A DNA stretch of 64,000 nt from positions 2,400,001 to 2,464,000 of the forward strand of contig CBDBZU010000004.1 in the NCBI GenBank assembly GCA_965213625.1. Reading direction: 5' to 3'. Made by a program: the position numbers and the translations under genes. This DNA comes from a bacterium (GTDB taxonomy: Bacteria > UBA8248). This document shows positions 1-64,000 of this stretch, piece by piece (within the stretch, counting starts at the first letter, position 1; every line of letters starts with the position of its first letter). A model generated the notes under the pieces. That model searched no databases, had not been told where the DNA came from, and saw nothing but the letters and a program-made list of their open reading frames with translations.

Positions 1-379
1 CCTCAACGGTAAGCGCCTTGTCCGGCACAACCTGGTCTCTATCCAGGCCCACGACCGTCCAGGAGCGGTCCTTCACGTAGAGGTAGTCCATGTCGCCGTC
101 TTCGGTGGCGCCCATCTGATGCTGCGCGTAAGGGGGAACGTGCACGAAAGTGCCCGGCGTGACGACTCTTCTGTCCTTACCGACGAGGGCGTTGATTTTA
201 CCGCTGATGGGGAAAATCATGAGCTCGTTGGGGTGGTAGTGTATCTGCGAGCCCGTGCCGGCCACCTTGCTGACCTGGCAGAAATACATGTATTCCCCCT
301 CGATGATGGAACCCTGGCCCGAGGAGAGATGGGGCGTAACGGCTTTTTTCTCTATTTCATCGAAACGATGGAACGGCAT
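1..379 (-). CDS. Cupin domain protein (runs off the window edge)
   Basis: Not in the ORF track. Hand translation from ATG at 379 (GGAG upstream) gives MPFHRFDEIEKK...GTGSQIHYHPNELMIFPISGKINALVG...FVHVPPYAQHQM, with cupin HxHxxE and PxxxxH motifs. Paralogous to 2713-3147. Confidence 0.85.
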   Translation of the reverse strand, partial: MPFHRFDEIEKKAVTPHLSSGQGSIIEGEYMYFCQVSKVAGTGSQIHYHPNELMIFPISGKINALVGKDRRVVTPGTFVHVPPYAQHQMGATEDGDMDYLYVKDRSWTVVGLDRDQVVPDKALTVE

Positions 380-620
380 CCGGTAAACTCCTTTGTTGAC
401 GAATATATCCCTGCTTTGGTTTTCGGTGATTCAAGGCAATTCGCCGCCGAGAATCAAAATATTTTGTTATCAGGTTTGTTGAACCCAAGGGGCGAATGTT
501 ACCCTTTCCCGTCGCGTCTGACAATTTATGTACGACAAAAAATGAGGCGTTCCTTGGCGTTTTTCGCGATGGACGCTGACGTGGATTTCAAGGCATACAC
601 CAAACTTAATGGAGGTAGTT

Positions 621-1622
621 ATGGCGGATGAAAAAGTACGGTTGGCGTCCATCGGTCTGGCCAACTGGGGAACGATGCTGGGGAATGCCGCGAAAAGGGC
701 GGGGAACGTGGAGATTACCCGATGCTTCACGAGAACCGAATCTGCGCGCGAGGAATTCGCGGAGAAATTCGGTTGCCGCCCGGCGGCGTCTTTCGAAGAA
801 GTGCTGAAGGACAGCGAGGTGGAGGGAATCCTCATCGCCACGCCGCACTCCACGCATACGGACCTGATTACGCAGGCGGCATCCGCAGGCAAGCACGTTT
901 TTGTGGAAAAGCCGCTCACGCTGACGGTGGCCGATGCGGACAAGTGCATCGACGCCACTGAAAAAGCGGGCGTTACGCTACTGATCGGGCACCACAGAAG
1001 GCGGCAGGGAGCGAACCGCAGGATACGGGCGATGATAGACGAGGGCGCGCTGGGCATGGTTCACGCCCTGGAGGCGAACCTCTCCAACCCGAACGGGCAA
1101 AACCCGAGAAGCGGCTGGAGAAACGACCCGGCGGAATGCCCGGCGGGGGGAATGACGGGGCTGGGCGTCCATATGGTGGACAATCTCCAGTACCTGGCCG
1201 GCCCCGTGAAGCGGGTGAGCGCGTTCAGCAAGCAACTGTTCGCTGCGGGTAATCTCGATGACGTGACGAACATCATTCTCGAATACGAGAGCGGCCCGCT
1301 CGGCTACATCACCACCTGCTACGTTACGCCCAAGCAGTGCACGACATCGGCCCACGGCACGGAAGGCTCCGCATGGAGCGAAGACGAGGGGGAGAAGCTC
1401 TATCTCCAGAAGAAAGGCGAGAATGAAAGGAGTGAGCTCTCCGTGGACGGCGGCGATGCGCTTGCGGAAGAAATACAGGAGTTCGGCAAGTGCATCCGGG
1501 GTGAAGCCACGCCCGAGACGGACGGCCAGGCCGCGCGGGAAGTCGTGGCCGTTCTGGAATCTATCGTCGAAAGCGCCAAGAGCGGGCGCGTGGTCGATGT
1601 TTCCGATATTAGAGGAAATTAA
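621..1622 (+). CDS. Gfo/Idh/MocA family NAD(P)-dependent oxidoreductase
   Basis: IGLANWG Rossmann start, ATPHSTH, GKHVFVEKP, GVHMVD motifs; GGAGG RBS before ATG 621. Confidence 0.92.
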   Translation: MADEKVRLASIGLANWGTMLGNAAKRAGNVEITRCFTRTESAREEFAEKFGCRPAASFEEVLKDSEVEGILIATPHSTHTDLITQAASAGKHVFVEKPLTLTVADADKCIDATEKAGVTLLIGHHRRRQGANRRIRAMIDEGALGMVHALEANLSNPNGQNPRSGWRNDPAECPAGGMTGLGVHMVDNLQYLAGPVKRVSAFSKQLFAAGNLDDVTNIILEYESGPLGYITTCYVTPKQCTTSAHGTEGSAWSEDEGEKLYLQKKGENERSELSVDGGDALAEEIQEFGKCIRGEATPETDGQAAREVVAVLESIVESAKSGRVVDVSDIRGN

Positions 1623-1624
1623 GT

Positions 1625-2644
1625 GTGAGTCGAGAATCATGGGAAATCGGGGGCGTGGAAGTGGCCGCAGGCTCCTATGAATATGTGAAAATACCGGTGG
1701 CGCGAATGCTCACCGGCTCAGAGACGGGTCTGCCCGTGCATTGCGTGAGAGGCGAGAAGCCCGGCCCTACGCTTTCCGTACTCGCTTGCGTTCACGGGGA
1801 TGAACCGCAGCCGATTCGTGCGTTCCAGAACGTGCTGGCGCAAATCGACCGGAAAGAATTGAGCGGCGCCTTGCTGGTGGTTCCGGTGGCGAATCCGTTC
1901 GCCTTTGCGAATTTCTCGCGGCAATCGCCCGATCAGCACGAGCAGACGAACTTGTGGGGCGCTTTTCCGGGTTCGGCCAAGGGGACGCTGACGCAGCGCT
2001 ACGCGCACAAGATTCGCGAACTCCTGATTGGGGGTGCGGATTATCTCGTGGAATGTCATTCCGGCGGGGCGGCGGGGAGAATCCAGAGGCGCGTCGATAT
2101 GGACCCGGACATCGAGGGTGCAGCAGGTGAGAAATCGCGCGAAATGGCGATCGCATTCGCCAGCGGAGGGGCGGGTCTGGTGCACGGCGTGCCCTTCAGC
2201 AAATCGAGCGCCTCGGGCCATGCGCTCGCGCAGGGGATACCGGCCGTAAGCGTGGAGATTGGCGGCGCATATCTGCCCGAATGTGAGGAAAACCTCTACC
2301 GGGACAACCTGGAGAACGGTTTTTTGAACCTCCTCGTTCATCTCGGGATGATGCCCGGGGAGGAGAAGAGATTGAGGATCAACTATTTCGATTTCGCTCA
2401 TCGCGCCGAGGCCAACCCTTCGAGCGGCGGATATCTCATCTCGCGAAAAACGCATTTTGCAGACCTGGGCGCGAAGGTGAGCGAAGGCGAAATTTTAGGG
2501 GAAATGCTGGATCCGTTCTCCTTGGAGGTTGTGGAGGAGTTGCGCAGTCCCGCCGACGGGGTGCTTTTCTTCAGCAGGTGCAGCGGGCCGTTCGAAGTGG
2601 GGAACAAGGGGTTCGCAGTCGCCACCGAATACCGGGAAATATGA
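1625..2644 (+). CDS. M14 succinylglutamate desuccinylase/aspartoacylase family metallohydrolase
   Basis: HGDE zinc motif, VPVANP, ECHSGG, catalytic VEIGG, C-terminal biotinyl-like hybrid domain. Confidence 0.88.
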   Translation: MSRESWEIGGVEVAAGSYEYVKIPVARMLTGSETGLPVHCVRGEKPGPTLSVLACVHGDEPQPIRAFQNVLAQIDRKELSGALLVVPVANPFAFANFSRQSPDQHEQTNLWGAFPGSAKGTLTQRYAHKIRELLIGGADYLVECHSGGAAGRIQRRVDMDPDIEGAAGEKSREMAIAFASGGAGLVHGVPFSKSSASGHALAQGIPAVSVEIGGAYLPECEENLYRDNLENGFLNLLVHLGMMPGEEKRLRINYFDFAHRAEANPSSGGYLISRKTHFADLGAKVSEGEILGEMLDPFSLEVVEELRSPADGVLFFSRCSGPFEVGNKGFAVATEYREI

Positions 2645-2712
2645 CAAACCGCGCGCAAGCGCAAATCTATTGATGGGTTTTTGAACAACTTATTTGGAGG
2701 AAACGCAAGAAA

Positions 2713-3147
2713 ATGCCTTTTTACGAACCCGAATCGATGGAGCAAAGACTGGCGGGGGCGAGCTACAGCACCTCCGAGGGCGTGTGGGTCGATGGCGAGC
2801 GCGTCATTTTCGGCATCATCAACAAGCCGGCGGGCACGGGCAGCAGGCCCCATCGCCATGCGAACGAGCAGTTCATTCTCGTTCAGCAGGGCAGCCTGCA
2901 GGCGATGATCGACGGCGAGCGGAAAACGGTCGGCGCAGGGGGCATCATTCACATACCGGCGAATTCGCTCCACAGCATGGTGGCCACCGATGATGAGGAC
3001 GTCATTTTCATCGTCGCGAAGGATACGGCATGGCAGATCGAGGGCGTCCCCGAGGATGATTCGACCTACGGGGCATATATCGGCGAGGGCGCTGATGATA
3101 GCGTGGCTGCGCGTTTTCACGAGATTTCCGAAAAAGGCTCCGAATAA
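2713..3147 (+). CDS. Cupin domain protein
   Basis: PHRHANEQ and IPANSLHSM cupin motifs; GGAGG RBS. Confidence 0.88.
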   Translation: MPFYEPESMEQRLAGASYSTSEGVWVDGERVIFGIINKPAGTGSRPHRHANEQFILVQQGSLQAMIDGERKTVGAGGIIHIPANSLHSMVATDDEDVIFIVAKDTAWQIEGVPEDDSTYGAYIGEGADDSVAARFHEISEKGSE

Positions 3148-3387
3148 GCGATAATCGGCGCGGGCTGACGAAAGCGCCGGGAGGCGAACAGTTCGCGCGC
3201 CATATCAAAAACGTGCAAATCTTTGGCGTAAGATTTTGACTTGGGAATCTATTTTTGCAAGAATGCCCGAAATTCGGACCGAAGCCGCAATGAACCATAT
3301 AGAACAGACGGGATAATTCCATGGCTCCGGCCATGAGCGCATTGTGAATGTAATGCTTTGAAATTCGCATGATTTGGGAGGCTGTTG

Positions 3388-4254
3388 ATGGCGACGGCGA
3401 GTGAAGTCAGAAGGGATGAAGTAAAACTACCTGACGAGTACACCAAGCAGGAAAGAGTCTGGATGTGGCTCAAGGACAACGTCCCGAGCTTCATCGCGGT
3501 GCTCGTCATATGGGAGTGCATCGCATTTTACGTGAGTGAGCCCGCGCTGTTCCCGCGCGTATTTCCCATTGTCCACCGATTTTACGAGGTCACCTTCCTG
3601 AAGTCCGGTGAGACCACGTGCGTCTTGTGCGTGCACTCCTACCATACCGCCTGGCGGATCATGATAGGAATGCTCATCGCCGGCTTCGTGGGGATTGCCA
3701 TCGGCATCGCTATGGGGCGCATCGGCTGGTTCGAGAAGTTCATGATCCCCATCCTGAGCATGCTCCTGCCCATACCGGCCCTGGCCTGGAGCCCGATTCT
3801 CGTCCTGTGGTTCGGTCTCGGCAACACGACGATGATCTTCATCACCGCGTTCGCCGCGGCGCTCCCGGCCATATCATCCACGTGGACGGGGGTGAAGACC
3901 ATTAACCCCATCTGGATACGCGCGGCGCAATCGATGAACGCCGAGGGGATGACCCTGTTCTGGAAGGTCATATTTCCCGGCTCGCTGCCGTTCATTCTCT
4001 CGGGCATCCGTATCGGCCTCGCGCGCGCATGGCGCGCCGGCATCGCAGGTGAGATGGTGGCCGCGAGCGACTGGGGTTTGGGTTACGCTATCTTCGACAG
4101 CCGCGAAGACCTCGACACCGCCTTCATGCTGGTGGGAATCGCGGCCATCGCCCTGGTCGGCTTCGTGATGGAGAAGTTCATATTCGAGAAATTCGAAAAA
4201 GTGACCGTCGTCAAGTGGGGCATGATGGAAGAGGTCGGCGGACAGCGCCAGTAA
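3388..4254 (+). CDS. ABC transporter permease, TauC/SsuC/NitT type
   Basis: Hydrophobic helices, PIPALAWSP, EAA-like loop RAAQSMNA, SLPFILSGIRIG, GEM...GLGY. Confidence 0.9.
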   Translation: MATASEVRRDEVKLPDEYTKQERVWMWLKDNVPSFIAVLVIWECIAFYVSEPALFPRVFPIVHRFYEVTFLKSGETTCVLCVHSYHTAWRIMIGMLIAGFVGIAIGIAMGRIGWFEKFMIPILSMLLPIPALAWSPILVLWFGLGNTTMIFITAFAAALPAISSTWTGVKTINPIWIRAAQSMNAEGMTLFWKVIFPGSLPFILSGIRIGLARAWRAGIAGEMVAASDWGLGYAIFDSREDLDTAFMLVGIAAIALVGFVMEKFIFEKFEKVTVVKWGMMEEVGGQRQ

Positions 4255-4276
4255 CGGATAATAACAGACAGGCCAT

Positions 4277-4312
4277 AAAAAAGGCCGGCTCCCTCGGGGG
4301 GCCGGCCTTTTT
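4277..4312. terminator. Bidirectional rho-independent terminator
   Basis: AAAAAAGGCCGGCTCCC-TCG-GGGGGCCGGCCTTTTT stem with A and T tails between convergent genes. Confidence 0.9.
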
Positions 4313-4339
4313 GTTTGTATATCAGATGCAGAGGTGAAG

Positions 4340-5092
<753 letters not shown>

Positions 5093-5223
5093 GTTTTTCG
5101 GTCCTTATGAGATATCTGATAAAACGTGATTCCACATTTTGTTTTTCACGATGAACCCGAAAAATAACGCAGATGATCCGCCCCCGTCAATTCCGTCAGT
5201 CCTCGCGCTTCGTTTCGCAAAAA

Positions 5224-5982
5224 TCAGAAAAAAGCGGCGAGTCCCCCGAAGTTCATCACTACGAGGAGAGCGCCCATAATGAACAGAATGATCGTGACAA
5301 TCCGGAAGAACAGCTGATCCGTAAAAATGTTGTATATCTTCGTGCCCACGAAGAATCCGAGCAGCACGGGCGTCGTCAGGATGAGGATGAGCCACAGGGC
5401 CGTCTCGCCGATGTAGCCCGCCGCCGCGATGGAGGCGATGGCCGCGACCCGGAGCACCACCTGGCTCGCGCTCAGCACGAAGAGGTAGCGCTCTTTCGAG
5501 ATTTTCATCCCCGTTAAGTAGGAGGCGATGACGTGGGAGGGAATGTTGATGGTGCCCAGCATGAGTCCTGCGACTGCTCCCATGCCCAGCGAGCGTTTCA
5601 GGGAATCCTCGGGCGCGGGCTTTTCGTGCTGATACCATTGCCAGACGATCTGGCAGATCAAGAAAGCGCCCAGGATGAATTTCATCAGGCGCGGATCGGT
5701 ATTCAGTAGAATTGTCAGGCCGACGGCCAAGCCAACCAGGCTCATCGAGAAAAAGGGAACGAAGGGCCGCAAGCCCTCGTGAACGGCCGCGCGCGTTCGC
5801 CAGGCGTTCATGAGGCTCGTGCACAGGGTGGGGATGGAGATGACGGCGATGGCCGTCGGCACGTCCCAGAAAATGGCCACGGTGGGCGTCGTGAGAGTGG
5901 CGAAGCCGAACCCGCCCACCGCCTTGAGACCCGAGCCGACGAATGCGGCGCAAAAAACCAGAATATAGACCAGAGGACTCAA
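5224..5982 (-). CDS. Sulfite exporter TauE/SafE family membrane protein
   Basis: GxxGFG start (KAVGGFGF), about 8 TM helices with internal duplication. Confidence 0.75.
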   Translation of the reverse strand: MSPLVYILVFCAAFVGSGLKAVGGFGFATLTTPTVAIFWDVPTAIAVISIPTLCTSLMNAWRTRAAVHEGLRPFVPFFSMSLVGLAVGLTILLNTDPRLMKFILGAFLICQIVWQWYQHEKPAPEDSLKRSLGMGAVAGLMLGTINIPSHVIASYLTGMKISKERYLFVLSASQVVLRVAAIASIAAAGYIGETALWLILILTTPVLLGFFVGTKIYNIFTDQLFFRIVTIILFIMGALLVVMNFGGLAAFF

Positions 5983-6247
5983 ATTGACCCCGTCAAAAAA
6001 GAATGATTACGCCAGGCGAGATGAGGCTGAAAGCGACACTCGAAGACGTGAACGGCTCATTGCGAGAAATCCGCAAACATGACGCTGAACCTTGACGCCG
6101 CTGCGAATATATCGGCATTATAGCCGCCAATCTCGAGTACGGGAAATCTCACAGGCTTGTTTCATCATCATGTGTCGGATGCCCCTTCGACACCTGAAAG
6201 GGAGCCGTCAACCACGGCTTCGGCGCGCCGGATTTGAGGATTTTTGA

Positions 6248-7318
6248 ATGGATTTTTCCTTATTTTATATCCTGTATCGTCCCGAAGATATGACCGAGGC
6301 GCAGGTCCATGAGGATATGTTCGAAGAGAGCATTCTGGCGGACGAGTTGGGCTACTCTTGCGTCTGGTACGCAGAGCATCACTTCTCCTGCGTCGGGATG
6401 ATCCCCGACCCGCTGCTCATCTGCGCCGCCGTCGCGCAAAAGACGAAAAAAATACACGTGGGCACGGCCATTTCCATCATGTCGTTTCACGATCCCATTC
6501 GGCTGGCCGAGCAGGCCGCCATGGTGGATCTCCTGAGCGGCGGCAGGCTGGAACTGGGCATCGGGCGCGGCTCCCAGCCCAAGGAGTTCCAGGGATTCGG
6601 CGCAAGGCCCTCGGAAAGCCGAGAGCGCTTAAAAGAAGGGCTCCACATTCTCTCCCGCCTTCTCGAAGGGGAGAAGGTGACGTTCGAGGGCCGGCATCAT
6701 CAGTGCGCGGACGTGGAAATCTTCCCAAAGCCCCTGCAAAAGCCCAGGCCCCCCATCTGGCTGGCAGGAACGAGCCCCGAAACCTACACCTACGCTGGGG
6801 AAAACGGCTTCAAGGTGATGGCCTCGGCCGGCTTCACGGGCCCGGAAGTTTATAAGGAAAAGTTCGGGCTTTATGAGGGCGCTATCCGAAAATCGGGCGG
6901 CGACCCCTCCGGTATCGACAGGCCCCTGGTTCACCACATCCACGTCTGCGATGCGGAGGATGCGGAGGAATGCTTCGACCTCACGGTAGAAGGGGAGGGC
7001 GAGTACCTGCGCTACCGGGCGAAGATGAACGAGGTGGAAATGCCCGAAGATGAGGCGATGCACCTGAAGCGCAACTGGAGTTATGAACTGGACGTCGCCG
7101 AGATCGTCAGGGGCGGCGGCATCATCGCCGATCCGGGAGCCGTGGCGGAGGATATTTGCAGGCTGCGTGATGATTACGGGGTCAATCACGTCATCCTGGC
7201 GCCGTGGCGCGGGCCGGACCACGCCGCGGTGATGCGCTCGATCGAGAGTTTCGTGCGCGACGTCATGCCGCTTGTGAACGCCACCGCGCCCGTCGCTTCG
7301 AATGGAAACAACTCTTGA
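6248..7318 (+). CDS. LLM class flavin-dependent oxidoreductase (luciferase-like)
   Basis: WYAEHHF, HDPIRLAEQAAMVDLLSGGRLELGIGRG, PKPLQKPRPPIW. Confidence 0.93.
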   Translation: MDFSLFYILYRPEDMTEAQVHEDMFEESILADELGYSCVWYAEHHFSCVGMIPDPLLICAAVAQKTKKIHVGTAISIMSFHDPIRLAEQAAMVDLLSGGRLELGIGRGSQPKEFQGFGARPSESRERLKEGLHILSRLLEGEKVTFEGRHHQCADVEIFPKPLQKPRPPIWLAGTSPETYTYAGENGFKVMASAGFTGPEVYKEKFGLYEGAIRKSGGDPSGIDRPLVHHIHVCDAEDAEECFDLTVEGEGEYLRYRAKMNEVEMPEDEAMHLKRNWSYELDVAEIVRGGGIIADPGAVAEDICRLRDDYGVNHVILAPWRGPDHAAVMRSIESFVRDVMPLVNATAPVASNGNNS

Positions 7319-7366
7319 TGCCTTGATGTTTTCTTTTTTGTCTTAGATTTTGGGAGGCGCTTATTC

Positions 7367-8347
7367 GTGGGTATGAGCTTTAGTTTGCATTTGGTGCCGG
7401 ATGACATCCGGGTCGTGGCGGAGCGTTCGAAATACGCCGAGGACAACGGTTTCGAGCAGGTGTGGATTGCGGAGAGCCACCTCACCTGCCGGGATCACAA
7501 CATCGCGCTCGCTCTGGCGATCGAGAAAACCTCGCATGTGAAAATCGGCCCCGGCGTGACGAACCCGGTTCTCCATGACGACAGCGTCGCGGCGAGCGCC
7601 ATCGCCACACTCGATGAGCTATCGGGCGGCCGGGTGCTGTTCGGCATCGGCTCGGGCGACACGCCCGTCTATACACTGGGCAAGAAGATGGCCCGGCTCG
7701 CCCGGATGCGTGAATCCATCGCGGCCATACGCGCGTTTACGCGCGGCGAGACGGTGGAATACGCCGAGGGCGTGAACGTGAACATGTGGTGTGAGCGGGA
7801 TATCCCCATCTATACATCCGCCGAGGGCCCCAGGACGCTCTCCATGTCGGCCGAAGTCGCGGACGGCGTCATCGTGGGTTCGGGCGTCTACCAGGAGACG
7901 GTGGACTGGGTGATGAAGTACCTGAACGAGGGGATGGCGAATCGCGACGCCTCGCTGGGCGAGATGGACATTATTTTCGGCGCGGTCGTCTCGGTGGATA
8001 CCGACAGCGTGCGCGCGCGCGAGAAGGTGCGGGCGCGGGTTGCGAACCGGGCGCACCATAATTTCCGCATGACGCTCGACTCGGTGCCCGACCAATACAA
8101 GCCCGAAATCAAACACCTTCTGGACAATTTCGACGTGAGCAACTGGCGTGACCCAAAGCACGTGCCCCTCATCACCGACTACATCCTGGACCGTTTCACC
8201 ATCACGGGAACGCCCGAGGAGTGTGTCGACCGCATTCAGGAGATCGAGTCCTACGGGGTCAAGAGCATCATGATCGACCCCCCGAACCAGGATTTCGACG
8301 AATCTCTCAAAATGTTCACCGAAGAGGTTTTGCCCAAGTGCGTCTAA
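7367..8347 (+). CDS. LLM class oxidoreductase, Mer-like (possibly F420-dependent)
   Basis: IGPGVTNP, ATLDELSGGRVLFGIGSGD, AEGPRTL...ADG, typical of Mer-like LLMs. Confidence 0.88.
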   Translation: MGMSFSLHLVPDDIRVVAERSKYAEDNGFEQVWIAESHLTCRDHNIALALAIEKTSHVKIGPGVTNPVLHDDSVAASAIATLDELSGGRVLFGIGSGDTPVYTLGKKMARLARMRESIAAIRAFTRGETVEYAEGVNVNMWCERDIPIYTSAEGPRTLSMSAEVADGVIVGSGVYQETVDWVMKYLNEGMANRDASLGEMDIIFGAVVSVDTDSVRAREKVRARVANRAHHNFRMTLDSVPDQYKPEIKHLLDNFDVSNWRDPKHVPLITDYILDRFTITGTPEECVDRIQEIESYGVKSIMIDPPNQDFDESLKMFTEEVLPKCV

Positions 8348-8395
8348 TCGCATAGTGGACATAATCGACCGCCTTTTTCATAAGAGGAACCCAAA

Positions 8396-8794
8396 ATGGC
8401 GCTGATTCCCGATTCTCATGCCGGCATTCTCGACACAAAGGCCCTCCTGTATCTGGGCACCCAGAACAAGGACGGCTCCCCCCAGGTCTCTCCCGTATGG
8501 TTCGGCACCAACGGCGACATCATCGAGGTCAATTCGGCCAAAGGCCGCCTGAAGGACCTGAATATGCGCGCGCGCCCCAAGGTGTCGATGGCCATCGTCG
8601 ACCCCGAAAACGCCTACAGGTGGGTGGGGTTACAGGGCACGGTGGTGGAGATCACCGAAAACGGGGCGGAAGAGCACATCGACGCCCTGGCGAACAAGTA
8701 TCTGGGCGTGGACAGCTATCCGAACCGACAGGCGGGGCAGGTGCGCGTCATCTACCGCATCCGGGCGGACAAGGTGTTCACGATGGGCGCATAA
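8396..8794 (+). CDS. PPOX class (split beta-barrel) oxidoreductase, probably F420-dependent
   Basis: DGSPQVSPVW, R.K..N....PKV, D..N.Y.W....G, LA.KYLG motifs. Confidence 0.88.
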   Translation: MALIPDSHAGILDTKALLYLGTQNKDGSPQVSPVWFGTNGDIIEVNSAKGRLKDLNMRARPKVSMAIVDPENAYRWVGLQGTVVEITENGAEEHIDALANKYLGVDSYPNRQAGQVRVIYRIRADKVFTMGA

Positions 8795-8839
8795 GCCGCC
8801 CTGCGCACACGATATTTGTAAGTGATGGAGACCGGAAAG

Positions 8840-9895
8840 ATGAAGTTTTCGCTATTCTATATTCCTGCATGTCAGGAGGGGGAGAGCTACAAACACGAGT
8901 TCGATCAGTTGATCGAACAATGCGAGGTGGCCGACGAACTCGGCTATGAGGCCGTGTTCCTGGCCGAGCACCACTTCTCCCGCGTGGGCATGTGCCCCGA
9001 CGCCCTGATGGTCGCGCTCGCCATCGCGCAGAGAACCAGGAAGATACGGATCGGCACCGCCATCTGCATCATGCCGTTCCATAACCCGGTGCGCCTGGCC
9101 GAACAGGCCGCCCTGGTCGACGTGCTGAGCGGCGGGCGTCTGGAGCTGGGCGTCGGGCGGGGTTCCCAGCCCAAGGAGTTTCAGGGCTTCAACATCTCGC
9201 CCAGTGAGAGCAGGGAGAAGATGCAGGAGGGCCTCGAGGTGATGACCCGCCTGCTGGAGGGGGAATGCCTCACCTTCCACGGGAAGCACTACAGCTGCAT
9301 CGACGCGGAGATTTTCCCGAAACCCATACAGAAGCCGCGCCCTCCCATCTGGCTGGCCGGCACGAGTCCCGAAACCTACGTCTTCGCCGGCAAGAGGGGG
9401 TACAACATCATGGCGTCGGGCACCTTTAAGGGACCCGAGGTGTTTCTGGAGAAGATGGCGCTCTTCCAGGAAACCGTGCGCAACCGGGGCGGCGACCCGA
9501 GTGTTTATCCCTCCCTCATGGCGCACCACGTCCACGTGTGCGACGACCCCGAGCACGCCTGGAAGCAAATCGAACCCTCGGAATCGTGGTATCTCTCCTA
9601 CCGCAGCGCGGTGAATTCCATCGAGATGCCGCTTGAGGAGAAAGAGGCGCTCAAGCGCAACTGGAGCTACGACGTCGACATCCGCCAGGTTATCGAGGGG
9701 GGCGGCGTCATCGGCCCGCCGGATAAAGTGATCGCCGATCTCAAGCGGCTCCAGGCGGAGTTCCAGGTGAATCACATCATGATCTTCGTGCTGCGCGGCA
9801 TCGCACAGGACGAGGCGATTCAGTCGATAGAGCGGTTTGCGAAAGAGGTGATGCCCGCGTTCGCCGAAGAGCGCGCGGCGAGTTCAAGCGAATAA
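8840..9895 (+). CDS. LLM class flavin-dependent oxidoreductase, close paralogue of 6248-7318
   Basis: AEHHF, LAEQAALVDVLSGGRLELGVGRGSQPKEF, shared LKRNWSY; GGAG RBS before ATG 8840. Confidence 0.93.
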   Translation: MKFSLFYIPACQEGESYKHEFDQLIEQCEVADELGYEAVFLAEHHFSRVGMCPDALMVALAIAQRTRKIRIGTAICIMPFHNPVRLAEQAALVDVLSGGRLELGVGRGSQPKEFQGFNISPSESREKMQEGLEVMTRLLEGECLTFHGKHYSCIDAEIFPKPIQKPRPPIWLAGTSPETYVFAGKRGYNIMASGTFKGPEVFLEKMALFQETVRNRGGDPSVYPSLMAHHVHVCDDPEHAWKQIEPSESWYLSYRSAVNSIEMPLEEKEALKRNWSYDVDIRQVIEGGGVIGPPDKVIADLKRLQAEFQVNHIMIFVLRGIAQDEAIQSIERFAKEVMPAFAEERAASSSE

Positions 9896-9919
9896 CATCG
9901 GTATCGAGGAGAACGGAGA

Positions 9920-10519
9920 ATGTGGATATCCCCATTAAGGCTGAATGACGCGCAAGAACCCGCACGCGGCATACTCGAGGGCATCCGGGCGAAACGGGGC
10001 GCCGTGCCCAAGCTGCTGCTCACGATGGCGCGGCGCCCTAAGGTGCTGAACGGACGCCAGACGATGAACATGGCCGTCCACGGCGGCAATTCGACGCTGG
10101 GCCAGAGGCGCGAGGAGTTGATATCCTACTATGTCGCCACCATCGGCGGTTGCTATGGCTGAACGATGAACCATGGCCAGGCTTTCCGTGCTGAAAGCGG
10201 CGACGACGTAACGCTGGCCGACGTGGCCACCGTGGTGATGGACAGGGACAATTCCCCGGTTCTCGACGATGCGGACAAGGCGATGCTCGCCTTCGCCGAA
10301 AAACTCACGTTCGACCACTACGCCATGAGCGAGGCGGACCTGGACGAGCTGCGCGAGGTGGGCTTCAGTGATGAGAACGTGCTGGACATCATAGGCTCCG
10401 TCTCGTACCGGAACATGAGCAACCGGCTGAATCTCGCGCTCGGCCTCGATGCCGTCGAACCAGAAGGCCCAGACGAGTTGATGGAGGTAGTGCGCTTCTC
10501 CCGGACTGCGCGGGCGTAA
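9920..10519 (+). CDS. AhpD/CMD-like peroxidase-related protein, probable selenoprotein (UGA at 10160-10162 read as Sec81)
   Basis: ORFs 9920-10162 and 10166-10519 share a frame. Read-through gives ELISYYVATIGGCYG-U-TMNHG, matching the AhpD ExxxxxxxxxxxCxxCxxxH motif, and a 199-aa protein of normal family size. Confidence 0.88.
10176..10201 (+). promoter_or_regulatory. Candidate bacterial SECIS hairpin
   Basis: GCC-(AG bulge)-GCTTTC-[CGTGCT]-GAAAGC-GGC; apical loop starts about 25 nt after the UGA and has a G in its first two positions. Confidence 0.6.
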
Positions 10520-10638
10520 AAACGTACATCCATTTGCCGGCCGAGCAAGTCCGGGCCGGTGATTATCAGGCAATTGATTGCCACCGTTGATTTGCGGCCC
10601 GAAGCGGCCGCGAAACAAAGCAGAAAGGAAGAGATTCC

Positions 10639-11409
10639 ATGTCAGAGCTCACCATCCGTCCGCTGAACTGCGGCACCATTCACACGGATTACTCCAATAT
10701 GGTGTATTGGACGAACTTCGGGACGAAACTCGAGATTCCCTCGTTCATCTACATGATCGAGGGGGCGAAGGACCACGACGGCAAGGACGTGAAGGTCGTG
10801 GTCGACACCAGTTTCCTGGACCCCGAGCGCGGCGGCGCCCCGTGGCCCGCGAGCCGGGAACCCGGCCAGGGCGTTCGCGAGCAGTTAGAGGGCGCGGGCT
10901 GGAAGCCCGAGGATGTGGACATCCTCATCCTCACGCACCTCCATTGGGACCATTCCCAGAACTGCGACCTGTTCACCAACGCCATCAAATACGTGTGGGC
11001 GGAGGAGCTTCAATACTCCATGTGCCCGGTCGCGCTGCAGTCGAAACCATACGACGCGCCGATCCACCCCAACACGCGCTGGCCGGTGATCGCGCAGCAG
11101 GGCATCATCTTCGAGCCGATCTGGAAGGATAATTTCGAGATCGTGCCGGGCGTCACCTACTTCCACACGCCAGGCCACACGCCGGGGCATTGCTCGGTGG
11201 CCGTCGAGACGCGCGTGGGAACGTACGTCATCGCCGCCGACGTGATCCAGATTAACGAAGGCCTCGAGCGCCGCGTTCCCGCCGGCCAGATGTCGAGCAT
11301 GCGCGACGCGATGGACTCCATCCATAAGTGCATCGAACGGGCCACGAAGGAGGAGTACATTCTGCCCGGCCATGAGATTTCGGTGCTGGAGAAGGAAGTC
11401 TACCCGTAG
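10639..11409 (+). CDS. Metallo-beta-lactamase fold hydrolase, N-acyl homoserine lactonase family
   Basis: THLHWDH, TPGHTPGH, AAD, PGHE. Confidence 0.88.
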   Translation: MSELTIRPLNCGTIHTDYSNMVYWTNFGTKLEIPSFIYMIEGAKDHDGKDVKVVVDTSFLDPERGGAPWPASREPGQGVREQLEGAGWKPEDVDILILTHLHWDHSQNCDLFTNAIKYVWAEELQYSMCPVALQSKPYDAPIHPNTRWPVIAQQGIIFEPIWKDNFEIVPGVTYFHTPGHTPGHCSVAVETRVGTYVIAADVIQINEGLERRVPAGQMSSMRDAMDSIHKCIERATKEEYILPGHEISVLEKEVYP

Positions 11410-11463
11410 GAAGGGAAAATCCGGGCGCGGCGGCTGCGCGCCTTTGTTCAGGGAGGATTCACG

Positions 11464-11841
11464 ATGGCGATGAGCGAGCGGGGCAGGGCCTTGTACGAGG
11501 AGATGAAGGCGGCGCGCGGGTTTATCTACCCGGCGTATGAACTCCTGTGCGAGGTGGACCCCGAGTTATTGGAGAACTACGAGAACCTCAAGAACCACAT
11601 CATGAAGAAACAGGGCCCCTTTCATGAGAAATACAAGGAGCTCTTCATCGCGGTGGCGAGCGCCTCGCGCAACCCCTCCGATTTAGAGAGCATTAAGAAC
11701 CACCTGAAAAAAGCGCTGCAACTCGGCGCGACCGTCGAGGAGGCGACGGAGGCCCTCGAGTGCATGCTGCCCCCCTGCGGCATGACGGCGCTCGTGGCGG
11801 GCTGCACGCAGCTCAAAGAGGTGATCGACGAGGGATATTAG
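11464..11841 (+). CDS. Carboxymuconolactone decarboxylase (CMD) family protein
   Basis: KYKEL..., HLKKALQLGATVEEATEAL. Confidence 0.85.
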   Translation: MAMSERGRALYEEMKAARGFIYPAYELLCEVDPELLENYENLKNHIMKKQGPFHEKYKELFIAVASASRNPSDLESIKNHLKKALQLGATVEEATEALECMLPPCGMTALVAGCTQLKEVIDEGY

Positions 11842-11862
11842 GGCAGGACTGGAAGCATTCGA

Positions 11863-11895
11863 CCGGGGGAGCCTGAAAACTCCCCCGGGTTTTTT
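11863..11895 (+). terminator. Rho-independent terminator of the LLM operon
   Basis: CCGGGGGAG-loop-CTCCCCCGG followed by GTTTTTT. Confidence 0.88.
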
Positions 11896-11955
11896 GTTGT
11901 GTGAGGGATGCCTTGCGAGCATGGAGTGACAGCTCCTCCTCGGGGTTGTCCCACA

Positions 11956-12117
11956 GACCTGCGTGTCCGCCCTACAGGATCATTTATCTCATCGCCCCGT
12001 GATATGGCGAAGACAAAAATCGGGCGGACACGCAGGTCCGCCCCTACACCATCATTTAGGTTCAAGGGCCACAGGGACAGGTCGCGATCTTGGACAGGCA
12101 CAGGGGCCTGTCCCTGC
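11956..12117. repeat. GTAG-family REP-like palindromes (two inverted pairs)
   Basis: GACCTGCGTGTCCGCCC (11956) is inverted to GGGCGGACACGCAGGTC (12022) and followed by CCCCTAC; a second pair reads CAGGGACAGG...CCTGTCCCTG. Confidence 0.7.
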
Positions 12118-12188
12118 CGGCTCTCCCTTTTGGGGCTGTTGAAAAGGCCCGGTAAGCGAATTTGGGTTGCGCGCATGCCCTTGAAGTT

Positions 12189-12412
12189 CACTCCCCCCTT
12201 GAGGGGGAGTCAGCGCGGCAAGGACAATGTCCGCCGCCGCGCTGGTGGGGGGTAAAACGCGTTTATTGCCATTTCGAATTATACCCCCCACCGAATCGCT
12301 TTCGGGCTTACGCCCTCAGCTCTTCGTCGGCTTTCCCCTCGGGAAGCCGACCCTCAAGGGGGGAGTGAATTTCCTATCTCATTGGATTGTAATGACTCTC
12401 AAGGGGGGAGTG
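12189..12412. repeat. Palindromic intergenic element, copy 1 (CACTCCCCCCTTGAGGGGGAGTC family)
   Basis: Terminal inverted motifs and an internal GGTGGGGGGT/ACCCCCCACC pair; homologous to 19826-20030. Confidence 0.85.
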
Positions 12413-12490
12413 ATAAAAGCCTGCGCCAGACAACATCACAACACTAACCTGTCTCTTGTATTTCCTCCGGGAGTTGCGTGGTTATCATAA

Positions 12491-12513
12491 AAGATGTATA
12501 TTATATATATAAT
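12491..12513 (+). promoter_or_regulatory. Putative NsrR box (autoregulation)
   Basis: AAGATGTAT-ATTAT-ATATATAAT resembles the gATGyAT-N5-ATryATc consensus; lies just upstream of nsrR. Confidence 0.6.
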
Positions 12514-12531
12514 ATATGGGAGAAACACTCG

Positions 12532-12972
12532 ATGAGGCTGACCGTTCAGACAGACTACGCTCTCAGGATGCTGATGCACCTGGCCTGCCGCGCCGATGCG
12601 CTGGTGACGATCCACGAGATTGCCGAGCGGTACGCGATATCGAAAAACCATCTGATGAAGGTCGCGCACGGGCTGGGCCGCGCGGGGTTCATCGAAACGG
12701 TACGCGGCCGCAGCGGCGGACTCAGGCTCGCACGGCCGGCGGAGGAGATTCCCGTCGGAGCCGTGGCGAGACGAACGGAGCGCGCCAGCGTCCTCGTCGA
12801 ATGCTTTCCGGGCGGCAACGGGGGGTGCCTGATTACGCCGCACTGCCGGCTCAAGAGCGTTCTGGAAGAAGCGCAGGAAGCCTTTTTCCGTGTTCTCGAC
12901 CGCTATTCCGTCCACGACTTGGTGAAACGCAATCCCGCGCTGCTCGACTTGCTCGTTGGAGACGCCGCATGA
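12532..12972 (+). CDS. nsrR: Rrf2 family NO-sensing regulator NsrR
   Basis: MRLTVQTDYALRML, ISKNHLMKV, RGRSGG, three Fe-S cysteines VECF...CLITPHCRL. Confidence 0.85.
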   Translation: MRLTVQTDYALRMLMHLACRADALVTIHEIAERYAISKNHLMKVAHGLGRAGFIETVRGRSGGLRLARPAEEIPVGAVARRTERASVLVECFPGGNGGCLITPHCRLKSVLEEAQEAFFRVLDRYSVHDLVKRNPALLDLLVGDAA

Positions 12973-13418
12973 ACACGAATCATCTCAAAATCGTGGGAGA
13001 ACGACGGGCCGGAATCCAGGCGAAAGCCGCCGCGATGGGGATCGATGAGGCGTACGTCTCCGAACTCGTGAATACCTTCTACAGCCGCATCCGGGAAGAC
13101 CGGCTCCTCGGGCCGATTTTCGATGAGGCCATTGGCGACAGATGGGGGCTTCATCTCGAGAAGATGAAGGATTTCTGGGCGACGGTGGCCTTGGGCGCCG
13201 GGCGCTACTCGGGAGAACCGATACCGGCCCACAAGAAACTCGTGGAAGTCCGGCCCCGGCATTTCGACGACTGGCTCGAACTGTTCGAGGAAACCCTGAA
13301 GGACACGGCGCCGACGCCGGAGGCTGTCGCCTATTTCATGGGGCACGCCAGGCAGATAGGGCGAGGGCTGCAGATCGCGATGTTCGGCGCATCAGGTCTC
13401 GGGAGGGCAGGCGCATGA
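12969..13418 (+). CDS. Group III truncated hemoglobin
   Basis: LV..FY..IR.D.LLGPIF, W..HL.KM.DFW, Y.G.P...H, F..WL.LF; ATGA overlap with nsrR. Confidence 0.9.
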   Translation: MNTNHLKIVGERRAGIQAKAAAMGIDEAYVSELVNTFYSRIREDRLLGPIFDEAIGDRWGLHLEKMKDFWATVALGAGRYSGEPIPAHKKLVEVRPRHFDDWLELFEETLKDTAPTPEAVAYFMGHARQIGRGLQIAMFGASGLGRAGA

Positions 13419-13708
13419 GCGAGAGCATTCCTGAAGGATTCGTCAAATACTACGAAAGCATAATCTTCACCGAGGCGACCGTACCCGAAAAACTTCTGAC
13501 CCTGCACGATACGAAACCGGGCGTCTGGGCGCGAATCGTGGTTCTCGAGGGCAGCCTCGACTATGTCATCCCGGGTGCGCCCGAGCGGAACCGCCGCCTG
13601 GATACCGGAGATGTCGGTATTATCCGGCCCACTGAGGCGCACCGCGTGGAACTCCTCGGAATGGTGCGGTTCCAGGTGGAGTTTTACCGGCCCGAGGAAG
13701 AGGGCTAG
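13415..13708 (+). CDS. DUF1971 / YeaR-like (TehB N-terminal) cupin-like protein
   Basis: FTEATVP..LL..H.TK.GVW..I.VLEG.L.Y, P...H.V, F.VEFY; ATGA coupling. Confidence 0.85.
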   Translation: MSESIPEGFVKYYESIIFTEATVPEKLLTLHDTKPGVWARIVVLEGSLDYVIPGAPERNRRLDTGDVGIIRPTEAHRVELLGMVRFQVEFYRPEEEG

Positions 13709-13751
13709 CAGGGGCGGCGCGTGAACCGCCCTTACAGACCCAACCCTTCAC

Positions 13752-14957
13752 TCACCCGTTGCAATGCGCCACTGTGGCGGTGGCGAACATGCCGGCGGCA
13801 TCGACGAGGTTCTGAGCGGGCACGCGCTCGTTCGGCAGATGGGCCTCCGAGATGAACTCGCCGGGGCCGAAGAAAACGCCCGGAACCCCGTTCTCGATGA
13901 AGAGCCTGAGCGCGCCCGGAGACTCGATACCGGGCAGGAATTCGTTCGGCGTCCCCCGCACGGCGGGGACGACTCGCTCCATGAGCTGCACGACGGGCTC
14001 ATCCTCGGCGATTTCCGTGACTTCGCGCGCGCCGCTCGGCATGATCTCCACCGACGCGTCGAATTCGGGGTCGTCCGCCGCGAGTTCTGCGAGAATACCC
14101 TCGAGCTTCTCCTTGACGCCCGCTGAGGTCTGTCCGGGCAGCATGCGCACGTCGAAGGTGGCGCTGCAGCGACCGCCCACGACGTTCACCGCGGAACCCC
14201 CGTTGATGGTGGAGAAAGCCAGCGTGCCCGGACCCAGGAAAGGATGCGGCGGAGGCGCGATGCGTTCTGCCTTGAAGGCGTCGATGATTTTCGCCATCTT
14301 CTCGATGGCGTTGACGCCCTTATCGGGCACGCTTACGTGGACGGAGCGGCCCTGCACCTTGACCTCGAAGAACACCCGCCCCTTGAAGGAGCGGATGATG
14401 TTGTTGCCCGTCGATTCGGTGTAGAGCACCATGTCGCCGCCCAGTTCCCTGAAAACGCCGTTGTTCACGAGTGATTGCGCGCCGTAGTAATCGCCCTTCT
14501 CGCCGTCCGATAGCAGGACCCAGGTGAGGGTGCCGTTTATGGTGATGTTCTCATCCTTGAGCGCTTTCAGCGCGCCGATGGTCGAGGCCAGCGCGCCCTT
14601 CATATCGGCGGCGCCGCGCCCCCAGATTTCGCCGTTTTTGAGTTCGCCGCTGAAGGGGGGAACCTCCCATGCGTCCACTTCTTCTGGGTGGACGGGCACG
14701 GTGTCCATGTGGCCGCCGATGACGAAGTGACCGCCCGGGCCGCCGTCTCCCGTGCGGATGATGAAGTTGGGCATCCCCGACTCGTATTCGTAGGTGGTGA
14801 TATCACCTGCGCCGATGGCTTTGAGCTCCGCGAGGATGCGCTCGGCCATGTCGGAGCAGTCGCCGGGCGGGTTTTCCGCGGGTATGCGAATCAAATCCTG
14901 CGCGAGACTGACGACGTAGTCCCCATCCACGGGAACGGGGGTGATGGCGTTACTCAT
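13752..14957 (-). CDS. M20 family (ArgE/DapE-like) metallo-amidohydrolase
   Basis: GHMDTVP, GRGAADMKG, G.SVH...P..GVNAI, AHLPNE. Confidence 0.9.
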   Translation of the reverse strand: MSNAITPVPVDGDYVVSLAQDLIRIPAENPPGDCSDMAERILAELKAIGAGDITTYEYESGMPNFIIRTGDGGPGGHFVIGGHMDTVPVHPEEVDAWEVPPFSGELKNGEIWGRGAADMKGALASTIGALKALKDENITINGTLTWVLLSDGEKGDYYGAQSLVNNGVFRELGGDMVLYTESTGNNIIRSFKGRVFFEVKVQGRSVHVSVPDKGVNAIEKMAKIIDAFKAERIAPPPHPFLGPGTLAFSTINGGSAVNVVGGRCSATFDVRMLPGQTSAGVKEKLEGILAELAADDPEFDASVEIMPSGAREVTEIAEDEPVVQLMERVVPAVRGTPNEFLPGIESPGALRLFIENGVPGVFFGPGEFISEAHLPNERVPAQNLVDAAGMFATATVAHCNG

Positions 14958-15032
14958 GAAAAACTCCTTTCCAATCGAAAAATTCATTCACACAAAGCTC
15001 CGAGGGACGAGAATGTCCGCCCGGGTCGCAAT

Positions 15033-16217
15033 CTACAAATTGAGCGCCAGGCGGCTCACGGTGATTTCGGTTTCCTCCAGAATTTCCGCCCGCGTCGTTT
15101 TTCCGCTCAGAACGGCCGTCAACTCCTCGTGCAGGAGGCCCACGGCTTGATCCTTGGATATCTCGCCGCGCATGACGCCGCTGATGTCGAGATCGGTGTT
15201 CTCCGCCATGCGCGCCGCCGTCCGGGGATTGGCCGTCACCTTGATGGTGGGGGAGACGGGGTGCCCGATGGGGTTTCCATTGCCTGTGTTGAAGACGATG
15301 GCCTGCGACCCGCACGCGGCCAGCGCCGTGACGTTCTCGACCCCGGCGCTCGGCGCGTCGAGGAACACGCAGCCGCGCTCCTTCGTCAACTCGCCGGGAA
15401 CGATGACGTCGGCGATATCGCGCGTACCCGCTTTTTTCACCGCGCCCAGGCTTTTTTCTTCAATCGAGGAGAGACCGCCCTGAATGTTGTCCTCGGTCGG
15501 GTTGCAGCCGATGATGTCCATGCCCATCTCATGCGCGTAGTCCATCGTGCGCGCAACCGCTCCCAGGAGTTTTTTGCGCACCTTGGCGCTCGCCGCCCGC
15601 TTTGCGAGAAGGTGCTCCGCGCCGACGATCTCCATGGTCTCTGAAAATAGCACGACGCCGCCCGCGTCCACGATCCTGTCCGCCAGGACGCCGGTGACCG
15701 GGTTCGCCACAAGGCCGCTCGTGGTGTCCGAGCCGCCGCATTCAGTGCCCAGGGTGACCTCGGACAGATTGCACCTTTGCCGCCTCGCCGCGCTCAGGTG
15801 GCCGTACAGCTTCTGGGCGATCTCCACCCCCCGGCTCGCCGTCTGGAGCGTGCCGCCCGTCTCGTGGATGGTCAAGGTCTCGATAGGCATCCACGGCGAG
15901 GCTTCCGCCGCCACGTCGGCCAGGTCCTGTGCGCTCTTGGGCTCCAGGCTCACGACGATGGCCGCGCCCACGTTCGGGTGACCCGCCGTGCGGCCCATCA
16001 CCCGGTAGTGCTGCCTCTCGTCCTCGCCGAACAGGTTTCTGCCAAAGGTGGTGTTCACGACGACCGCCTCGCGCACGAGTTTCCCGATACGCCGCGCGAG
16101 GGGGTTGGCGTTGTCCATCGCGCTCACGATGACGAGGTGGTTCCGCGCACCGGGCGGCCCGCTCGGACGCCTGAAGCCCATGAAGGTGTTGCTCGGCTTT
16201 TTTCTCGGCAATCTCAT
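15033..16217 (-). CDS. UxaA/GarD/SuyB family hydro-lyase large subunit (no SAF domain)
   Basis: GFRR..G..GARN, ECGGSDTTSG..ANP, GGLSSIEEKSLGA..KAG, FNTGNG. Confidence 0.88.
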   Translation of the reverse strand: MRLPRKKPSNTFMGFRRPSGPPGARNHLVIVSAMDNANPLARRIGKLVREAVVVNTTFGRNLFGEDERQHYRVMGRTAGHPNVGAAIVVSLEPKSAQDLADVAAEASPWMPIETLTIHETGGTLQTASRGVEIAQKLYGHLSAARRQRCNLSEVTLGTECGGSDTTSGLVANPVTGVLADRIVDAGGVVLFSETMEIVGAEHLLAKRAASAKVRKKLLGAVARTMDYAHEMGMDIIGCNPTEDNIQGGLSSIEEKSLGAVKKAGTRDIADVIVPGELTKERGCVFLDAPSAGVENVTALAACGSQAIVFNTGNGNPIGHPVSPTIKVTANPRTAARMAENTDLDISGVMRGEISKDQAVGLLHEELTAVLSGKTTRAEILEETEITVSRLALNL

Positions 16218-16255
16218 TCTCCCGTATTGGTGTAAAAGCCTTGGAGCCGTGCTCT

Positions 16256-17095
16256 TTAATCGTCAAACGGCGCTGGGCGGTGGTGTACGTTCACCTCGCG
16301 CGTCTTGATGTATTCGATGACGCCGATGAGACGTTCCACCACGGCCTCGTGGAAGGCGCGCCCTTTCTCCGGGGTGGCTTGGGTCGGGTCGCCGGATTGT
16401 CCCTGATCGCCGATCTCGGCCCGGTATTCGCTCACCGTCTTGGGGTAGAAAAAGCGCGGCGCGTCCACCGCCGGGTCCGAAATATGGTGCCCCGTCATCC
16501 ACTCGGGGTTGGGGTTCGAGTTCTTAGGCTCAGCTTTTTCCATGTCGACCAGGTGGGGATACATGTGGAGCGCGTGCGAGGCTTCCAGCTCGCACGCGTG
16601 GCCCTGTCCGCCGGGGGGCGTGGTCCTGATATCCGCAATCCTGTCGAAGGCGATGATGCCGACGTCCACGATGGCGAGCGCCGCTCCCGTTTTCTGCCGC
16701 ATCTGGTTCACGGCGATCTCGAGCGGCGCCAGGTTGGCCCGCCTGTGTCCGTTCACCAGGATCACGCGGTTGAAGCCGTGGTAGAGGAGGCTGCTCATGA
16801 TATCGGTCACGACGGCTGTCAGGGTCTCGGGTCTCAGCGTAACCGTGCCCTTAAGCGCCATGTGGTTGTTGGTCCAGCCGTACCAGAGGGTGGGGTAGAC
16901 CAGAACGCCCGCCCGCTGCCCTGCGTCCTGCGCGACGTGGTGGGCGGCGAGCGCGTCGTGGCCCATGGGCATGTGCGGGCCGTGCTGCTCTATGCTACCC
17001 ACGGGCAGGATGACCAGATCGTTTCCCGAATCCAGGTAATCGCGCACCTCGCGCCAGCTTTTCTCATGCGCCCAGGGAGTTTCGGCGGTATCCAT
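16256..17095 (-). CDS. Creatininase family amidohydrolase
   Basis: LPVGSIEQHGPHMP.G.D, NGH..N, HACELEAS. Confidence 0.92.
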   Translation of the reverse strand: MDTAETPWAHEKSWREVRDYLDSGNDLVILPVGSIEQHGPHMPMGHDALAAHHVAQDAGQRAGVLVYPTLWYGWTNNHMALKGTVTLRPETLTAVVTDIMSSLLYHGFNRVILVNGHRRANLAPLEIAVNQMRQKTGAALAIVDVGIIAFDRIADIRTTPPGGQGHACELEASHALHMYPHLVDMEKAEPKNSNPNPEWMTGHHISDPAVDAPRFFYPKTVSEYRAEIGDQGQSGDPTQATPEKGRAFHEAVVERLIGVIEYIKTREVNVHHRPAPFDD

Positions 17096-17114
17096 GGCTT
17101 TTCTCCTCTCGTGT

Positions 17115-17407
17115 GGGGGTTATTGAAAAACCCCTCGTCGGGTTTCCCTGCAATACAGCCTTCCCGTCTCCCTCATCCTGAGTAGCGGCCCCTCGACTTC
17201 GCTCGGGACAAGCTCCGCCCCCACCTTCCTCATCCTGAGTAGCCGCCGAAGGTGGCGTATCGAAGGGTGCCTTCTCGCTTGTCACGAGGCGCCTCCCATC
17301 CTTCGATACGGCGCTTGCGCGCCTACTCAGGATGAGGCTTTGTTGCGGCGTGCGCCGCGTGCCCCGTCATATGTCCGATCTCGAAACCGGCTTTTTCAAC
17401 AACCCCC
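17115..17407. mobile_element. MITE-like element with GGGGGTT(A/G)TTGAAAAA terminal inverted repeats and internal CTCATCCTGAG palindromes
   Basis: TIRs 17115-17130 and 17392-17407 match at 15 of 16 nt; internal CCTCATCCTGAGTAG...GTATCGAAGG / CCTTCGATAC...CTACTCAGGATGAGG. Confidence 0.65.
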
Positions 17408-17417
17408 TGGGGTTTCA

Positions 17418-17750
17418 CTAAAACAAAAGGCTCCGCAAGCCCGGAAACAGCATGAATACGCAAACGCCCGCGCCGAGGCCCGCGAGCAGGTTTTTTCCCG
17501 CAGCATAGAAGACGCCCACGCAGACCGCCAGCCCCGCGAGGCGGTCGATGAGGTGTGATTCCGCGAGGGCGCCGCCGGGCAGCAGGATGATCTTCATCAT
17601 CAGGCCGGTGGCGATGGCGTAGGCCACGCAGGTCACCCACTCGAAGATGGGGCTGTCGTCCTCAATCCGGCCCGCGATGAGGACGCCCATCCACCGCCAC
17701 GAATAGGTGCAGACGATGGCGATTCCCAATAAAATCGCGGCGTCAGGCAT
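17418..17750 (-). CDS. azlD: AzlD domain membrane protein
   Basis: TY.WR..G start, four hydrophobic helices, overlaps azlC. Confidence 0.75.
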   Translation of the reverse strand: MPDAAILLGIAIVCTYSWRWMGVLIAGRIEDDSPIFEWVTCVAYAIATGLMMKIILLPGGALAESHLIDRLAGLAVCVGVFYAAGKNLLAGLGAGVCVFMLFPGLRSLLF

Positions 17751-18468
17751 CCTTCTTCCTCATTCTCCCGAACCAGAAGGCGAGCGTTCCGGCCAGGACG
17801 CCGCCCGTGAGGAGCCCCCAGTCGGTGGAGACCGTATACCCCAGCGGCACGAGAACGCAGCCGAGCACCACCGAGGTCAGAACTGAGCGCTGGCTGCTCC
17901 GGGCGGCCAGCAGCAGCATGAAGAGCGGCGTGATGAGCATGAGCGCCCGCGCGATGAGGCCGGGCATCCTGGAGGCCATCGTGTATCCGAACGCGGTGCC
18001 CAGAAGCCCCATGGACATGCAGGCGGTCGTGAAGCCGAAGAAATAAGCCGTGCGCAGGCGCTTCTCCTGGACGTGGCGGCACATCTCGACGATCTGGACG
18101 AAGGAGGTGACCGAGTTGACGTGGGCCATCCAGAAATGCGCGGTCTCTACGCCCGGCCGTTTCCGCAGCAAGGGCATGGTTGCGATGGTGAGCGGGAACA
18201 TCCGCACGTTGGCGATGGTGACCGAGGCGATGAGCGCGACACCCCCGACGCCTGTGGCGAAAAGCTCCACGAAGGCCACCTGGCCCGGCGTGCTCCACAT
18301 GCCGCCCGTCATGCCCAGTGCGATCAGGAGCGAGACGCCGCTGTCCCTGGCGAGTGCGCCGAAGCCCGACATGGCGGCGAAAAGCCCGATGCCGGGCGCC
18401 TGGGTGCAATGTTTCGCCCCCTGGCGGAAATACGCCCCCCAGGTTTTTTCGGTGCGTCGAAAATCCAT
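17743..18468 (-). CDS. azlC: AzlC family branched-chain amino acid export permease
   Basis: GFGALA...G, PGQ, N.RM.P; translationally coupled to the upstream PLP enzyme. Confidence 0.8.
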   Translation of the reverse strand: MDFRRTEKTWGAYFRQGAKHCTQAPGIGLFAAMSGFGALARDSGVSLLIALGMTGGMWSTPGQVAFVELFATGVGGVALIASVTIANVRMFPLTIATMPLLRKRPGVETAHFWMAHVNSVTSFVQIVEMCRHVQEKRLRTAYFFGFTTACMSMGLLGTAFGYTMASRMPGLIARALMLITPLFMLLLAARSSQRSVLTSVVLGCVLVPLGYTVSTDWGLLTGGVLAGTLAFWFGRMRKKDA

Positions 18469-19601
18469 CAGGTGCTCATGATCTTTTCGAGCTTGTCGGC
18501 GGCCTTCAAGCCGTGGCCCGTCACGGGAACGACCACGATGTCCGACTGCTTGACCTTCCCTTGCTCCTTCAAAAGAGCGAGAGCGGCAAAAGCGACGGCG
18601 CTCGTCGGCTCCATCAGGATGCCGTTCGCGCCGAACTCCCGGAGGAGGGGAGGGATGGTTTCGTCCCGGGTAGCGACGAAGCATCCCCCGCTTTCTTGGA
18701 CGGCCTCGCGCATCTGCTTCCAGCGGACGGGCGTTGCGATGGAGATGCCCTCCGCGAGCGTGTCCTCCGGGATGATCTCCGGCACGGCGTCGAGGTTTTC
18801 CTCCCACATCCGCACCATCGGCGCGCAATTCGCCGCCTGGGCCGCGAAGATTTTAGGTAGCTCATCGATATAACCGGCGCGTAAGAGTTCCTTGAACCCC
18901 AGGTACGCGCCGAGCAGGGCCGAGCCGTGCCCGGCGGGGGAGACGACGGCGTCGGGCGCGCGGAAGCCCAGTTGCTCCCACACCTCGAACGCCCAGGTCT
19001 TCGTGCCGTGGTTGAACCAGGGGTTCCAGAAATGGGAGGCGTAGAAGCGCTCTTTGGCCGCCTCCATCGCGACGGCGGTGGATGCGGCCCGGGGACCGGG
19101 GATTTTCTTGAGGTTTGCGCCGTAGGCGGTGATTTGCGCGCACTTGGCCGCGGAGGTGGAGGCGGGCGCGTAGATGTCACATTCGATTCCGGCGCGCGCC
19201 GCGTAGGCTGCGACGGCGGCGGCGGCGTTGCCCGAAGAATCCATGAGCACCTGATCGAGGCCCCACTCCTTCATCTTGCTCATGAGCACGGTGGCGCCGC
19301 GGTCCTTGAACGAGCCGGTGGGGAAGAGGAAATCGAGCTTGCAGAGGATTTCCATTCCCGAGAAAACGAGGGGGACGAGCGGCGTCATACCCTCGTTCAT
19401 GCTGACGATGTTCTCATCCTTCTCGACAGGAATCGCCTCTCTATAGCGCCACAAGGTGGCGGGGCGTTTTCCGAGGGACTCGCGGGTGAAGACGGCGTTC
19501 GGCACCACCTCCAGGGGCCCGCCGCAATCGCACCGCCAGCGGGGTTCACTCGGGGGGTACTTCTCCCCGCAGTCGATACAGGCGAATTCCACGTCACTCA
19601 T
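18468..19601 (-). CDS. Threonine synthase-like PLP enzyme (fold type II)
   Basis: N-terminal Zn ribbon CIDCG...CDCGG, EGMTPL, PTGSFKDRG, DSSGNA, EPTSA, TGHGLK. Confidence 0.88.
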   Translation of the reverse strand: MSDVEFACIDCGEKYPPSEPRWRCDCGGPLEVVPNAVFTRESLGKRPATLWRYREAIPVEKDENIVSMNEGMTPLVPLVFSGMEILCKLDFLFPTGSFKDRGATVLMSKMKEWGLDQVLMDSSGNAAAAVAAYAARAGIECDIYAPASTSAAKCAQITAYGANLKKIPGPRAASTAVAMEAAKERFYASHFWNPWFNHGTKTWAFEVWEQLGFRAPDAVVSPAGHGSALLGAYLGFKELLRAGYIDELPKIFAAQAANCAPMVRMWEENLDAVPEIIPEDTLAEGISIATPVRWKQMREAVQESGGCFVATRDETIPPLLREFGANGILMEPTSAVAFAALALLKEQGKVKQSDIVVVPVTGHGLKAADKLEKIMST

Positions 19602-19825
19602 TTTCCGCCGCCGATTCATCCGTTATAGTGAGGGTAAATGACGTTCAAGGCTAAATGATTCCGCGCGTCGGCGTCCAGTCGCGCGGGGGAGATTCGGGGG
19701 GGAGGGATGGAGGTACTCCTTTCTGGAGGGAGTTGTTGTCAAGGTCCTGATATTCTGATTCGAGGTATGGAACTGAGTGAGGTGGGGGAAATACAATATT
19801 TCCCCCATGCAGAATGCTAACCAAA

Positions 19826-20030
19826 CACTCCCCCCTTGAGGGGGAGTCGGCAAGGCGAGGACGGAGTCCGAAGCCGCGCCGGTGGGGGGTATAATTCGGA
19901 ATGGCAATAAAACGCATTTTACCCCCCACCGAATCAGCCTTCACCTGTCGGTTCGGCTTCCTCGACTCCCCCTCAAGGGGGGAGTGAATTTCCCCTCTAC
20001 TTGGGTAGTAGTGATCCTCAAGGGGGGAGT
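19826..20030. repeat. Palindromic intergenic element, copy 2
   Basis: CACTCCCCCCTTGAGGGGGAGTC ... GACTCCCCCTCAAGGGGGGAGTG; homologous to 12189-12412. Confidence 0.85.
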
Positions 20031-20127
20031 AGTTCTCTTCTCTCTCGTGGATTGGCGATGCTGTTCGAAGAAGTCGTCAACATAAACGTATAATCCACAT
20101 TCGAATTGATAATTTCAGGAGATTTTC

Positions 20128-21429
20128 ATGGTAACGGACCCCAGGTTTTTCCCCAGAGACGGTCGCACGGGCGACGCGGCGGCTGCGTTTTCTACGGAGG
20201 AGCGCGACAGGCGGTGGAACGCGGTGCGCGCCGCCATGGACGAGCGCGGGCTCGACTGCCTCATCGTCATCGGACGCGGCTCGAACGGCAACGGCGACAC
20301 CCGCTGGCTCGACGGGGGCGATTACGGGGAGCGCAGCATGGTGTTTCCGAGAAAGGGCGCGCCCGTCACCTTCTGGCTCCTGCAGAACTGGGGCAAGTGG
20401 TACACCGAATCGTGCTTCGAGGGGGTTCGCTACCGGGGGCACGAAGGGAAGGTGAGCATCGTGGCGGCCGACGCCATCAAGGAGCTGGGGTATGAGAGCG
20501 GGCGAATCGGCATCGTCGGCCTGATCGGCGGGGGATACGGTTCCGAAGGCGCGATTCCCTACATGACGTACCAGAACCTGAAAAGGCTTCTGCCGGACGC
20601 GGCGTTCGCGGACGCTTCGGACATCCTCACGCGCCTCCGCATGTTGAAGAGCGATGAAGAGGTCGCGATGCTCGAGAAGGCGGCCGAGATGGTGAACATC
20701 GAGATAGACGCCGTGCTCGGCTGCTGCCGACCGGGCGTGCGGGAGAGCGAGGTGTATGCGGCGCTGTTCGGCGCGAGCCTGCGCGCGGGGGCGGAGCCGG
20801 GGCGCGACAGCTGGCTCATTATGTGTTCGGGGAAGGGCTATCCGGTGAACAGAAGGCCCACGGACAGGATTCTGCGCACGGGCGACATGATGTGCATCGG
20901 CTATTATGCGCGCTACGGGGGCTACTGGAGCCATCCGCACACCTCGATGTCGCTGGGCCCGATGGATGAGGAATACAAACCGATTCGAGAAGCCGTGCGC
21001 GAAAGCCTGCACGCCGCGCTCGAAGCCTTGAAGCCGGGCACGCCGTGGAGCGAGGTGGACCGCGCATCGAACGAGGCGATCTTAAAAGCCGGGTACTACC
21101 ACGAGATTCCCCAGGTGCACGGGGTGGGAATCGACGGCATCGAGCCGCCCATGACGACGATATGCGCGGGCGAAATTCCGCGAAAATTCGCGTGGCGCGA
21201 GCCTTTCGTCGAGGGGAGCCTGGCCGAGAACCCCGAATGGCGCGAACTCGCGGGGGACCGCTACGGATTTCTGGCGGATTTCGAGGTCGAGGCGGGCATG
21301 TGCCTCGCCGTCGAAATCAAGGCCGCGCACGAGGACAGGATATTCATGGTCTTCGGTCCACAGGTGATCGTGGAGGAGAGCGGCCCGCGGATTCTCACGC
21401 CCGAGGCGATGGACGTGATCGAGTTGTAG
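20128..21429 (+). CDS. M24 (pita-bread fold) protein, creatinase/aminopeptidase-P-like
   Basis: Creatinase N-domain (E..RR..AVR.AM..RGLD.LIV), R.LKS.EE, PGV.E.EV, HGVG. Confidence 0.85.
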   Translation: MVTDPRFFPRDGRTGDAAAAFSTEERDRRWNAVRAAMDERGLDCLIVIGRGSNGNGDTRWLDGGDYGERSMVFPRKGAPVTFWLLQNWGKWYTESCFEGVRYRGHEGKVSIVAADAIKELGYESGRIGIVGLIGGGYGSEGAIPYMTYQNLKRLLPDAAFADASDILTRLRMLKSDEEVAMLEKAAEMVNIEIDAVLGCCRPGVRESEVYAALFGASLRAGAEPGRDSWLIMCSGKGYPVNRRPTDRILRTGDMMCIGYYARYGGYWSHPHTSMSLGPMDEEYKPIREAVRESLHAALEALKPGTPWSEVDRASNEAILKAGYYHEIPQVHGVGIDGIEPPMTTICAGEIPRKFAWREPFVEGSLAENPEWRELAGDRYGFLADFEVEAGMCLAVEIKAAHEDRIFMVFGPQVIVEESGPRILTPEAMDVIEL

Positions 21430-21471
21430 TTCGAGCACGACCGATGCGGGAGGGTTCAACGCGACCAATGC

Positions 21472-21695
21472 GGGGTTGTTGAAAAAAGTCCCCTTTTCAG
21501 GGGATGGAGGGGACGTACTTATCGACTGGAAAACCAACCCCCCCTACCCCCCCTTGTCAGGGGGGTAAAAAAGGCGATGCACCCCAGCCGGGCAGAGGGG
21601 GTTTTGCTTTTTCTTGCCCCCCTGACAAGGGGGGGTAGGGGGGGTTGGTTTTATGGGGTTGCCGTTACCCACTCAAGGACTTTTTCAACAGTCCC
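21472..21695. mobile_element. MITE-like element with TGTTGAAAAA TIRs and an internal perfect 36-bp inverted repeat
   Basis: GGGGTTGTTGAAAAAAGTCC ... GGACTTTTTCAACAGTCCC; arms 21530-21565 and 21617-21652 are exact reverse complements. Confidence 0.7.
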
Positions 21696-21908
21696 ATCAA
21701 GGAGGGAGTGAATCTTTACTCTGCTCGGTCCGGTTTAACCTCCGAGGGGAGAGTGATTTCCCTGCCAACTCGGGAGTCATTGCACCCGTATTTGCCCGCA
21801 TTTGCGGCAGGGGGGCAATGGAGAAAGATTCCGGGTATGTCGGCGCTGTGGTCCGGCCCCACTGGAGCTTATGGAATTTCCGAAATTTTCGATCGCGGCG
21901 TAAGCGCG

Positions 21909-22682
21909 TCAGCGCGACTTCGGTACCACCAGGGTCTCGGGGCGGCGTTCCTGGGCCGTCTTGAAGAGCGTGAAAGTCTGGTTCACGAAATTCACCACTC
22001 CGGAGATATGTTCGAGATAGGCGTCGAGCTCCGGCGTGCGCTCGGCCTCGACGAGTTGAACGGGCCGATCCTGAGGCGTCGTTTCGAACTGGCAATAGAA
22101 AAGCGGCTCGCCCCGGGTGAGGCGCAGCGCCTTGTCGACGTCATGCCACTCGAACGCCCACATCAGGGGTCTCGGCCACACGTCGATGGGAAAGCGGCCG
22201 CCGAAAATCGTGCCTGGCCAGGGTTCCTTCTGGTAGTGCATGAAGGGCGCAATCTGGGATATATAGACCGGTTCGTCCGCGATGAACACGTAGGGAAGCG
22301 CCATCTGGATGGTGGGGCGGTCCGGATAACGCCATTCCGCTTCGGGCGTGATGTGAAGAAAGGAAGAGAGTTGCTTCGTGCGAACCGGTGACTTCTGGCC
22401 CAGGAGGTTCCGCAGAGCCGGCTTGCCGTTCTTGTTCCGGGTGAAACCGAGATGCAGGTCGAAGGGGCATTTCACTTCGAAGTAACGGCTCTCTAAGTTG
22501 AGTATCGCCGGGCAGCGGGAGGCCGATTTTGCGTGGCGCTTGCTCATCTCCGCAGAGCGCACGCGTGTGGGCGCGTCATAAATTGCGCCGCCGCGCTCTT
22601 CGGTCAGCAGCCAGCCGATTTTCACCGGGCCCGATCCCGGGCCTTCGCCCGGCAACTCATGGGTGACGTGAATGTCCATCAT
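21909..22682 (-). CDS. Conserved hypothetical protein (possibly distant DUF6065-like)
   Basis: 257-aa ORF with AAGGAG RBS; motifs RCPA, CPFD, WPRPL.WAFEW, RGEPLFY. Confidence 0.7.
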   Translation of the reverse strand: MMDIHVTHELPGEGPGSGPVKIGWLLTEERGGAIYDAPTRVRSAEMSKRHAKSASRCPAILNLESRYFEVKCPFDLHLGFTRNKNGKPALRNLLGQKSPVRTKQLSSFLHITPEAEWRYPDRPTIQMALPYVFIADEPVYISQIAPFMHYQKEPWPGTIFGGRFPIDVWPRPLMWAFEWHDVDKALRLTRGEPLFYCQFETTPQDRPVQLVEAERTPELDAYLEHISGVVNFVNQTFTLFKTAQERRPETLVVPKSR

Positions 22683-22801
22683 CTCTCCTTATTATATGAA
22701 AGCAGTGAACGCCGACGACTCATGAGGCATCGCGCCGGGTATCGTCCGCTACTATTTCGAACCCGCAAGCGCGGCGCTGGAGAGTGAACGCGGTTTGGCA
22801 T

Positions 22802-23266
22802 TCAATAATCCGGGTCATGCTCGACGTCCGTCTCCGCCTCGAAGGCTTCGTGCGTTTCCTTCGACATGATCAGGATATTGCATTCATTTTTCCGTTGGTA
22901 TTCGATGCTGTCCATCACCTGGTTCACAAGGAAAAGGCCGAGCCCGGCCAAGAGTTCTTCGCCTTCTTCCGGTGACCCATCACCATCGGCCGTTACCGAC
23001 AAATCGAACGATGCGCTGTTGTCCACAATTTCGACGATGAGTTGGCTTTCCTCCACACGCAGGATGATTTCGATTCGATGTTGTTCGTCATCATCGTATC
23101 CATTGCTGATCCTGTTGGTGAGAACTTCCTCTATCGATAGGTTGACCGCATAACCGATCTGCGGCGCGTAGTTCCGCTCCGCGCAGAATTCGTCGATCTG
23201 CGCGGCGACGCCGGCTATTTCCCTCAGGTCGTTAACGAGCGAGATTTCAAGGGTGTCTTCTTCCAT
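22802..23266 (-). CDS. RsbW/SpoIIAB-like anti-sigma factor (HATPase_c_2)
   Basis: L.N.L.EI, NL.IEE.LTN, GLGLFLV..VMD...Y, N.L. Confidence 0.85.
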   Translation of the reverse strand: MEEDTLEISLVNDLREIAGVAAQIDEFCAERNYAPQIGYAVNLSIEEVLTNRISNGYDDDEQHRIEIILRVEESQLIVEIVDNSASFDLSVTADGDGSPEEGEELLAGLGLFLVNQVMDSIEYQRKNECNILIMSKETHEAFEAETDVEHDPDY

Positions 23267-23298
23267 GATATCTCCTCCCTTCGAAAAAGGCGCGTCGC

Positions 23299-24732
23299 CT
23301 ATTCCTCTCTCATGGAGCGGCTGTAAAAATCCGTTATCGGCTTGGCGAGATAACTGATTAGCGAGCGTTGCCCGGTTTGTATGTGCACCTCCACAGGCAT
23401 GCCGGGCGTGAGGGCCAGTCGACCGAGCAGCGCTTTCGATCCCAGCCGCTCATTTGTCGATTCAGCGGAAGAGTCGGCCTCTTCTGAAGAAGTTCCCGTC
23501 ATCCAACGAATAAAATCAATGAATGAGTCTTTTGTATCGACGGCTTTTTTGGTTGCGCCATCCGCTCCGTTCGGGTTCTCGCCCATGGAGAGATCGATTT
23601 CGTACCACGAAAGGCCGCTTCTCGGGTCGGTCACCGCATCTACCGAAACGCGAATCACGTGTCCGGGGAATTCCGGCGTCACTCGCGCAGGGAAGGAGGA
23701 AAACCGAAGCCGCGCCTCCTGCCCTGGGTACACCTGATCCACGTGAATCGGATTGAGCCTGGCCATCACCACCAGACCAGAGTCCTCCGGCACCACGTAG
23801 AGAATCGGCTCGCCCGAGCGCACGACCTCGCGCGGAGCGACAACCTTCATGCCGAACACTCTGCCGGAGACCGGCGCGCGCACCTCCGTGCGGCTGAGAC
23901 GCCCCCGCACCGATGCGAGTCGCTCGAAAATCTGGTTCTCCTGGGCTTTCGCCTGGCGGACCAACTGCTCCGCTTCTTCGATCCGGCGCGTATCGACCCG
24001 GAGTATCTGGATCTCCAACTCCGAGATGCGGCCCCTGGCGCTGGCGATGGAGGCGTCGTTCGTACCCGTCAGTCCATCGATGTTCTTCGCGGCGCGCTCG
24101 AGCGCAAGGAGCCTGTCGAGCGAGGTCAGCCCCTGGTCGAACAATTTGCGATACGCCTTGAGTTGGCGAAAGATGAGTTCTTTTTGTTCCTCCAGCGATA
24201 AGGCCCGCGCTTCGAGTCCCTGGATCTCCTTACGCGTCTGGTCGATGCGCTCACGAAGCTGCGACACCTCGCCGCTTCGCGACGCCGCCCGCGCGCGGAA
24301 GAGCCTCTCATGACCGTCGAGTATTTCCCGCACACGCACGTCGCTCGCAGCGAGTTCGGCGATATCCTTCTCCCAGGCGATCGCGTCCGCACCCTTAAGT
24401 TCCGCTTCCAGTCGGTTGCGCCGGGCCACGAGCTCGGCGTATTCCGATGCGAGGATCGCCTCCTCGGAACGCAGAAGCGAGGCATCGAAGCGAAGCAGAA
24501 TGTCGTTTTTCTTCACGGCATCGCCGTCTCGAACGTAAATCCGGCTCACCGTGCCGCCGTCGATATGTTCAACCACCTGGTTGTGGCTCTCGACTCCGAG
24601 GCGACCGGAAGCGATTACGGCGCCCGAGAGCGAGGCGAATACACTCCAGCCGACGAGCCCGCCTCCCATCAAAATCATCGTCATGAAACCCATGTAGAGC
24701 GCCTTGCGCGGCGAAAATCGCTTATTGCTCAT
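23299..24732 (-). CDS. HlyD family type I secretion periplasmic adaptor
   Basis: GAVIASG, V.H.DGG.V..I.VRDGD.V, coiled coil, RAPVSG, PGMPVEV.I.TG.RS..SYL.KP. Confidence 0.93.
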   Translation of the reverse strand: MSNKRFSPRKALYMGFMTMILMGGGLVGWSVFASLSGAVIASGRLGVESHNQVVEHIDGGTVSRIYVRDGDAVKKNDILLRFDASLLRSEEAILASEYAELVARRNRLEAELKGADAIAWEKDIAELAASDVRVREILDGHERLFRARAASRSGEVSQLRERIDQTRKEIQGLEARALSLEEQKELIFRQLKAYRKLFDQGLTSLDRLLALERAAKNIDGLTGTNDASIASARGRISELEIQILRVDTRRIEEAEQLVRQAKAQENQIFERLASVRGRLSRTEVRAPVSGRVFGMKVVAPREVVRSGEPILYVVPEDSGLVVMARLNPIHVDQVYPGQEARLRFSSFPARVTPEFPGHVIRVSVDAVTDPRSGLSWYEIDLSMGENPNGADGATKKAVDTKDSFIDFIRWMTGTSSEEADSSAESTNERLGSKALLGRLALTPGMPVEVHIQTGQRSLISYLAKPITDFYSRSMREE

Positions 24733-26993
24733 GACGCATTACCCTGATTCGCCGGATTGCCGGAAACATCCCCGCTCGTCTGCGGCGCGGGGCTTGCATC
24801 CGTATCTCCACCAGTATTATCGTCCGGAGGTTCAGCCGAGCCGCTCACCCGCTCAACGGCTTGAGCAATCAGTTCTTCACGCCCACGACCGGATCGAGAA
24901 ACCTTGCCGGGGGGAGCAGGTCCGGGCGAGGGAGTTTGCTGTCCATCACGCGCACCTGGACGCATATGCGCGCTCTGATCCCGCTCGATAGGCGCCCGCG
25001 GCGTTTCGCTTTCATCCGGGTTTTTGGGAGGAGTTGCTTCCCTCACCCGCGCGATGGCGCCGGCGATTTGCTCTTCGCGCCCACGAACGATACGCACGGA
25101 CGGAGGCTGGTTTTTTCCCCCTCCAGGCGCAGGACGCGCCGGAGCTCTTTTACCCGCCGGCGGAGCCTGGCGCGCAGGCCGTCCTTCTCTTTGTTGTGCG
25201 CTGCCTCTCGCGGGAGGCAGCGCCGGTTGCCGTCCGGGCGCGGCCTGCTGCGCGCCTTGGCCTTGACTCCGGGGTTTTTGCTGCTCGCCGCCCGCCTGCA
25301 GTTGGCGCACTGGCGCAGAGCGGCCCTTATCTCCTCCCGTCGCCGGGACGGGCCGCCCGTTCTCCATCACGTACACCGTGTCGCATTGAGCGAACGCGCC
25401 GTGGCGATGCGCCACGATGAGGGCCGTTCCGCCGCGTTTTTTCTGGTTTTCGACCGCGCGGGCGAGGGCCATGGTGCCGTCGGCGTCGAGGTTGGAGTCG
25501 GGCTCGTCCATCACCACCACGGCGGGGGAGCCGTAAAATGCCCGGGCCAGCGCGATCCGCTGGCGTTGCCCGCCTGAGAGGGCGCCGCCGCCGGCGGACA
25601 CCTGGAAATCGTACCCGCCCGGGAGTTCGAGTATCATCTCGTGCGCTCCGGTGCGCTTCGCCGCGTCGACGATGTCCTCGTCTTTCGCGCCGGGTAAGAA
25701 GCGGGAGATGTTCTCCGCCACGGTCCCGTCGAAGAGAACGACCTCCTGGGGGAGATAGCCGACATAGTTGCCCAGATCTTCGCCGTACTGTTCGAGTTCC
25801 GCACCGTCGAGGCGCACCGAACCCGCAATGGGCCGCCAAACGCCTGCGAGCGCGCGCGCGAATGTGGATTTGCCAGCCGCGGAGCGGCCTGCGATTCCCG
25901 CCGCCTGTCCCGGTTCAAGGCGAAGCGCCGCGCCGCGCACAGCCGCCACTTTCGCACCCGGCGCAGCGACCATAAGGCCCTCCGCTTCGAGTATTGCGCG
26001 AGGAGCGGGCAGCTTGGTGCGTTCGATATCGGGCGGCATGTCGGCCAGAAGGGCGGCGAGCGAACGCCATGCGGCAATTGCGCGCTGGAGCGTGGGCCAG
26101 TGGCCCACCGCCTGATCGATGGGCGCGAGCGCCCGGCCCAGCAGAATGGAGCCCGCAATCATCACGCCGGGCGTGAGTTCGCCATAAATCACGAGCATCG
26201 CGCCGAGCCCGAGCATCATCGACTGGAGGAACAGGCGCAGCGTCTTCGACAACACGCTGAAAAAACCGTTTCTGTCCGAGGCCGCCAGCGTCCTGTCGAG
26301 AACGATGTCGCGCAACCCGGCCGAGCGCGACACGATGGCGCTCTGCATGCCGAGCCCCTGCACGGTTTCACCGCCCGCGCGCATCTGTTCGATGAAGGTG
26401 GCGGAGCGGGCGCTCGCCTCACCGACCTCGAGCTGGATGCCTGACGTTCCCGCCTGATTGAGGAGTGCGATTCCGCCGAGCAAAACGCCCGAGAAAACTG
26501 CCAGGAGTCCAAGCATCCAGTGGAACGAAAACAGCACGAAGAGGAACACCGGCGTCCATGGCGCATCGAAGAAGGCGAAGGGCCCCGAACCCGAGGCGAA
26601 GCGCTGAATCGCCTCGAGATCGCGAAGCCCCGTCGCTGGCCGCGAGCGTTCTGCGGGAGAGACCGAGCGGGAGAGAATGGCTCTTAGCACGCGCGAATCG
26701 AGACGCGCCTGCAGCCGCGCGCCCACCCGGGCGAGAACCCTGCCCCGCGCGTGGTCGAGCACGCCCATAATCAAGAAGAGGAACGCCACGATGACGACCA
26801 GCGCCACCAGCGTCGCCATGGAGCGCGAGCCGAGCACCCGGTCGTAGACCTGGAGCATGAACAGTGGGCCCGTGAGCATCAACAGGTTCACGATCACGCT
26901 GAAAAAGCCGCATGAGATCAGAAGCCAGCGGCTCTCGGTGAGCACGGCGCGGATCTCTTTTTCGCCGGTTTTGCCCTGCGCCATTCCAGCCAC
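24729..26993 (-). CDS. PrtD-type type I secretion permease/ATPase with a long C-terminal low-complexity tail
   Basis: NLLMLTGPLFMLQVYDRVL.SRS, FFDAPW.P, GRALAPID, GKST, LSGGQRQRIALARA, DEP.SNLD. Confidence 0.93.
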   Translation of the reverse strand: MAGMAQGKTGEKEIRAVLTESRWLLISCGFFSVIVNLLMLTGPLFMLQVYDRVLGSRSMATLVALVVIVAFLFLIMGVLDHARGRVLARVGARLQARLDSRVLRAILSRSVSPAERSRPATGLRDLEAIQRFASGSGPFAFFDAPWTPVFLFVLFSFHWMLGLLAVFSGVLLGGIALLNQAGTSGIQLEVGEASARSATFIEQMRAGGETVQGLGMQSAIVSRSAGLRDIVLDRTLAASDRNGFFSVLSKTLRLFLQSMMLGLGAMLVIYGELTPGVMIAGSILLGRALAPIDQAVGHWPTLQRAIAAWRSLAALLADMPPDIERTKLPAPRAILEAEGLMVAAPGAKVAAVRGAALRLEPGQAAGIAGRSAAGKSTFARALAGVWRPIAGSVRLDGAELEQYGEDLGNYVGYLPQEVVLFDGTVAENISRFLPGAKDEDIVDAAKRTGAHEMILELPGGYDFQVSAGGGALSGGQRQRIALARAFYGSPAVVVMDEPDSNLDADGTMALARAVENQKKRGGTALIVAHRHGAFAQCDTVYVMENGRPVPATGGDKGRSAPVRQLQAGGEQQKPRSQGQGAQQAAPGRQPALPPARGSAQQREGRPARQAPPAGKRAPARPAPGGGKNQPPSVRIVRGREEQIAGAIARVREATPPKNPDESETPRAPIERDQSAHMRPGARDGQQTPSPGPAPPGKVSRSGRGREELIAQAVERVSGSAEPPDDNTGGDTDASPAPQTSGDVSGNPANQGNAS

Positions 26994-27539
26994 CTGATAG
27001 TCACCTCACGTTATCGTCGACGGAATCGGCGCCTTTTCCCCACGCGAACCGCCGCCACCCCGGAAGTGTCAAAACCTCGAGCGCCCCGGTCGAGCCGCCC
27101 GGCTATTCGAGTTTCCTCCGGGTTCTCGCGGACCGAACCAATGGGATCAACCCGGTTCGTGATGTTTCGCGAACGCACCGCGATTCACTCGTGTCAATCT
27201 ATCAAAGGAAGGTTTTCAGCTTCCCTATGCCTCGTGTGTGCCATCTTCGTCGCAACTTTAGTAAAAGCTTAACAAGGATACTTAATAAATACCAGAAATC
27301 TTCGTGGAAGTTGACGGGTTTATTCCCGGTGAGGGTCGTTCATCTTCGCTTAGTGGATCGTAAATTGCGCAACCGGGAAGAAATCAGACGTCGGTCCGAC
27401 CCGGTCGCCCGGGGGTGGCGGGAGTTTTCATGAATGTGCTTTCGGTGAGATTGAAGATTTTGGAATGCGGATTCCGGGAGGGAGCGGAGAAATAATCAGC
27501 CGGTGAATTTCCACTGCTCACGGGAGCGGATCGGTTCAT

Positions 27540-27580
27540 TAAAATTTCGATAAATATCGCTAAAATTCGATAAATTCACG
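27540..27580. repeat. Four degenerate 10-bp tandem repeats (TAAAWTTCGA-like)
   Basis: aaaatttcga taaatatcgc taaaattcga taaattcacg. Confidence 0.55.
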
Positions 27581-27729
27581 GGGTATTTCTGTAAATTAAC
27601 GGGAGGAAAATCGGCGGGATCAGTTACCCGCGCGAGACGCACCATACCGCGTCCAGGTAGGCTCCCAGGCATCGCAATTGCGGGCAGATGCGCCCGAATA
27701 GAAGAAGAAAAAAGGTTAGGTATATAGAT

Positions 27730-28263
27730 TTATCGTACTGTATTCATATTAGTTAGGCGTTTCTTTAAGGCGGGAAGAAAACCGCCGAGCTCGACGATCT
27801 CTCGCAGCGCCTCCGGCAGCGGCTCCGAAGCGCAGGTTACGCCTCGGGTCAGGTTCTCGACCTCTCCTGTACCGAAGTCGACGCGGAGTTCATCCCCGTC
27901 CTCGACATACGCGCCTATATCATTGAAAAAAGGGAGGGTAGGCAACCCTGCCGCTACGATCATCCGGTAGGTGAAATGGGGAACGCTCTCCGCGATGAGG
28001 CCGACTCCCAGGCCGGCCATGCCCAGAAGGCCGTATATGTGAGGGTTCCCCTGGCCGAACCGCTTTCCCGCCACCACGATGTCGCCCGGTTTCGCGCGCT
28101 CGGGGAAATCGGGGATAATGTTCGTAAATACATGTATTTTCAGGTATTCCGGGTCCGAAACGCGCACGCCCTCAACGAAGACCTTAGCGAATTCGAGGAT
28201 GTCGTCGTCGAGAGAGAGGTTGTCCCCGAATTTCCAGCAGCGCCCCTGCATCGTCCAGTTCAA
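27730..28263 (-). CDS. LeuD/DmdB-like aconitase swivel (small) subunit, divergent
   Basis: G.CWKFGDN...D.I, GDIVVAGK.FG.G, GD.L.VD..TG.V.N.T. Confidence 0.85.
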   Translation of the reverse strand: MNWTMQGRCWKFGDNLSLDDDILEFAKVFVEGVRVSDPEYLKIHVFTNIIPDFPERAKPGDIVVAGKRFGQGNPHIYGLLGMAGLGVGLIAESVPHFTYRMIVAAGLPTLPFFNDIGAYVEDGDELRVDFGTGEVENLTRGVTCASEPLPEALREIVELGGFLPALKKRLTNMNTVR

Positions 28264-28273
28264 GATGCGCTCC

Positions 28274-29533
28274 TCATGCGAGATAATCCCTGGGGTCCGC
28301 TATCTCGCCCCTCACGGCAGAGGCCGCCACAGTGGCCGCGCTGGCGAGGTAGATACGGGCCTCACGACTACCCATCCTCCCCACGTCGTTTCGCGTCACC
28401 GTGGCGATGCAGGTTTCCCCGTCCGCCAGCGGTCCTCCCCTGCCGATGGCGCAGGGGCCGCATCCGGGCGGGCCCACCATGGCGCCCGCCTCACAGAAAA
28501 CGTCCATCAAACCATCTTCTACGCAGCGGGCGAGCACCTCCTGGCTGCCGGGCGTCACGATCATCCTCACGCCAGGCGCGAGCTTTTTCCCGCGCAGAAT
28601 CCGGGCGGCTTCGGCCATATCCTCATACTGGTCCGCCGCGCACGACCCCAGATATGCGGCATGAATCGGCATCCCGAGTGCCTCTCCCAGCGGGGCCACG
28701 TTCTCGGGTCTCGGCGGAAGCGCTATGGTGGGCTCCATCCCGGAGAGGTTGAACGCGTAAGTTTCTGTAAATGCGGCGTCTGGGTCGCTTCTCGTGGCTT
28801 CAAAGCCGTCTATATTTCTCTCGCGCATCCATGCCGCGACGACGTCATCGGCGGGGATGATGGCGCTTTTCGCACCGATCTCTATCGGCAGGTTGCAGAG
28901 CTTGACGCGCGCGTCGACTCCCAGATGGGCGAGAGCCTCCCCGGTGTACTCGAAGACGCGGTAATCGGCTGTATCCGGGCCGATTTCGTGAATGATGTGG
29001 GCGGCGGCATCGCGGATTCCCACACCCGGCGGGAGTTTTCCGCTCAGATCGATTCGAATCGTCTCGGGCGCCTTGAGCCAATGGCTACCGGTAGCGAGTA
29101 CGGCAGGGAACTCGAAGACGAGCGCGAGGCCGAGACAACCCACCGCGCCATAGTTCGTGACGTGGATGTCATAGGCCAGTACACATTCACCGGGTTTGAT
29201 AAGGCCGATTTCCATAGGAAAAACATGGCCTTGCCCGCGGCCCGGCCCGAAAAAATACTTCACCCCCCAGCGTTTGACGATCCCTCTTATCTGCTTGGCG
29301 CGATTCGCGACGGCGACGGTTTGCGGGATCGTGTCGTGATCGAAGCATACGAACACGCGCTCCGGGTCCCAGGGGCGTTCCACGCCGAGTTCGGTAAGTT
29401 GGCGGTCGGCTTCCACGACATAGAGGTCGTGAATCGTCGCCAAATCGGCCTCCGGGTAGACGATTTCCCCAGCGCGCAATTCGTCTCGGCCCGAGGCTTT
29501 GGCCATGATTTTTTCTGTCAGGGTCATGCCCAT
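28274..29533 (-). CDS. LeuC/homoaconitase-like [4Fe-4S] hydro-lyase large subunit, divergent
   Basis: MGMTLTEKIM, DH, GSC, PGCGPC, RN..GRMG, YLAS.ATVAASA..G.I.DPR. Confidence 0.88.
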   Translation of the reverse strand: MGMTLTEKIMAKASGRDELRAGEIVYPEADLATIHDLYVVEADRQLTELGVERPWDPERVFVCFDHDTIPQTVAVANRAKQIRGIVKRWGVKYFFGPGRGQGHVFPMEIGLIKPGECVLAYDIHVTNYGAVGCLGLALVFEFPAVLATGSHWLKAPETIRIDLSGKLPPGVGIRDAAAHIIHEIGPDTADYRVFEYTGEALAHLGVDARVKLCNLPIEIGAKSAIIPADDVVAAWMRERNIDGFEATRSDPDAAFTETYAFNLSGMEPTIALPPRPENVAPLGEALGMPIHAAYLGSCAADQYEDMAEAARILRGKKLAPGVRMIVTPGSQEVLARCVEDGLMDVFCEAGAMVGPPGCGPCAIGRGGPLADGETCIATVTRNDVGRMGSREARIYLASAATVAASAVRGEIADPRDYLA

Positions 29534-29719
29534 GGCGAATCCTGTCCCTAAATGGAGAGAAACGAGACTAGCACCGGCCTGGAACGCGGACAAGGATGAA
29601 TCATCCTGCCCAGCCGCGCAATAAGAGGCGGAATTTGTTACAATGATTTTTTTTGCGATCAAAGCAAATTATGTGGATATGATTGATAAACGAAGAGTTT
29701 TCGGTTTGGAGGAAATGGC

Positions 29720-31615
29720 ATGGGTTACGCAGAAGTTCACGGTCGCTCCCTCTCGGATGCGCAGGCGTTCTGGGCGGAGGTCGCGGAGGATATCCATTGG
29801 TACAAGAAGTGGGACAAGGTGCTCGATGACTCGAACCCGCCCTTTTACCGCTGGTTCTCTGGAGGCGAGGTCAACACCTGCTACAACGCTGTCGATAGGC
29901 ACGTCGAGGAGGGACGCGGGGATCAACTCGCCCTGATATACGACACACCCATCACGGGTGAACCCACTCAGAAGATTACCTACGGGGAATTGCAGCACAA
30001 GGTGGCGCATTTCGCCGGCGCTCTCAAGGCCCAGGGGGTGGAAAAGGGTGATCGCGTCATCATCTACATGCCGATGGTGCCCGAAGCCGCCATCGCCATG
30101 CTGGCCTGCGCGCGCATCGGCGCGGTGCACTCGGTCGTTTTCGGCGGATTCGCGCCGAACGAACTGGCCACACGCATCGAAGACGCGAAACCCAAGCTCA
30201 TGATATCCGCCTCGTGCGGGGTCGAACCATCGGGCGTCATCGCCTACAAGCCCCTGCTCGATGAAGCGATTAACTTATCCAGCACGAAGCCTGAAAAGTG
30301 CATCATCTTACAGCGCTCCCAGGTAGAGGCGGAACTCATCGAGGGACAAGACATCGAGTGGAGCGATTCGCTCGAAGGCGTAGAGCCTGCGGACTGCGTG
30401 CCCGTCGCCGCTACGGATCCGTTGTATATCCTCTACACCTCGGGCACGACGGGCGAGCCCAAGGGCGTGGTGCGGGACAACGGCGGCCACATGGTGGCGC
30501 TCAAGTGGTCGATGAGAAACGTGTACGACGTGTCGCCGGGTCAGGTGTTCTGGGCGGCGTCCGACGTCGGCTGGGTGGTTGGGCATTCCTATATCGTATA
30601 CGCGCCGCTGGTGCATGGCTGCACCACTATCCTCTTCGAAGGCAAGCCCGTGGGCACGCCCGACGCAGGCGTATTCTGGCGAATCATCTCCGAGCACGGT
30701 GTGGAAGTCTTCTTCACCGCGCCCACGGCGTTCCGTGCGATCAAGCGAGACGACCCCGACGCCGAACTCATGAGAAATTACGACCTCAGCCGTTTCCGCA
30801 TTCTTTTCCTGGCCGGGGAGCGCTCGGACTCGGATACCATCCAGTGGGCGGAGGAGCATCTCCAGGTGCCGGTCATCGACCATTACTGGCAGACGGAGAC
30901 CGGCTGGCCGATGCTGGCGAATCCCATGGGTATCGAGCACATGCCCGTCAAGTACGGCTCTCCTTCGAAGGCGGTGCCCGGCTATGATTTCAAGGTGCTC
31001 GACAGCGAGTGCCGCGAGCTGGGCGCGGGAGAAATGGGCGCGCTGTGCGTCAGTCTTCCCCTGCCACCCGGGTGTCTGCCAACGCTGTGGAACGCGGACG
31101 ACCGCTACATCGACTCCTATCTGAGCGAATACCCGGGCTTCTACAAGACGGGCGATGCCGGATACATGGATGCGGAGGGCTACGTCTACGTGATGTCGAG
31201 GACGGACGACATCATCAACGTGGCGGGCCACAGGCTCTCCACGGGCGCGATGGAAGAGGTCCTCTCGACCCACCCCGCCGTGGCCGAGTGCGCAGTCATC
31301 GGCGTGAAGGACCAGCTCAAGGGCCAGCTCCCGCTTGGCTTCCTGGTGCTCAAGGCGGGTGTGGAGAAGGAAAACGAAGAAATCGTCACCGAGGTGGTGC
31401 AACTTGTTCGAAGTCAAATTGGCGCGGTGGCCTCCTTCCGCCAGGCGACGGTGGTGAAACGCCTGCCCAAGACGCGCTCGGGCAAGATTCTGCGGGGAAC
31501 GATGTCGAACATCGCCGATGGCGAGGAATACAAGATGCCGGCCACAATCGACGACCCGGCCATCCTGCCCGAGATAACAGAAGCCCTCGCCGGGCTGGGG
31601 TATCCCTTCGACTAG
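29720..31615 (+). CDS. prpE: Propionyl-CoA synthetase (AMP-forming)
   Basis: YTSGTTGEPKGVVRDNGGH, ASDVGWVVGHSY, EGKPVGTPDAG, LPKTRSGKILR, P.TIDDP. Confidence 0.88.
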   Translation: MGYAEVHGRSLSDAQAFWAEVAEDIHWYKKWDKVLDDSNPPFYRWFSGGEVNTCYNAVDRHVEEGRGDQLALIYDTPITGEPTQKITYGELQHKVAHFAGALKAQGVEKGDRVIIYMPMVPEAAIAMLACARIGAVHSVVFGGFAPNELATRIEDAKPKLMISASCGVEPSGVIAYKPLLDEAINLSSTKPEKCIILQRSQVEAELIEGQDIEWSDSLEGVEPADCVPVAATDPLYILYTSGTTGEPKGVVRDNGGHMVALKWSMRNVYDVSPGQVFWAASDVGWVVGHSYIVYAPLVHGCTTILFEGKPVGTPDAGVFWRIISEHGVEVFFTAPTAFRAIKRDDPDAELMRNYDLSRFRILFLAGERSDSDTIQWAEEHLQVPVIDHYWQTETGWPMLANPMGIEHMPVKYGSPSKAVPGYDFKVLDSECRELGAGEMGALCVSLPLPPGCLPTLWNADDRYIDSYLSEYPGFYKTGDAGYMDAEGYVYVMSRTDDIINVAGHRLSTGAMEEVLSTHPAVAECAVIGVKDQLKGQLPLGFLVLKAGVEKENEEIVTEVVQLVRSQIGAVASFRQATVVKRLPKTRSGKILRGTMSNIADGEEYKMPATIDDPAILPEITEALAGLGYPFD

Positions 31616-31650
31616 GCGGCGCCGAGGATTTATGAATGCACAGCCGTCAG

Positions 31651-31680
31651 GGTGACGTTCCCCAGTCACCAGGTTTTTTC
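31651..31680 (+). terminator. Possible terminator after prpE
   Basis: GGTGAC-N8-GTCACC followed by AGGTTTTTT. Confidence 0.45.
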
Positions 31681-31836
31681 GCCGGATGCGTTTTCGTGCG
31701 CCTGCACCAGGATCGGCCGGAATCAATTCGCGGGTAATTCTCTGGATTTCGGGTTCAGCGCGAGGGGGAGAGTGGGTGTGATACTCGCCCCCGGCTGCCG
31801 TATCGCGCAGCGCCGCTCGCACCTTCCTTTTGTGGG

Positions 31837-32739
31837 GTGATTTTGCTCAAATCCTTAGACCCGAACCTCCTGTCTTTCATCGCGGCGTTTTTCGTCGCCA
31901 TCTCTCAGGTATTCTATCGAAAAGCGTTGATCCACATCGGACCCGCGATTGCGGCCATCGCGATGAACGTTCTCTCCGCGATGTTGGCGAGCGTGCTCTA
32001 CCTCGCTTGGGACGAAAGCGTTACATGGCACTTAAAGGGTGTCATGTGGTACATGCTCATCGGCCTGTTCGGGAGTTCGGTCGGGCGGTACATGATTTTC
32101 GGCTCGATGCGCCTGATCGGCCTGGCGCGAACGCAGATTATGGTGCAGTCGGTTCTGGTGTGGTCGGCGCTCATGGGGGTGTTCATTCTGGGCGAGCGGT
32201 TCTCGTCGGGCGTAGCCGTCGGTACGCTGGCGATCATGATCGGGGCAATTCTTCTCGTCTACAAAAGAGAGTACTCCAAAAGAGAATCGGGTGAGAATGA
32301 TGTTTCACTCCTTTACTTTCTCGTTCCGGTAATCGCCTCCTTCCTGTTTTCCCTTACGTTTGTTTTCAGAAAATACGCCCTCCTCCTCATACCTTCTGAA
32401 TCTTTGGGAATTGCGATTTCCACCACCACTGCGTCTGTCCTGCTCCTTCTCGCCATGCCGTTCACGAAGGAAGAAGGAGGGATGAAAGGCTGGAGCCTCA
32501 GAGGACTGGTGACGATAGCCTGCGGGGTTCTCGCGAATATAATCGCCGCCCTCTGCTTCTGGACGGCGTTCAGGGAGGGGGAGGTAGTGCAGGTGATACC
32601 CATCAACCGCCTCTCCGTCTTGTGGGTCATCGTCTTCTCCTGGTTTTTTCTGAAAAAACAGGAGAGCGTCACGCTGCGCATCGTGATAGGCGGCGTCCTG
32701 TCCGTGGTGGGCGCGTTTGCGATTGCGTGGGGGAAGTAA
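31837..32739 (+). CDS. DMT/EamA family transporter
   Basis: About 10 TM helices, duplicated EamA repeats, ILGE motif. Confidence 0.85.
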   Translation: MILLKSLDPNLLSFIAAFFVAISQVFYRKALIHIGPAIAAIAMNVLSAMLASVLYLAWDESVTWHLKGVMWYMLIGLFGSSVGRYMIFGSMRLIGLARTQIMVQSVLVWSALMGVFILGERFSSGVAVGTLAIMIGAILLVYKREYSKRESGENDVSLLYFLVPVIASFLFSLTFVFRKYALLLIPSESLGIAISTTTASVLLLLAMPFTKEEGGMKGWSLRGLVTIACGVLANIIAALCFWTAFREGEVVQVIPINRLSVLWVIVFSWFFLKKQESVTLRIVIGGVLSVVGAFAIAWGK

Positions 32740-32775
32740 AAGGGAGTTTCACCACTTGATGTGTGAGCGTCCGGC

Positions 32776-33384
32776 CTATTCCTCCACCCATTTGGCGGAG
32801 AAAGGCACATCCCCGCCCAGGGTGATGCCTGCATCCGAATCCGCCCAGTCGGCGTAGAAAAGAAGCGCTGCTTCGTAGCTGTTCGAGCGCGTATTGCTCG
32901 TGCGCGTGTGGGTGATGACCAGATGCGCCAGTTCCAGGGCCTTTGGCAGGCCCTTGGCCCAGACTTTATGCACCCCGTAGACGCCGTGTTGGATTTTCTC
33001 GCCGAATTCGGTGATTTTCCCGGGCGGTACGCTCGTGCCCGTGGGAGGGCCGCCGGGGTTGGGCGCGGATTCCAAAGGTTTCGAGATGTCGTGCAGGATG
33101 CACGAGGCGATGAGCAGGTCGCGGTCGACCTTAATTCCGTGGAGTCTTTCGGCGATATCGGCCAGAGCGAGCGCCATCTGGGTTACGCCCTGAACGTGGC
33201 CGATGAGCGTCATGTGTTTTTCTTCTTTCAGGTTTTTGGGAATATCCTCAAAACGCTCCCAGGCGGTTTCCCGGGCCAGGTCCAGCCAGATGTCGATTAC
33301 CCCATCACGCAACTTGGGGTCTTCGATTTGCTCCACCTCGGGGAAGAGAGCTCGAATCTCATCCGCGTTCGTCTGGATCGCCAT
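32776..33384 (-). CDS. HD domain protein
   Basis: LIGHV, DRDLL...ILHDISK, H, H...TH, AD..D. Confidence 0.85.
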   Translation of the reverse strand: MAIQTNADEIRALFPEVEQIEDPKLRDGVIDIWLDLARETAWERFEDIPKNLKEEKHMTLIGHVQGVTQMALALADIAERLHGIKVDRDLLIASCILHDISKPLESAPNPGGPPTGTSVPPGKITEFGEKIQHGVYGVHKVWAKGLPKALELAHLVITHTRTSNTRSNSYEAALLFYADWADSDAGITLGGDVPFSAKWVEE

Positions 33385-33407
33385 TTCTTCTCTCCGCGCT
33401 GTCTTTC

Positions 33408-33722
33408 CTATGCGTCCGGGACTTCGAGGCCGACCAGGGGTCCGAACTGCTGGCCGCCGTAACAATCACCGTCTTCCAGGTCGCAGGAGAACACGGGACG
33501 GGGGATGGATATCTTAATCGCGCGCGCGGCGTCGTGCTGCACGAGCAGCACTTTCTCCTCCGCCAGATTGTAGAGGCGGCAGAACACCTCTTTCGAGAGG
33601 ACTCCTGAATTCACCACTTGCCGGTAAGTTTCTTCTTCATCGAACATGACGTCGAATGTGAGGTTGAACGGCCCTGCGTTTTTCGAGCGGATGAGTTTTG
33701 CGAGTTCCCCGAGCGTGGCCAT
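33408..33722 (-). CDS. DUF4387 family protein
   Basis: L.ELA.LIRSKNAGPF.LTFD.MF, AIKISIPR, D.YGGQQ..PL. Confidence 0.88.
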   Translation of the reverse strand: MATLGELAKLIRSKNAGPFNLTFDVMFDEEETYRQVVNSGVLSKEVFCRLYNLAEEKVLLVQHDAARAIKISIPRPVFSCDLEDGDCYGGQQFGPLVGLEVPDA

Positions 33723-35098
33723 CAGTTCGCCACCTCCATCATCTCGCTTTGGAACATCTCGTAGGGGTCGTCCGGGTAGACGATGTGATTCAGGTTGAAG
33801 CGGTAGACGGGGCCCTTTTCGATTTCCGCCGGCGTGAAGGGAAATGCCAGCGTCGAAATAAGACCGCCCCATTCGGGAATGGGGTAGTGGAGCGCGAAAT
33901 GGGCCAGAGTGGCCGCCATGGTGTTGGCGGATACCTGGTCCTCCGCCGTCACCTCGAAGAGAACGCCCACCTCGTGGGGAATTCGTCCAGCCTCGGGTTC
34001 GAGCGTTCCCATCACGGCGTCGCGTCCGAATACACGGATGTGGAGTTGATAGGCGGGCGGCGTTTCGTGGTCAGGGAAAATTTCCTGAACGCGCGTCTCA
34101 AAGCCCTCCCGGATGCCGTCGAGCCAGGAGTCGAGTTGCTTGAGGATCATGGGGTCGCGCACCCCGCCGATGATCACCGACTGGTAGCCGACGAGTTCTG
34201 CCCCTTCGAGCTTTATGGAATACCGCTCAGCCGTATGAAACTCAGACCCTCCCACGCGAACGGCACGTTCACTCTCCGCCGAGTAGGCCGAGTGGGTCGT
34301 GTCCAGGACTCCCGCGGGTTCGGTGATGCGGTAAGGGTCTGTGTTCTCATACAGGGTGTGCGAAGCCACGCTCTGCGGGGTGCAGTACATCTGGGGGTTG
34401 AGTGGTTCGACCACAAAATGATCGTCGCGAATCCAGGCGAAACACCCATCCGGTCGCGCACGGTGCACGGCGCAAGCCGCGCCGCATTCGAGAATCTTGG
34501 CCGCATGCCAGGAAAGTCCCCGGTCCGCACCCATTCGGACAGGATGGCAGGCGAAGACCGAGGTGTCGGAAGCCCTGCCGGTCAGCACGACATCCGCTCC
34601 CTCATCGAGCGCACGGGCGATGGGTTCATCGCCCATCATACCGACGATGTGCGCGCTCTTTTCGATTATCTCCTCATCGAGCGGAGGGGCCGGATCGAGC
34701 GCCTGTATGCGACCTTCCCTGTATCTTTTCTTGAGGTACGCCTTGTCCTGTTCACCGTGGACCAGAGCGAGGTTGAAGCTCATTCCCTCTTCATTGGCGA
34801 TTTCGAGACAAATATCGCGCGCCCACTCGAGGCCCGCATCACCGCCCCCCGTGCCGCATGAACCCACGATCATGGGGACGCCCAGGCGTTCGCGCCCTTG
34901 GAGCATGAGCTTTAAGTCTCGCTTGGTCGCCGAGCGGGAGAAGTTCGGTTTTCCCGCGCCGAGAAAGGCCGGTCCGTTGTCCGTCGAACCCCCGTCGCAG
35001 GCGATGACGTGGGGCTTCATGGACAATCCGCGCTCGAAGGAGCTTTGGGGAAAACCGGAGCCGATTACGCCGCAAGGGGATAGTACACGCGCTTCCAA
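33722..35098 (-). CDS. Acyclic terpene utilization AtuA (DUF1446) family protein
   Basis: DGGSTD.GP..LG.G, GSCGTGG, MG.EP, GRASD, AKILECG, SVASH.LYEN; TTG start after GGAG. Confidence 0.88.
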   Translation of the reverse strand: MEARVLSPCGVIGSGFPQSSFERGLSMKPHVIACDGGSTDNGPAFLGAGKPNFSRSATKRDLKLMLQGRERLGVPMIVGSCGTGGGDAGLEWARDICLEIANEEGMSFNLALVHGEQDKAYLKKRYREGRIQALDPAPPLDEEIIEKSAHIVGMMGDEPIARALDEGADVVLTGRASDTSVFACHPVRMGADRGLSWHAAKILECGAACAVHRARPDGCFAWIRDDHFVVEPLNPQMYCTPQSVASHTLYENTDPYRITEPAGVLDTTHSAYSAESERAVRVGGSEFHTAERYSIKLEGAELVGYQSVIIGGVRDPMILKQLDSWLDGIREGFETRVQEIFPDHETPPAYQLHIRVFGRDAVMGTLEPEAGRIPHEVGVLFEVTAEDQVSANTMAATLAHFALHYPIPEWGGLISTLAFPFTPAEIEKGPVYRFNLNHIVYPDDPYEMFQSEMMEVAN

Positions 35099-35261
35099 GA
35101 TTGATTTCACTCCATACAGGTGAGACACATGCGCATCCTGCGCATGAAGCACGCCCCGAGGTTGCTTCGATGCTGGATGCTGCCAAGTCATTATAGCGAG
35201 CAAGCATCCTACACCGGTTTTCTCGTGAGAGAAAGACAGAAGACGAATCAGGCGCGCGGCG

Positions 35262-35963
35262 CTATTCCCCGTTTAATTTTCGGCGAACCGCAAGGAGCGC
35301 GGCCAGGTTGCTCGTCATCACAGGGAGGTCGGGGTAGCGGGCATGAATCTCAGGTAAAGCGTCCACGGCGGGCAGGTTCGTGCAGGAGACGAAAAGACAA
35401 TCCGCTTTTTTCAGGTTTTGGGTGGAGAGTTTCTCGTCAGCGAATTTGAGGAGCTTATCCGCCCGCGTGTTTCCGATCTCGATGTTGTCCGTTATCCCCA
35501 TGCCGTCTATCGAGAGTACCTCCATGCCGTCTTCTTCGAGCGACGCGCGTATGGGCCTGTTTAACTCATCGACGTAAGGTGTAAGCACCACGAGTTTCTT
35601 CGCGTTCATATCGGCGAATTCACACGCGAGCGCCGAGAGTATGGTGGCCGTCTCGGCGCCGGTTTCTTCCTCGATTTGTGCTTTTATCTTCTGGTCATGC
35701 GCCTGTCCGAAGAGCGCGCCGCCCGACGTGCATCCAAATACGCAAAAATGCGGCTCCACCGTCTTGAGCATCCGGTTCGCCTCGGGCAGGGATTCCTCGA
35801 GCATTCGGATTTCGGCCTGTTTCGTCGTCTCGTCCAAAAACATGCGGGAGGTGGCGGTGAAGACTCCCTCCGGCAGATTCCTGTGAAAATCTCGCTCCAT
35901 CGTTGCGTTCGAGGAGGGAACAAGAAGGCCGACCCGGAACTGGGCTCCATTTATCGCGTTCAT
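35262..35963 (-). CDS. Maleate isomerase / arylmalonate decarboxylase (Asp/Glu racemase) family
   Basis: GLLVPSSN.TME, FGCTSG, LTPY, SCTNL, SN. Confidence 0.9.
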   Translation of the reverse strand: MNAINGAQFRVGLLVPSSNATMERDFHRNLPEGVFTATSRMFLDETTKQAEIRMLEESLPEANRMLKTVEPHFCVFGCTSGGALFGQAHDQKIKAQIEEETGAETATILSALACEFADMNAKKLVVLTPYVDELNRPIRASLEEDGMEVLSIDGMGITDNIEIGNTRADKLLKFADEKLSTQNLKKADCLFVSCTNLPAVDALPEIHARYPDLPVMTSNLAALLAVRRKLNGE

Positions 35964-36179
35964 CACGAACTCCAGGGCAGGTGATGGAATCAGGAATTGT
36001 AGAGCAATTCGATGGGTGAGCAAACCGGGATTAGCTGGGACATTGCGTTCGCGGTGCGGAATTGTTTCGAGGGGATACCTGTGCCTCGCCTCGAAACAAA
36101 AGGTGTTGTAAAACTTGTGGTGCTGCGCCTTTTTCGTAATTTGCAATGGTATCACTTTCATATATCGGAAGGGATTTTC

Positions 36180-37331
36180 GTGGATTTTGGGCTCGAAGAA
36201 TCGGATCGCCTGCTCCAGCAGACGGCGCGAGAACTGGCGATAAGAGAATTCGCAGGAGATGCCTTCTCCTATGCGCGAACGGGCGAGTACCCCCGGCGCT
36301 CCATGAAGATGTTGGCCGAGCACGGCATGATGGGGATGACGGTGGCCGAACCGCACGGTGGGGGCCAATCGATTTTCGAAGCCTGCCTGGTGATGGAGGC
36401 GGTCTCGCAGGTGTGTCCCCACAGCGGCGACGTGGTGCAGATGGGGAACATGGGGCCCATCCGCGTGATAGACGAGTTGGGCACAGCCGAGCAGAAGGAG
36501 CGCTTTCTGCCTCCGATATGCCGGGGGGAGAGAGTAATCTCCATCAGCATGACGGAGCCCGACGCCGGTTCGGCCGCTACGGAATTACAGACCACGGCGG
36601 AATATGACGGCGAGAGCGTTCTCGTGAATGGCCAAAAGTGCTTCAGTTCCAACGCCCCGCACGCGGACTTGTTCGTCGTATACGTGCGCTTTGGCCCCAG
36701 GACGCGTGATTGCGGGGCTGTCGTGGTGGAGACGGGAACGCCAGGCTTCACGAAGGGAAAGACCGAACACTACATGAGCGGGGAGGCGCACTGCGCGCTT
36801 CATTTCGAGAACGCCCGTATCCCCAGGCAGAACGTGCTGGTCGATGAGGAGGGTTTCCGGGTGCTCATGCCCGTGTTCAACGTTGAGCGGCTCGGAAACG
36901 CCACGCGCTGCCTTGCCCTGGCGCAGGCGGCATACGATATGACGGTCGCCCACACCAGCGAGAGACGCCAGTTCGATCGCCCCTTGTGCGAGTTCCAGGG
37001 AGTGCAGTGGATGGTGGCGGATATGCGGGTGAAGCTCGAAGCGGCGCGCCTGCTCCTCTATCGCGCGCTATCGAACGCGCGCGCGGGCCTGCCATCGGCG
37101 GTGGAGACGACGAGCGCCAAGCTCTACTGCAACGAGATGGCGCGCCAGGTGGCGGACGACGCGATCCAGCTTCACGGCGGCTATGGCTTTTCGACCGAGA
37201 TGCCGCTCGAGTTCCTCTACCGCAAGATCCGCGGGTGGTCCATCGCGGGTGGCTCCACCGAGATGTTGAGAAACCGCCTGGCTTCCCTGATCTACGAGCG
37301 CCCCTTCAGCCAGCGTCCGCCCAGGGCGTAA
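36180..37331 (+). CDS. Acyl-CoA dehydrogenase
   Basis: MTEPDAGS, NGQKCF, ER, R.QF.RP...FQ.VQ, AIQLHGGYG, I.GGS.EM. Confidence 0.92.
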   Translation: MDFGLEESDRLLQQTARELAIREFAGDAFSYARTGEYPRRSMKMLAEHGMMGMTVAEPHGGGQSIFEACLVMEAVSQVCPHSGDVVQMGNMGPIRVIDELGTAEQKERFLPPICRGERVISISMTEPDAGSAATELQTTAEYDGESVLVNGQKCFSSNAPHADLFVVYVRFGPRTRDCGAVVVETGTPGFTKGKTEHYMSGEAHCALHFENARIPRQNVLVDEEGFRVLMPVFNVERLGNATRCLALAQAAYDMTVAHTSERRQFDRPLCEFQGVQWMVADMRVKLEAARLLLYRALSNARAGLPSAVETTSAKLYCNEMARQVADDAIQLHGGYGFSTEMPLEFLYRKIRGWSIAGGSTEMLRNRLASLIYERPFSQRPPRA

Positions 37332-37368
37332 CTTAATCCGCGATGAATTTTAGGGGATTCTCCTGATC

Positions 37369-39480
37369 ATGGAGCGCAGTACGAAAGAGAGCCTCGCGCG
37401 CTTGCTCTCGCCCAAATCTGTCGCCATCATCGGAGCGTCGGCAAACCTGGAGCAATTCAACGGCCGCGTGGTGAAGAATCTGCTGCGTCACGGTTATGGT
37501 GGCAGGGTCTATCCCGTTAATCCCAATTACGAAGAAGTGGCCGGAGTGCGCTGTTGGCCCCGGCTCGATGCGCTTCCCGAAGCGCCGGATGTCGCCTTTA
37601 TCACAGTGGGAATAGAGCGAGTCCCGGACGTGCTGAGTCAATGCGCCGAGGCGGAAGTAGGCGCGGCCATCATTTATACCGGCGGTTTTTCCGAGGCGGA
37701 TGAAGCGGGCGCAAGCCTGGAAGCTGAAATTCAGCGCATCGCCCAGGATGGAGGAGTCCGCATCTGCGGGCCGAACACGGCGGGCGTGCACAACTTTCAC
37801 CATAAATTTCACTTGGCGGGCCTGATAGCACTCGACGTGGAGGAGATGCTGCCCGGCAGCATCGGGGTGGTCTGCCAGAGCGGGAGCATCGGCGGCGCAA
37901 TGCTCTCGCGCGCGACGCAGCGCGGCATCGGTTTCAGCCACCTCATCTCCTGCGGCAACGAGATGGACTTGGAGCTTTCGGATTATCTCGATTTTCTCAT
38001 CGACGACCCCCAAACCCGTGCTATCGCGGTATATCTCGAAGGAGTTCGCGACGGCGAGAGATTCAAAAGAGTTTTGGAAAAGGCGCTGCGAGAAGAAAAA
38101 CCCCTGGTCGTCCTGAAGGTGGGCGAAGCGCGCGAGGGAGAGCGCGCGGCCTTGAGCCATACAGGGGCCATGGTGGGTGAAGACAGGGTGTACGAGGCGC
38201 TGTTCCGAAAGTGGGGCGTTACGCGGGTAGATGACCTCGAAGCGCTTTTCGAAGTTGCCCACATGTTCTGTGTTTCCCCGATACCCGATGGAAACAGAAT
38301 AGGGGTCGTAACGACGACGGGCGGGGCAGGCGCTTTAATGGCCGATAAATGCGGCGCCCTCGGCCTCGAAATCGCAGAGGTGGATGACGTCCTCAGTACC
38401 CGGATGAAGGAAAAACACCCCGCCTTCGGGCGGATAGAGAATCCGCTCGACACCACCATCGCAGACATTCACCTGTATTCGGATTTTCTCAAAACATTTC
38501 TCAAGAGCGGCTGCTTCGACGCGGTGATTCCCATCGTGGGTTCAAGCGCGCAGTTCAAACCCGAGATGGGAGTAGAGCCCATTGTGCGGTTGAAGCGGAC
38601 GAGTCCTGACGTTCCGATGCTGGCCTACTTCAACCCCCATGCCGAGGATGCGCACAGGCTGTTGGCGAGGGAGGGAATCGCTTCTTTTCAGTCGATATCA
38701 GGCTGCGCCCGCGCGGCGGCGGCCTTGGTTCGGTATGCAAAAGTATTGAAAAGAGAGGAGAAAAGCGCATCGCGACCCGTATATGAAGCGCCGTCTTCTT
38801 TGGTAGCCGAAGCACTGTCCGCTGCCGGGCCGCTGAACGAGGCGCAATCTCTGGCGCTCACCCGTGAATTCGGTTTGCCCGTGGTGGCGCATCGTTTCTG
38901 CCGCTCGGAAGAAGAAGTGCGCCTGGCGGCGCGTGATTTGCGTTTTCCGCTCGTTTTAAAGGGCGTGTCCTCGAAAATTCACCACAAAATGGAGTGGAGG
39001 CTGGTGAAAACGGGCCTCGGCGATGAGGCTGCGCTCGAAGCCGCGCTCGCGGATATCACGAGCCTTTGGGAGAAGTGCGCTTTGGAAGGTTATCTGCTTC
39101 AGGAGCAAGTCGAGGATGGCGTCGAATTCATGCTCGGCGTGAAGCGAGACTCTCAGTTCGGCCCGGTCGTGACGGTTGGACTCGGAGGGGTGAATGTGGA
39201 ATTGCTCGATGACGTAAGCGCGTGCATTGCGCCGTTTACACTCGATGACGCATACGAGATGATGGATGAACTAAAGTGCAGGAAAATTTTCGAGAGCCAC
39301 AGGGGACGCGGGCCGTTGGATGTGGAAGCCTTTTCCGAGATCATTTTACGGTTGGGGGATGCCGCTTTCGCACACCGTGAAAAAATTGAAGAAATGGATT
39401 TGAATCCCGTATTTTTGCGTGAGAAGGGTGGAGGATGCCTGGTGGCGGATGCGCTCATCATCACGGGAAACTCTGCATAA
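37369..39480 (+). CDS. ADP-forming acyl-CoA synthetase (acetate-CoA ligase family, fused alpha-beta)
   Basis: P.SVAIIGAS, GPNT.G, QSG, SHTGAM.G (phospho-His), NPLD, ATP-grasp with DLNP...ADAL. Confidence 0.9.
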   Translation: MERSTKESLARLLSPKSVAIIGASANLEQFNGRVVKNLLRHGYGGRVYPVNPNYEEVAGVRCWPRLDALPEAPDVAFITVGIERVPDVLSQCAEAEVGAAIIYTGGFSEADEAGASLEAEIQRIAQDGGVRICGPNTAGVHNFHHKFHLAGLIALDVEEMLPGSIGVVCQSGSIGGAMLSRATQRGIGFSHLISCGNEMDLELSDYLDFLIDDPQTRAIAVYLEGVRDGERFKRVLEKALREEKPLVVLKVGEAREGERAALSHTGAMVGEDRVYEALFRKWGVTRVDDLEALFEVAHMFCVSPIPDGNRIGVVTTTGGAGALMADKCGALGLEIAEVDDVLSTRMKEKHPAFGRIENPLDTTIADIHLYSDFLKTFLKSGCFDAVIPIVGSSAQFKPEMGVEPIVRLKRTSPDVPMLAYFNPHAEDAHRLLAREGIASFQSISGCARAAAALVRYAKVLKREEKSASRPVYEAPSSLVAEALSAAGPLNEAQSLALTREFGLPVVAHRFCRSEEEVRLAARDLRFPLVLKGVSSKIHHKMEWRLVKTGLGDEAALEAALADITSLWEKCALEGYLLQEQVEDGVEFMLGVKRDSQFGPVVTVGLGGVNVELLDDVSACIAPFTLDDAYEMMDELKCRKIFESHRGRGPLDVEAFSEIILRLGDAAFAHREKIEEMDLNPVFLREKGGGCLVADALIITGNSA

Positions 39481-39544
39481 AATTGCGCTTTTCTTCTGTT
39501 TGATGCCATGAAAAAGGCGCACCCCATGCGCCGAAAATCGCCGA

Positions 39545-39573
39545 TTGACTTTGCGGTAAACAACGATTAGTGT
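39545..39573 (+). promoter_or_regulatory. Putative sigma70 promoter of the peptide ABC operon
   Basis: TTGACT-17 bp-TAGTGT. Confidence 0.45.
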
Positions 39574-39652
39574 TTTCCATACCTTGGATTCGCAAAGAGC
39601 CAATAACATTTTTTGATTTTGTTTCTTCCTGGTTGAGCAAGGTTGAGGATAG

Positions 39653-40642
39653 ATGAGTGCGCTTCTTGAAATCGAAGACTTGAGAACGCATTTTTTCACC
39701 TCCTCAGGTGTCGTGAAGGCTGTCAACGGCATCTCCTACGATGTTCAGGAAGGCGAGACGGTAGCGATCGTCGGAGAGTCGGGCTGCGGGAAGTCCGTCA
39801 GCGCGCTTTCCGTTCTCGGCCTCATACCGAATCCGCCCGGCCGCATCGTCGGGGGTGCGATACGCTTTCTGGGTGACGATCTGATCAAGCTCGAAGACCT
39901 GGAAATCAGAAACATCCGGGGCCGCCAGATCGGCATGATCTTCCAGGAGCCCATGACGTCCCTGAACCCCGTGTTGACCATAGGGCTGCAGCTCACCGAG
40001 ACAATGGAACACCACCTCGGCATGGACAGGGCCGACGCGGAGAAAAAAGCGGTCGAATATCTCCGCCTCGTGGGTATCTCAGAGCCCGAGCGGCGACTCC
40101 GGCAATACCCGCACCACCTGAGCGGCGGGATGCGGCAAAGGGTGATGATCGCGATGGCACTTTGCTGCGAGCCGAAGCTCATCATCGCGGATGAGCCGAC
40201 GACGGCGCTCGACGTCACTATCCAGGCCCAGATACTGGAGTTGATGAAAAACCTCACCAAGCGAATGGGTGTTGCGCTCATCATCATCACGCACAACCTC
40301 GGCGTGGTGGCCCGGTATGCGGACCGCGTGAACGTCATGTACGCGGGAAAGATAATCGAGCGCGGCCTGGCGGCGGACATCTACCGCGAACCGAAGCATC
40401 CATACACCCTGGGGCTGCTGAGTTCCGTGCCGAGGCTCGATCAACCGAGGCAAAAGCGACTGGACCCCATCGACGGACAACCGCCTGATCTCACACGCCT
40501 GGGCGCGGGTTGTTCTTTTCTGCCCCGGTGCAAATTCGCCGTGGATAAGTGCGCGAGCGAGATTCCGCCACTAGAGACAATCGGGAACGGCCATCTATCT
40601 GCTTGCTGGGAAAAAGAAAACCTGGAAACGGTGAAAGGTTGA
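39653..40642 (+). CDS. Oligopeptide/dipeptide ABC ATP-binding protein (OppD/DppD)
   Basis: [40 protein letters not shown]. Confidence 0.95.
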
Positions 40643-40646
40643 GCGA

Positions 40647-41681
40647 ATGACTCCTGACGCATCCACCCTCGAACGTGACGCTCAATACTCCCGAAACAGT
40701 GAGCTTGGCGACGTGCTCGTGGACGTCAAGGGCCTTAAGATGCACTTCCCGATCACCGAGGGCATCATTTTCAATAAGCTGGTCGGGCTCGTGAAGGCGG
40801 TGGATGGGGTAGATTTCCACATCAGGCGTGGCGAGACGCTCGGCCTCGTGGGTGAGAGCGGTTGCGGCAAGACGACGACGGGCAGGTGCATCCTCCAACT
40901 CGAACGCCCCACGGAAGGAGAGATATTTTTCGAGGGTGCGGATCTGACGAAACTCGATCAGGTGGCGCTGCGCGAGTACCGGCAGAAAATCCAGGTCATC
41001 TTCCAGGACCCTTACAGTTCGCTGAATCCGCGCATGAAGATCGGCGAGATGATAGACGAGCCCATGTACGTCCACGGTATCGAACCAGATGCCCGCAAGA
41101 GAAAGCAGAGAATCAGCGAACTTCTCAGCGTCTGCGGACTCAACCCCAAGATGGCCGACAGATATCCCCACGAGATGAGCGGCGGACAGCGCCAGCGCGT
41201 GGGAATCGCCCGCGCCTTGAGCCTCAAGCCCGAATTCATCATTTGCGATGAACCCGTCTCGGCGCTCGACGTGTCCATTCAGGCGCAAATTATCAATTTG
41301 CTCGAAGATTTGAGAGAGGAATATAATCTCACCTATCTTTTCATTGCGCACGATCTGAGCGTGGTGCGCCACCTTTGCCACCGCGTGGCGGTGATGTATC
41401 TGGGCCGGATTGTAGAGTTGGCGGATTGCGATGAGTTGTACGACAATCCCATGCACCCTTATACGAGGGCGTTGCTGTCTGCCGTTCCCGTGCCGGACCC
41501 GGAAGTAGAGCAGGGACGCGACGTCAGTTTTGTCGCGGGAGAAGTGCCCAGTCCCATAAATCCGCCGCCGGGCTGTGTGTTCCATCCCCGGTGTCCCATC
41601 GCCGTGGAGAATTGCTCGAAAGAAGTACCCTTGTTGCGTGAATTGAAACCGGGCCATTGGGTGGCCTGTACGGAAGTTTAA
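40647..41681 (+). CDS. Oligopeptide/dipeptide ABC ATP-binding protein (OppF/DppF)
   Basis: [45 protein letters not shown]. Confidence 0.95.
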
Positions 41682-41766
41682 TTTTTCCGCATTTGTTGTT
41701 TTACTCGTGACTTGCCTGATTTGTGATGTATCGATTTTACCCTGGGAACATGAAAGGAGATTCCTT

Positions 41767-43386
41767 ATGAGAAACACTCGAATGAAAACCCTAATGATTG
41801 CGGCGGCGGTGCTCGCCCTGGGGCTGTGGAGTTTTGCTCCTGTCGAGGCGGCGCCCAAGAAGGGCGGCGTTCTCAAGTTCGTCGTCGGCAGCAAGATTCC
41901 CTCCTACGACGGTCACATCGAATCCACCTTCGGGATGATTCACCCGTTGCGTCCCTTTTACAGCCTGTTGATTCGCGTGAATCCGGAAAACCCCGCCTCG
42001 CCAACCGATTTCGTCTGCGACGTGTGTGAGGGCGGGATTCCGAAGCCGACCGAAGGGCACACGAAGTACGCCTTCAAAATCCGCGACGACATCACGTTCC
42101 ACAACGGCCAGAAGCTCACCTCGGCGGACGTGAAGGCGACGTATGACAAGATTATCAGCCCACCCAAGGGCATCGAGAGCAATCGCAAGGCGTTTTTCAG
42201 CATGGTGAAATCCGTCTCCGCACCGGACCCGAAAACGCTGGTGTTCAAGCTGAAATATCCCACGGGCGCCTTTGTGCCTGCGCTTGCGCTGCCCTACAAC
42301 TTCATCTACTCGAAGGCCGATCTCGACAAGCATGGCTACAAGTGGCACCAGAAAAACGTGAACGGCACGGGCGCATTCCGCTTCGTGCAGCACCAGCCGG
42401 GCGCTTTCGTCGAGGGCAAGCGGTATGAGAAATACCACCACAAGGGCAAACCCTATCTCGACGGCTACCGGGCGATCTCTGCTCCGAAAATGGCGATTCG
42501 TCTCCAGGCCATTCGCGGCGACCGCGCGGCCATTGAATTCCGCGGATTCCCGCCCAAGGCGCGCGACGACTTGAAGAAGGCGCTGGGTGATAAGCTCACC
42601 GTCCAGGAGAGCGACTGGAACTGCAACCTCATGGTGACGCCCAACCACAAACGCAAGCCCTTCGATGACGCGCGCGTGCGCCGGGCGCTGACGCTGGCGA
42701 TCGACCGCTGGGGCGGCTCCAAATACCTCTCGCGCATCGCCATCGTGAAGACCGTGGGCGGCGTGGTTTTCCCGAAACACCCCCTGGCGGCCACGAAAGA
42801 GGAGTTGACGAAAATAGCGGGCTACTGGCCGGACATCAACAAATCCCGCGCCGAAGCCAAGAGGCTGCTCAAGGAAGCCGGCTATCCGAACGGCTTCGAG
42901 TTCACACTGCACAACCGGGGCGTGGACCAGCCCTACAAGGTTGTTGGCACCTGGGTTATCGACCAGTGGCGGAAGATCGGACTTAAGGTCAAGCAGTGGG
43001 TGCAGCCTTCCGGGCCGTTCTACGCCACGCTGCGCAAGAAGAAGAACTTCGACGTATCCATCGACTTCAATTGCCAGTCGGTCATCAACCCGCTGGTGGA
43101 CGTCTCGAAATTCATCTCCGACGACAGGGCGGGCAACCAGTACGCGGAGTATCAGGACCGCCAGCTCGACAAGTGGTTCGACGAGATGAACCGCGAGCCC
43201 GACGTGAAGAAGCAGCGCGCCATCATGCGCAAGTATGAAAAGCGCGCGCTCGATGAGATGGCGCACCAGTTCGTGACGCTATGGTGGTACAAGATCAACC
43301 CCCACCGCAGTTACGTGAAAGGGTGGAAGATAGCGCCGAGCCACTATCTGAACCAGCATCTGGACAACGTCTGGATCGACAAATAG
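41767..43386 (+). CDS. Family 5 extracellular solute-binding protein
   Basis: Signal peptide, PKKGG.L, FH.G..LTS.DV, GTG.F, PFDD.RVRRAL..AIDR. Confidence 0.93.
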   Translation: MRNTRMKTLMIAAAVLALGLWSFAPVEAAPKKGGVLKFVVGSKIPSYDGHIESTFGMIHPLRPFYSLLIRVNPENPASPTDFVCDVCEGGIPKPTEGHTKYAFKIRDDITFHNGQKLTSADVKATYDKIISPPKGIESNRKAFFSMVKSVSAPDPKTLVFKLKYPTGAFVPALALPYNFIYSKADLDKHGYKWHQKNVNGTGAFRFVQHQPGAFVEGKRYEKYHHKGKPYLDGYRAISAPKMAIRLQAIRGDRAAIEFRGFPPKARDDLKKALGDKLTVQESDWNCNLMVTPNHKRKPFDDARVRRALTLAIDRWGGSKYLSRIAIVKTVGGVVFPKHPLAATKEELTKIAGYWPDINKSRAEAKRLLKEAGYPNGFEFTLHNRGVDQPYKVVGTWVIDQWRKIGLKVKQWVQPSGPFYATLRKKKNFDVSIDFNCQSVINPLVDVSKFISDDRAGNQYAEYQDRQLDKWFDEMNREPDVKKQRAIMRKYEKRALDEMAHQFVTLWWYKINPHRSYVKGWKIAPSHYLNQHLDNVWIDK

Positions 43387-43478
43387 CTCGTATCGTCCCC
43401 CTTCGCCGCCCGGATCGCCGGGTGGCGGGGGAGGGCGGTCTGGAGCCTCGTCTGGCGTAAAACGCAAGGGCGCACGAA

Positions 43479-44450
43479 GTGTATAGATACACGATCAAGA
43501 GAATCCTGCTGATGTTCCCGACGCTGCTGGGTGCAGCGGTGCTGGTGTTCTTCATGCTTCGCCTCATACCGGGTGACGTGTGCGAACTCCGCATGGCCGG
43601 CACGGGTATGTTTGTTGACAAGGAAGCGATAGCGACGTGCCAGCAGAACCTGGGCATCGATGCGCCCATCTACGTGCAGTTCATCGACTTCATCACAGGG
43701 TTCTTCACCTTCGATCTGGGGGAATCCATGTGGACGGGCAAGCCAATCCTGCATGAAATCGGCCTGCGCTTCGAACTCTCTCTGCAAGTAGCCATCATGG
43801 CGACGCTCACGGCCATTCTCATCGCCATTCCACTCGGCACAATCTCGGCCATCAAGCAGGATACTTGGATCGACTACGTCGTGCGCACGTTCAGCATCGC
43901 AGGCATCGCCATGCCTTCCTTCTGGCTGGGCATCCTGATTATTCTCGGCCTCTTGATCATGACGCAAAAATTTTTCGGCGACCCCTGGATGCCGCCGATT
44001 CATTACACCCCGATATGGGAAGACCCGGTGGCGAACATATCTCAGTTGATATGGCCGGCCGTCGCGACGGGCTATCGGTATTCGGCCGTCGCCACGCGCA
44101 TGACGCGCTCGGCCCTTTTAGAGGTTTTGCGCGAGGATTACGTGCGTACCGCCCGAGCGAAAGGGCTGCTCGAGAAACTCATCATCAACCGCCACGCGCT
44201 CAAGAATTCACTTCTGCCCGTGGCGACCGTCATCGGCCTGGAGTTCGCCTTCCTGATGGGTGGGCTTGTGGTGACGGAGCAGGTCTTCAACCTGAACGGT
44301 TTGGGGAAACTCTTTGTCGAGTCGGTGACGAACCACGACTACACCATGACGCAGTCGCTCGTCATGCTCGTGGCCGTCGTCTTCATTTTTACGAACCTGT
44401 TCATCGATATCCTCTATGCGTGGCTCGACCCGCGCATACGCTACAGCTAG
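43479..44450 (+). CDS. Peptide ABC permease (OppB/DppB)
   Basis: IPGD, DLGES, MPSFWLG, DYVRTARAKGL, DPRIRY. Confidence 0.95.
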   Translation: MYRYTIKRILLMFPTLLGAAVLVFFMLRLIPGDVCELRMAGTGMFVDKEAIATCQQNLGIDAPIYVQFIDFITGFFTFDLGESMWTGKPILHEIGLRFELSLQVAIMATLTAILIAIPLGTISAIKQDTWIDYVVRTFSIAGIAMPSFWLGILIILGLLIMTQKFFGDPWMPPIHYTPIWEDPVANISQLIWPAVATGYRYSAVATRMTRSALLEVLREDYVRTARAKGLLEKLIINRHALKNSLLPVATVIGLEFAFLMGGLVVTEQVFNLNGLGKLFVESVTNHDYTMTQSLVMLVAVVFIFTNLFIDILYAWLDPRIRYS

Positions 44451-44460
44451 GAGTTGCGCC

Positions 44461-45363
44461 ATGGCGTCACCGAGTGATCTCGCCGTATCCGAGATGGATT
44501 TCGATGTCGTTCCCGAACGATCATGGGTCGACAAAATAAAGGATACGGCGCGGAAAAAGCCCCTCGGCGCGGTGAGCGCATGCGCCGTCCTCGTAATGAT
44601 CCTCCTGGCCGCTTTCGCGAACGTGATCACCTTCTACGACCCGGTGCAGAACGCCTTCGACAGCATGCACGTCGCCCCGAGCGTCACGCACTGGTTCGGG
44701 ACGGATCAGTTCGGACGCGATATTTTTACGCGCATCGTTTTCGGCGCCAGAACGGCGCTGTTCGTCGGGTTTTCGGCCTCGATTCTCGGCTCCACAGCAG
44801 GCCTCATCCTCGGCGTTGGGAGTGCTTATTTCGGTGGACGCTTCGACCTCATATTCCAGCGCTTCATGGACATCTTCATCTCATTCCCGCTCATCATCAT
44901 GGCGCTCTCGGTGGTCTCGATCTTCGGAACGGGGACGCAGAACGTGATTTTCGCCATCACGATTCCCTTAATACCCAGATGCGCCCGCGTGGTGCGCTCG
45001 AGCGCGCTCTCGATACGGGAAATTCCCTATGTGGATGCCGCGCGAGCGCTCGGCTTCGCACACGTTCGCATCATCTCCCGGCACATGATTCCCAACGTCA
45101 TGGCGCCTTATCTCATTATGCTCACTTCTTTCCTGGGGCAGGCGATCCTGCTCGAAGCCTCGCTCTCCTACCTGGGACTCGGCGTACAGGAACCCACCGC
45201 CGCCTGGGGACTGATGCTTCAGGGAGGTGCTGAGGAATACGCAGAGAGCGCGCCGTGGATTCCCGTATTCCCGGGATTGGCCATCACCGCCGCCGTCTTC
45301 GCCTTCAACCTATTCGGCGACGCCGTACGCGACACGCTCGACCCCAGACTCCGCTCCGAATAA
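44461..45363 (+). CDS. Peptide ABC permease (OppC/DppC)
   Basis: HWFGTDQFGRD, YVDAARALG, EASLSYLGLG, NLFGD.VRD.LDP. Confidence 0.95.
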   Translation: MASPSDLAVSEMDFDVVPERSWVDKIKDTARKKPLGAVSACAVLVMILLAAFANVITFYDPVQNAFDSMHVAPSVTHWFGTDQFGRDIFTRIVFGARTALFVGFSASILGSTAGLILGVGSAYFGGRFDLIFQRFMDIFISFPLIIMALSVVSIFGTGTQNVIFAITIPLIPRCARVVRSSALSIREIPYVDAARALGFAHVRIISRHMIPNVMAPYLIMLTSFLGQAILLEASLSYLGLGVQEPTAAWGLMLQGGAEEYAESAPWIPVFPGLAITAAVFAFNLFGDAVRDTLDPRLRSE

Positions 45364-45487
45364 TTTCATACTGGCCGCATCTTGTTCTTTACGACAGGAG
45401 GCGTACGCCTTTTATGATTTCGTGAAACGGCTCTTACGGAACGGGTGATGGACTAGAGGTGAAGCGCGCCGCGCGTGGGAGTACTCC

Positions 45488-46003
45488 TCAAAGGTTCTTG
45501 AGTTGCCGGTTGCGCCTGCGCTCTTTCTTGGAGGCGCGCCTGGGGTTTCCCTTCTTCTTCGTGTCGCGCTTAGGCGTCCTGGTCGGCTCATCCTCCGGCG
45601 CGTCACCTTCCATGAAGGCCGCCTGGTAGAGGAGATCGCGAAACTCGCCCGTGCGCATGATCGCAGAGGCGAAGGGCGCGGCCGCCTCGCCGAGGGCCCT
45701 GTCCGAGGTGACGAGAACGGCGCCCTTGTAGTGGTCTTTCAAGAGGCGCAGGATGAGCGCGTCTGCGATTTCGTGCCTTGAGAAGAGCACTTCAATTCCG
45801 CCCGCGTTTTTTCCACCTCCATGATCATGATGGGATTTACCGTCGAATACGACGGTGATTCGTGGATTGACGACGGAATTTCTGCGGTAGCTCCGGAGCA
45901 TTTCGAGCAAGCCCTCGCGCCCAGCTTCCAAATCCTGATGGAGAACGCGCCTGAGTTCGGGGATGGCGGGAATGAGATTGTATCCGTCGATGACGATGCG
46001 CAT
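45488..46003 (-). CDS. NYN domain (YacP/Rae1-like) PIN-fold ribonuclease
   Basis: IDGYNLI, VVFDG, AD..I, VTSDR, basic C-terminal tail. Confidence 0.88.
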   Translation of the reverse strand: MRIVIDGYNLIPAIPELRRVLHQDLEAGREGLLEMLRSYRRNSVVNPRITVVFDGKSHHDHGGGKNAGGIEVLFSRHEIADALILRLLKDHYKGAVLVTSDRALGEAAAPFASAIMRTGEFRDLLYQAAFMEGDAPEDEPTRTPKRDTKKKGNPRRASKKERRRNRQLKNL

Positions 46004-46021
46004 GTCTACCCGGCAACTCCC

Positions 46022-46846
46022 TTAAAAGGGCTGGAAGAGGACGTCCATGAGCGCAGCCGCTTTTTGCGCGTCACCCTCGATACGAAGGGATCCATCCGCG
46101 ATTTTCCGCGCGCGATCCGAACGCCCCGCGCACAGGAGCACCATGTCGCTTCCAGATGCGGAAAGGACGGCGTCGGGGGAGTCGGAGGGACTCTCAAGGA
46201 CTGATGCTTCGCCACCGGCTATCGACATTTCCCACGCCGCAACCGGCTCGCTCGTCTCGAAGCGGAACACGCCCGCAGGCCCGGTTGCGCCCGAGCGGTT
46301 GAAGTACAGGGGAAGTCTCGTTTCGAGAATCTCGACGAGCGCGCCCAGCGATTCGGTCTCGATCGGCGCATCCGGGTCGTTTTCTAAATCCCAGCCGTGG
46401 AGCGCAACTTCATACAGCCGTTGAGCGGGGAAGGTGCGCACTTTCGTGTGGCCCTTCCGGTGCCAAAGGTCGCGGTCCAGGTCGCCGGTTTCCAGGCGTT
46501 CGATTTCGGCCTGGAGGTCGTCCTGGCTTTTCTGTATCCAATCGATGCGTTCCAGCGGGGCCATGGCGATGGATTTGCGGGTGATTTCTTCTCGCGCGGC
46601 CTGAAATTTCGCAGGCGTCTCGGCTCCAAGTGAGAGGATGACCTCGCCCCGGCGCGCCGCCCGGATGCGCTCGGCATAGGAGATGGCTCCTCCCGTCATA
46701 TGGCCGACGAGTTGGGCCGCGTTCCATCCGGGGCAGAAAGTGGGGCTCGCCCATTCGGCGTCAGAGAGAGCGCGAAGCTGCACGATGAAGCGCGCGTTCT
46801 CGTGCGCCAGCCAGGGTATCGGGGGGAGAAGGGGAGCGTTGTTCAA
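46022..46846 (-). CDS. Maleylpyruvate isomerase (MDMPI/DinB superfamily) protein with SCP2-like C-terminus
   Basis: W..PT.CPGW....LVGHM, E..LH.WD, C-terminal GR......L.IEGD. Confidence 0.82.
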   Translation of the reverse strand: MNNAPLLPPIPWLAHENARFIVQLRALSDAEWASPTFCPGWNAAQLVGHMTGGAISYAERIRAARRGEVILSLGAETPAKFQAAREEITRKSIAMAPLERIDWIQKSQDDLQAEIERLETGDLDRDLWHRKGHTKVRTFPAQRLYEVALHGWDLENDPDAPIETESLGALVEILETRLPLYFNRSGATGPAGVFRFETSEPVAAWEMSIAGGEASVLESPSDSPDAVLSASGSDMVLLCAGRSDRARKIADGSLRIEGDAQKAAALMDVLFQPF

Positions 46847-46945
46847 TTCGAACTCGCCAGGAGCAAGAAAATCGCCCCCAGAAACCGGGGGCGATGAAGA
46901 GATAACATGCTAGCTTGAGGAATGCGCACGCCCGTAGCGTACGCG

Positions 46946-47827
46946 CTATTTGCCCGAAGCGCGAATCCAGGCCTTGCCGATGGCGCGCGCGGTGTATACG
47001 CCCGCCAGATGACGTCTGAAGTCCGCTCCGGCGTAAAAATCATCGAGTGCGTCTACGCCTTCACCGGCCCCCGCAGCCGCTTTTCGGATCGATTCCGCAC
47101 TCGGCGCGCTGCCCATGAGGGCGTTTTCGACACTCGTGGCTCGATACGCTGCTGCGGCTACGCCCGTCACGCCGACGCGGATGGAGGCGACCACCCCGTT
47201 TCCGTCCAGCGCGAGTCGGGCCGCCACGCCGCACACCGCAAAGCCGCTGGCTTGCTGCGCCGCCTTGAGATACGCGCTTGAGCCCCGTACGGCCGAAGCT
47301 CGTATGCGGACGGAGGTGATAATCTCGCCCGCGCGTAGGGCCGTCTCGTATGCTCCGGTGAAGAAGTCATCGGCGCCGATGACGCGCTCGCCGTCCGCGC
47401 CCACGGCGGTGATTTCCGCTCCCGCCGCCAGCACGACCGCCGGGTAGTCCGCGGCGGGGTCGGCATGGGCGAGGGAGCCGCCCAGCGTCCCGCGGTTTCT
47501 CACCTGTACGTCGCCGATGGCGCCGGCCGCTTCGACGAGGGAGTGGCATTTCCCCCGAACCAGGGGTGACGCCTCGATTTCGGCGTGGGTCGTCATCGCG
47601 CCGATGCGAACTCCGCCCTCTGCTCCCTCTGATTCGGAGATGCCCGAGAGGTCCTCAAGGCCCGCGACGTCGATAAGGACGCCCGGATCGGCGAGCCTCG
47701 CCTTCATCACGGGCAGAAGGCTATGGCCTCCGGCGAGGACCCGTGCGTCTTCTCCATGCTCCCTGAGTTGCGCGAGAGCGTCTTCTAGCGATTGTGGTCG
47801 AACGTAGTCGAAAGAAGCTGGAATCAT
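46946..47827 (-). CDS. coxM: Molybdenum hydroxylase FAD subunit (CoxM/CutM)
   Basis: MIPASFDY.RP, LAGGHSLLP.MK.R, IGD.QVRNRGT.GGS..HADP.AD. Confidence 0.9.
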   Translation of the reverse strand: MIPASFDYVRPQSLEDALAQLREHGEDARVLAGGHSLLPVMKARLADPGVLIDVAGLEDLSGISESEGAEGGVRIGAMTTHAEIEASPLVRGKCHSLVEAAGAIGDVQVRNRGTLGGSLAHADPAADYPAVVLAAGAEITAVGADGERVIGADDFFTGAYETALRAGEIITSVRIRASAVRGSSAYLKAAQQASGFAVCGVAARLALDGNGVVASIRVGVTGVAAAAYRATSVENALMGSAPSAESIRKAAAGAGEGVDALDDFYAGADFRRHLAGVYTARAIGKAWIRASGK

Positions 47828-47829
47828 AC

Positions 47830-50157
47830 TTAAGCCCTCTTCTCGGCGATGGCGCGCCACAGTTTTTCGGGGCGCAGCGGCATGTCGATGTGCGTGATAC
47901 CGAATGGCGAAAGCGCGTCGAGCACGGCGTTCACCACGGCGGGTGTGGAGCCGATGGTGCCGGCCTCACCCACGCCCTTCGCGCCCAGCGGGTTCACGTC
48001 CGTCGGCGTGGTGGTGTGCAGAAGCTCGAAGCGTGGCAGCCTGTTCGCCTTAGGCAAAGCGTAGTGCATGAACGATGCGTTCAGCGGCTGCCCGCCCTCG
48101 CCGTAAATCATCTCTTCTTCCAGCGCCTGTCCCAACCCCTGGGCGATGCCGCCGTGGATCTGCCCGTGCACGAGCAGCGGGTTGATCATGTTGCCCACGT
48201 CATCCACCGCCACGTAGCGGAGAATTTCCACATCGCCCGTTTCCGGGTCGACCTCGGCCAGTACGATATGCGTCCCGAAGGGGAAGGTGAAGTTGCTCGG
48301 CTCAAAGAAGTGGGTTTCCTCGAGGCCCGGATCGGTGTCTTCGGGAAGCGCGATGGCACTGTAGGCCATCATCGCGATCTCGGCGAAGCCGGCCGATTTC
48401 TCGGGTGCGCTCCTGACGAATACTTTGCCGTCCTCGAATTCGATGTCGTTCTCGTCCGCCTCGAATTCCATCGCCGCGAACTTGGCCATCTTGGCTCGCA
48501 CCTTGTCGCGCGCGTAGACGACCGCCGAGCCGCCGACCACGGTACCCCGGCTGCCGAAAGTGCCCACGCCGTAGGGCACGACGTCGGTGTCTCCATGGAT
48601 GACGGTCACGTCGTTCGTGTCGATGCCGAGACCGTCCGCCACGATCTGGGCGAATGACGTCTGTTGGCCCTGCCCGTGGGGCGATGCGCCCGAAAAAACG
48701 GTGGCCTTGCCGGTGGGCTCCACGCGTACCCGCGCGCTCTCCCAGCCCTGGCCGCCCAGTGCGGCGGAGGGTCCCATGCCGCAAATCTCGACGTAGGTCG
48801 AAAAGCCGATTCCCAGATATCTGCCGTCTTTTCTGGCTTCTTCCTGCTGCGTGCGCATGGCGGAGTAATCCGCCGCTTCGAGCGCGAGGTCGAGCGCCTG
48901 ATGGTAATCCCCGCTGTCGTAGCTGAGGCCGGCGGACGTGCTGAAGGGGAACTCGGATTTGTCCGGGAAATTTTTGCGCCTGATTTCCACGGGGTCCATG
49001 CCCAGCTCTATCGCCGCGATGTCCATCATGCGTTCCAGGATATATGTCGCCTCGGGACGGCCAGCGCCCCGGTAGGCGTCGGTCGCCACCTTGTTGGTGA
49101 ACACGCCGGTGGCGTTCATCTCGATGTTCTCGATTTTGTAGGGGCCGGGCAGCATCAAACCCGTCAGCGTAAAGATGGCCACGGTGAGCAACTGGTAGTA
49201 GGCCCCGCAATCGGCGAGCACGTTGTAGCGGAACGCGGTGATGGTGCCGTCGTTCTTGAGGCCCATTTCGACATCGCCCACCTGGCCGCGCCCGTGGATG
49301 GTGGTCATGAAGTTCTCGGAACGGCTTTCCACCCACTTGATCGGCACGCCGAGTTCGCGCGAGACGAAGGCGGCCAGCGCCTCTTCGCGGTAGATGTTGA
49401 GCTTGCTGCCGAAGCCGCCGCCTACTTCTGGGGCGATGACGCGCATGCGGTTTTCCGGCATCCCGATCTGGAGCGCCACCAGCGTGCGCACCTTGTGCGG
49501 CACCTGGGTGGAGGTCCAGATCGTCAACTTGTCCTCACCGGGGAGGTAGTGGGCCAGAACGCCTCTGGGCTCGAGTGCCAGCGGGGCGACTCTGGCGTTG
49601 GTGATTTTCTCCTTGACGATGACGTCGGCCTCACTCATGCCGGCTTCCACGTCGCCGCCTGCGATTCCCCACTTGAACGCCTCGTTGCTCTCATAGGCGT
49701 CGTGCACCTTGGGAGAGCCGGACTCGATAGCAGCTTCCAGGTCCACCACGGCGTCGAGCGGTTCGTAGTCGATATCAACCAAGTCCGCCGCGTCGCGCGC
49801 GCCGTAGCGCGTCTCGGCAATCACCGCGACGACTGGCTCGCCCGCGAACAGCGTCTGTTTATCGGCCAGTATCGGCTGCTCGGGAACCTTGGCGTCGGGT
49901 ACGAGGCCGCCCACGGGAACGGGGCCGATGCCCTTTGTTTCCTCGTGCGTGTAGACGGCGACGACGCCTTCCGCCGCGGCCGCCTTGGAGACGTCGACCG
50001 AGCGTATATTGGCTTTGCCGTACGGGCTTCTCACCACCGCCATGTGCAGGGTGCCGGTTGGGTTGAAATCGTCCACGTAGTGGGCGAGGCCTTGAATGAG
50101 ACGCGGATCGTCTCGTCTTTTGATTGGTGCGCCGATGAATTTGGGTGCCTGGGCCAT
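47830..50157 (-). CDS. coxL: Molybdopterin large subunit, form II CoxL-like
   Basis: GGGFGSK, active-site AYRGAGRPEA, GQG, GTFGSR, GAKGVGEAG. Confidence 0.9.
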   Translation of the reverse strand: MAQAPKFIGAPIKRRDDPRLIQGLAHYVDDFNPTGTLHMAVVRSPYGKANIRSVDVSKAAAAEGVVAVYTHEETKGIGPVPVGGLVPDAKVPEQPILADKQTLFAGEPVVAVIAETRYGARDAADLVDIDYEPLDAVVDLEAAIESGSPKVHDAYESNEAFKWGIAGGDVEAGMSEADVIVKEKITNARVAPLALEPRGVLAHYLPGEDKLTIWTSTQVPHKVRTLVALQIGMPENRMRVIAPEVGGGFGSKLNIYREEALAAFVSRELGVPIKWVESRSENFMTTIHGRGQVGDVEMGLKNDGTITAFRYNVLADCGAYYQLLTVAIFTLTGLMLPGPYKIENIEMNATGVFTNKVATDAYRGAGRPEATYILERMMDIAAIELGMDPVEIRRKNFPDKSEFPFSTSAGLSYDSGDYHQALDLALEAADYSAMRTQQEEARKDGRYLGIGFSTYVEICGMGPSAALGGQGWESARVRVEPTGKATVFSGASPHGQGQQTSFAQIVADGLGIDTNDVTVIHGDTDVVPYGVGTFGSRGTVVGGSAVVYARDKVRAKMAKFAAMEFEADENDIEFEDGKVFVRSAPEKSAGFAEIAMMAYSAIALPEDTDPGLEETHFFEPSNFTFPFGTHIVLAEVDPETGDVEILRYVAVDDVGNMINPLLVHGQIHGGIAQGLGQALEEEMIYGEGGQPLNASFMHYALPKANRLPRFELLHTTTPTDVNPLGAKGVGEAGTIGSTPAVVNAVLDALSPFGITHIDMPLRPEKLWRAIAEKRA

Positions 50158-50160
50158 CTC

Positions 50161-50643
50161 TTATTCCCTCATCTGAGCCGCCGCCGCGGATATGGCGTCG
50201 ACGATGTTTTGATAACCCGTGCAGCGGCATATGTTGCCTTCGATGCCGTGCCTGATTTCCTCGTCCGTCGGATCGGAGTTGGTCGCAATGAGCTGGTTCG
50301 CCGTCAGGATCATGCCCGGTGTGCAGAAGCCGCATTGCAATCCGTGTTTTTCCCAGAACTGCTCTTGAAGCGGATGGAGCTGATCCCCATTGGCGAGTCC
50401 CTCGATGGTCGTGACCGCGCAGCCATCCGCCTGCGCGGCCAGGACAGTGCAGCTTTTCACCGCCTTGCCGTCCATCAGGACGGTGCATGCTCCGCAAATC
50501 GAGGTTTCACACGCGATGTGCGTGCCTGTCAGGCCGGCGTCATCGCGCAACAGGTGAACAAGAAGGGTTCTGGGTTCCACGTCGAACGTCCGGCTCTCGC
50601 CGTTGATGCTGATATTGATTTCCAAGGTCTTCGGGCCCCCCAC
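50161..50643 (-). CDS. coxS: 2x[2Fe-2S] small subunit (CoxS/CutS)
   Basis: C....CGACTV, KSC, QCGFCTPG, CRCTGY. Confidence 0.93.
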   Translation of the reverse strand: MGGPKTLEINISINGESRTFDVEPRTLLVHLLRDDAGLTGTHIACETSICGACTVLMDGKAVKSCTVLAAQADGCAVTTIEGLANGDQLHPLQEQFWEKHGLQCGFCTPGMILTANQLIATNSDPTDEEIRHGIEGNICRCTGYQNIVDAISAAAAQMRE

Positions 50644-50867
50644 GCATGAAAAAAAGTTCGAAGCGAATCCCCGATATGGGAGTCTATCGCCTCACCGAAG
50701 AATTGCGTTCCTCCACGATATGATCGAGTGAAAACATTATTGATGATAGGGCGAGGCCGTGTCAAGACGAAACTTTTTGAGGGCGGGAGCCGGGGTGTTT
50801 CGAGCCTCTCATCGTCTTTCGGGGAAAATGCGTGTAGGATACCTCTATCTCGCCGCCTGAACAGGAT

Positions 50868-51995
50868 ATGACAATGGCCCACGCAGGTTTCGCCACGACA
50901 GAGGGCACGAAAAGCTACGCAGAGGCCCATTCACCGGTCTGTCATCCCGATCATTACAGGCAGCTGAACGGCCTTTGGCTCTCCTCCATCGGGGTCGGCA
51001 CCTATCTCGGAGAAGCGGACGAGGCGACCGACGCCGCTTATCGAGAATCCGTGGCCGCCGTCGTCCGCGGCGGTTTCAACGTCATCGACACGGCGGTGAA
51101 CTACCGCTTCCAGCGCAGCGAGAGGAACATCCGCGCAGCGCTGGACGATCTGTTTGCGGCAGGCGAGGTGAGCAGGGATGCGCTGGTCATATCCACCAAG
51201 GGAGGGTTTATCCCCTTCGACACTCATCCACCCACCGGGCAGGCGGATTTTACCGAGTACATGAGGAAAACCTATTTCGAGCCCGGGGTTTGCACGCCCG
51301 AGGATATCGTTGCGAACTGCCACTGCATGACGCCTGCGTATATCAGACACGAACTCGACGCGAGTCTCGCCAATTTAGGGTTGGATACCATCGACATCTA
51401 CTACGTCCACAATCCCGAAACGCAGCTTCAGGAAGTCTCGCGCGAGGTTTTCCTGAGCAGGCTCAAGGAAGCCTTCGAGGCGCTCGAGGGCGCCGTGGCC
51501 GAGGGGAAGATCAGAAGCTACGGCACGGCCACCTGGAACGGGTATCGCATGGAGCCGGGTAAGGGGGAGTATCTCTCGCTGGCTGAGGTGCTCGGAGCGG
51601 CGCAAGCCGCGGGCGGTGAGAATCATCACTTCAGGGTCGTTCAGCTGCCGCTGAATCTGGGCATGCCCGAGGCTTTCTCCAAGCCAAACCAGAGCCTAAA
51701 CGGCGAGACGACGTGCTTTCTCGCCGCCGCCGCCCAAAGAGGCGTCACCGTCATGACGAGCGGCTCGATACTCCAGGGACGCGCCGCCGAGGGGCTTCCT
51801 CCCATAATAGGGGAGGTGTTCCCGGGGTTTTCCACCGACGGGCAGCGCGCCATACAGTTTACCCGCAGCGCGCCCGGCGTGGCCGTCGCTCTTGTAGGTA
51901 TGCGGCAGATGGACCATGTCGTCCAGAACATGGAAGTGGCCCAGTCCCCGCCCGCTCCCTTTGAGGATTTCATCCGCCTGTTCCGCGAAGAATAG
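50868..51995 (+). CDS. Aldo/keto reductase
   Basis: S.IG.GT, DTA.NY, STKGG, S..NLG...ID.YYVHNP, GKIR.YG. Confidence 0.9.
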   Translation: MTMAHAGFATTEGTKSYAEAHSPVCHPDHYRQLNGLWLSSIGVGTYLGEADEATDAAYRESVAAVVRGGFNVIDTAVNYRFQRSERNIRAALDDLFAAGEVSRDALVISTKGGFIPFDTHPPTGQADFTEYMRKTYFEPGVCTPEDIVANCHCMTPAYIRHELDASLANLGLDTIDIYYVHNPETQLQEVSREVFLSRLKEAFEALEGAVAEGKIRSYGTATWNGYRMEPGKGEYLSLAEVLGAAQAAGGENHHFRVVQLPLNLGMPEAFSKPNQSLNGETTCFLAAAAQRGVTVMTSGSILQGRAAEGLPPIIGEVFPGFSTDGQRAIQFTRSAPGVAVALVGMRQMDHVVQNMEVAQSPPAPFEDFIRLFREE

Positions 51996-52110
51996 TTTCA
52001 GAAAAAAATCTCCCGCCGGCCCTTTTCCAGGCCCATGCTCTTCCCATAGAATGCGCGGCGAATCTCGACACTACGCTTCTCGACAGCATTCATTCCTAGA
52101 TGGAGGAAAC

Positions 52111-53385
52111 ATGCGCAGACCCTCATATCACCCAAACCCCATACGCGGCGGCGGCAACGACGCCTACACCGGAGTGGACCACGTACTCACCGAACCCTGG
52201 GAAGAAGAGGCGCACAACGTCCGCCTCGTCGCCCATTCTGACTTGAACGGCTGGGGCGACGCCTTCCAGATTCAGGTGAGCGGCGGCATCTGTTACGTCG
52301 CGGCCTCGGGCGTGAACGGCCACGACGGCATGACGATTCTGGACGTCAAGGACCCGGCGAATCCCAAGATCATCAACCAGCTCGTCGACAGCCCCGCTGC
52401 GCGCACGCACAAGGTGCTCCGTATCAACGACGAGGTGCTGCTCACGAACTCCGAACTCAGGCCCGCCCTGCGTGAGCAGTACCCCGACGCCATCGGCGGC
52501 CTGCGCATTTTCGACAACTGCGACCCGTTCCACCCAAAATTCGTGAACTACGTGGAAACGGATGGGTTCGGCATTCACAGGCCGATCTATGACCGAAAGC
52601 GCCAGCTTCTCTACAGTTCTGGCTTCAAGGACGGCTATGCGGGCAAGGTGCTCCTCGTTCATGACATGAAGGACCCCTGGGCGCCCGAGTTCATCGGCAT
52701 GGGCCACGTCCCCGGCCAGAAAGACGGCGAAGAACCCTCCTGGGACCCCGAGATCGTGGGCGACGGCGGGTGGATTCACGAGGGTAACCCCTGGGGTAAC
52801 TACGTGACGGCGGGCTATTGGGACGCCGGCATCGCGCTCTTCGATCTGACCGACCCGACGAAGCCCGAACTCATGTGGCGCCACAACCCGCATGAGACGC
52901 ATGGCTGGGCGGGCTGCTACCATAGTTTCATTGTGCCGGAGGGGTCGGAATTCGGCATCGTGACGCAGGAGACCACCACGGTGAACTGCGACGACCCGCC
53001 CGCGTTCGTGACTTTCTACGATTTGAGGAACATCCACGAGCCGCTGCCGGTGAGCACGTTCATGCCCTATGAGATCGACCCGATCGAGATGCGCCCCCTC
53101 GATGATAAATGGAACAAGACGGGCTCGCGCCACGGCGCGCACAACATCTGGCTCGACATGACGAAGGACGACCTCATGTATATCACCTGGTTCAACGCGG
53201 GCCTCCGCGTGGTGGACTGGTCGAATCCGTTCCGTCCCAAGGAGGTGGGCTACTACATCCCCGCCGGCACGAAGGAGCGCTGCTGCCCGCAGAGCAACGA
53301 CGTGCAGGTGGACAAGGACACGGGCCTCATCTACATGGCCGACCGCTGGGGGCTGGGTCTCCACATCATGGAGTACACGGGCTAA
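52111..53385 (+). CDS. LVIVD-repeat beta-propeller protein (possible metallohydrolase)
   Basis: Repeated LDV.DP.NP, D..DP..P units; conserved His residues (THK, IHR, IHE, YHS, AHN); W.N.GLRV.D.S.P..P.EVGY. Confidence 0.82.
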   Translation: MRRPSYHPNPIRGGGNDAYTGVDHVLTEPWEEEAHNVRLVAHSDLNGWGDAFQIQVSGGICYVAASGVNGHDGMTILDVKDPANPKIINQLVDSPAARTHKVLRINDEVLLTNSELRPALREQYPDAIGGLRIFDNCDPFHPKFVNYVETDGFGIHRPIYDRKRQLLYSSGFKDGYAGKVLLVHDMKDPWAPEFIGMGHVPGQKDGEEPSWDPEIVGDGGWIHEGNPWGNYVTAGYWDAGIALFDLTDPTKPELMWRHNPHETHGWAGCYHSFIVPEGSEFGIVTQETTTVNCDDPPAFVTFYDLRNIHEPLPVSTFMPYEIDPIEMRPLDDKWNKTGSRHGAHNIWLDMTKDDLMYITWFNAGLRVVDWSNPFRPKEVGYYIPAGTKERCCPQSNDVQVDKDTGLIYMADRWGLGLHIMEYTG

Positions 53386-53475
53386 GTTTCATCATTGCCT
53401 GCCCGGCGGTGACACGGATGTGCGGCATCGTTTTCACCTGATTGAGGACGCGGGCAGTTACTGAATTTTCGTTGG

Positions 53476-53526
53476 AAGAAGGGCCGCGGAGCGAGAGATT
53501 CGATTCTCACGCCCGCGGCCCTTTTT
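53476..53526. terminator. Stem-loop terminator
   Basis: AAGAAGGGCCGCGG...CCGCGGCCCTTTTT. Confidence 0.7.
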
Positions 53527-53637
53527 CTCTTGAAGAAGATGGGCGCGGGCTCTACTCGCACCTTTTTCAAATTCACGCCTCACTCGAAGTATGAATGTGG
53601 CGGAAAAGCCGCCTGGTGGGGTATTCTCCCCACACCT

Positions 53638-53723
53638 GCCCGGGTGGTGGAATGGTAGACACTAGGGACTTAAAATCCCTTGGCCGAGAGGCCGTGCCGG
53701 TTCGAGTCCGGCCCCGGGTACCA
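53638..53723 (+). tRNA. trnL: tRNA-Leu (anticodon TAA)
   Basis: Acceptor GCCCGGG/CCCGGGT-A-CCA, D-loop GGAATGGTAGAC, anticodon arm AGGGA-CTTAAAA-TCCCT, long variable arm, GGTTCGAGTCC. Confidence 0.97.
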
Positions 53724-53781
53724 TGTATACTCTCTAAGTATTTGAAAGCACTTCTGTTGCTATAGTCGGCCTTTGAAAAAG

Positions 53782-53836
53782 CCTGTGCGATGAGGTTTTC
53801 CGTCATCCATCGCGCCGGTTCCATCCGTTGAGGGAA
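53782..53836 (+). repeat. ~55-bp imperfect direct repeat, copy 1
   Basis: CCTGTGCGATGAG...CATCGCGCCGGTTCCATCCGTTGAGGGAA, repeated at 55781-55835. Confidence 0.9.
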
Positions 53837-54333
53837 GGCGCGAAAACCTGAAGCAGGCGAACAAGCCCTCCCGAACAGGCGTGGCCGGGCCAGGACCGGA
53901 CCGTTCGAGTAGAGTGCGGGATGCCACCGGCACGCGCTCTTCGGGATGCGCGCGGCGCGCCGTCGTCTTCCCGTCCTCCGAAGTTCTGCCCGCAATGTCT
54001 TATTCACCGTTATGCTCCGGCGCCACGCAACGTCCTCTCGATAACCACCGGTCGAAGCTCCATGACCCGGCCCGAATCGCGGCATCCAGGTTTCGGTGCT
54101 TGAGTGGAAAGCGAGGCAGCAATGAAATAAGCGTGAGAGACGAAGATACGGATTCGATACGAATTTTACTGTTAAAAAAGGAAATTATGGCGATGGTTCC
54201 ATACCGGCCCCGGGGCGCCATGCCGCCGTTTCCCGCGTTTCCGTGAATGCCCGAATATCCATCCAAAACGCTTAAAAACATGAAATTAGCCAAGTCTTGA
54301 TTTTCGGTTTTACCCGCTAGTGACATAAAAAAC

Positions 54334-54369
54334 TTGACGAAAAACAATATATGTACTATGTTCTATATA
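54334..54369 (+). promoter_or_regulatory. Sigma70 promoter giving a probable leaderless mRNA, with an overlapping palindromic operator
   Basis: TTGACG-17 bp-TATGTT; ATG 7 nt downstream, no SD; imperfect ATATAT...ATATAT palindrome across the -10. Confidence 0.6.
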
Positions 54370-54722
54370 TGACACATTTTGGAAGCACTATCCGAACCCA
54401 ACGTGAAAGTCTGAGACAGGAGGACCGGCGCTTTTCGCTGAGGCAGGTGGCGCAGCGGATAGGAGTCGAACCGGCCTATTTGAGCAAGATCGAGCGCGGC
54501 GACGTGGCGCCGCCTTCTGAGGCCACGACTCTGAAGCTGGCGCGGGAACTGGGCGAGGACCCGGATGTGTTGCTGGCCCTGGCGGGGAAGGTCTCGAGCG
54601 ACCTGCAGGAGATTATCCGCAAAAGGCCAAAACTGTTCGCGGAGCTGATCCGCCAGATGAGAGAGGCGCCCGATGACGCCATCCTCCGGGTGGTGCGCGA
54701 GGTGCGGGACGGAGACTGGTAA
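54369..54722 (+). CDS. XRE family HTH transcriptional regulator
   Basis: FG..IR..RE, SLRQVA.RIGV.PAYLSKIERG..APPSE. Confidence 0.9.
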   Translation: MTHFGSTIRTQRESLRQEDRRFSLRQVAQRIGVEPAYLSKIERGDVAPPSEATTLKLARELGEDPDVLLALAGKVSSDLQEIIRKRPKLFAELIRQMREAPDDAILRVVREVRDGDW

Positions 54723-54731
54723 AGGAGGATA

Positions 54732-55748
54732 ATGATGATCATTCTTAAAAACGATTGCCTGGATATCCGGTGCCCCGAGGTTCACGACCACGCCCGGTGC
54801 CAGATCGAGTTCCAGCGCACCCTTCGTATCCCGGACGACGGGGAAGATTACTTCCTGCCCCCGGGTCTGGGTTGTTTCCCGCTGCGGCACCTGGACGACT
54901 ACGCAGAGCGCCTGCCAGGGGAGTGGCTCGGCCGAGGCGGCGTGATTATGCCGATGTTCCAGGCCGAGGCCCTGTGGATCAACTTCGATTCGGGATTCAG
55001 TGGTTCTCTTCCCTATCCATTCGCGGTGAAGATCGCGACCGGAAAAATCTGCGCGCTCACCGGCGATAACTGGGTGGACCACCTGAACACCTACCCGCAG
55101 GATTACCTCGTTTTGCCCGAGCAGCCCTGGCTCGACGGCTACTGCGTCGAAAAAGGGAGAGTCCGCCAGTTCGTGGCCATGCCCCTGGGGGAGGGTTACA
55201 CCGCCGAGGAGCAGTTGCAGGGCGCCGCGCGTCTTGGCGGCCTGCAGATCGTGGCCTATCCCATGAAGCGTGAGCGCTATGAAGAGATGTGCAGAAACGT
55301 GACGGGACAGGGTTTTGTTCTGGAGAGTCCCTCGGAGATGGGCATGGGACTGGCGCCCGGCGGCCGGATGCAGCAGGAAATCTATGAGGACCCCTATGGC
55401 CTGGATGCCTGGGACCAGCGGCATCCCAGCCGGTGTTTCGTCACCATCGCCAATTCCGTCCAGTGGATGGCGATCTCGGGCGAGCGGCCGCCGGTTGAGC
55501 CGCCCACGGCCAGGGACTACACTGAGGCCGGTCTGCCCTGGTTCGATTACTACAACGCAGACGCGGAGGCCGTTTCGGGGAGTAATGTTCTAAAGTCCCT
55601 GAAGAGTGTAGGGCAGACTGGTAAGGCGAAAAGGGAGACGCCGCTGCCGGAGAACGAATCGATCGGCGCGTGCCGCGTCGTCAGTCTGCGGGATGTCAGA
55701 GGGCGCAAGGTACGGGAGTATCCCACCGGAGAAGTCGTTGATTCGTGA
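54732..55748 (+). CDS. Conserved uncharacterised protein (FQRTLRIPDD...LPPGLG family)
   Basis: AAGGAGG RBS; motifs LPPGLG.FPL, PMFQ.EALW, QDY...PEQPWLDG, RQFVAMPLG.GYT.EEQ, GLPWFDY. Confidence 0.8.
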   Translation: MMIILKNDCLDIRCPEVHDHARCQIEFQRTLRIPDDGEDYFLPPGLGCFPLRHLDDYAERLPGEWLGRGGVIMPMFQAEALWINFDSGFSGSLPYPFAVKIATGKICALTGDNWVDHLNTYPQDYLVLPEQPWLDGYCVEKGRVRQFVAMPLGEGYTAEEQLQGAARLGGLQIVAYPMKRERYEEMCRNVTGQGFVLESPSEMGMGLAPGGRMQQEIYEDPYGLDAWDQRHPSRCFVTIANSVQWMAISGERPPVEPPTARDYTEAGLPWFDYYNADAEAVSGSNVLKSLKSVGQTGKAKRETPLPENESIGACRVVSLRDVRGRKVREYPTGEVVDS

Positions 55749-55780
55749 AGCGAACTTTTAGAATTCGATTCATGCCGCAA

Positions 55781-55835
55781 CCTGTGCGATGAGATGTTCC
55801 GCTCTTCATCGCGCCGGTTCCATCCGTTGAGGGAA
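55781..55835 (+). repeat. ~55-bp imperfect direct repeat, copy 2 (contains the RBS of the CoA transferase)
   Basis: Matches 53782-53836. Confidence 0.9.
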
Positions 55836-55837
55836 AG

Positions 55838-57043
55838 ATGTCCGAATCGCAAGCCGCAGCGCCTTTGAGTGGGTTCCGGGTGCTGGATTTCACCCAGGTC
55901 GTCGCGGGTCCTTTCTGCGCCGCCATGCTGGCCGACATGGGGGCCGAGGTGGTGAAGGTTGAGCGCCCAGGCCACGGGGACGATACGCGCCGCATCACCC
56001 GCTACAAGGACCGCGAGGAGCACGAAGATTATTTCTATGCTAACAACCGGTCAAAAAAGAGCGTTGCCATCAACATGAAGACCGAGGCGGGCAAGGACGC
56101 CGTGCGGGCCCTGGCGGGTGAGGCCGATGCGCTCATCGAGAATATGGCGCCCGGCAAGCTGGCCGAACTCGGCCTGGGCTGGGAGGATGCCCGCGCGGCG
56201 AATCCCAGAATCGTCTACTGCTCGCTCTCGGGCTTCGGGCAGAGTGGCCCTTACCGCGACCGCGTAGGGCTCGACCCGATATTGCAGGCCGTCTCGGGCG
56301 TCATGAGCGTAACGGGCATGGAGGACCCCACCCAGATCGGCGCGCCGCTCGCCGACGTGCTGGCGGGTATGTTCTCCGCCTACGCCATCGTGAGCGCGCT
56401 CCATGCGGTCGCCCGCGAGGGCGAGGGCCGCTATATCGACGTGAGCATGCAGGACGCCATGGTGGCCGCTCTCGGGCCGCGCATGGGCGAGACGCTCCAG
56501 GCGGGCGTGTCGCCTGGGCGGCACGGCAACGAGAACCCCATGCGGGTGCCTGCGAACACCTACCGTACGAGCGACGGGGAGTACGTGACCGTCATCGTGC
56601 AGCACGACGGTTTCTGGCCGGGTTTTTGCCGCGCGCTGGAAGTGGAGGACTGGCTGGAGGACCCGCGTTTTCAGACCGCGCGGGCGCGCGTGGCGAACCG
56701 TAGCGCCATCAATGAGCGCGTGTCCAAAATTTTCGCATCGCGCACGATGGCCGAGTGGGAGCAGCGCCTGGAAGCCGAACGCGTGGGTTTCTCGCCGGTG
56801 AACGACTACGAGCGCGCACTCTCGGACCCGCAAGTCGCGCACCGAGGCCTCATAAGACGAGTCGCGCACCCCGTCTCGGGGGAGATTCGCGTGGTGGGCG
56901 CGCCGTGGATCATGAGCGGGGCGCAAGCCGAAGTGAAGCCGCCGCCCCTTCTCGGCCAGCATACAGCCGAAGTGCTCAGTGAATGGCTTAAATGGCCGGA
57001 GGAGGAAGTTGCGCGCTTCATGGCGGGGGAGGGGGTAAGGTAG
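55838..57043 (+). CDS. CaiB/BaiF family III CoA transferase
   Basis: PL.G.RVLD.TQV.AGP, LADMGAEVVKVE.P..GD..R, NR.KKS, SGFGQ.GPY, catalytic D in PLADVLAG, PP.LGQHT. Confidence 0.93.
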   Translation: MSESQAAAPLSGFRVLDFTQVVAGPFCAAMLADMGAEVVKVERPGHGDDTRRITRYKDREEHEDYFYANNRSKKSVAINMKTEAGKDAVRALAGEADALIENMAPGKLAELGLGWEDARAANPRIVYCSLSGFGQSGPYRDRVGLDPILQAVSGVMSVTGMEDPTQIGAPLADVLAGMFSAYAIVSALHAVAREGEGRYIDVSMQDAMVAALGPRMGETLQAGVSPGRHGNENPMRVPANTYRTSDGEYVTVIVQHDGFWPGFCRALEVEDWLEDPRFQTARARVANRSAINERVSKIFASRTMAEWEQRLEAERVGFSPVNDYERALSDPQVAHRGLIRRVAHPVSGEIRVVGAPWIMSGAQAEVKPPPLLGQHTAEVLSEWLKWPEEEVARFMAGEGVR

Positions 57044-57068
57044 GTGAGAGAAAAACAGCCCCTTGATA

Positions 57069-57091
57069 ATGATAGCATAATTTGCTAGCAT
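57069..57091. promoter_or_regulatory. FitA-type operator inverted repeat
   Basis: ATGATAGCA-TAATT-TGCTAGCAT; half-site matches the TGATAGCA of the Neisseria FitAB operator. Confidence 0.6.
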
Positions 57092-57140
57092 TTGCTTGGT
57101 AGATGTAACATCTGCATGTAGAAGAGCAGGAGGCTATGCG

Positions 57141-57398
57141 ATGAGCGCCACGATTACAGTCCGGAATATGGATGATGGGGACAAGGCTTGGGTCAGGCGT
57201 GAGGCGCGGCGTCTCGGGGTCTCGATGGAGGAGTTCGTTCGCCGTCTCATACACGAGAGACGGGAGAAGGATGAAAACCGCGCCAAGCCCTCCGAGATAT
57301 TCAAGCGATATTTTGGCCCTGAATACGGCGTTGAACTGCTGCCGCGTGTCCGCTACGGCTATCGCCCGCTCGACCTGAGCGATGGAGAGGAGGCGTGA
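57141..57398 (+). CDS. FitA-like ribbon-helix-helix antitoxin
   Basis: ATITVRNMDD..K......A...G.SMEE.VR..I; GTGA overlap with the PIN gene. Confidence 0.85.
   Translation: MSATITVRNMDDGDKAWVRREARRLGVSMEEFVRRLIHERREKDENRAKPSEIFKRYFGPEYGVELLPRVRYGYRPLDLSDGEEA

Positions 57399-64000: not shown

Follow-up and report, generated by a model that had tools for sequence, protein, structure and literature searches.

A conserved in-frame UGA in an AhpD-like gene of a UBA8248 bacterium: a very probable 199-residue selenoprotein of the CxxU type and its candidate SECIS hairpin

The window, by which we mean the whole 64,000-nt stretch of DNA that was analysed, corresponds to positions 2400001-2464000 of a 4.13-Mb contig and carries on its forward strand, at 9920..10519, an AhpD-like gene of 199 codons plus a TAA stop (10517-10519), provided that one in-frame TGA is translated as selenocysteine (Sec, U). 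That TGA, at 10160-10162, is the sole interruption of the frame. Taken as a terminator, it closes an 80-aa ORF (9920..10162) and is followed by ACG (10163-10165) and then by the ATG of a 117-aa ORF (10166..10519), a single frame being kept throughout. A Shine-Dalgarno-like GAGGAG can be read in the sequence at 9906..9911 (+), 8 nt upstream of the first ATG; by eye, the triplets AGG, GGA and GAG are absent from the 20 nt upstream of the second (10146-10165). With TGA read as U, the product runs ...ELISYYVATIGGCYGUTMNHGQAF... around the junction, that is, C78-Y-G-U81-x3-H85. As judged from the translation and from alignments, Cys78, the first residue of the CxxU motif, is encoded by TGC at 10151..10153, U81 by the TGA itself and His85 of CxxU-x3-H by CAT at 10172..10174, and the codon for Glu66, 12 residues before Cys78, lies at 10115..10117, all on the + strand. 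A sequence-only reading that preceded this analysis had described the two ORFs as in frame and separated only by TGA-ACG, the second of them lacking a Shine-Dalgarno motif, and had placed the UGA at the second Cys of a CxxC-x3-H motif; the arrangement is borne out by the sequence, and homologues do carry Cys at column 81.

The gene lies in a five-gene cluster on the + strand. The first gene encodes a PNPOx-like (flavin/deazaflavin-binding) protein (8396..8794; PF01243, 47.9 bits) and is followed by that of a luciferase-like flavin monooxygenase (8822..9895; PF00296, 214 bits), which ends 24 nt before the selenoprotein gene; downstream come a metallo-beta-lactamase-fold hydrolase (10639..11409; PF00753, 61.6 bits) and a small CMD-family protein of 125 aa without a TGA (11464..11841; PF02627, 36.8 bits). 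A consensus scan placed a terminator-like hairpin with a T run (9 pairs, 8 of them GC), a pattern match only, at 11863..11888 (+), where it would close the cluster, and found none on the + strand between 9895 and 10639. The five genes are collinear in each of the 22 related loci compared, four of which have only about 75% identity, and the small CMD protein is 90-98% identical across the 22. As for other candidates, a crude motif scan of the window for further selenoprotein genes gave 33 matches, among which only 9920-10519 looked coding, and three other matches that were inspected proved to be ordinary stops between genes or non-coding frames. TGA occupies the same column in six of the seven AhpD-like paralogues of the genome. 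More unusual than the CxxU gene described here is a paralogue located outside the window, which carries UxxU.

The genome itself comprises 4.15 Mb in four contigs (96.6% complete, 5.2% contamination). Its possession of selA, selB, selD and tRNA-Sec had been named beforehand as a check on the selenoprotein assignment, and a lack of sel genes as a reason to abandon it; all four are present, on the same contig as the window. The products of selA (564.4 bits), selB (388.1 bits over model positions 1-580) and selD (333.5 bits) score above the curated cut-offs, selD itself having one in-frame TGA, and the tRNA with anticodon UCA, the only one of that anticodon found, was typed as tRNA-Sec by ARAGORN and confirmed by Rfam RF01852 (75.9 vs 47 bits). 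TGA terminates 33 of the 74 long open frames of the window and, in several relatives, is the terminal stop of the orthologue itself. TGA is not generally reassigned in this genome.

Orthologues were searched for in 41 genomes, namely the window genome and 40 relatives. Orthologue-level matches, 23 in number and 85-99% identical, were found in 22 of the 23 genomes of the genus, each of them containing exactly one TGA; the single genus genome without a match is 79% complete. The TGA stood at the same column in 20 of 20 loci of a first fetch (19 plus L031) and in 22 of 22 loci of a second, independent one, the latter including four loci of about 75% protein identity and much lower G+C in which it is kept; the resulting 42 of 42 loci come from two fetches that overlap in genomes, and in them the 54 nt following the TGA occur in 16 distinct versions. 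Relatives carrying TGC or TGT, which the sequence-only reading had said would speak for a mutation or a read error, were thus not encountered among these loci. For the codon comparison 23 gene sequences were used, all 23 distinct. In 17 indel-free orthologues dN/dS was 0.108 upstream and 0.148 downstream of the TGA, purifying selection thus being as strong on the second part of the gene as on the first. The second ATG is kept in the high-G+C orthologues, is a Leu codon (TTA, CTT, CTA or CTC) in the four orthologues of about 75% identity and is ATA in one other. Since a Leu codon replaces the ATG in the four distant orthologues, separate initiation cannot be the mode of expression that is conserved. 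Once relatives are compared, the in-frame junction lies far beyond chance.

Contigs from sequencing runs were considered as well. One from a DNA run is identical to the window over 9600-10800 and may be its source, another covers the stretch with 76 differences and comes from a different study, its run being labelled sponge metagenome, and a third (X18, RNA library) covers 9705-10799 with 93 differences, or about 92% identity; a second RNA-run match (X19) covers the flanks only. Since RNA libraries can contain DNA, the X18 contig is no proof of transcription. The concern that raw data might not support the TGA did not materialize, the read contigs in themselves adding little: none of the 40 differences listed first, which 107 more follow, falls on 10160-10162.

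In public protein sets the gene is represented by pieces. In a 5.8-billion-protein index the close matches are C-terminal pieces of 109-154 aa, and 19 near-full-length matches (176-243 aa, 30-42% identical) carry PF02627. An exhaustive search of 1.84 billion representatives returned 1385 proteins at E <= 0.001, the top two being a 116-aa piece that starts directly after the TGA and an 80-aa piece that ends directly before it. The split calls thus comprise an 80-aa protein with the C-terminus ...GGCYG (P0035) and 116-117-aa pieces that begin with MNHG, in keeping with the earlier expectation that annotation pipelines divide such genes. In the alignment of the query with 12 full-length homologues, taken from the 19 near-full-length matches, C78, C81 and H85 are invariant in 12 of 12. 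Among the best 150 of the 1385 representatives, Cys stands at column 81 in 104, whereas 14 are fragments with a gap there and 32, mostly diverged two-domain forms, have some other residue; in this same set of 150, column 78 is Cys in 111, column 85 is His in 127 and column 66 is Glu in 116. Glu66 is also nearly invariant in an alignment of 78 sequences, in which the invariance of Cys78 is uninformative because the members were picked for Cys there. The nearest Cys form among the best 150 of the 1385 (P0036) has 201 aa, is 47% identical and carries the motif CIGC. Homologues of the readthrough protein had been predicted to show either Cys or TGA at this column, and this is what we find, with Cys in all 12 full-length homologues and TGA in all 42 of the orthologous loci fetched.

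The joined protein matches the NCBIfam model TIGR01926 ('peroxidase-related enzyme') with 111.3 bits against a cut-off of 81.8, residues 2-177 covering model positions 2-174 of 178. Neither half alone matches any Pfam family, and the joined protein marginally misses Pfam CMD (PF02627; 21.5 bits, gathering threshold 23), which is the precomputed Pfam domain of the full-length homologues. The score against the AhpD-proper model TIGR00777 is 12.6 bits, short of its cut-off of 191.95, and the protein is therefore AhpD-like and no AhpD orthologue. An AlphaFold2 model built from the 78-sequence alignment (mean pLDDT 91.4, pTM 0.87) is all-alpha with ten helices, and its predicted helix 79-93 begins at the CxxU motif. 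The top Foldseek matches of the model are 3c1l, 6k40, 2prr, 2pfx and 2oyo (TMq 0.74-0.79, probability 1.00), and the same five entries are recovered by phmmer against solved structures, 6k40 being the best (E 5e-18), followed by 3c1l, 2pfx, 2oyo and 2prr; in all five the CxxC aligns with C78/U81. The protein is thus predicted to have the all-alpha AhpD/CMD fold, and in the model the Cxx(C/U)-x3-H motif sits at a helix N-terminus with a Glu upstream of it (C78, U81, H85, E66).

A candidate SECIS hairpin, GCC/AG/GCUUUC-CGUGCU-GAAAGC/GGC, lies inside the coding sequence at 10176..10201 (+). Its stems pair 10176-10178 with 10199-10201 and 10181-10186 with 10193-10198, an AG bulge occupies 10179-10180, and the apical loop CGUGCU (10187-10192) is separated from the UGA by 24 nt. 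Among the predicted folds of 10160-10210 it has the lowest energy, -10.7 kcal/mol. For bacterial SECIS elements, the Fig. 2 legend of the 2026 review PMC13188914 limits the loop to 3-9 nt, the upper stem to 4-16 bp, the UGA-loop spacing to 16-37 nt and the MFE to at most -7.5 kcal/mol, and asks for a G at loop position 1 or 2. In our own implementation of these limits the hairpin satisfies all four published constraints, and it resembles the bSECISearch consensus in its 6-nt loop, its 6-bp upper stem, its G at loop position 2 followed by U, its 24-nt spacing and its energy of -10.6 to -10.7 kcal/mol. The claim that a hairpin lies at bacterial SECIS distance is therefore correct, and is a weak test: a qualifying hairpin follows 492 of the 1868 TGA triplets of the window (26%), and for 198 of them (10.6%) at -10.7 kcal/mol or better. 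Since a quarter or so of all TGA triplets qualify, the hairpin alone is weak evidence. Folding energy was also considered as support and was rejected (z-scores -0.09 and +0.28), the hairpin energy being ordinary against shuffles at z = +0.28. In a 71-nt context the MFE fold is a different structure with the outer stem GGCCAG/CUGGCC, which, by eye, cannot form in the four low-G+C orthologues. Scanning 9900-10560 against Rfam, with E allowed to reach 10, gave no SECIS family and two chance matches (HIF-1 IRES and mir-324).

Comparison among orthologues is more telling. The 16 distinct orthologue sequences give 144 pair cells, of which 97.2% hold a standard pair, a share that falls to 35-58% when the partner strand is slid by 1-3 columns. 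Six of the nine pairs are invariant, one changes from G-C to G-U and one shows a compensatory change from G-C to A-U; the latter occurs in four sequences of one clade, a single event, and an adjacent pair is broken in the same four, so that covariation support for the hairpin is thin. The synonymous sites are a different matter. Considering the 94 codons with an invariant, degenerate amino acid in the 23 sequences, synonymous variation is seen at 82 of 84 codons outside 82-94 and at 6 of 10 inside (Fisher p = 0.0009). GGC86, UUC89, CGU90 and GAA92 show no change in any of the 23 sequences, CGU90 being a six-fold degenerate codon in the hairpin loop, whereas the codons of the hairpin that do vary are 87, in the bulge, 93, in the compensated pair, and 94, at the G-U wobble; the remaining variable codons, 82, 84 and 85, are upstream of the hairpin. 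As sequence evidence for the hairpin, these frozen synonymous sites are better than the match to the published constraints.

In distant relatives and in paralogues the hairpin takes the form ACGGAGA-GUY-UCUCCGU, about 11 nt after the UGA and with the loop G at about +18, and the window hairpin thus lies about 8 nt farther from the UGA than those of distant family members. At the position of the distant relatives' hairpin the window holds a 4-bp remnant, hairpin B (10173-10189), which is 100% paired across orthologues. It was rejected as the main SECIS because neither of its first two loop nucleotides is G and its spacing is 14 nt; the low-G+C orthologues lack its loop G's. It may still form as a weak alternative conformer. 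From these comparisons, it appears that in this orthologue group the SECIS has been displaced downstream by about 8 nt.

Explanations other than Sec have to be weighed against this evidence. Gene callers do give two ORFs, and TGA is one base from TGC or TGT, as one would expect of a Cys-type AhpD-like gene broken by a nonsense mutation, or of one in which sequencing or assembly had introduced a false TGA. This we regard as hardly credible, because the TGA recurs at this column in all 42 loci, which come from independent assemblies, the frame downstream of it is under purifying selection (dN/dS 0.148), and the contig from another study spans the stretch without any of the 40 listed differences (107 further) falling at 10160-10162; a systematic artefact shared by the relatives' assemblies is implausible given the differing sequencing studies. 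It could also be that the UGA is a true stop and that an 80-aa and a separately initiated 117-aa polypeptide are made, possibly as a split enzyme. An ATG does lie 3 nt past the TGA, and the high-G+C orthologues retain it; some termination at a Sec-UGA is also to be expected. However, that ATG is replaced by a Leu codon in four orthologues and by ATA in one while the TGA and the frame are kept, it is not preceded by a Shine-Dalgarno motif, and a cut between Gly80 and Thr82 would sever the catalytic motif and drop the very residue that is Cys in 104 of the best 150 relatives. Moreover, the predicted fold is a single domain whose helix 79-93 starts at the junction, and a full Sec machinery is present, which together make the production of two separate polypeptides very unlikely.

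No less improbable is that a standard amino acid, be it Cys, Trp or Gly, enters at the UGA, whether by near-cognate suppression or through a reassigned code. The residue that enters at a UGA is indeed not deducible from sequence alone, but TGA ends many genes of the window, and the orthologue itself in several relatives, the single tRNA with a UCA anticodon is identified as tRNA-Sec by both ARAGORN and Rfam, and selA, selB and selD are intact. In addition, the position is that of the redox-active second Cys, where Sec is known in this family according to table 3 of PMC1088965 and table 2 of PMC2398784. We therefore hold it to be very probable, as judged from the sequence comparisons, that 9920-10519 is one genuine Sec-encoding gene for a 199-residue AhpD-like selenoprotein, and infer that its UGA is decoded as Sec at residue 81. 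The 199-aa selenoprotein put forward in the sequence-only reading is in this way supported by the conservation of the TGA, by the sel genes and by the Sec/Cys pairing.

If the gene is a selenoprotein gene, the UGA at 10160-10162 would be read by Sec-tRNA(Sec) delivered by SelB, and SelB would be recruited by the mRNA hairpin 10176-10201 through its G-U loop 24 nt after the UGA. The Sec81 selenolate would then attack either a peroxide or some oxidised partner, for instance a peroxiredoxin; Cys78 would resolve the intermediate to give a selenenylsulfide, and a cellular dithiol would reduce this again. The protein is most likely a thiol/selenol oxidoreductase; the pairing of SelB with this hairpin, the substrate and the reductant we infer. 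Glu66, Cys78, Sec81 and His85 have the spacing of the Glu-Cys-x-x-Cys-x3-His catalytic set of AhpD. The nucleophile of Mycobacterium tuberculosis AhpD is the second motif Cys, which is activated via His and Glu, and the counterpart of Glu66 is presumably the proton-relay residue. Reduction of a peroxide or a peroxiredoxin would be the default reading. To our knowledge bacterial Sec insertion is never fully efficient, and some 80-aa truncated product is therefore likely to be made as well.

The gene cluster would allow a more specific role, in which the Sec-containing AhpD-like enzyme would be the dedicated selenol catalyst of the five genes and no general antioxidant. We consider this unlikely. 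Such a catalyst might reduce an organic hydroperoxide made by the monooxygenase, or might, by analogy with the debrominase Bmp8, act as a reductive dehalogenase on a halogenated metabolite, both of these being possibilities; no halogenase genes were seen beside the gene in the window. A relative of the locus occurs in the run labelled sponge metagenome. On this unlikely reading, the shift of the SECIS by about 8 nt and the UxxU paralogue would point to a lineage that may be unusually active in evolving its Sec usage.

Comparison with solved structures helps to place the protein. It is like DR1765 of Deinococcus radiodurans (PDB 6k40) in the phmmer match (E 5e-18), the fold (TMq 0.79) and the alignment of the CxxC with C78/U81, and differs from it in that DR1765 is a Cys form, only 28% identical and from another phylum. 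According to the part of the review PMC8945050 that deals with this protein, a DR1765 deletion mutant is H2O2-sensitive and its complementation needs both cysteines of the CxxC. With M. tuberculosis AhpD (1knc, 1gu9 and 1lw1, the last entitled 'H137F mutant') it shares the all-alpha fold of the CMD superfamily, but Foldseek E of 0.1-0.3, TMq of 0.42-0.47 and 10-11% identity make that enzyme a distant relative only; its motif we take to be CxxC-x3-H, in which a Glu precedes the first Cys by 12 residues. Bmp8 (6ohi, 6ohj) has the same fold class (TMq 0.70-0.71, Foldseek E about 2e-6) and is a Cys-dependent enzyme of the same superfamily, as the entry title 'C82A' indicates, whereas at the sequence level it is only 17-18% identical (phmmer E 0.03-0.14). 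Bmp8 acts by a thiol-based reductive dehalogenation mechanism.

AhpD-like selenoproteins with a CxxU motif have been known as a family since 2005. The list of new families in the Sargasso Sea selenoproteome includes an 'AhpD-like protein, COG2128, CXXU' with 27 sequences (PMC1088965), and in table 2 of the GOS study (PMC2398784) 'AhpD-like 1, COG2128, CxxU' stands at 299 sequences, with 902 Cys homologues, these proteins being among the most abundant selenoproteins in the sea. The statement in the sequence-only reading that Sec-containing AhpD-like proteins have been reported from marine metagenomes agrees with these entries. Reviews of 2022 and 2026 likewise have an entry 'AhpD-like protein, COG2128/TIGR01926, CxxU, 1 Sec' (PMC9312934; PMC13188914). 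The window gene is like this family in its NCBIfam match, in its CxxU with Sec at the second position and in its in-frame hairpin; it differs in nothing essential, but has a 6-nt CGUGCU loop at 24 nt, compared with a GUY/GGUC loop at about 17 nt in distant relatives, and additionally sits in a conserved five-gene cluster. Among the ten selenoprotein-richest bacteria in table 2 of the BSepDB paper (PMC13326102) are three MAGs labelled Nitrospinota, Nitrospinaceae or Nitrospinae, given there as 'UBA8248' in GTDB and as having 48-54 selenoprotein genes each. The relatives of the window genome are labelled Nitrospinota or Nitrospinaceae MAGs, and the BSepDB MAGs are comparable by that label. The gene, or its UxxU paralogue, may already be in the lists behind BSepDB and the reviews.

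The finding is thus a correct identification within a known selenoprotein family, with no new principle, and its main value is one of annotation. Since public sets hold the gene as family-less fragments of 80 aa and 116-117 aa, the redox and selenium biology of the lineage is undercounted. The locus also provides a clean example in which the freezing of synonymous sites identifies a bacterial SECIS better than folding energy does. The conserved gene cluster, in addition, offers a handle on the substrate of the large AhpD-like family.

The window gene, which encodes a 199-aa AhpD-like selenoprotein with a CxxU motif, has a paralogue of the same length (199 aa) elsewhere in the genome that carries two in-frame TGA codons instead of one (C4:604730-605326, plus strand; positions 1495-2091 of fetched locus L017). 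The two TGA codons lie three codons apart, so that the motif is read as GG-U-Y-G-U-AMNHG, i.e. UxxU. The paralogue is 46% identical to the window protein and matches TIGR01926, the NCBIfam model for peroxidase-related enzymes, above threshold (92.2 bits against a cut-off of 81.8). In a search of 41 genomes, matches with two TGA codons near the level of this paralogue were found in 22 relatives' genomes as well as in the source genome itself, and all 10 loci of the paralogue that were fetched encode UxxU and have a single hairpin downstream of it. In the parts consulted of two reviews, from 2022 (PMC9312934) and 2026 (PMC13188914), AhpD-like proteins are given solely as CxxU forms with one Sec.

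Four further paralogues on the same contig are of the CxxU type, with a TGA at the column of the window gene's UGA (C4:2711678-2712121, 1594477-1595016, 3074438-3074959 and 1819665-1820102); by eye, a stem with a GGUC tetraloop lies about 21 nt past the UGA in three of these four. The sole Cys form among seven paralogues is located at C4:3346008-3346505. Comparison of window positions 10163-10201 with loci L064-L079 revealed two UGA-to-hairpin distances within the family: the UxxU paralogue, like distant relatives, has its loop G at about +18 from the UGA, as against about +26 in the window gene's orthologue group. At the older position, about +18, a 4-bp remnant hairpin persists in the window gene.

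The window gene is the third of a same-strand five-gene cluster (window 8396-11888), preceded by genes for a PNPOx-like protein and a luciferase-like monooxygenase, followed by those for an MBL-fold hydrolase and a 125-aa CMD protein, and closed at its 3′ end by a terminator-like hairpin. The cluster is collinear in all 22 related loci, conservation being highest in the small CMD protein (90-98% identity). Immediately upstream, two further frames that by eye resemble luciferase-like monooxygenases (window ~6250-8347) follow each other head to tail and share a reading frame, the TGA between them at 7316 being an ordinary stop.

The selD gene of the genome (C4:1518852-1519814, plus strand; locus L001) likewise contains one in-frame TGA, and the selenophosphate synthetase of this organism is thus probably a selenoprotein as well.
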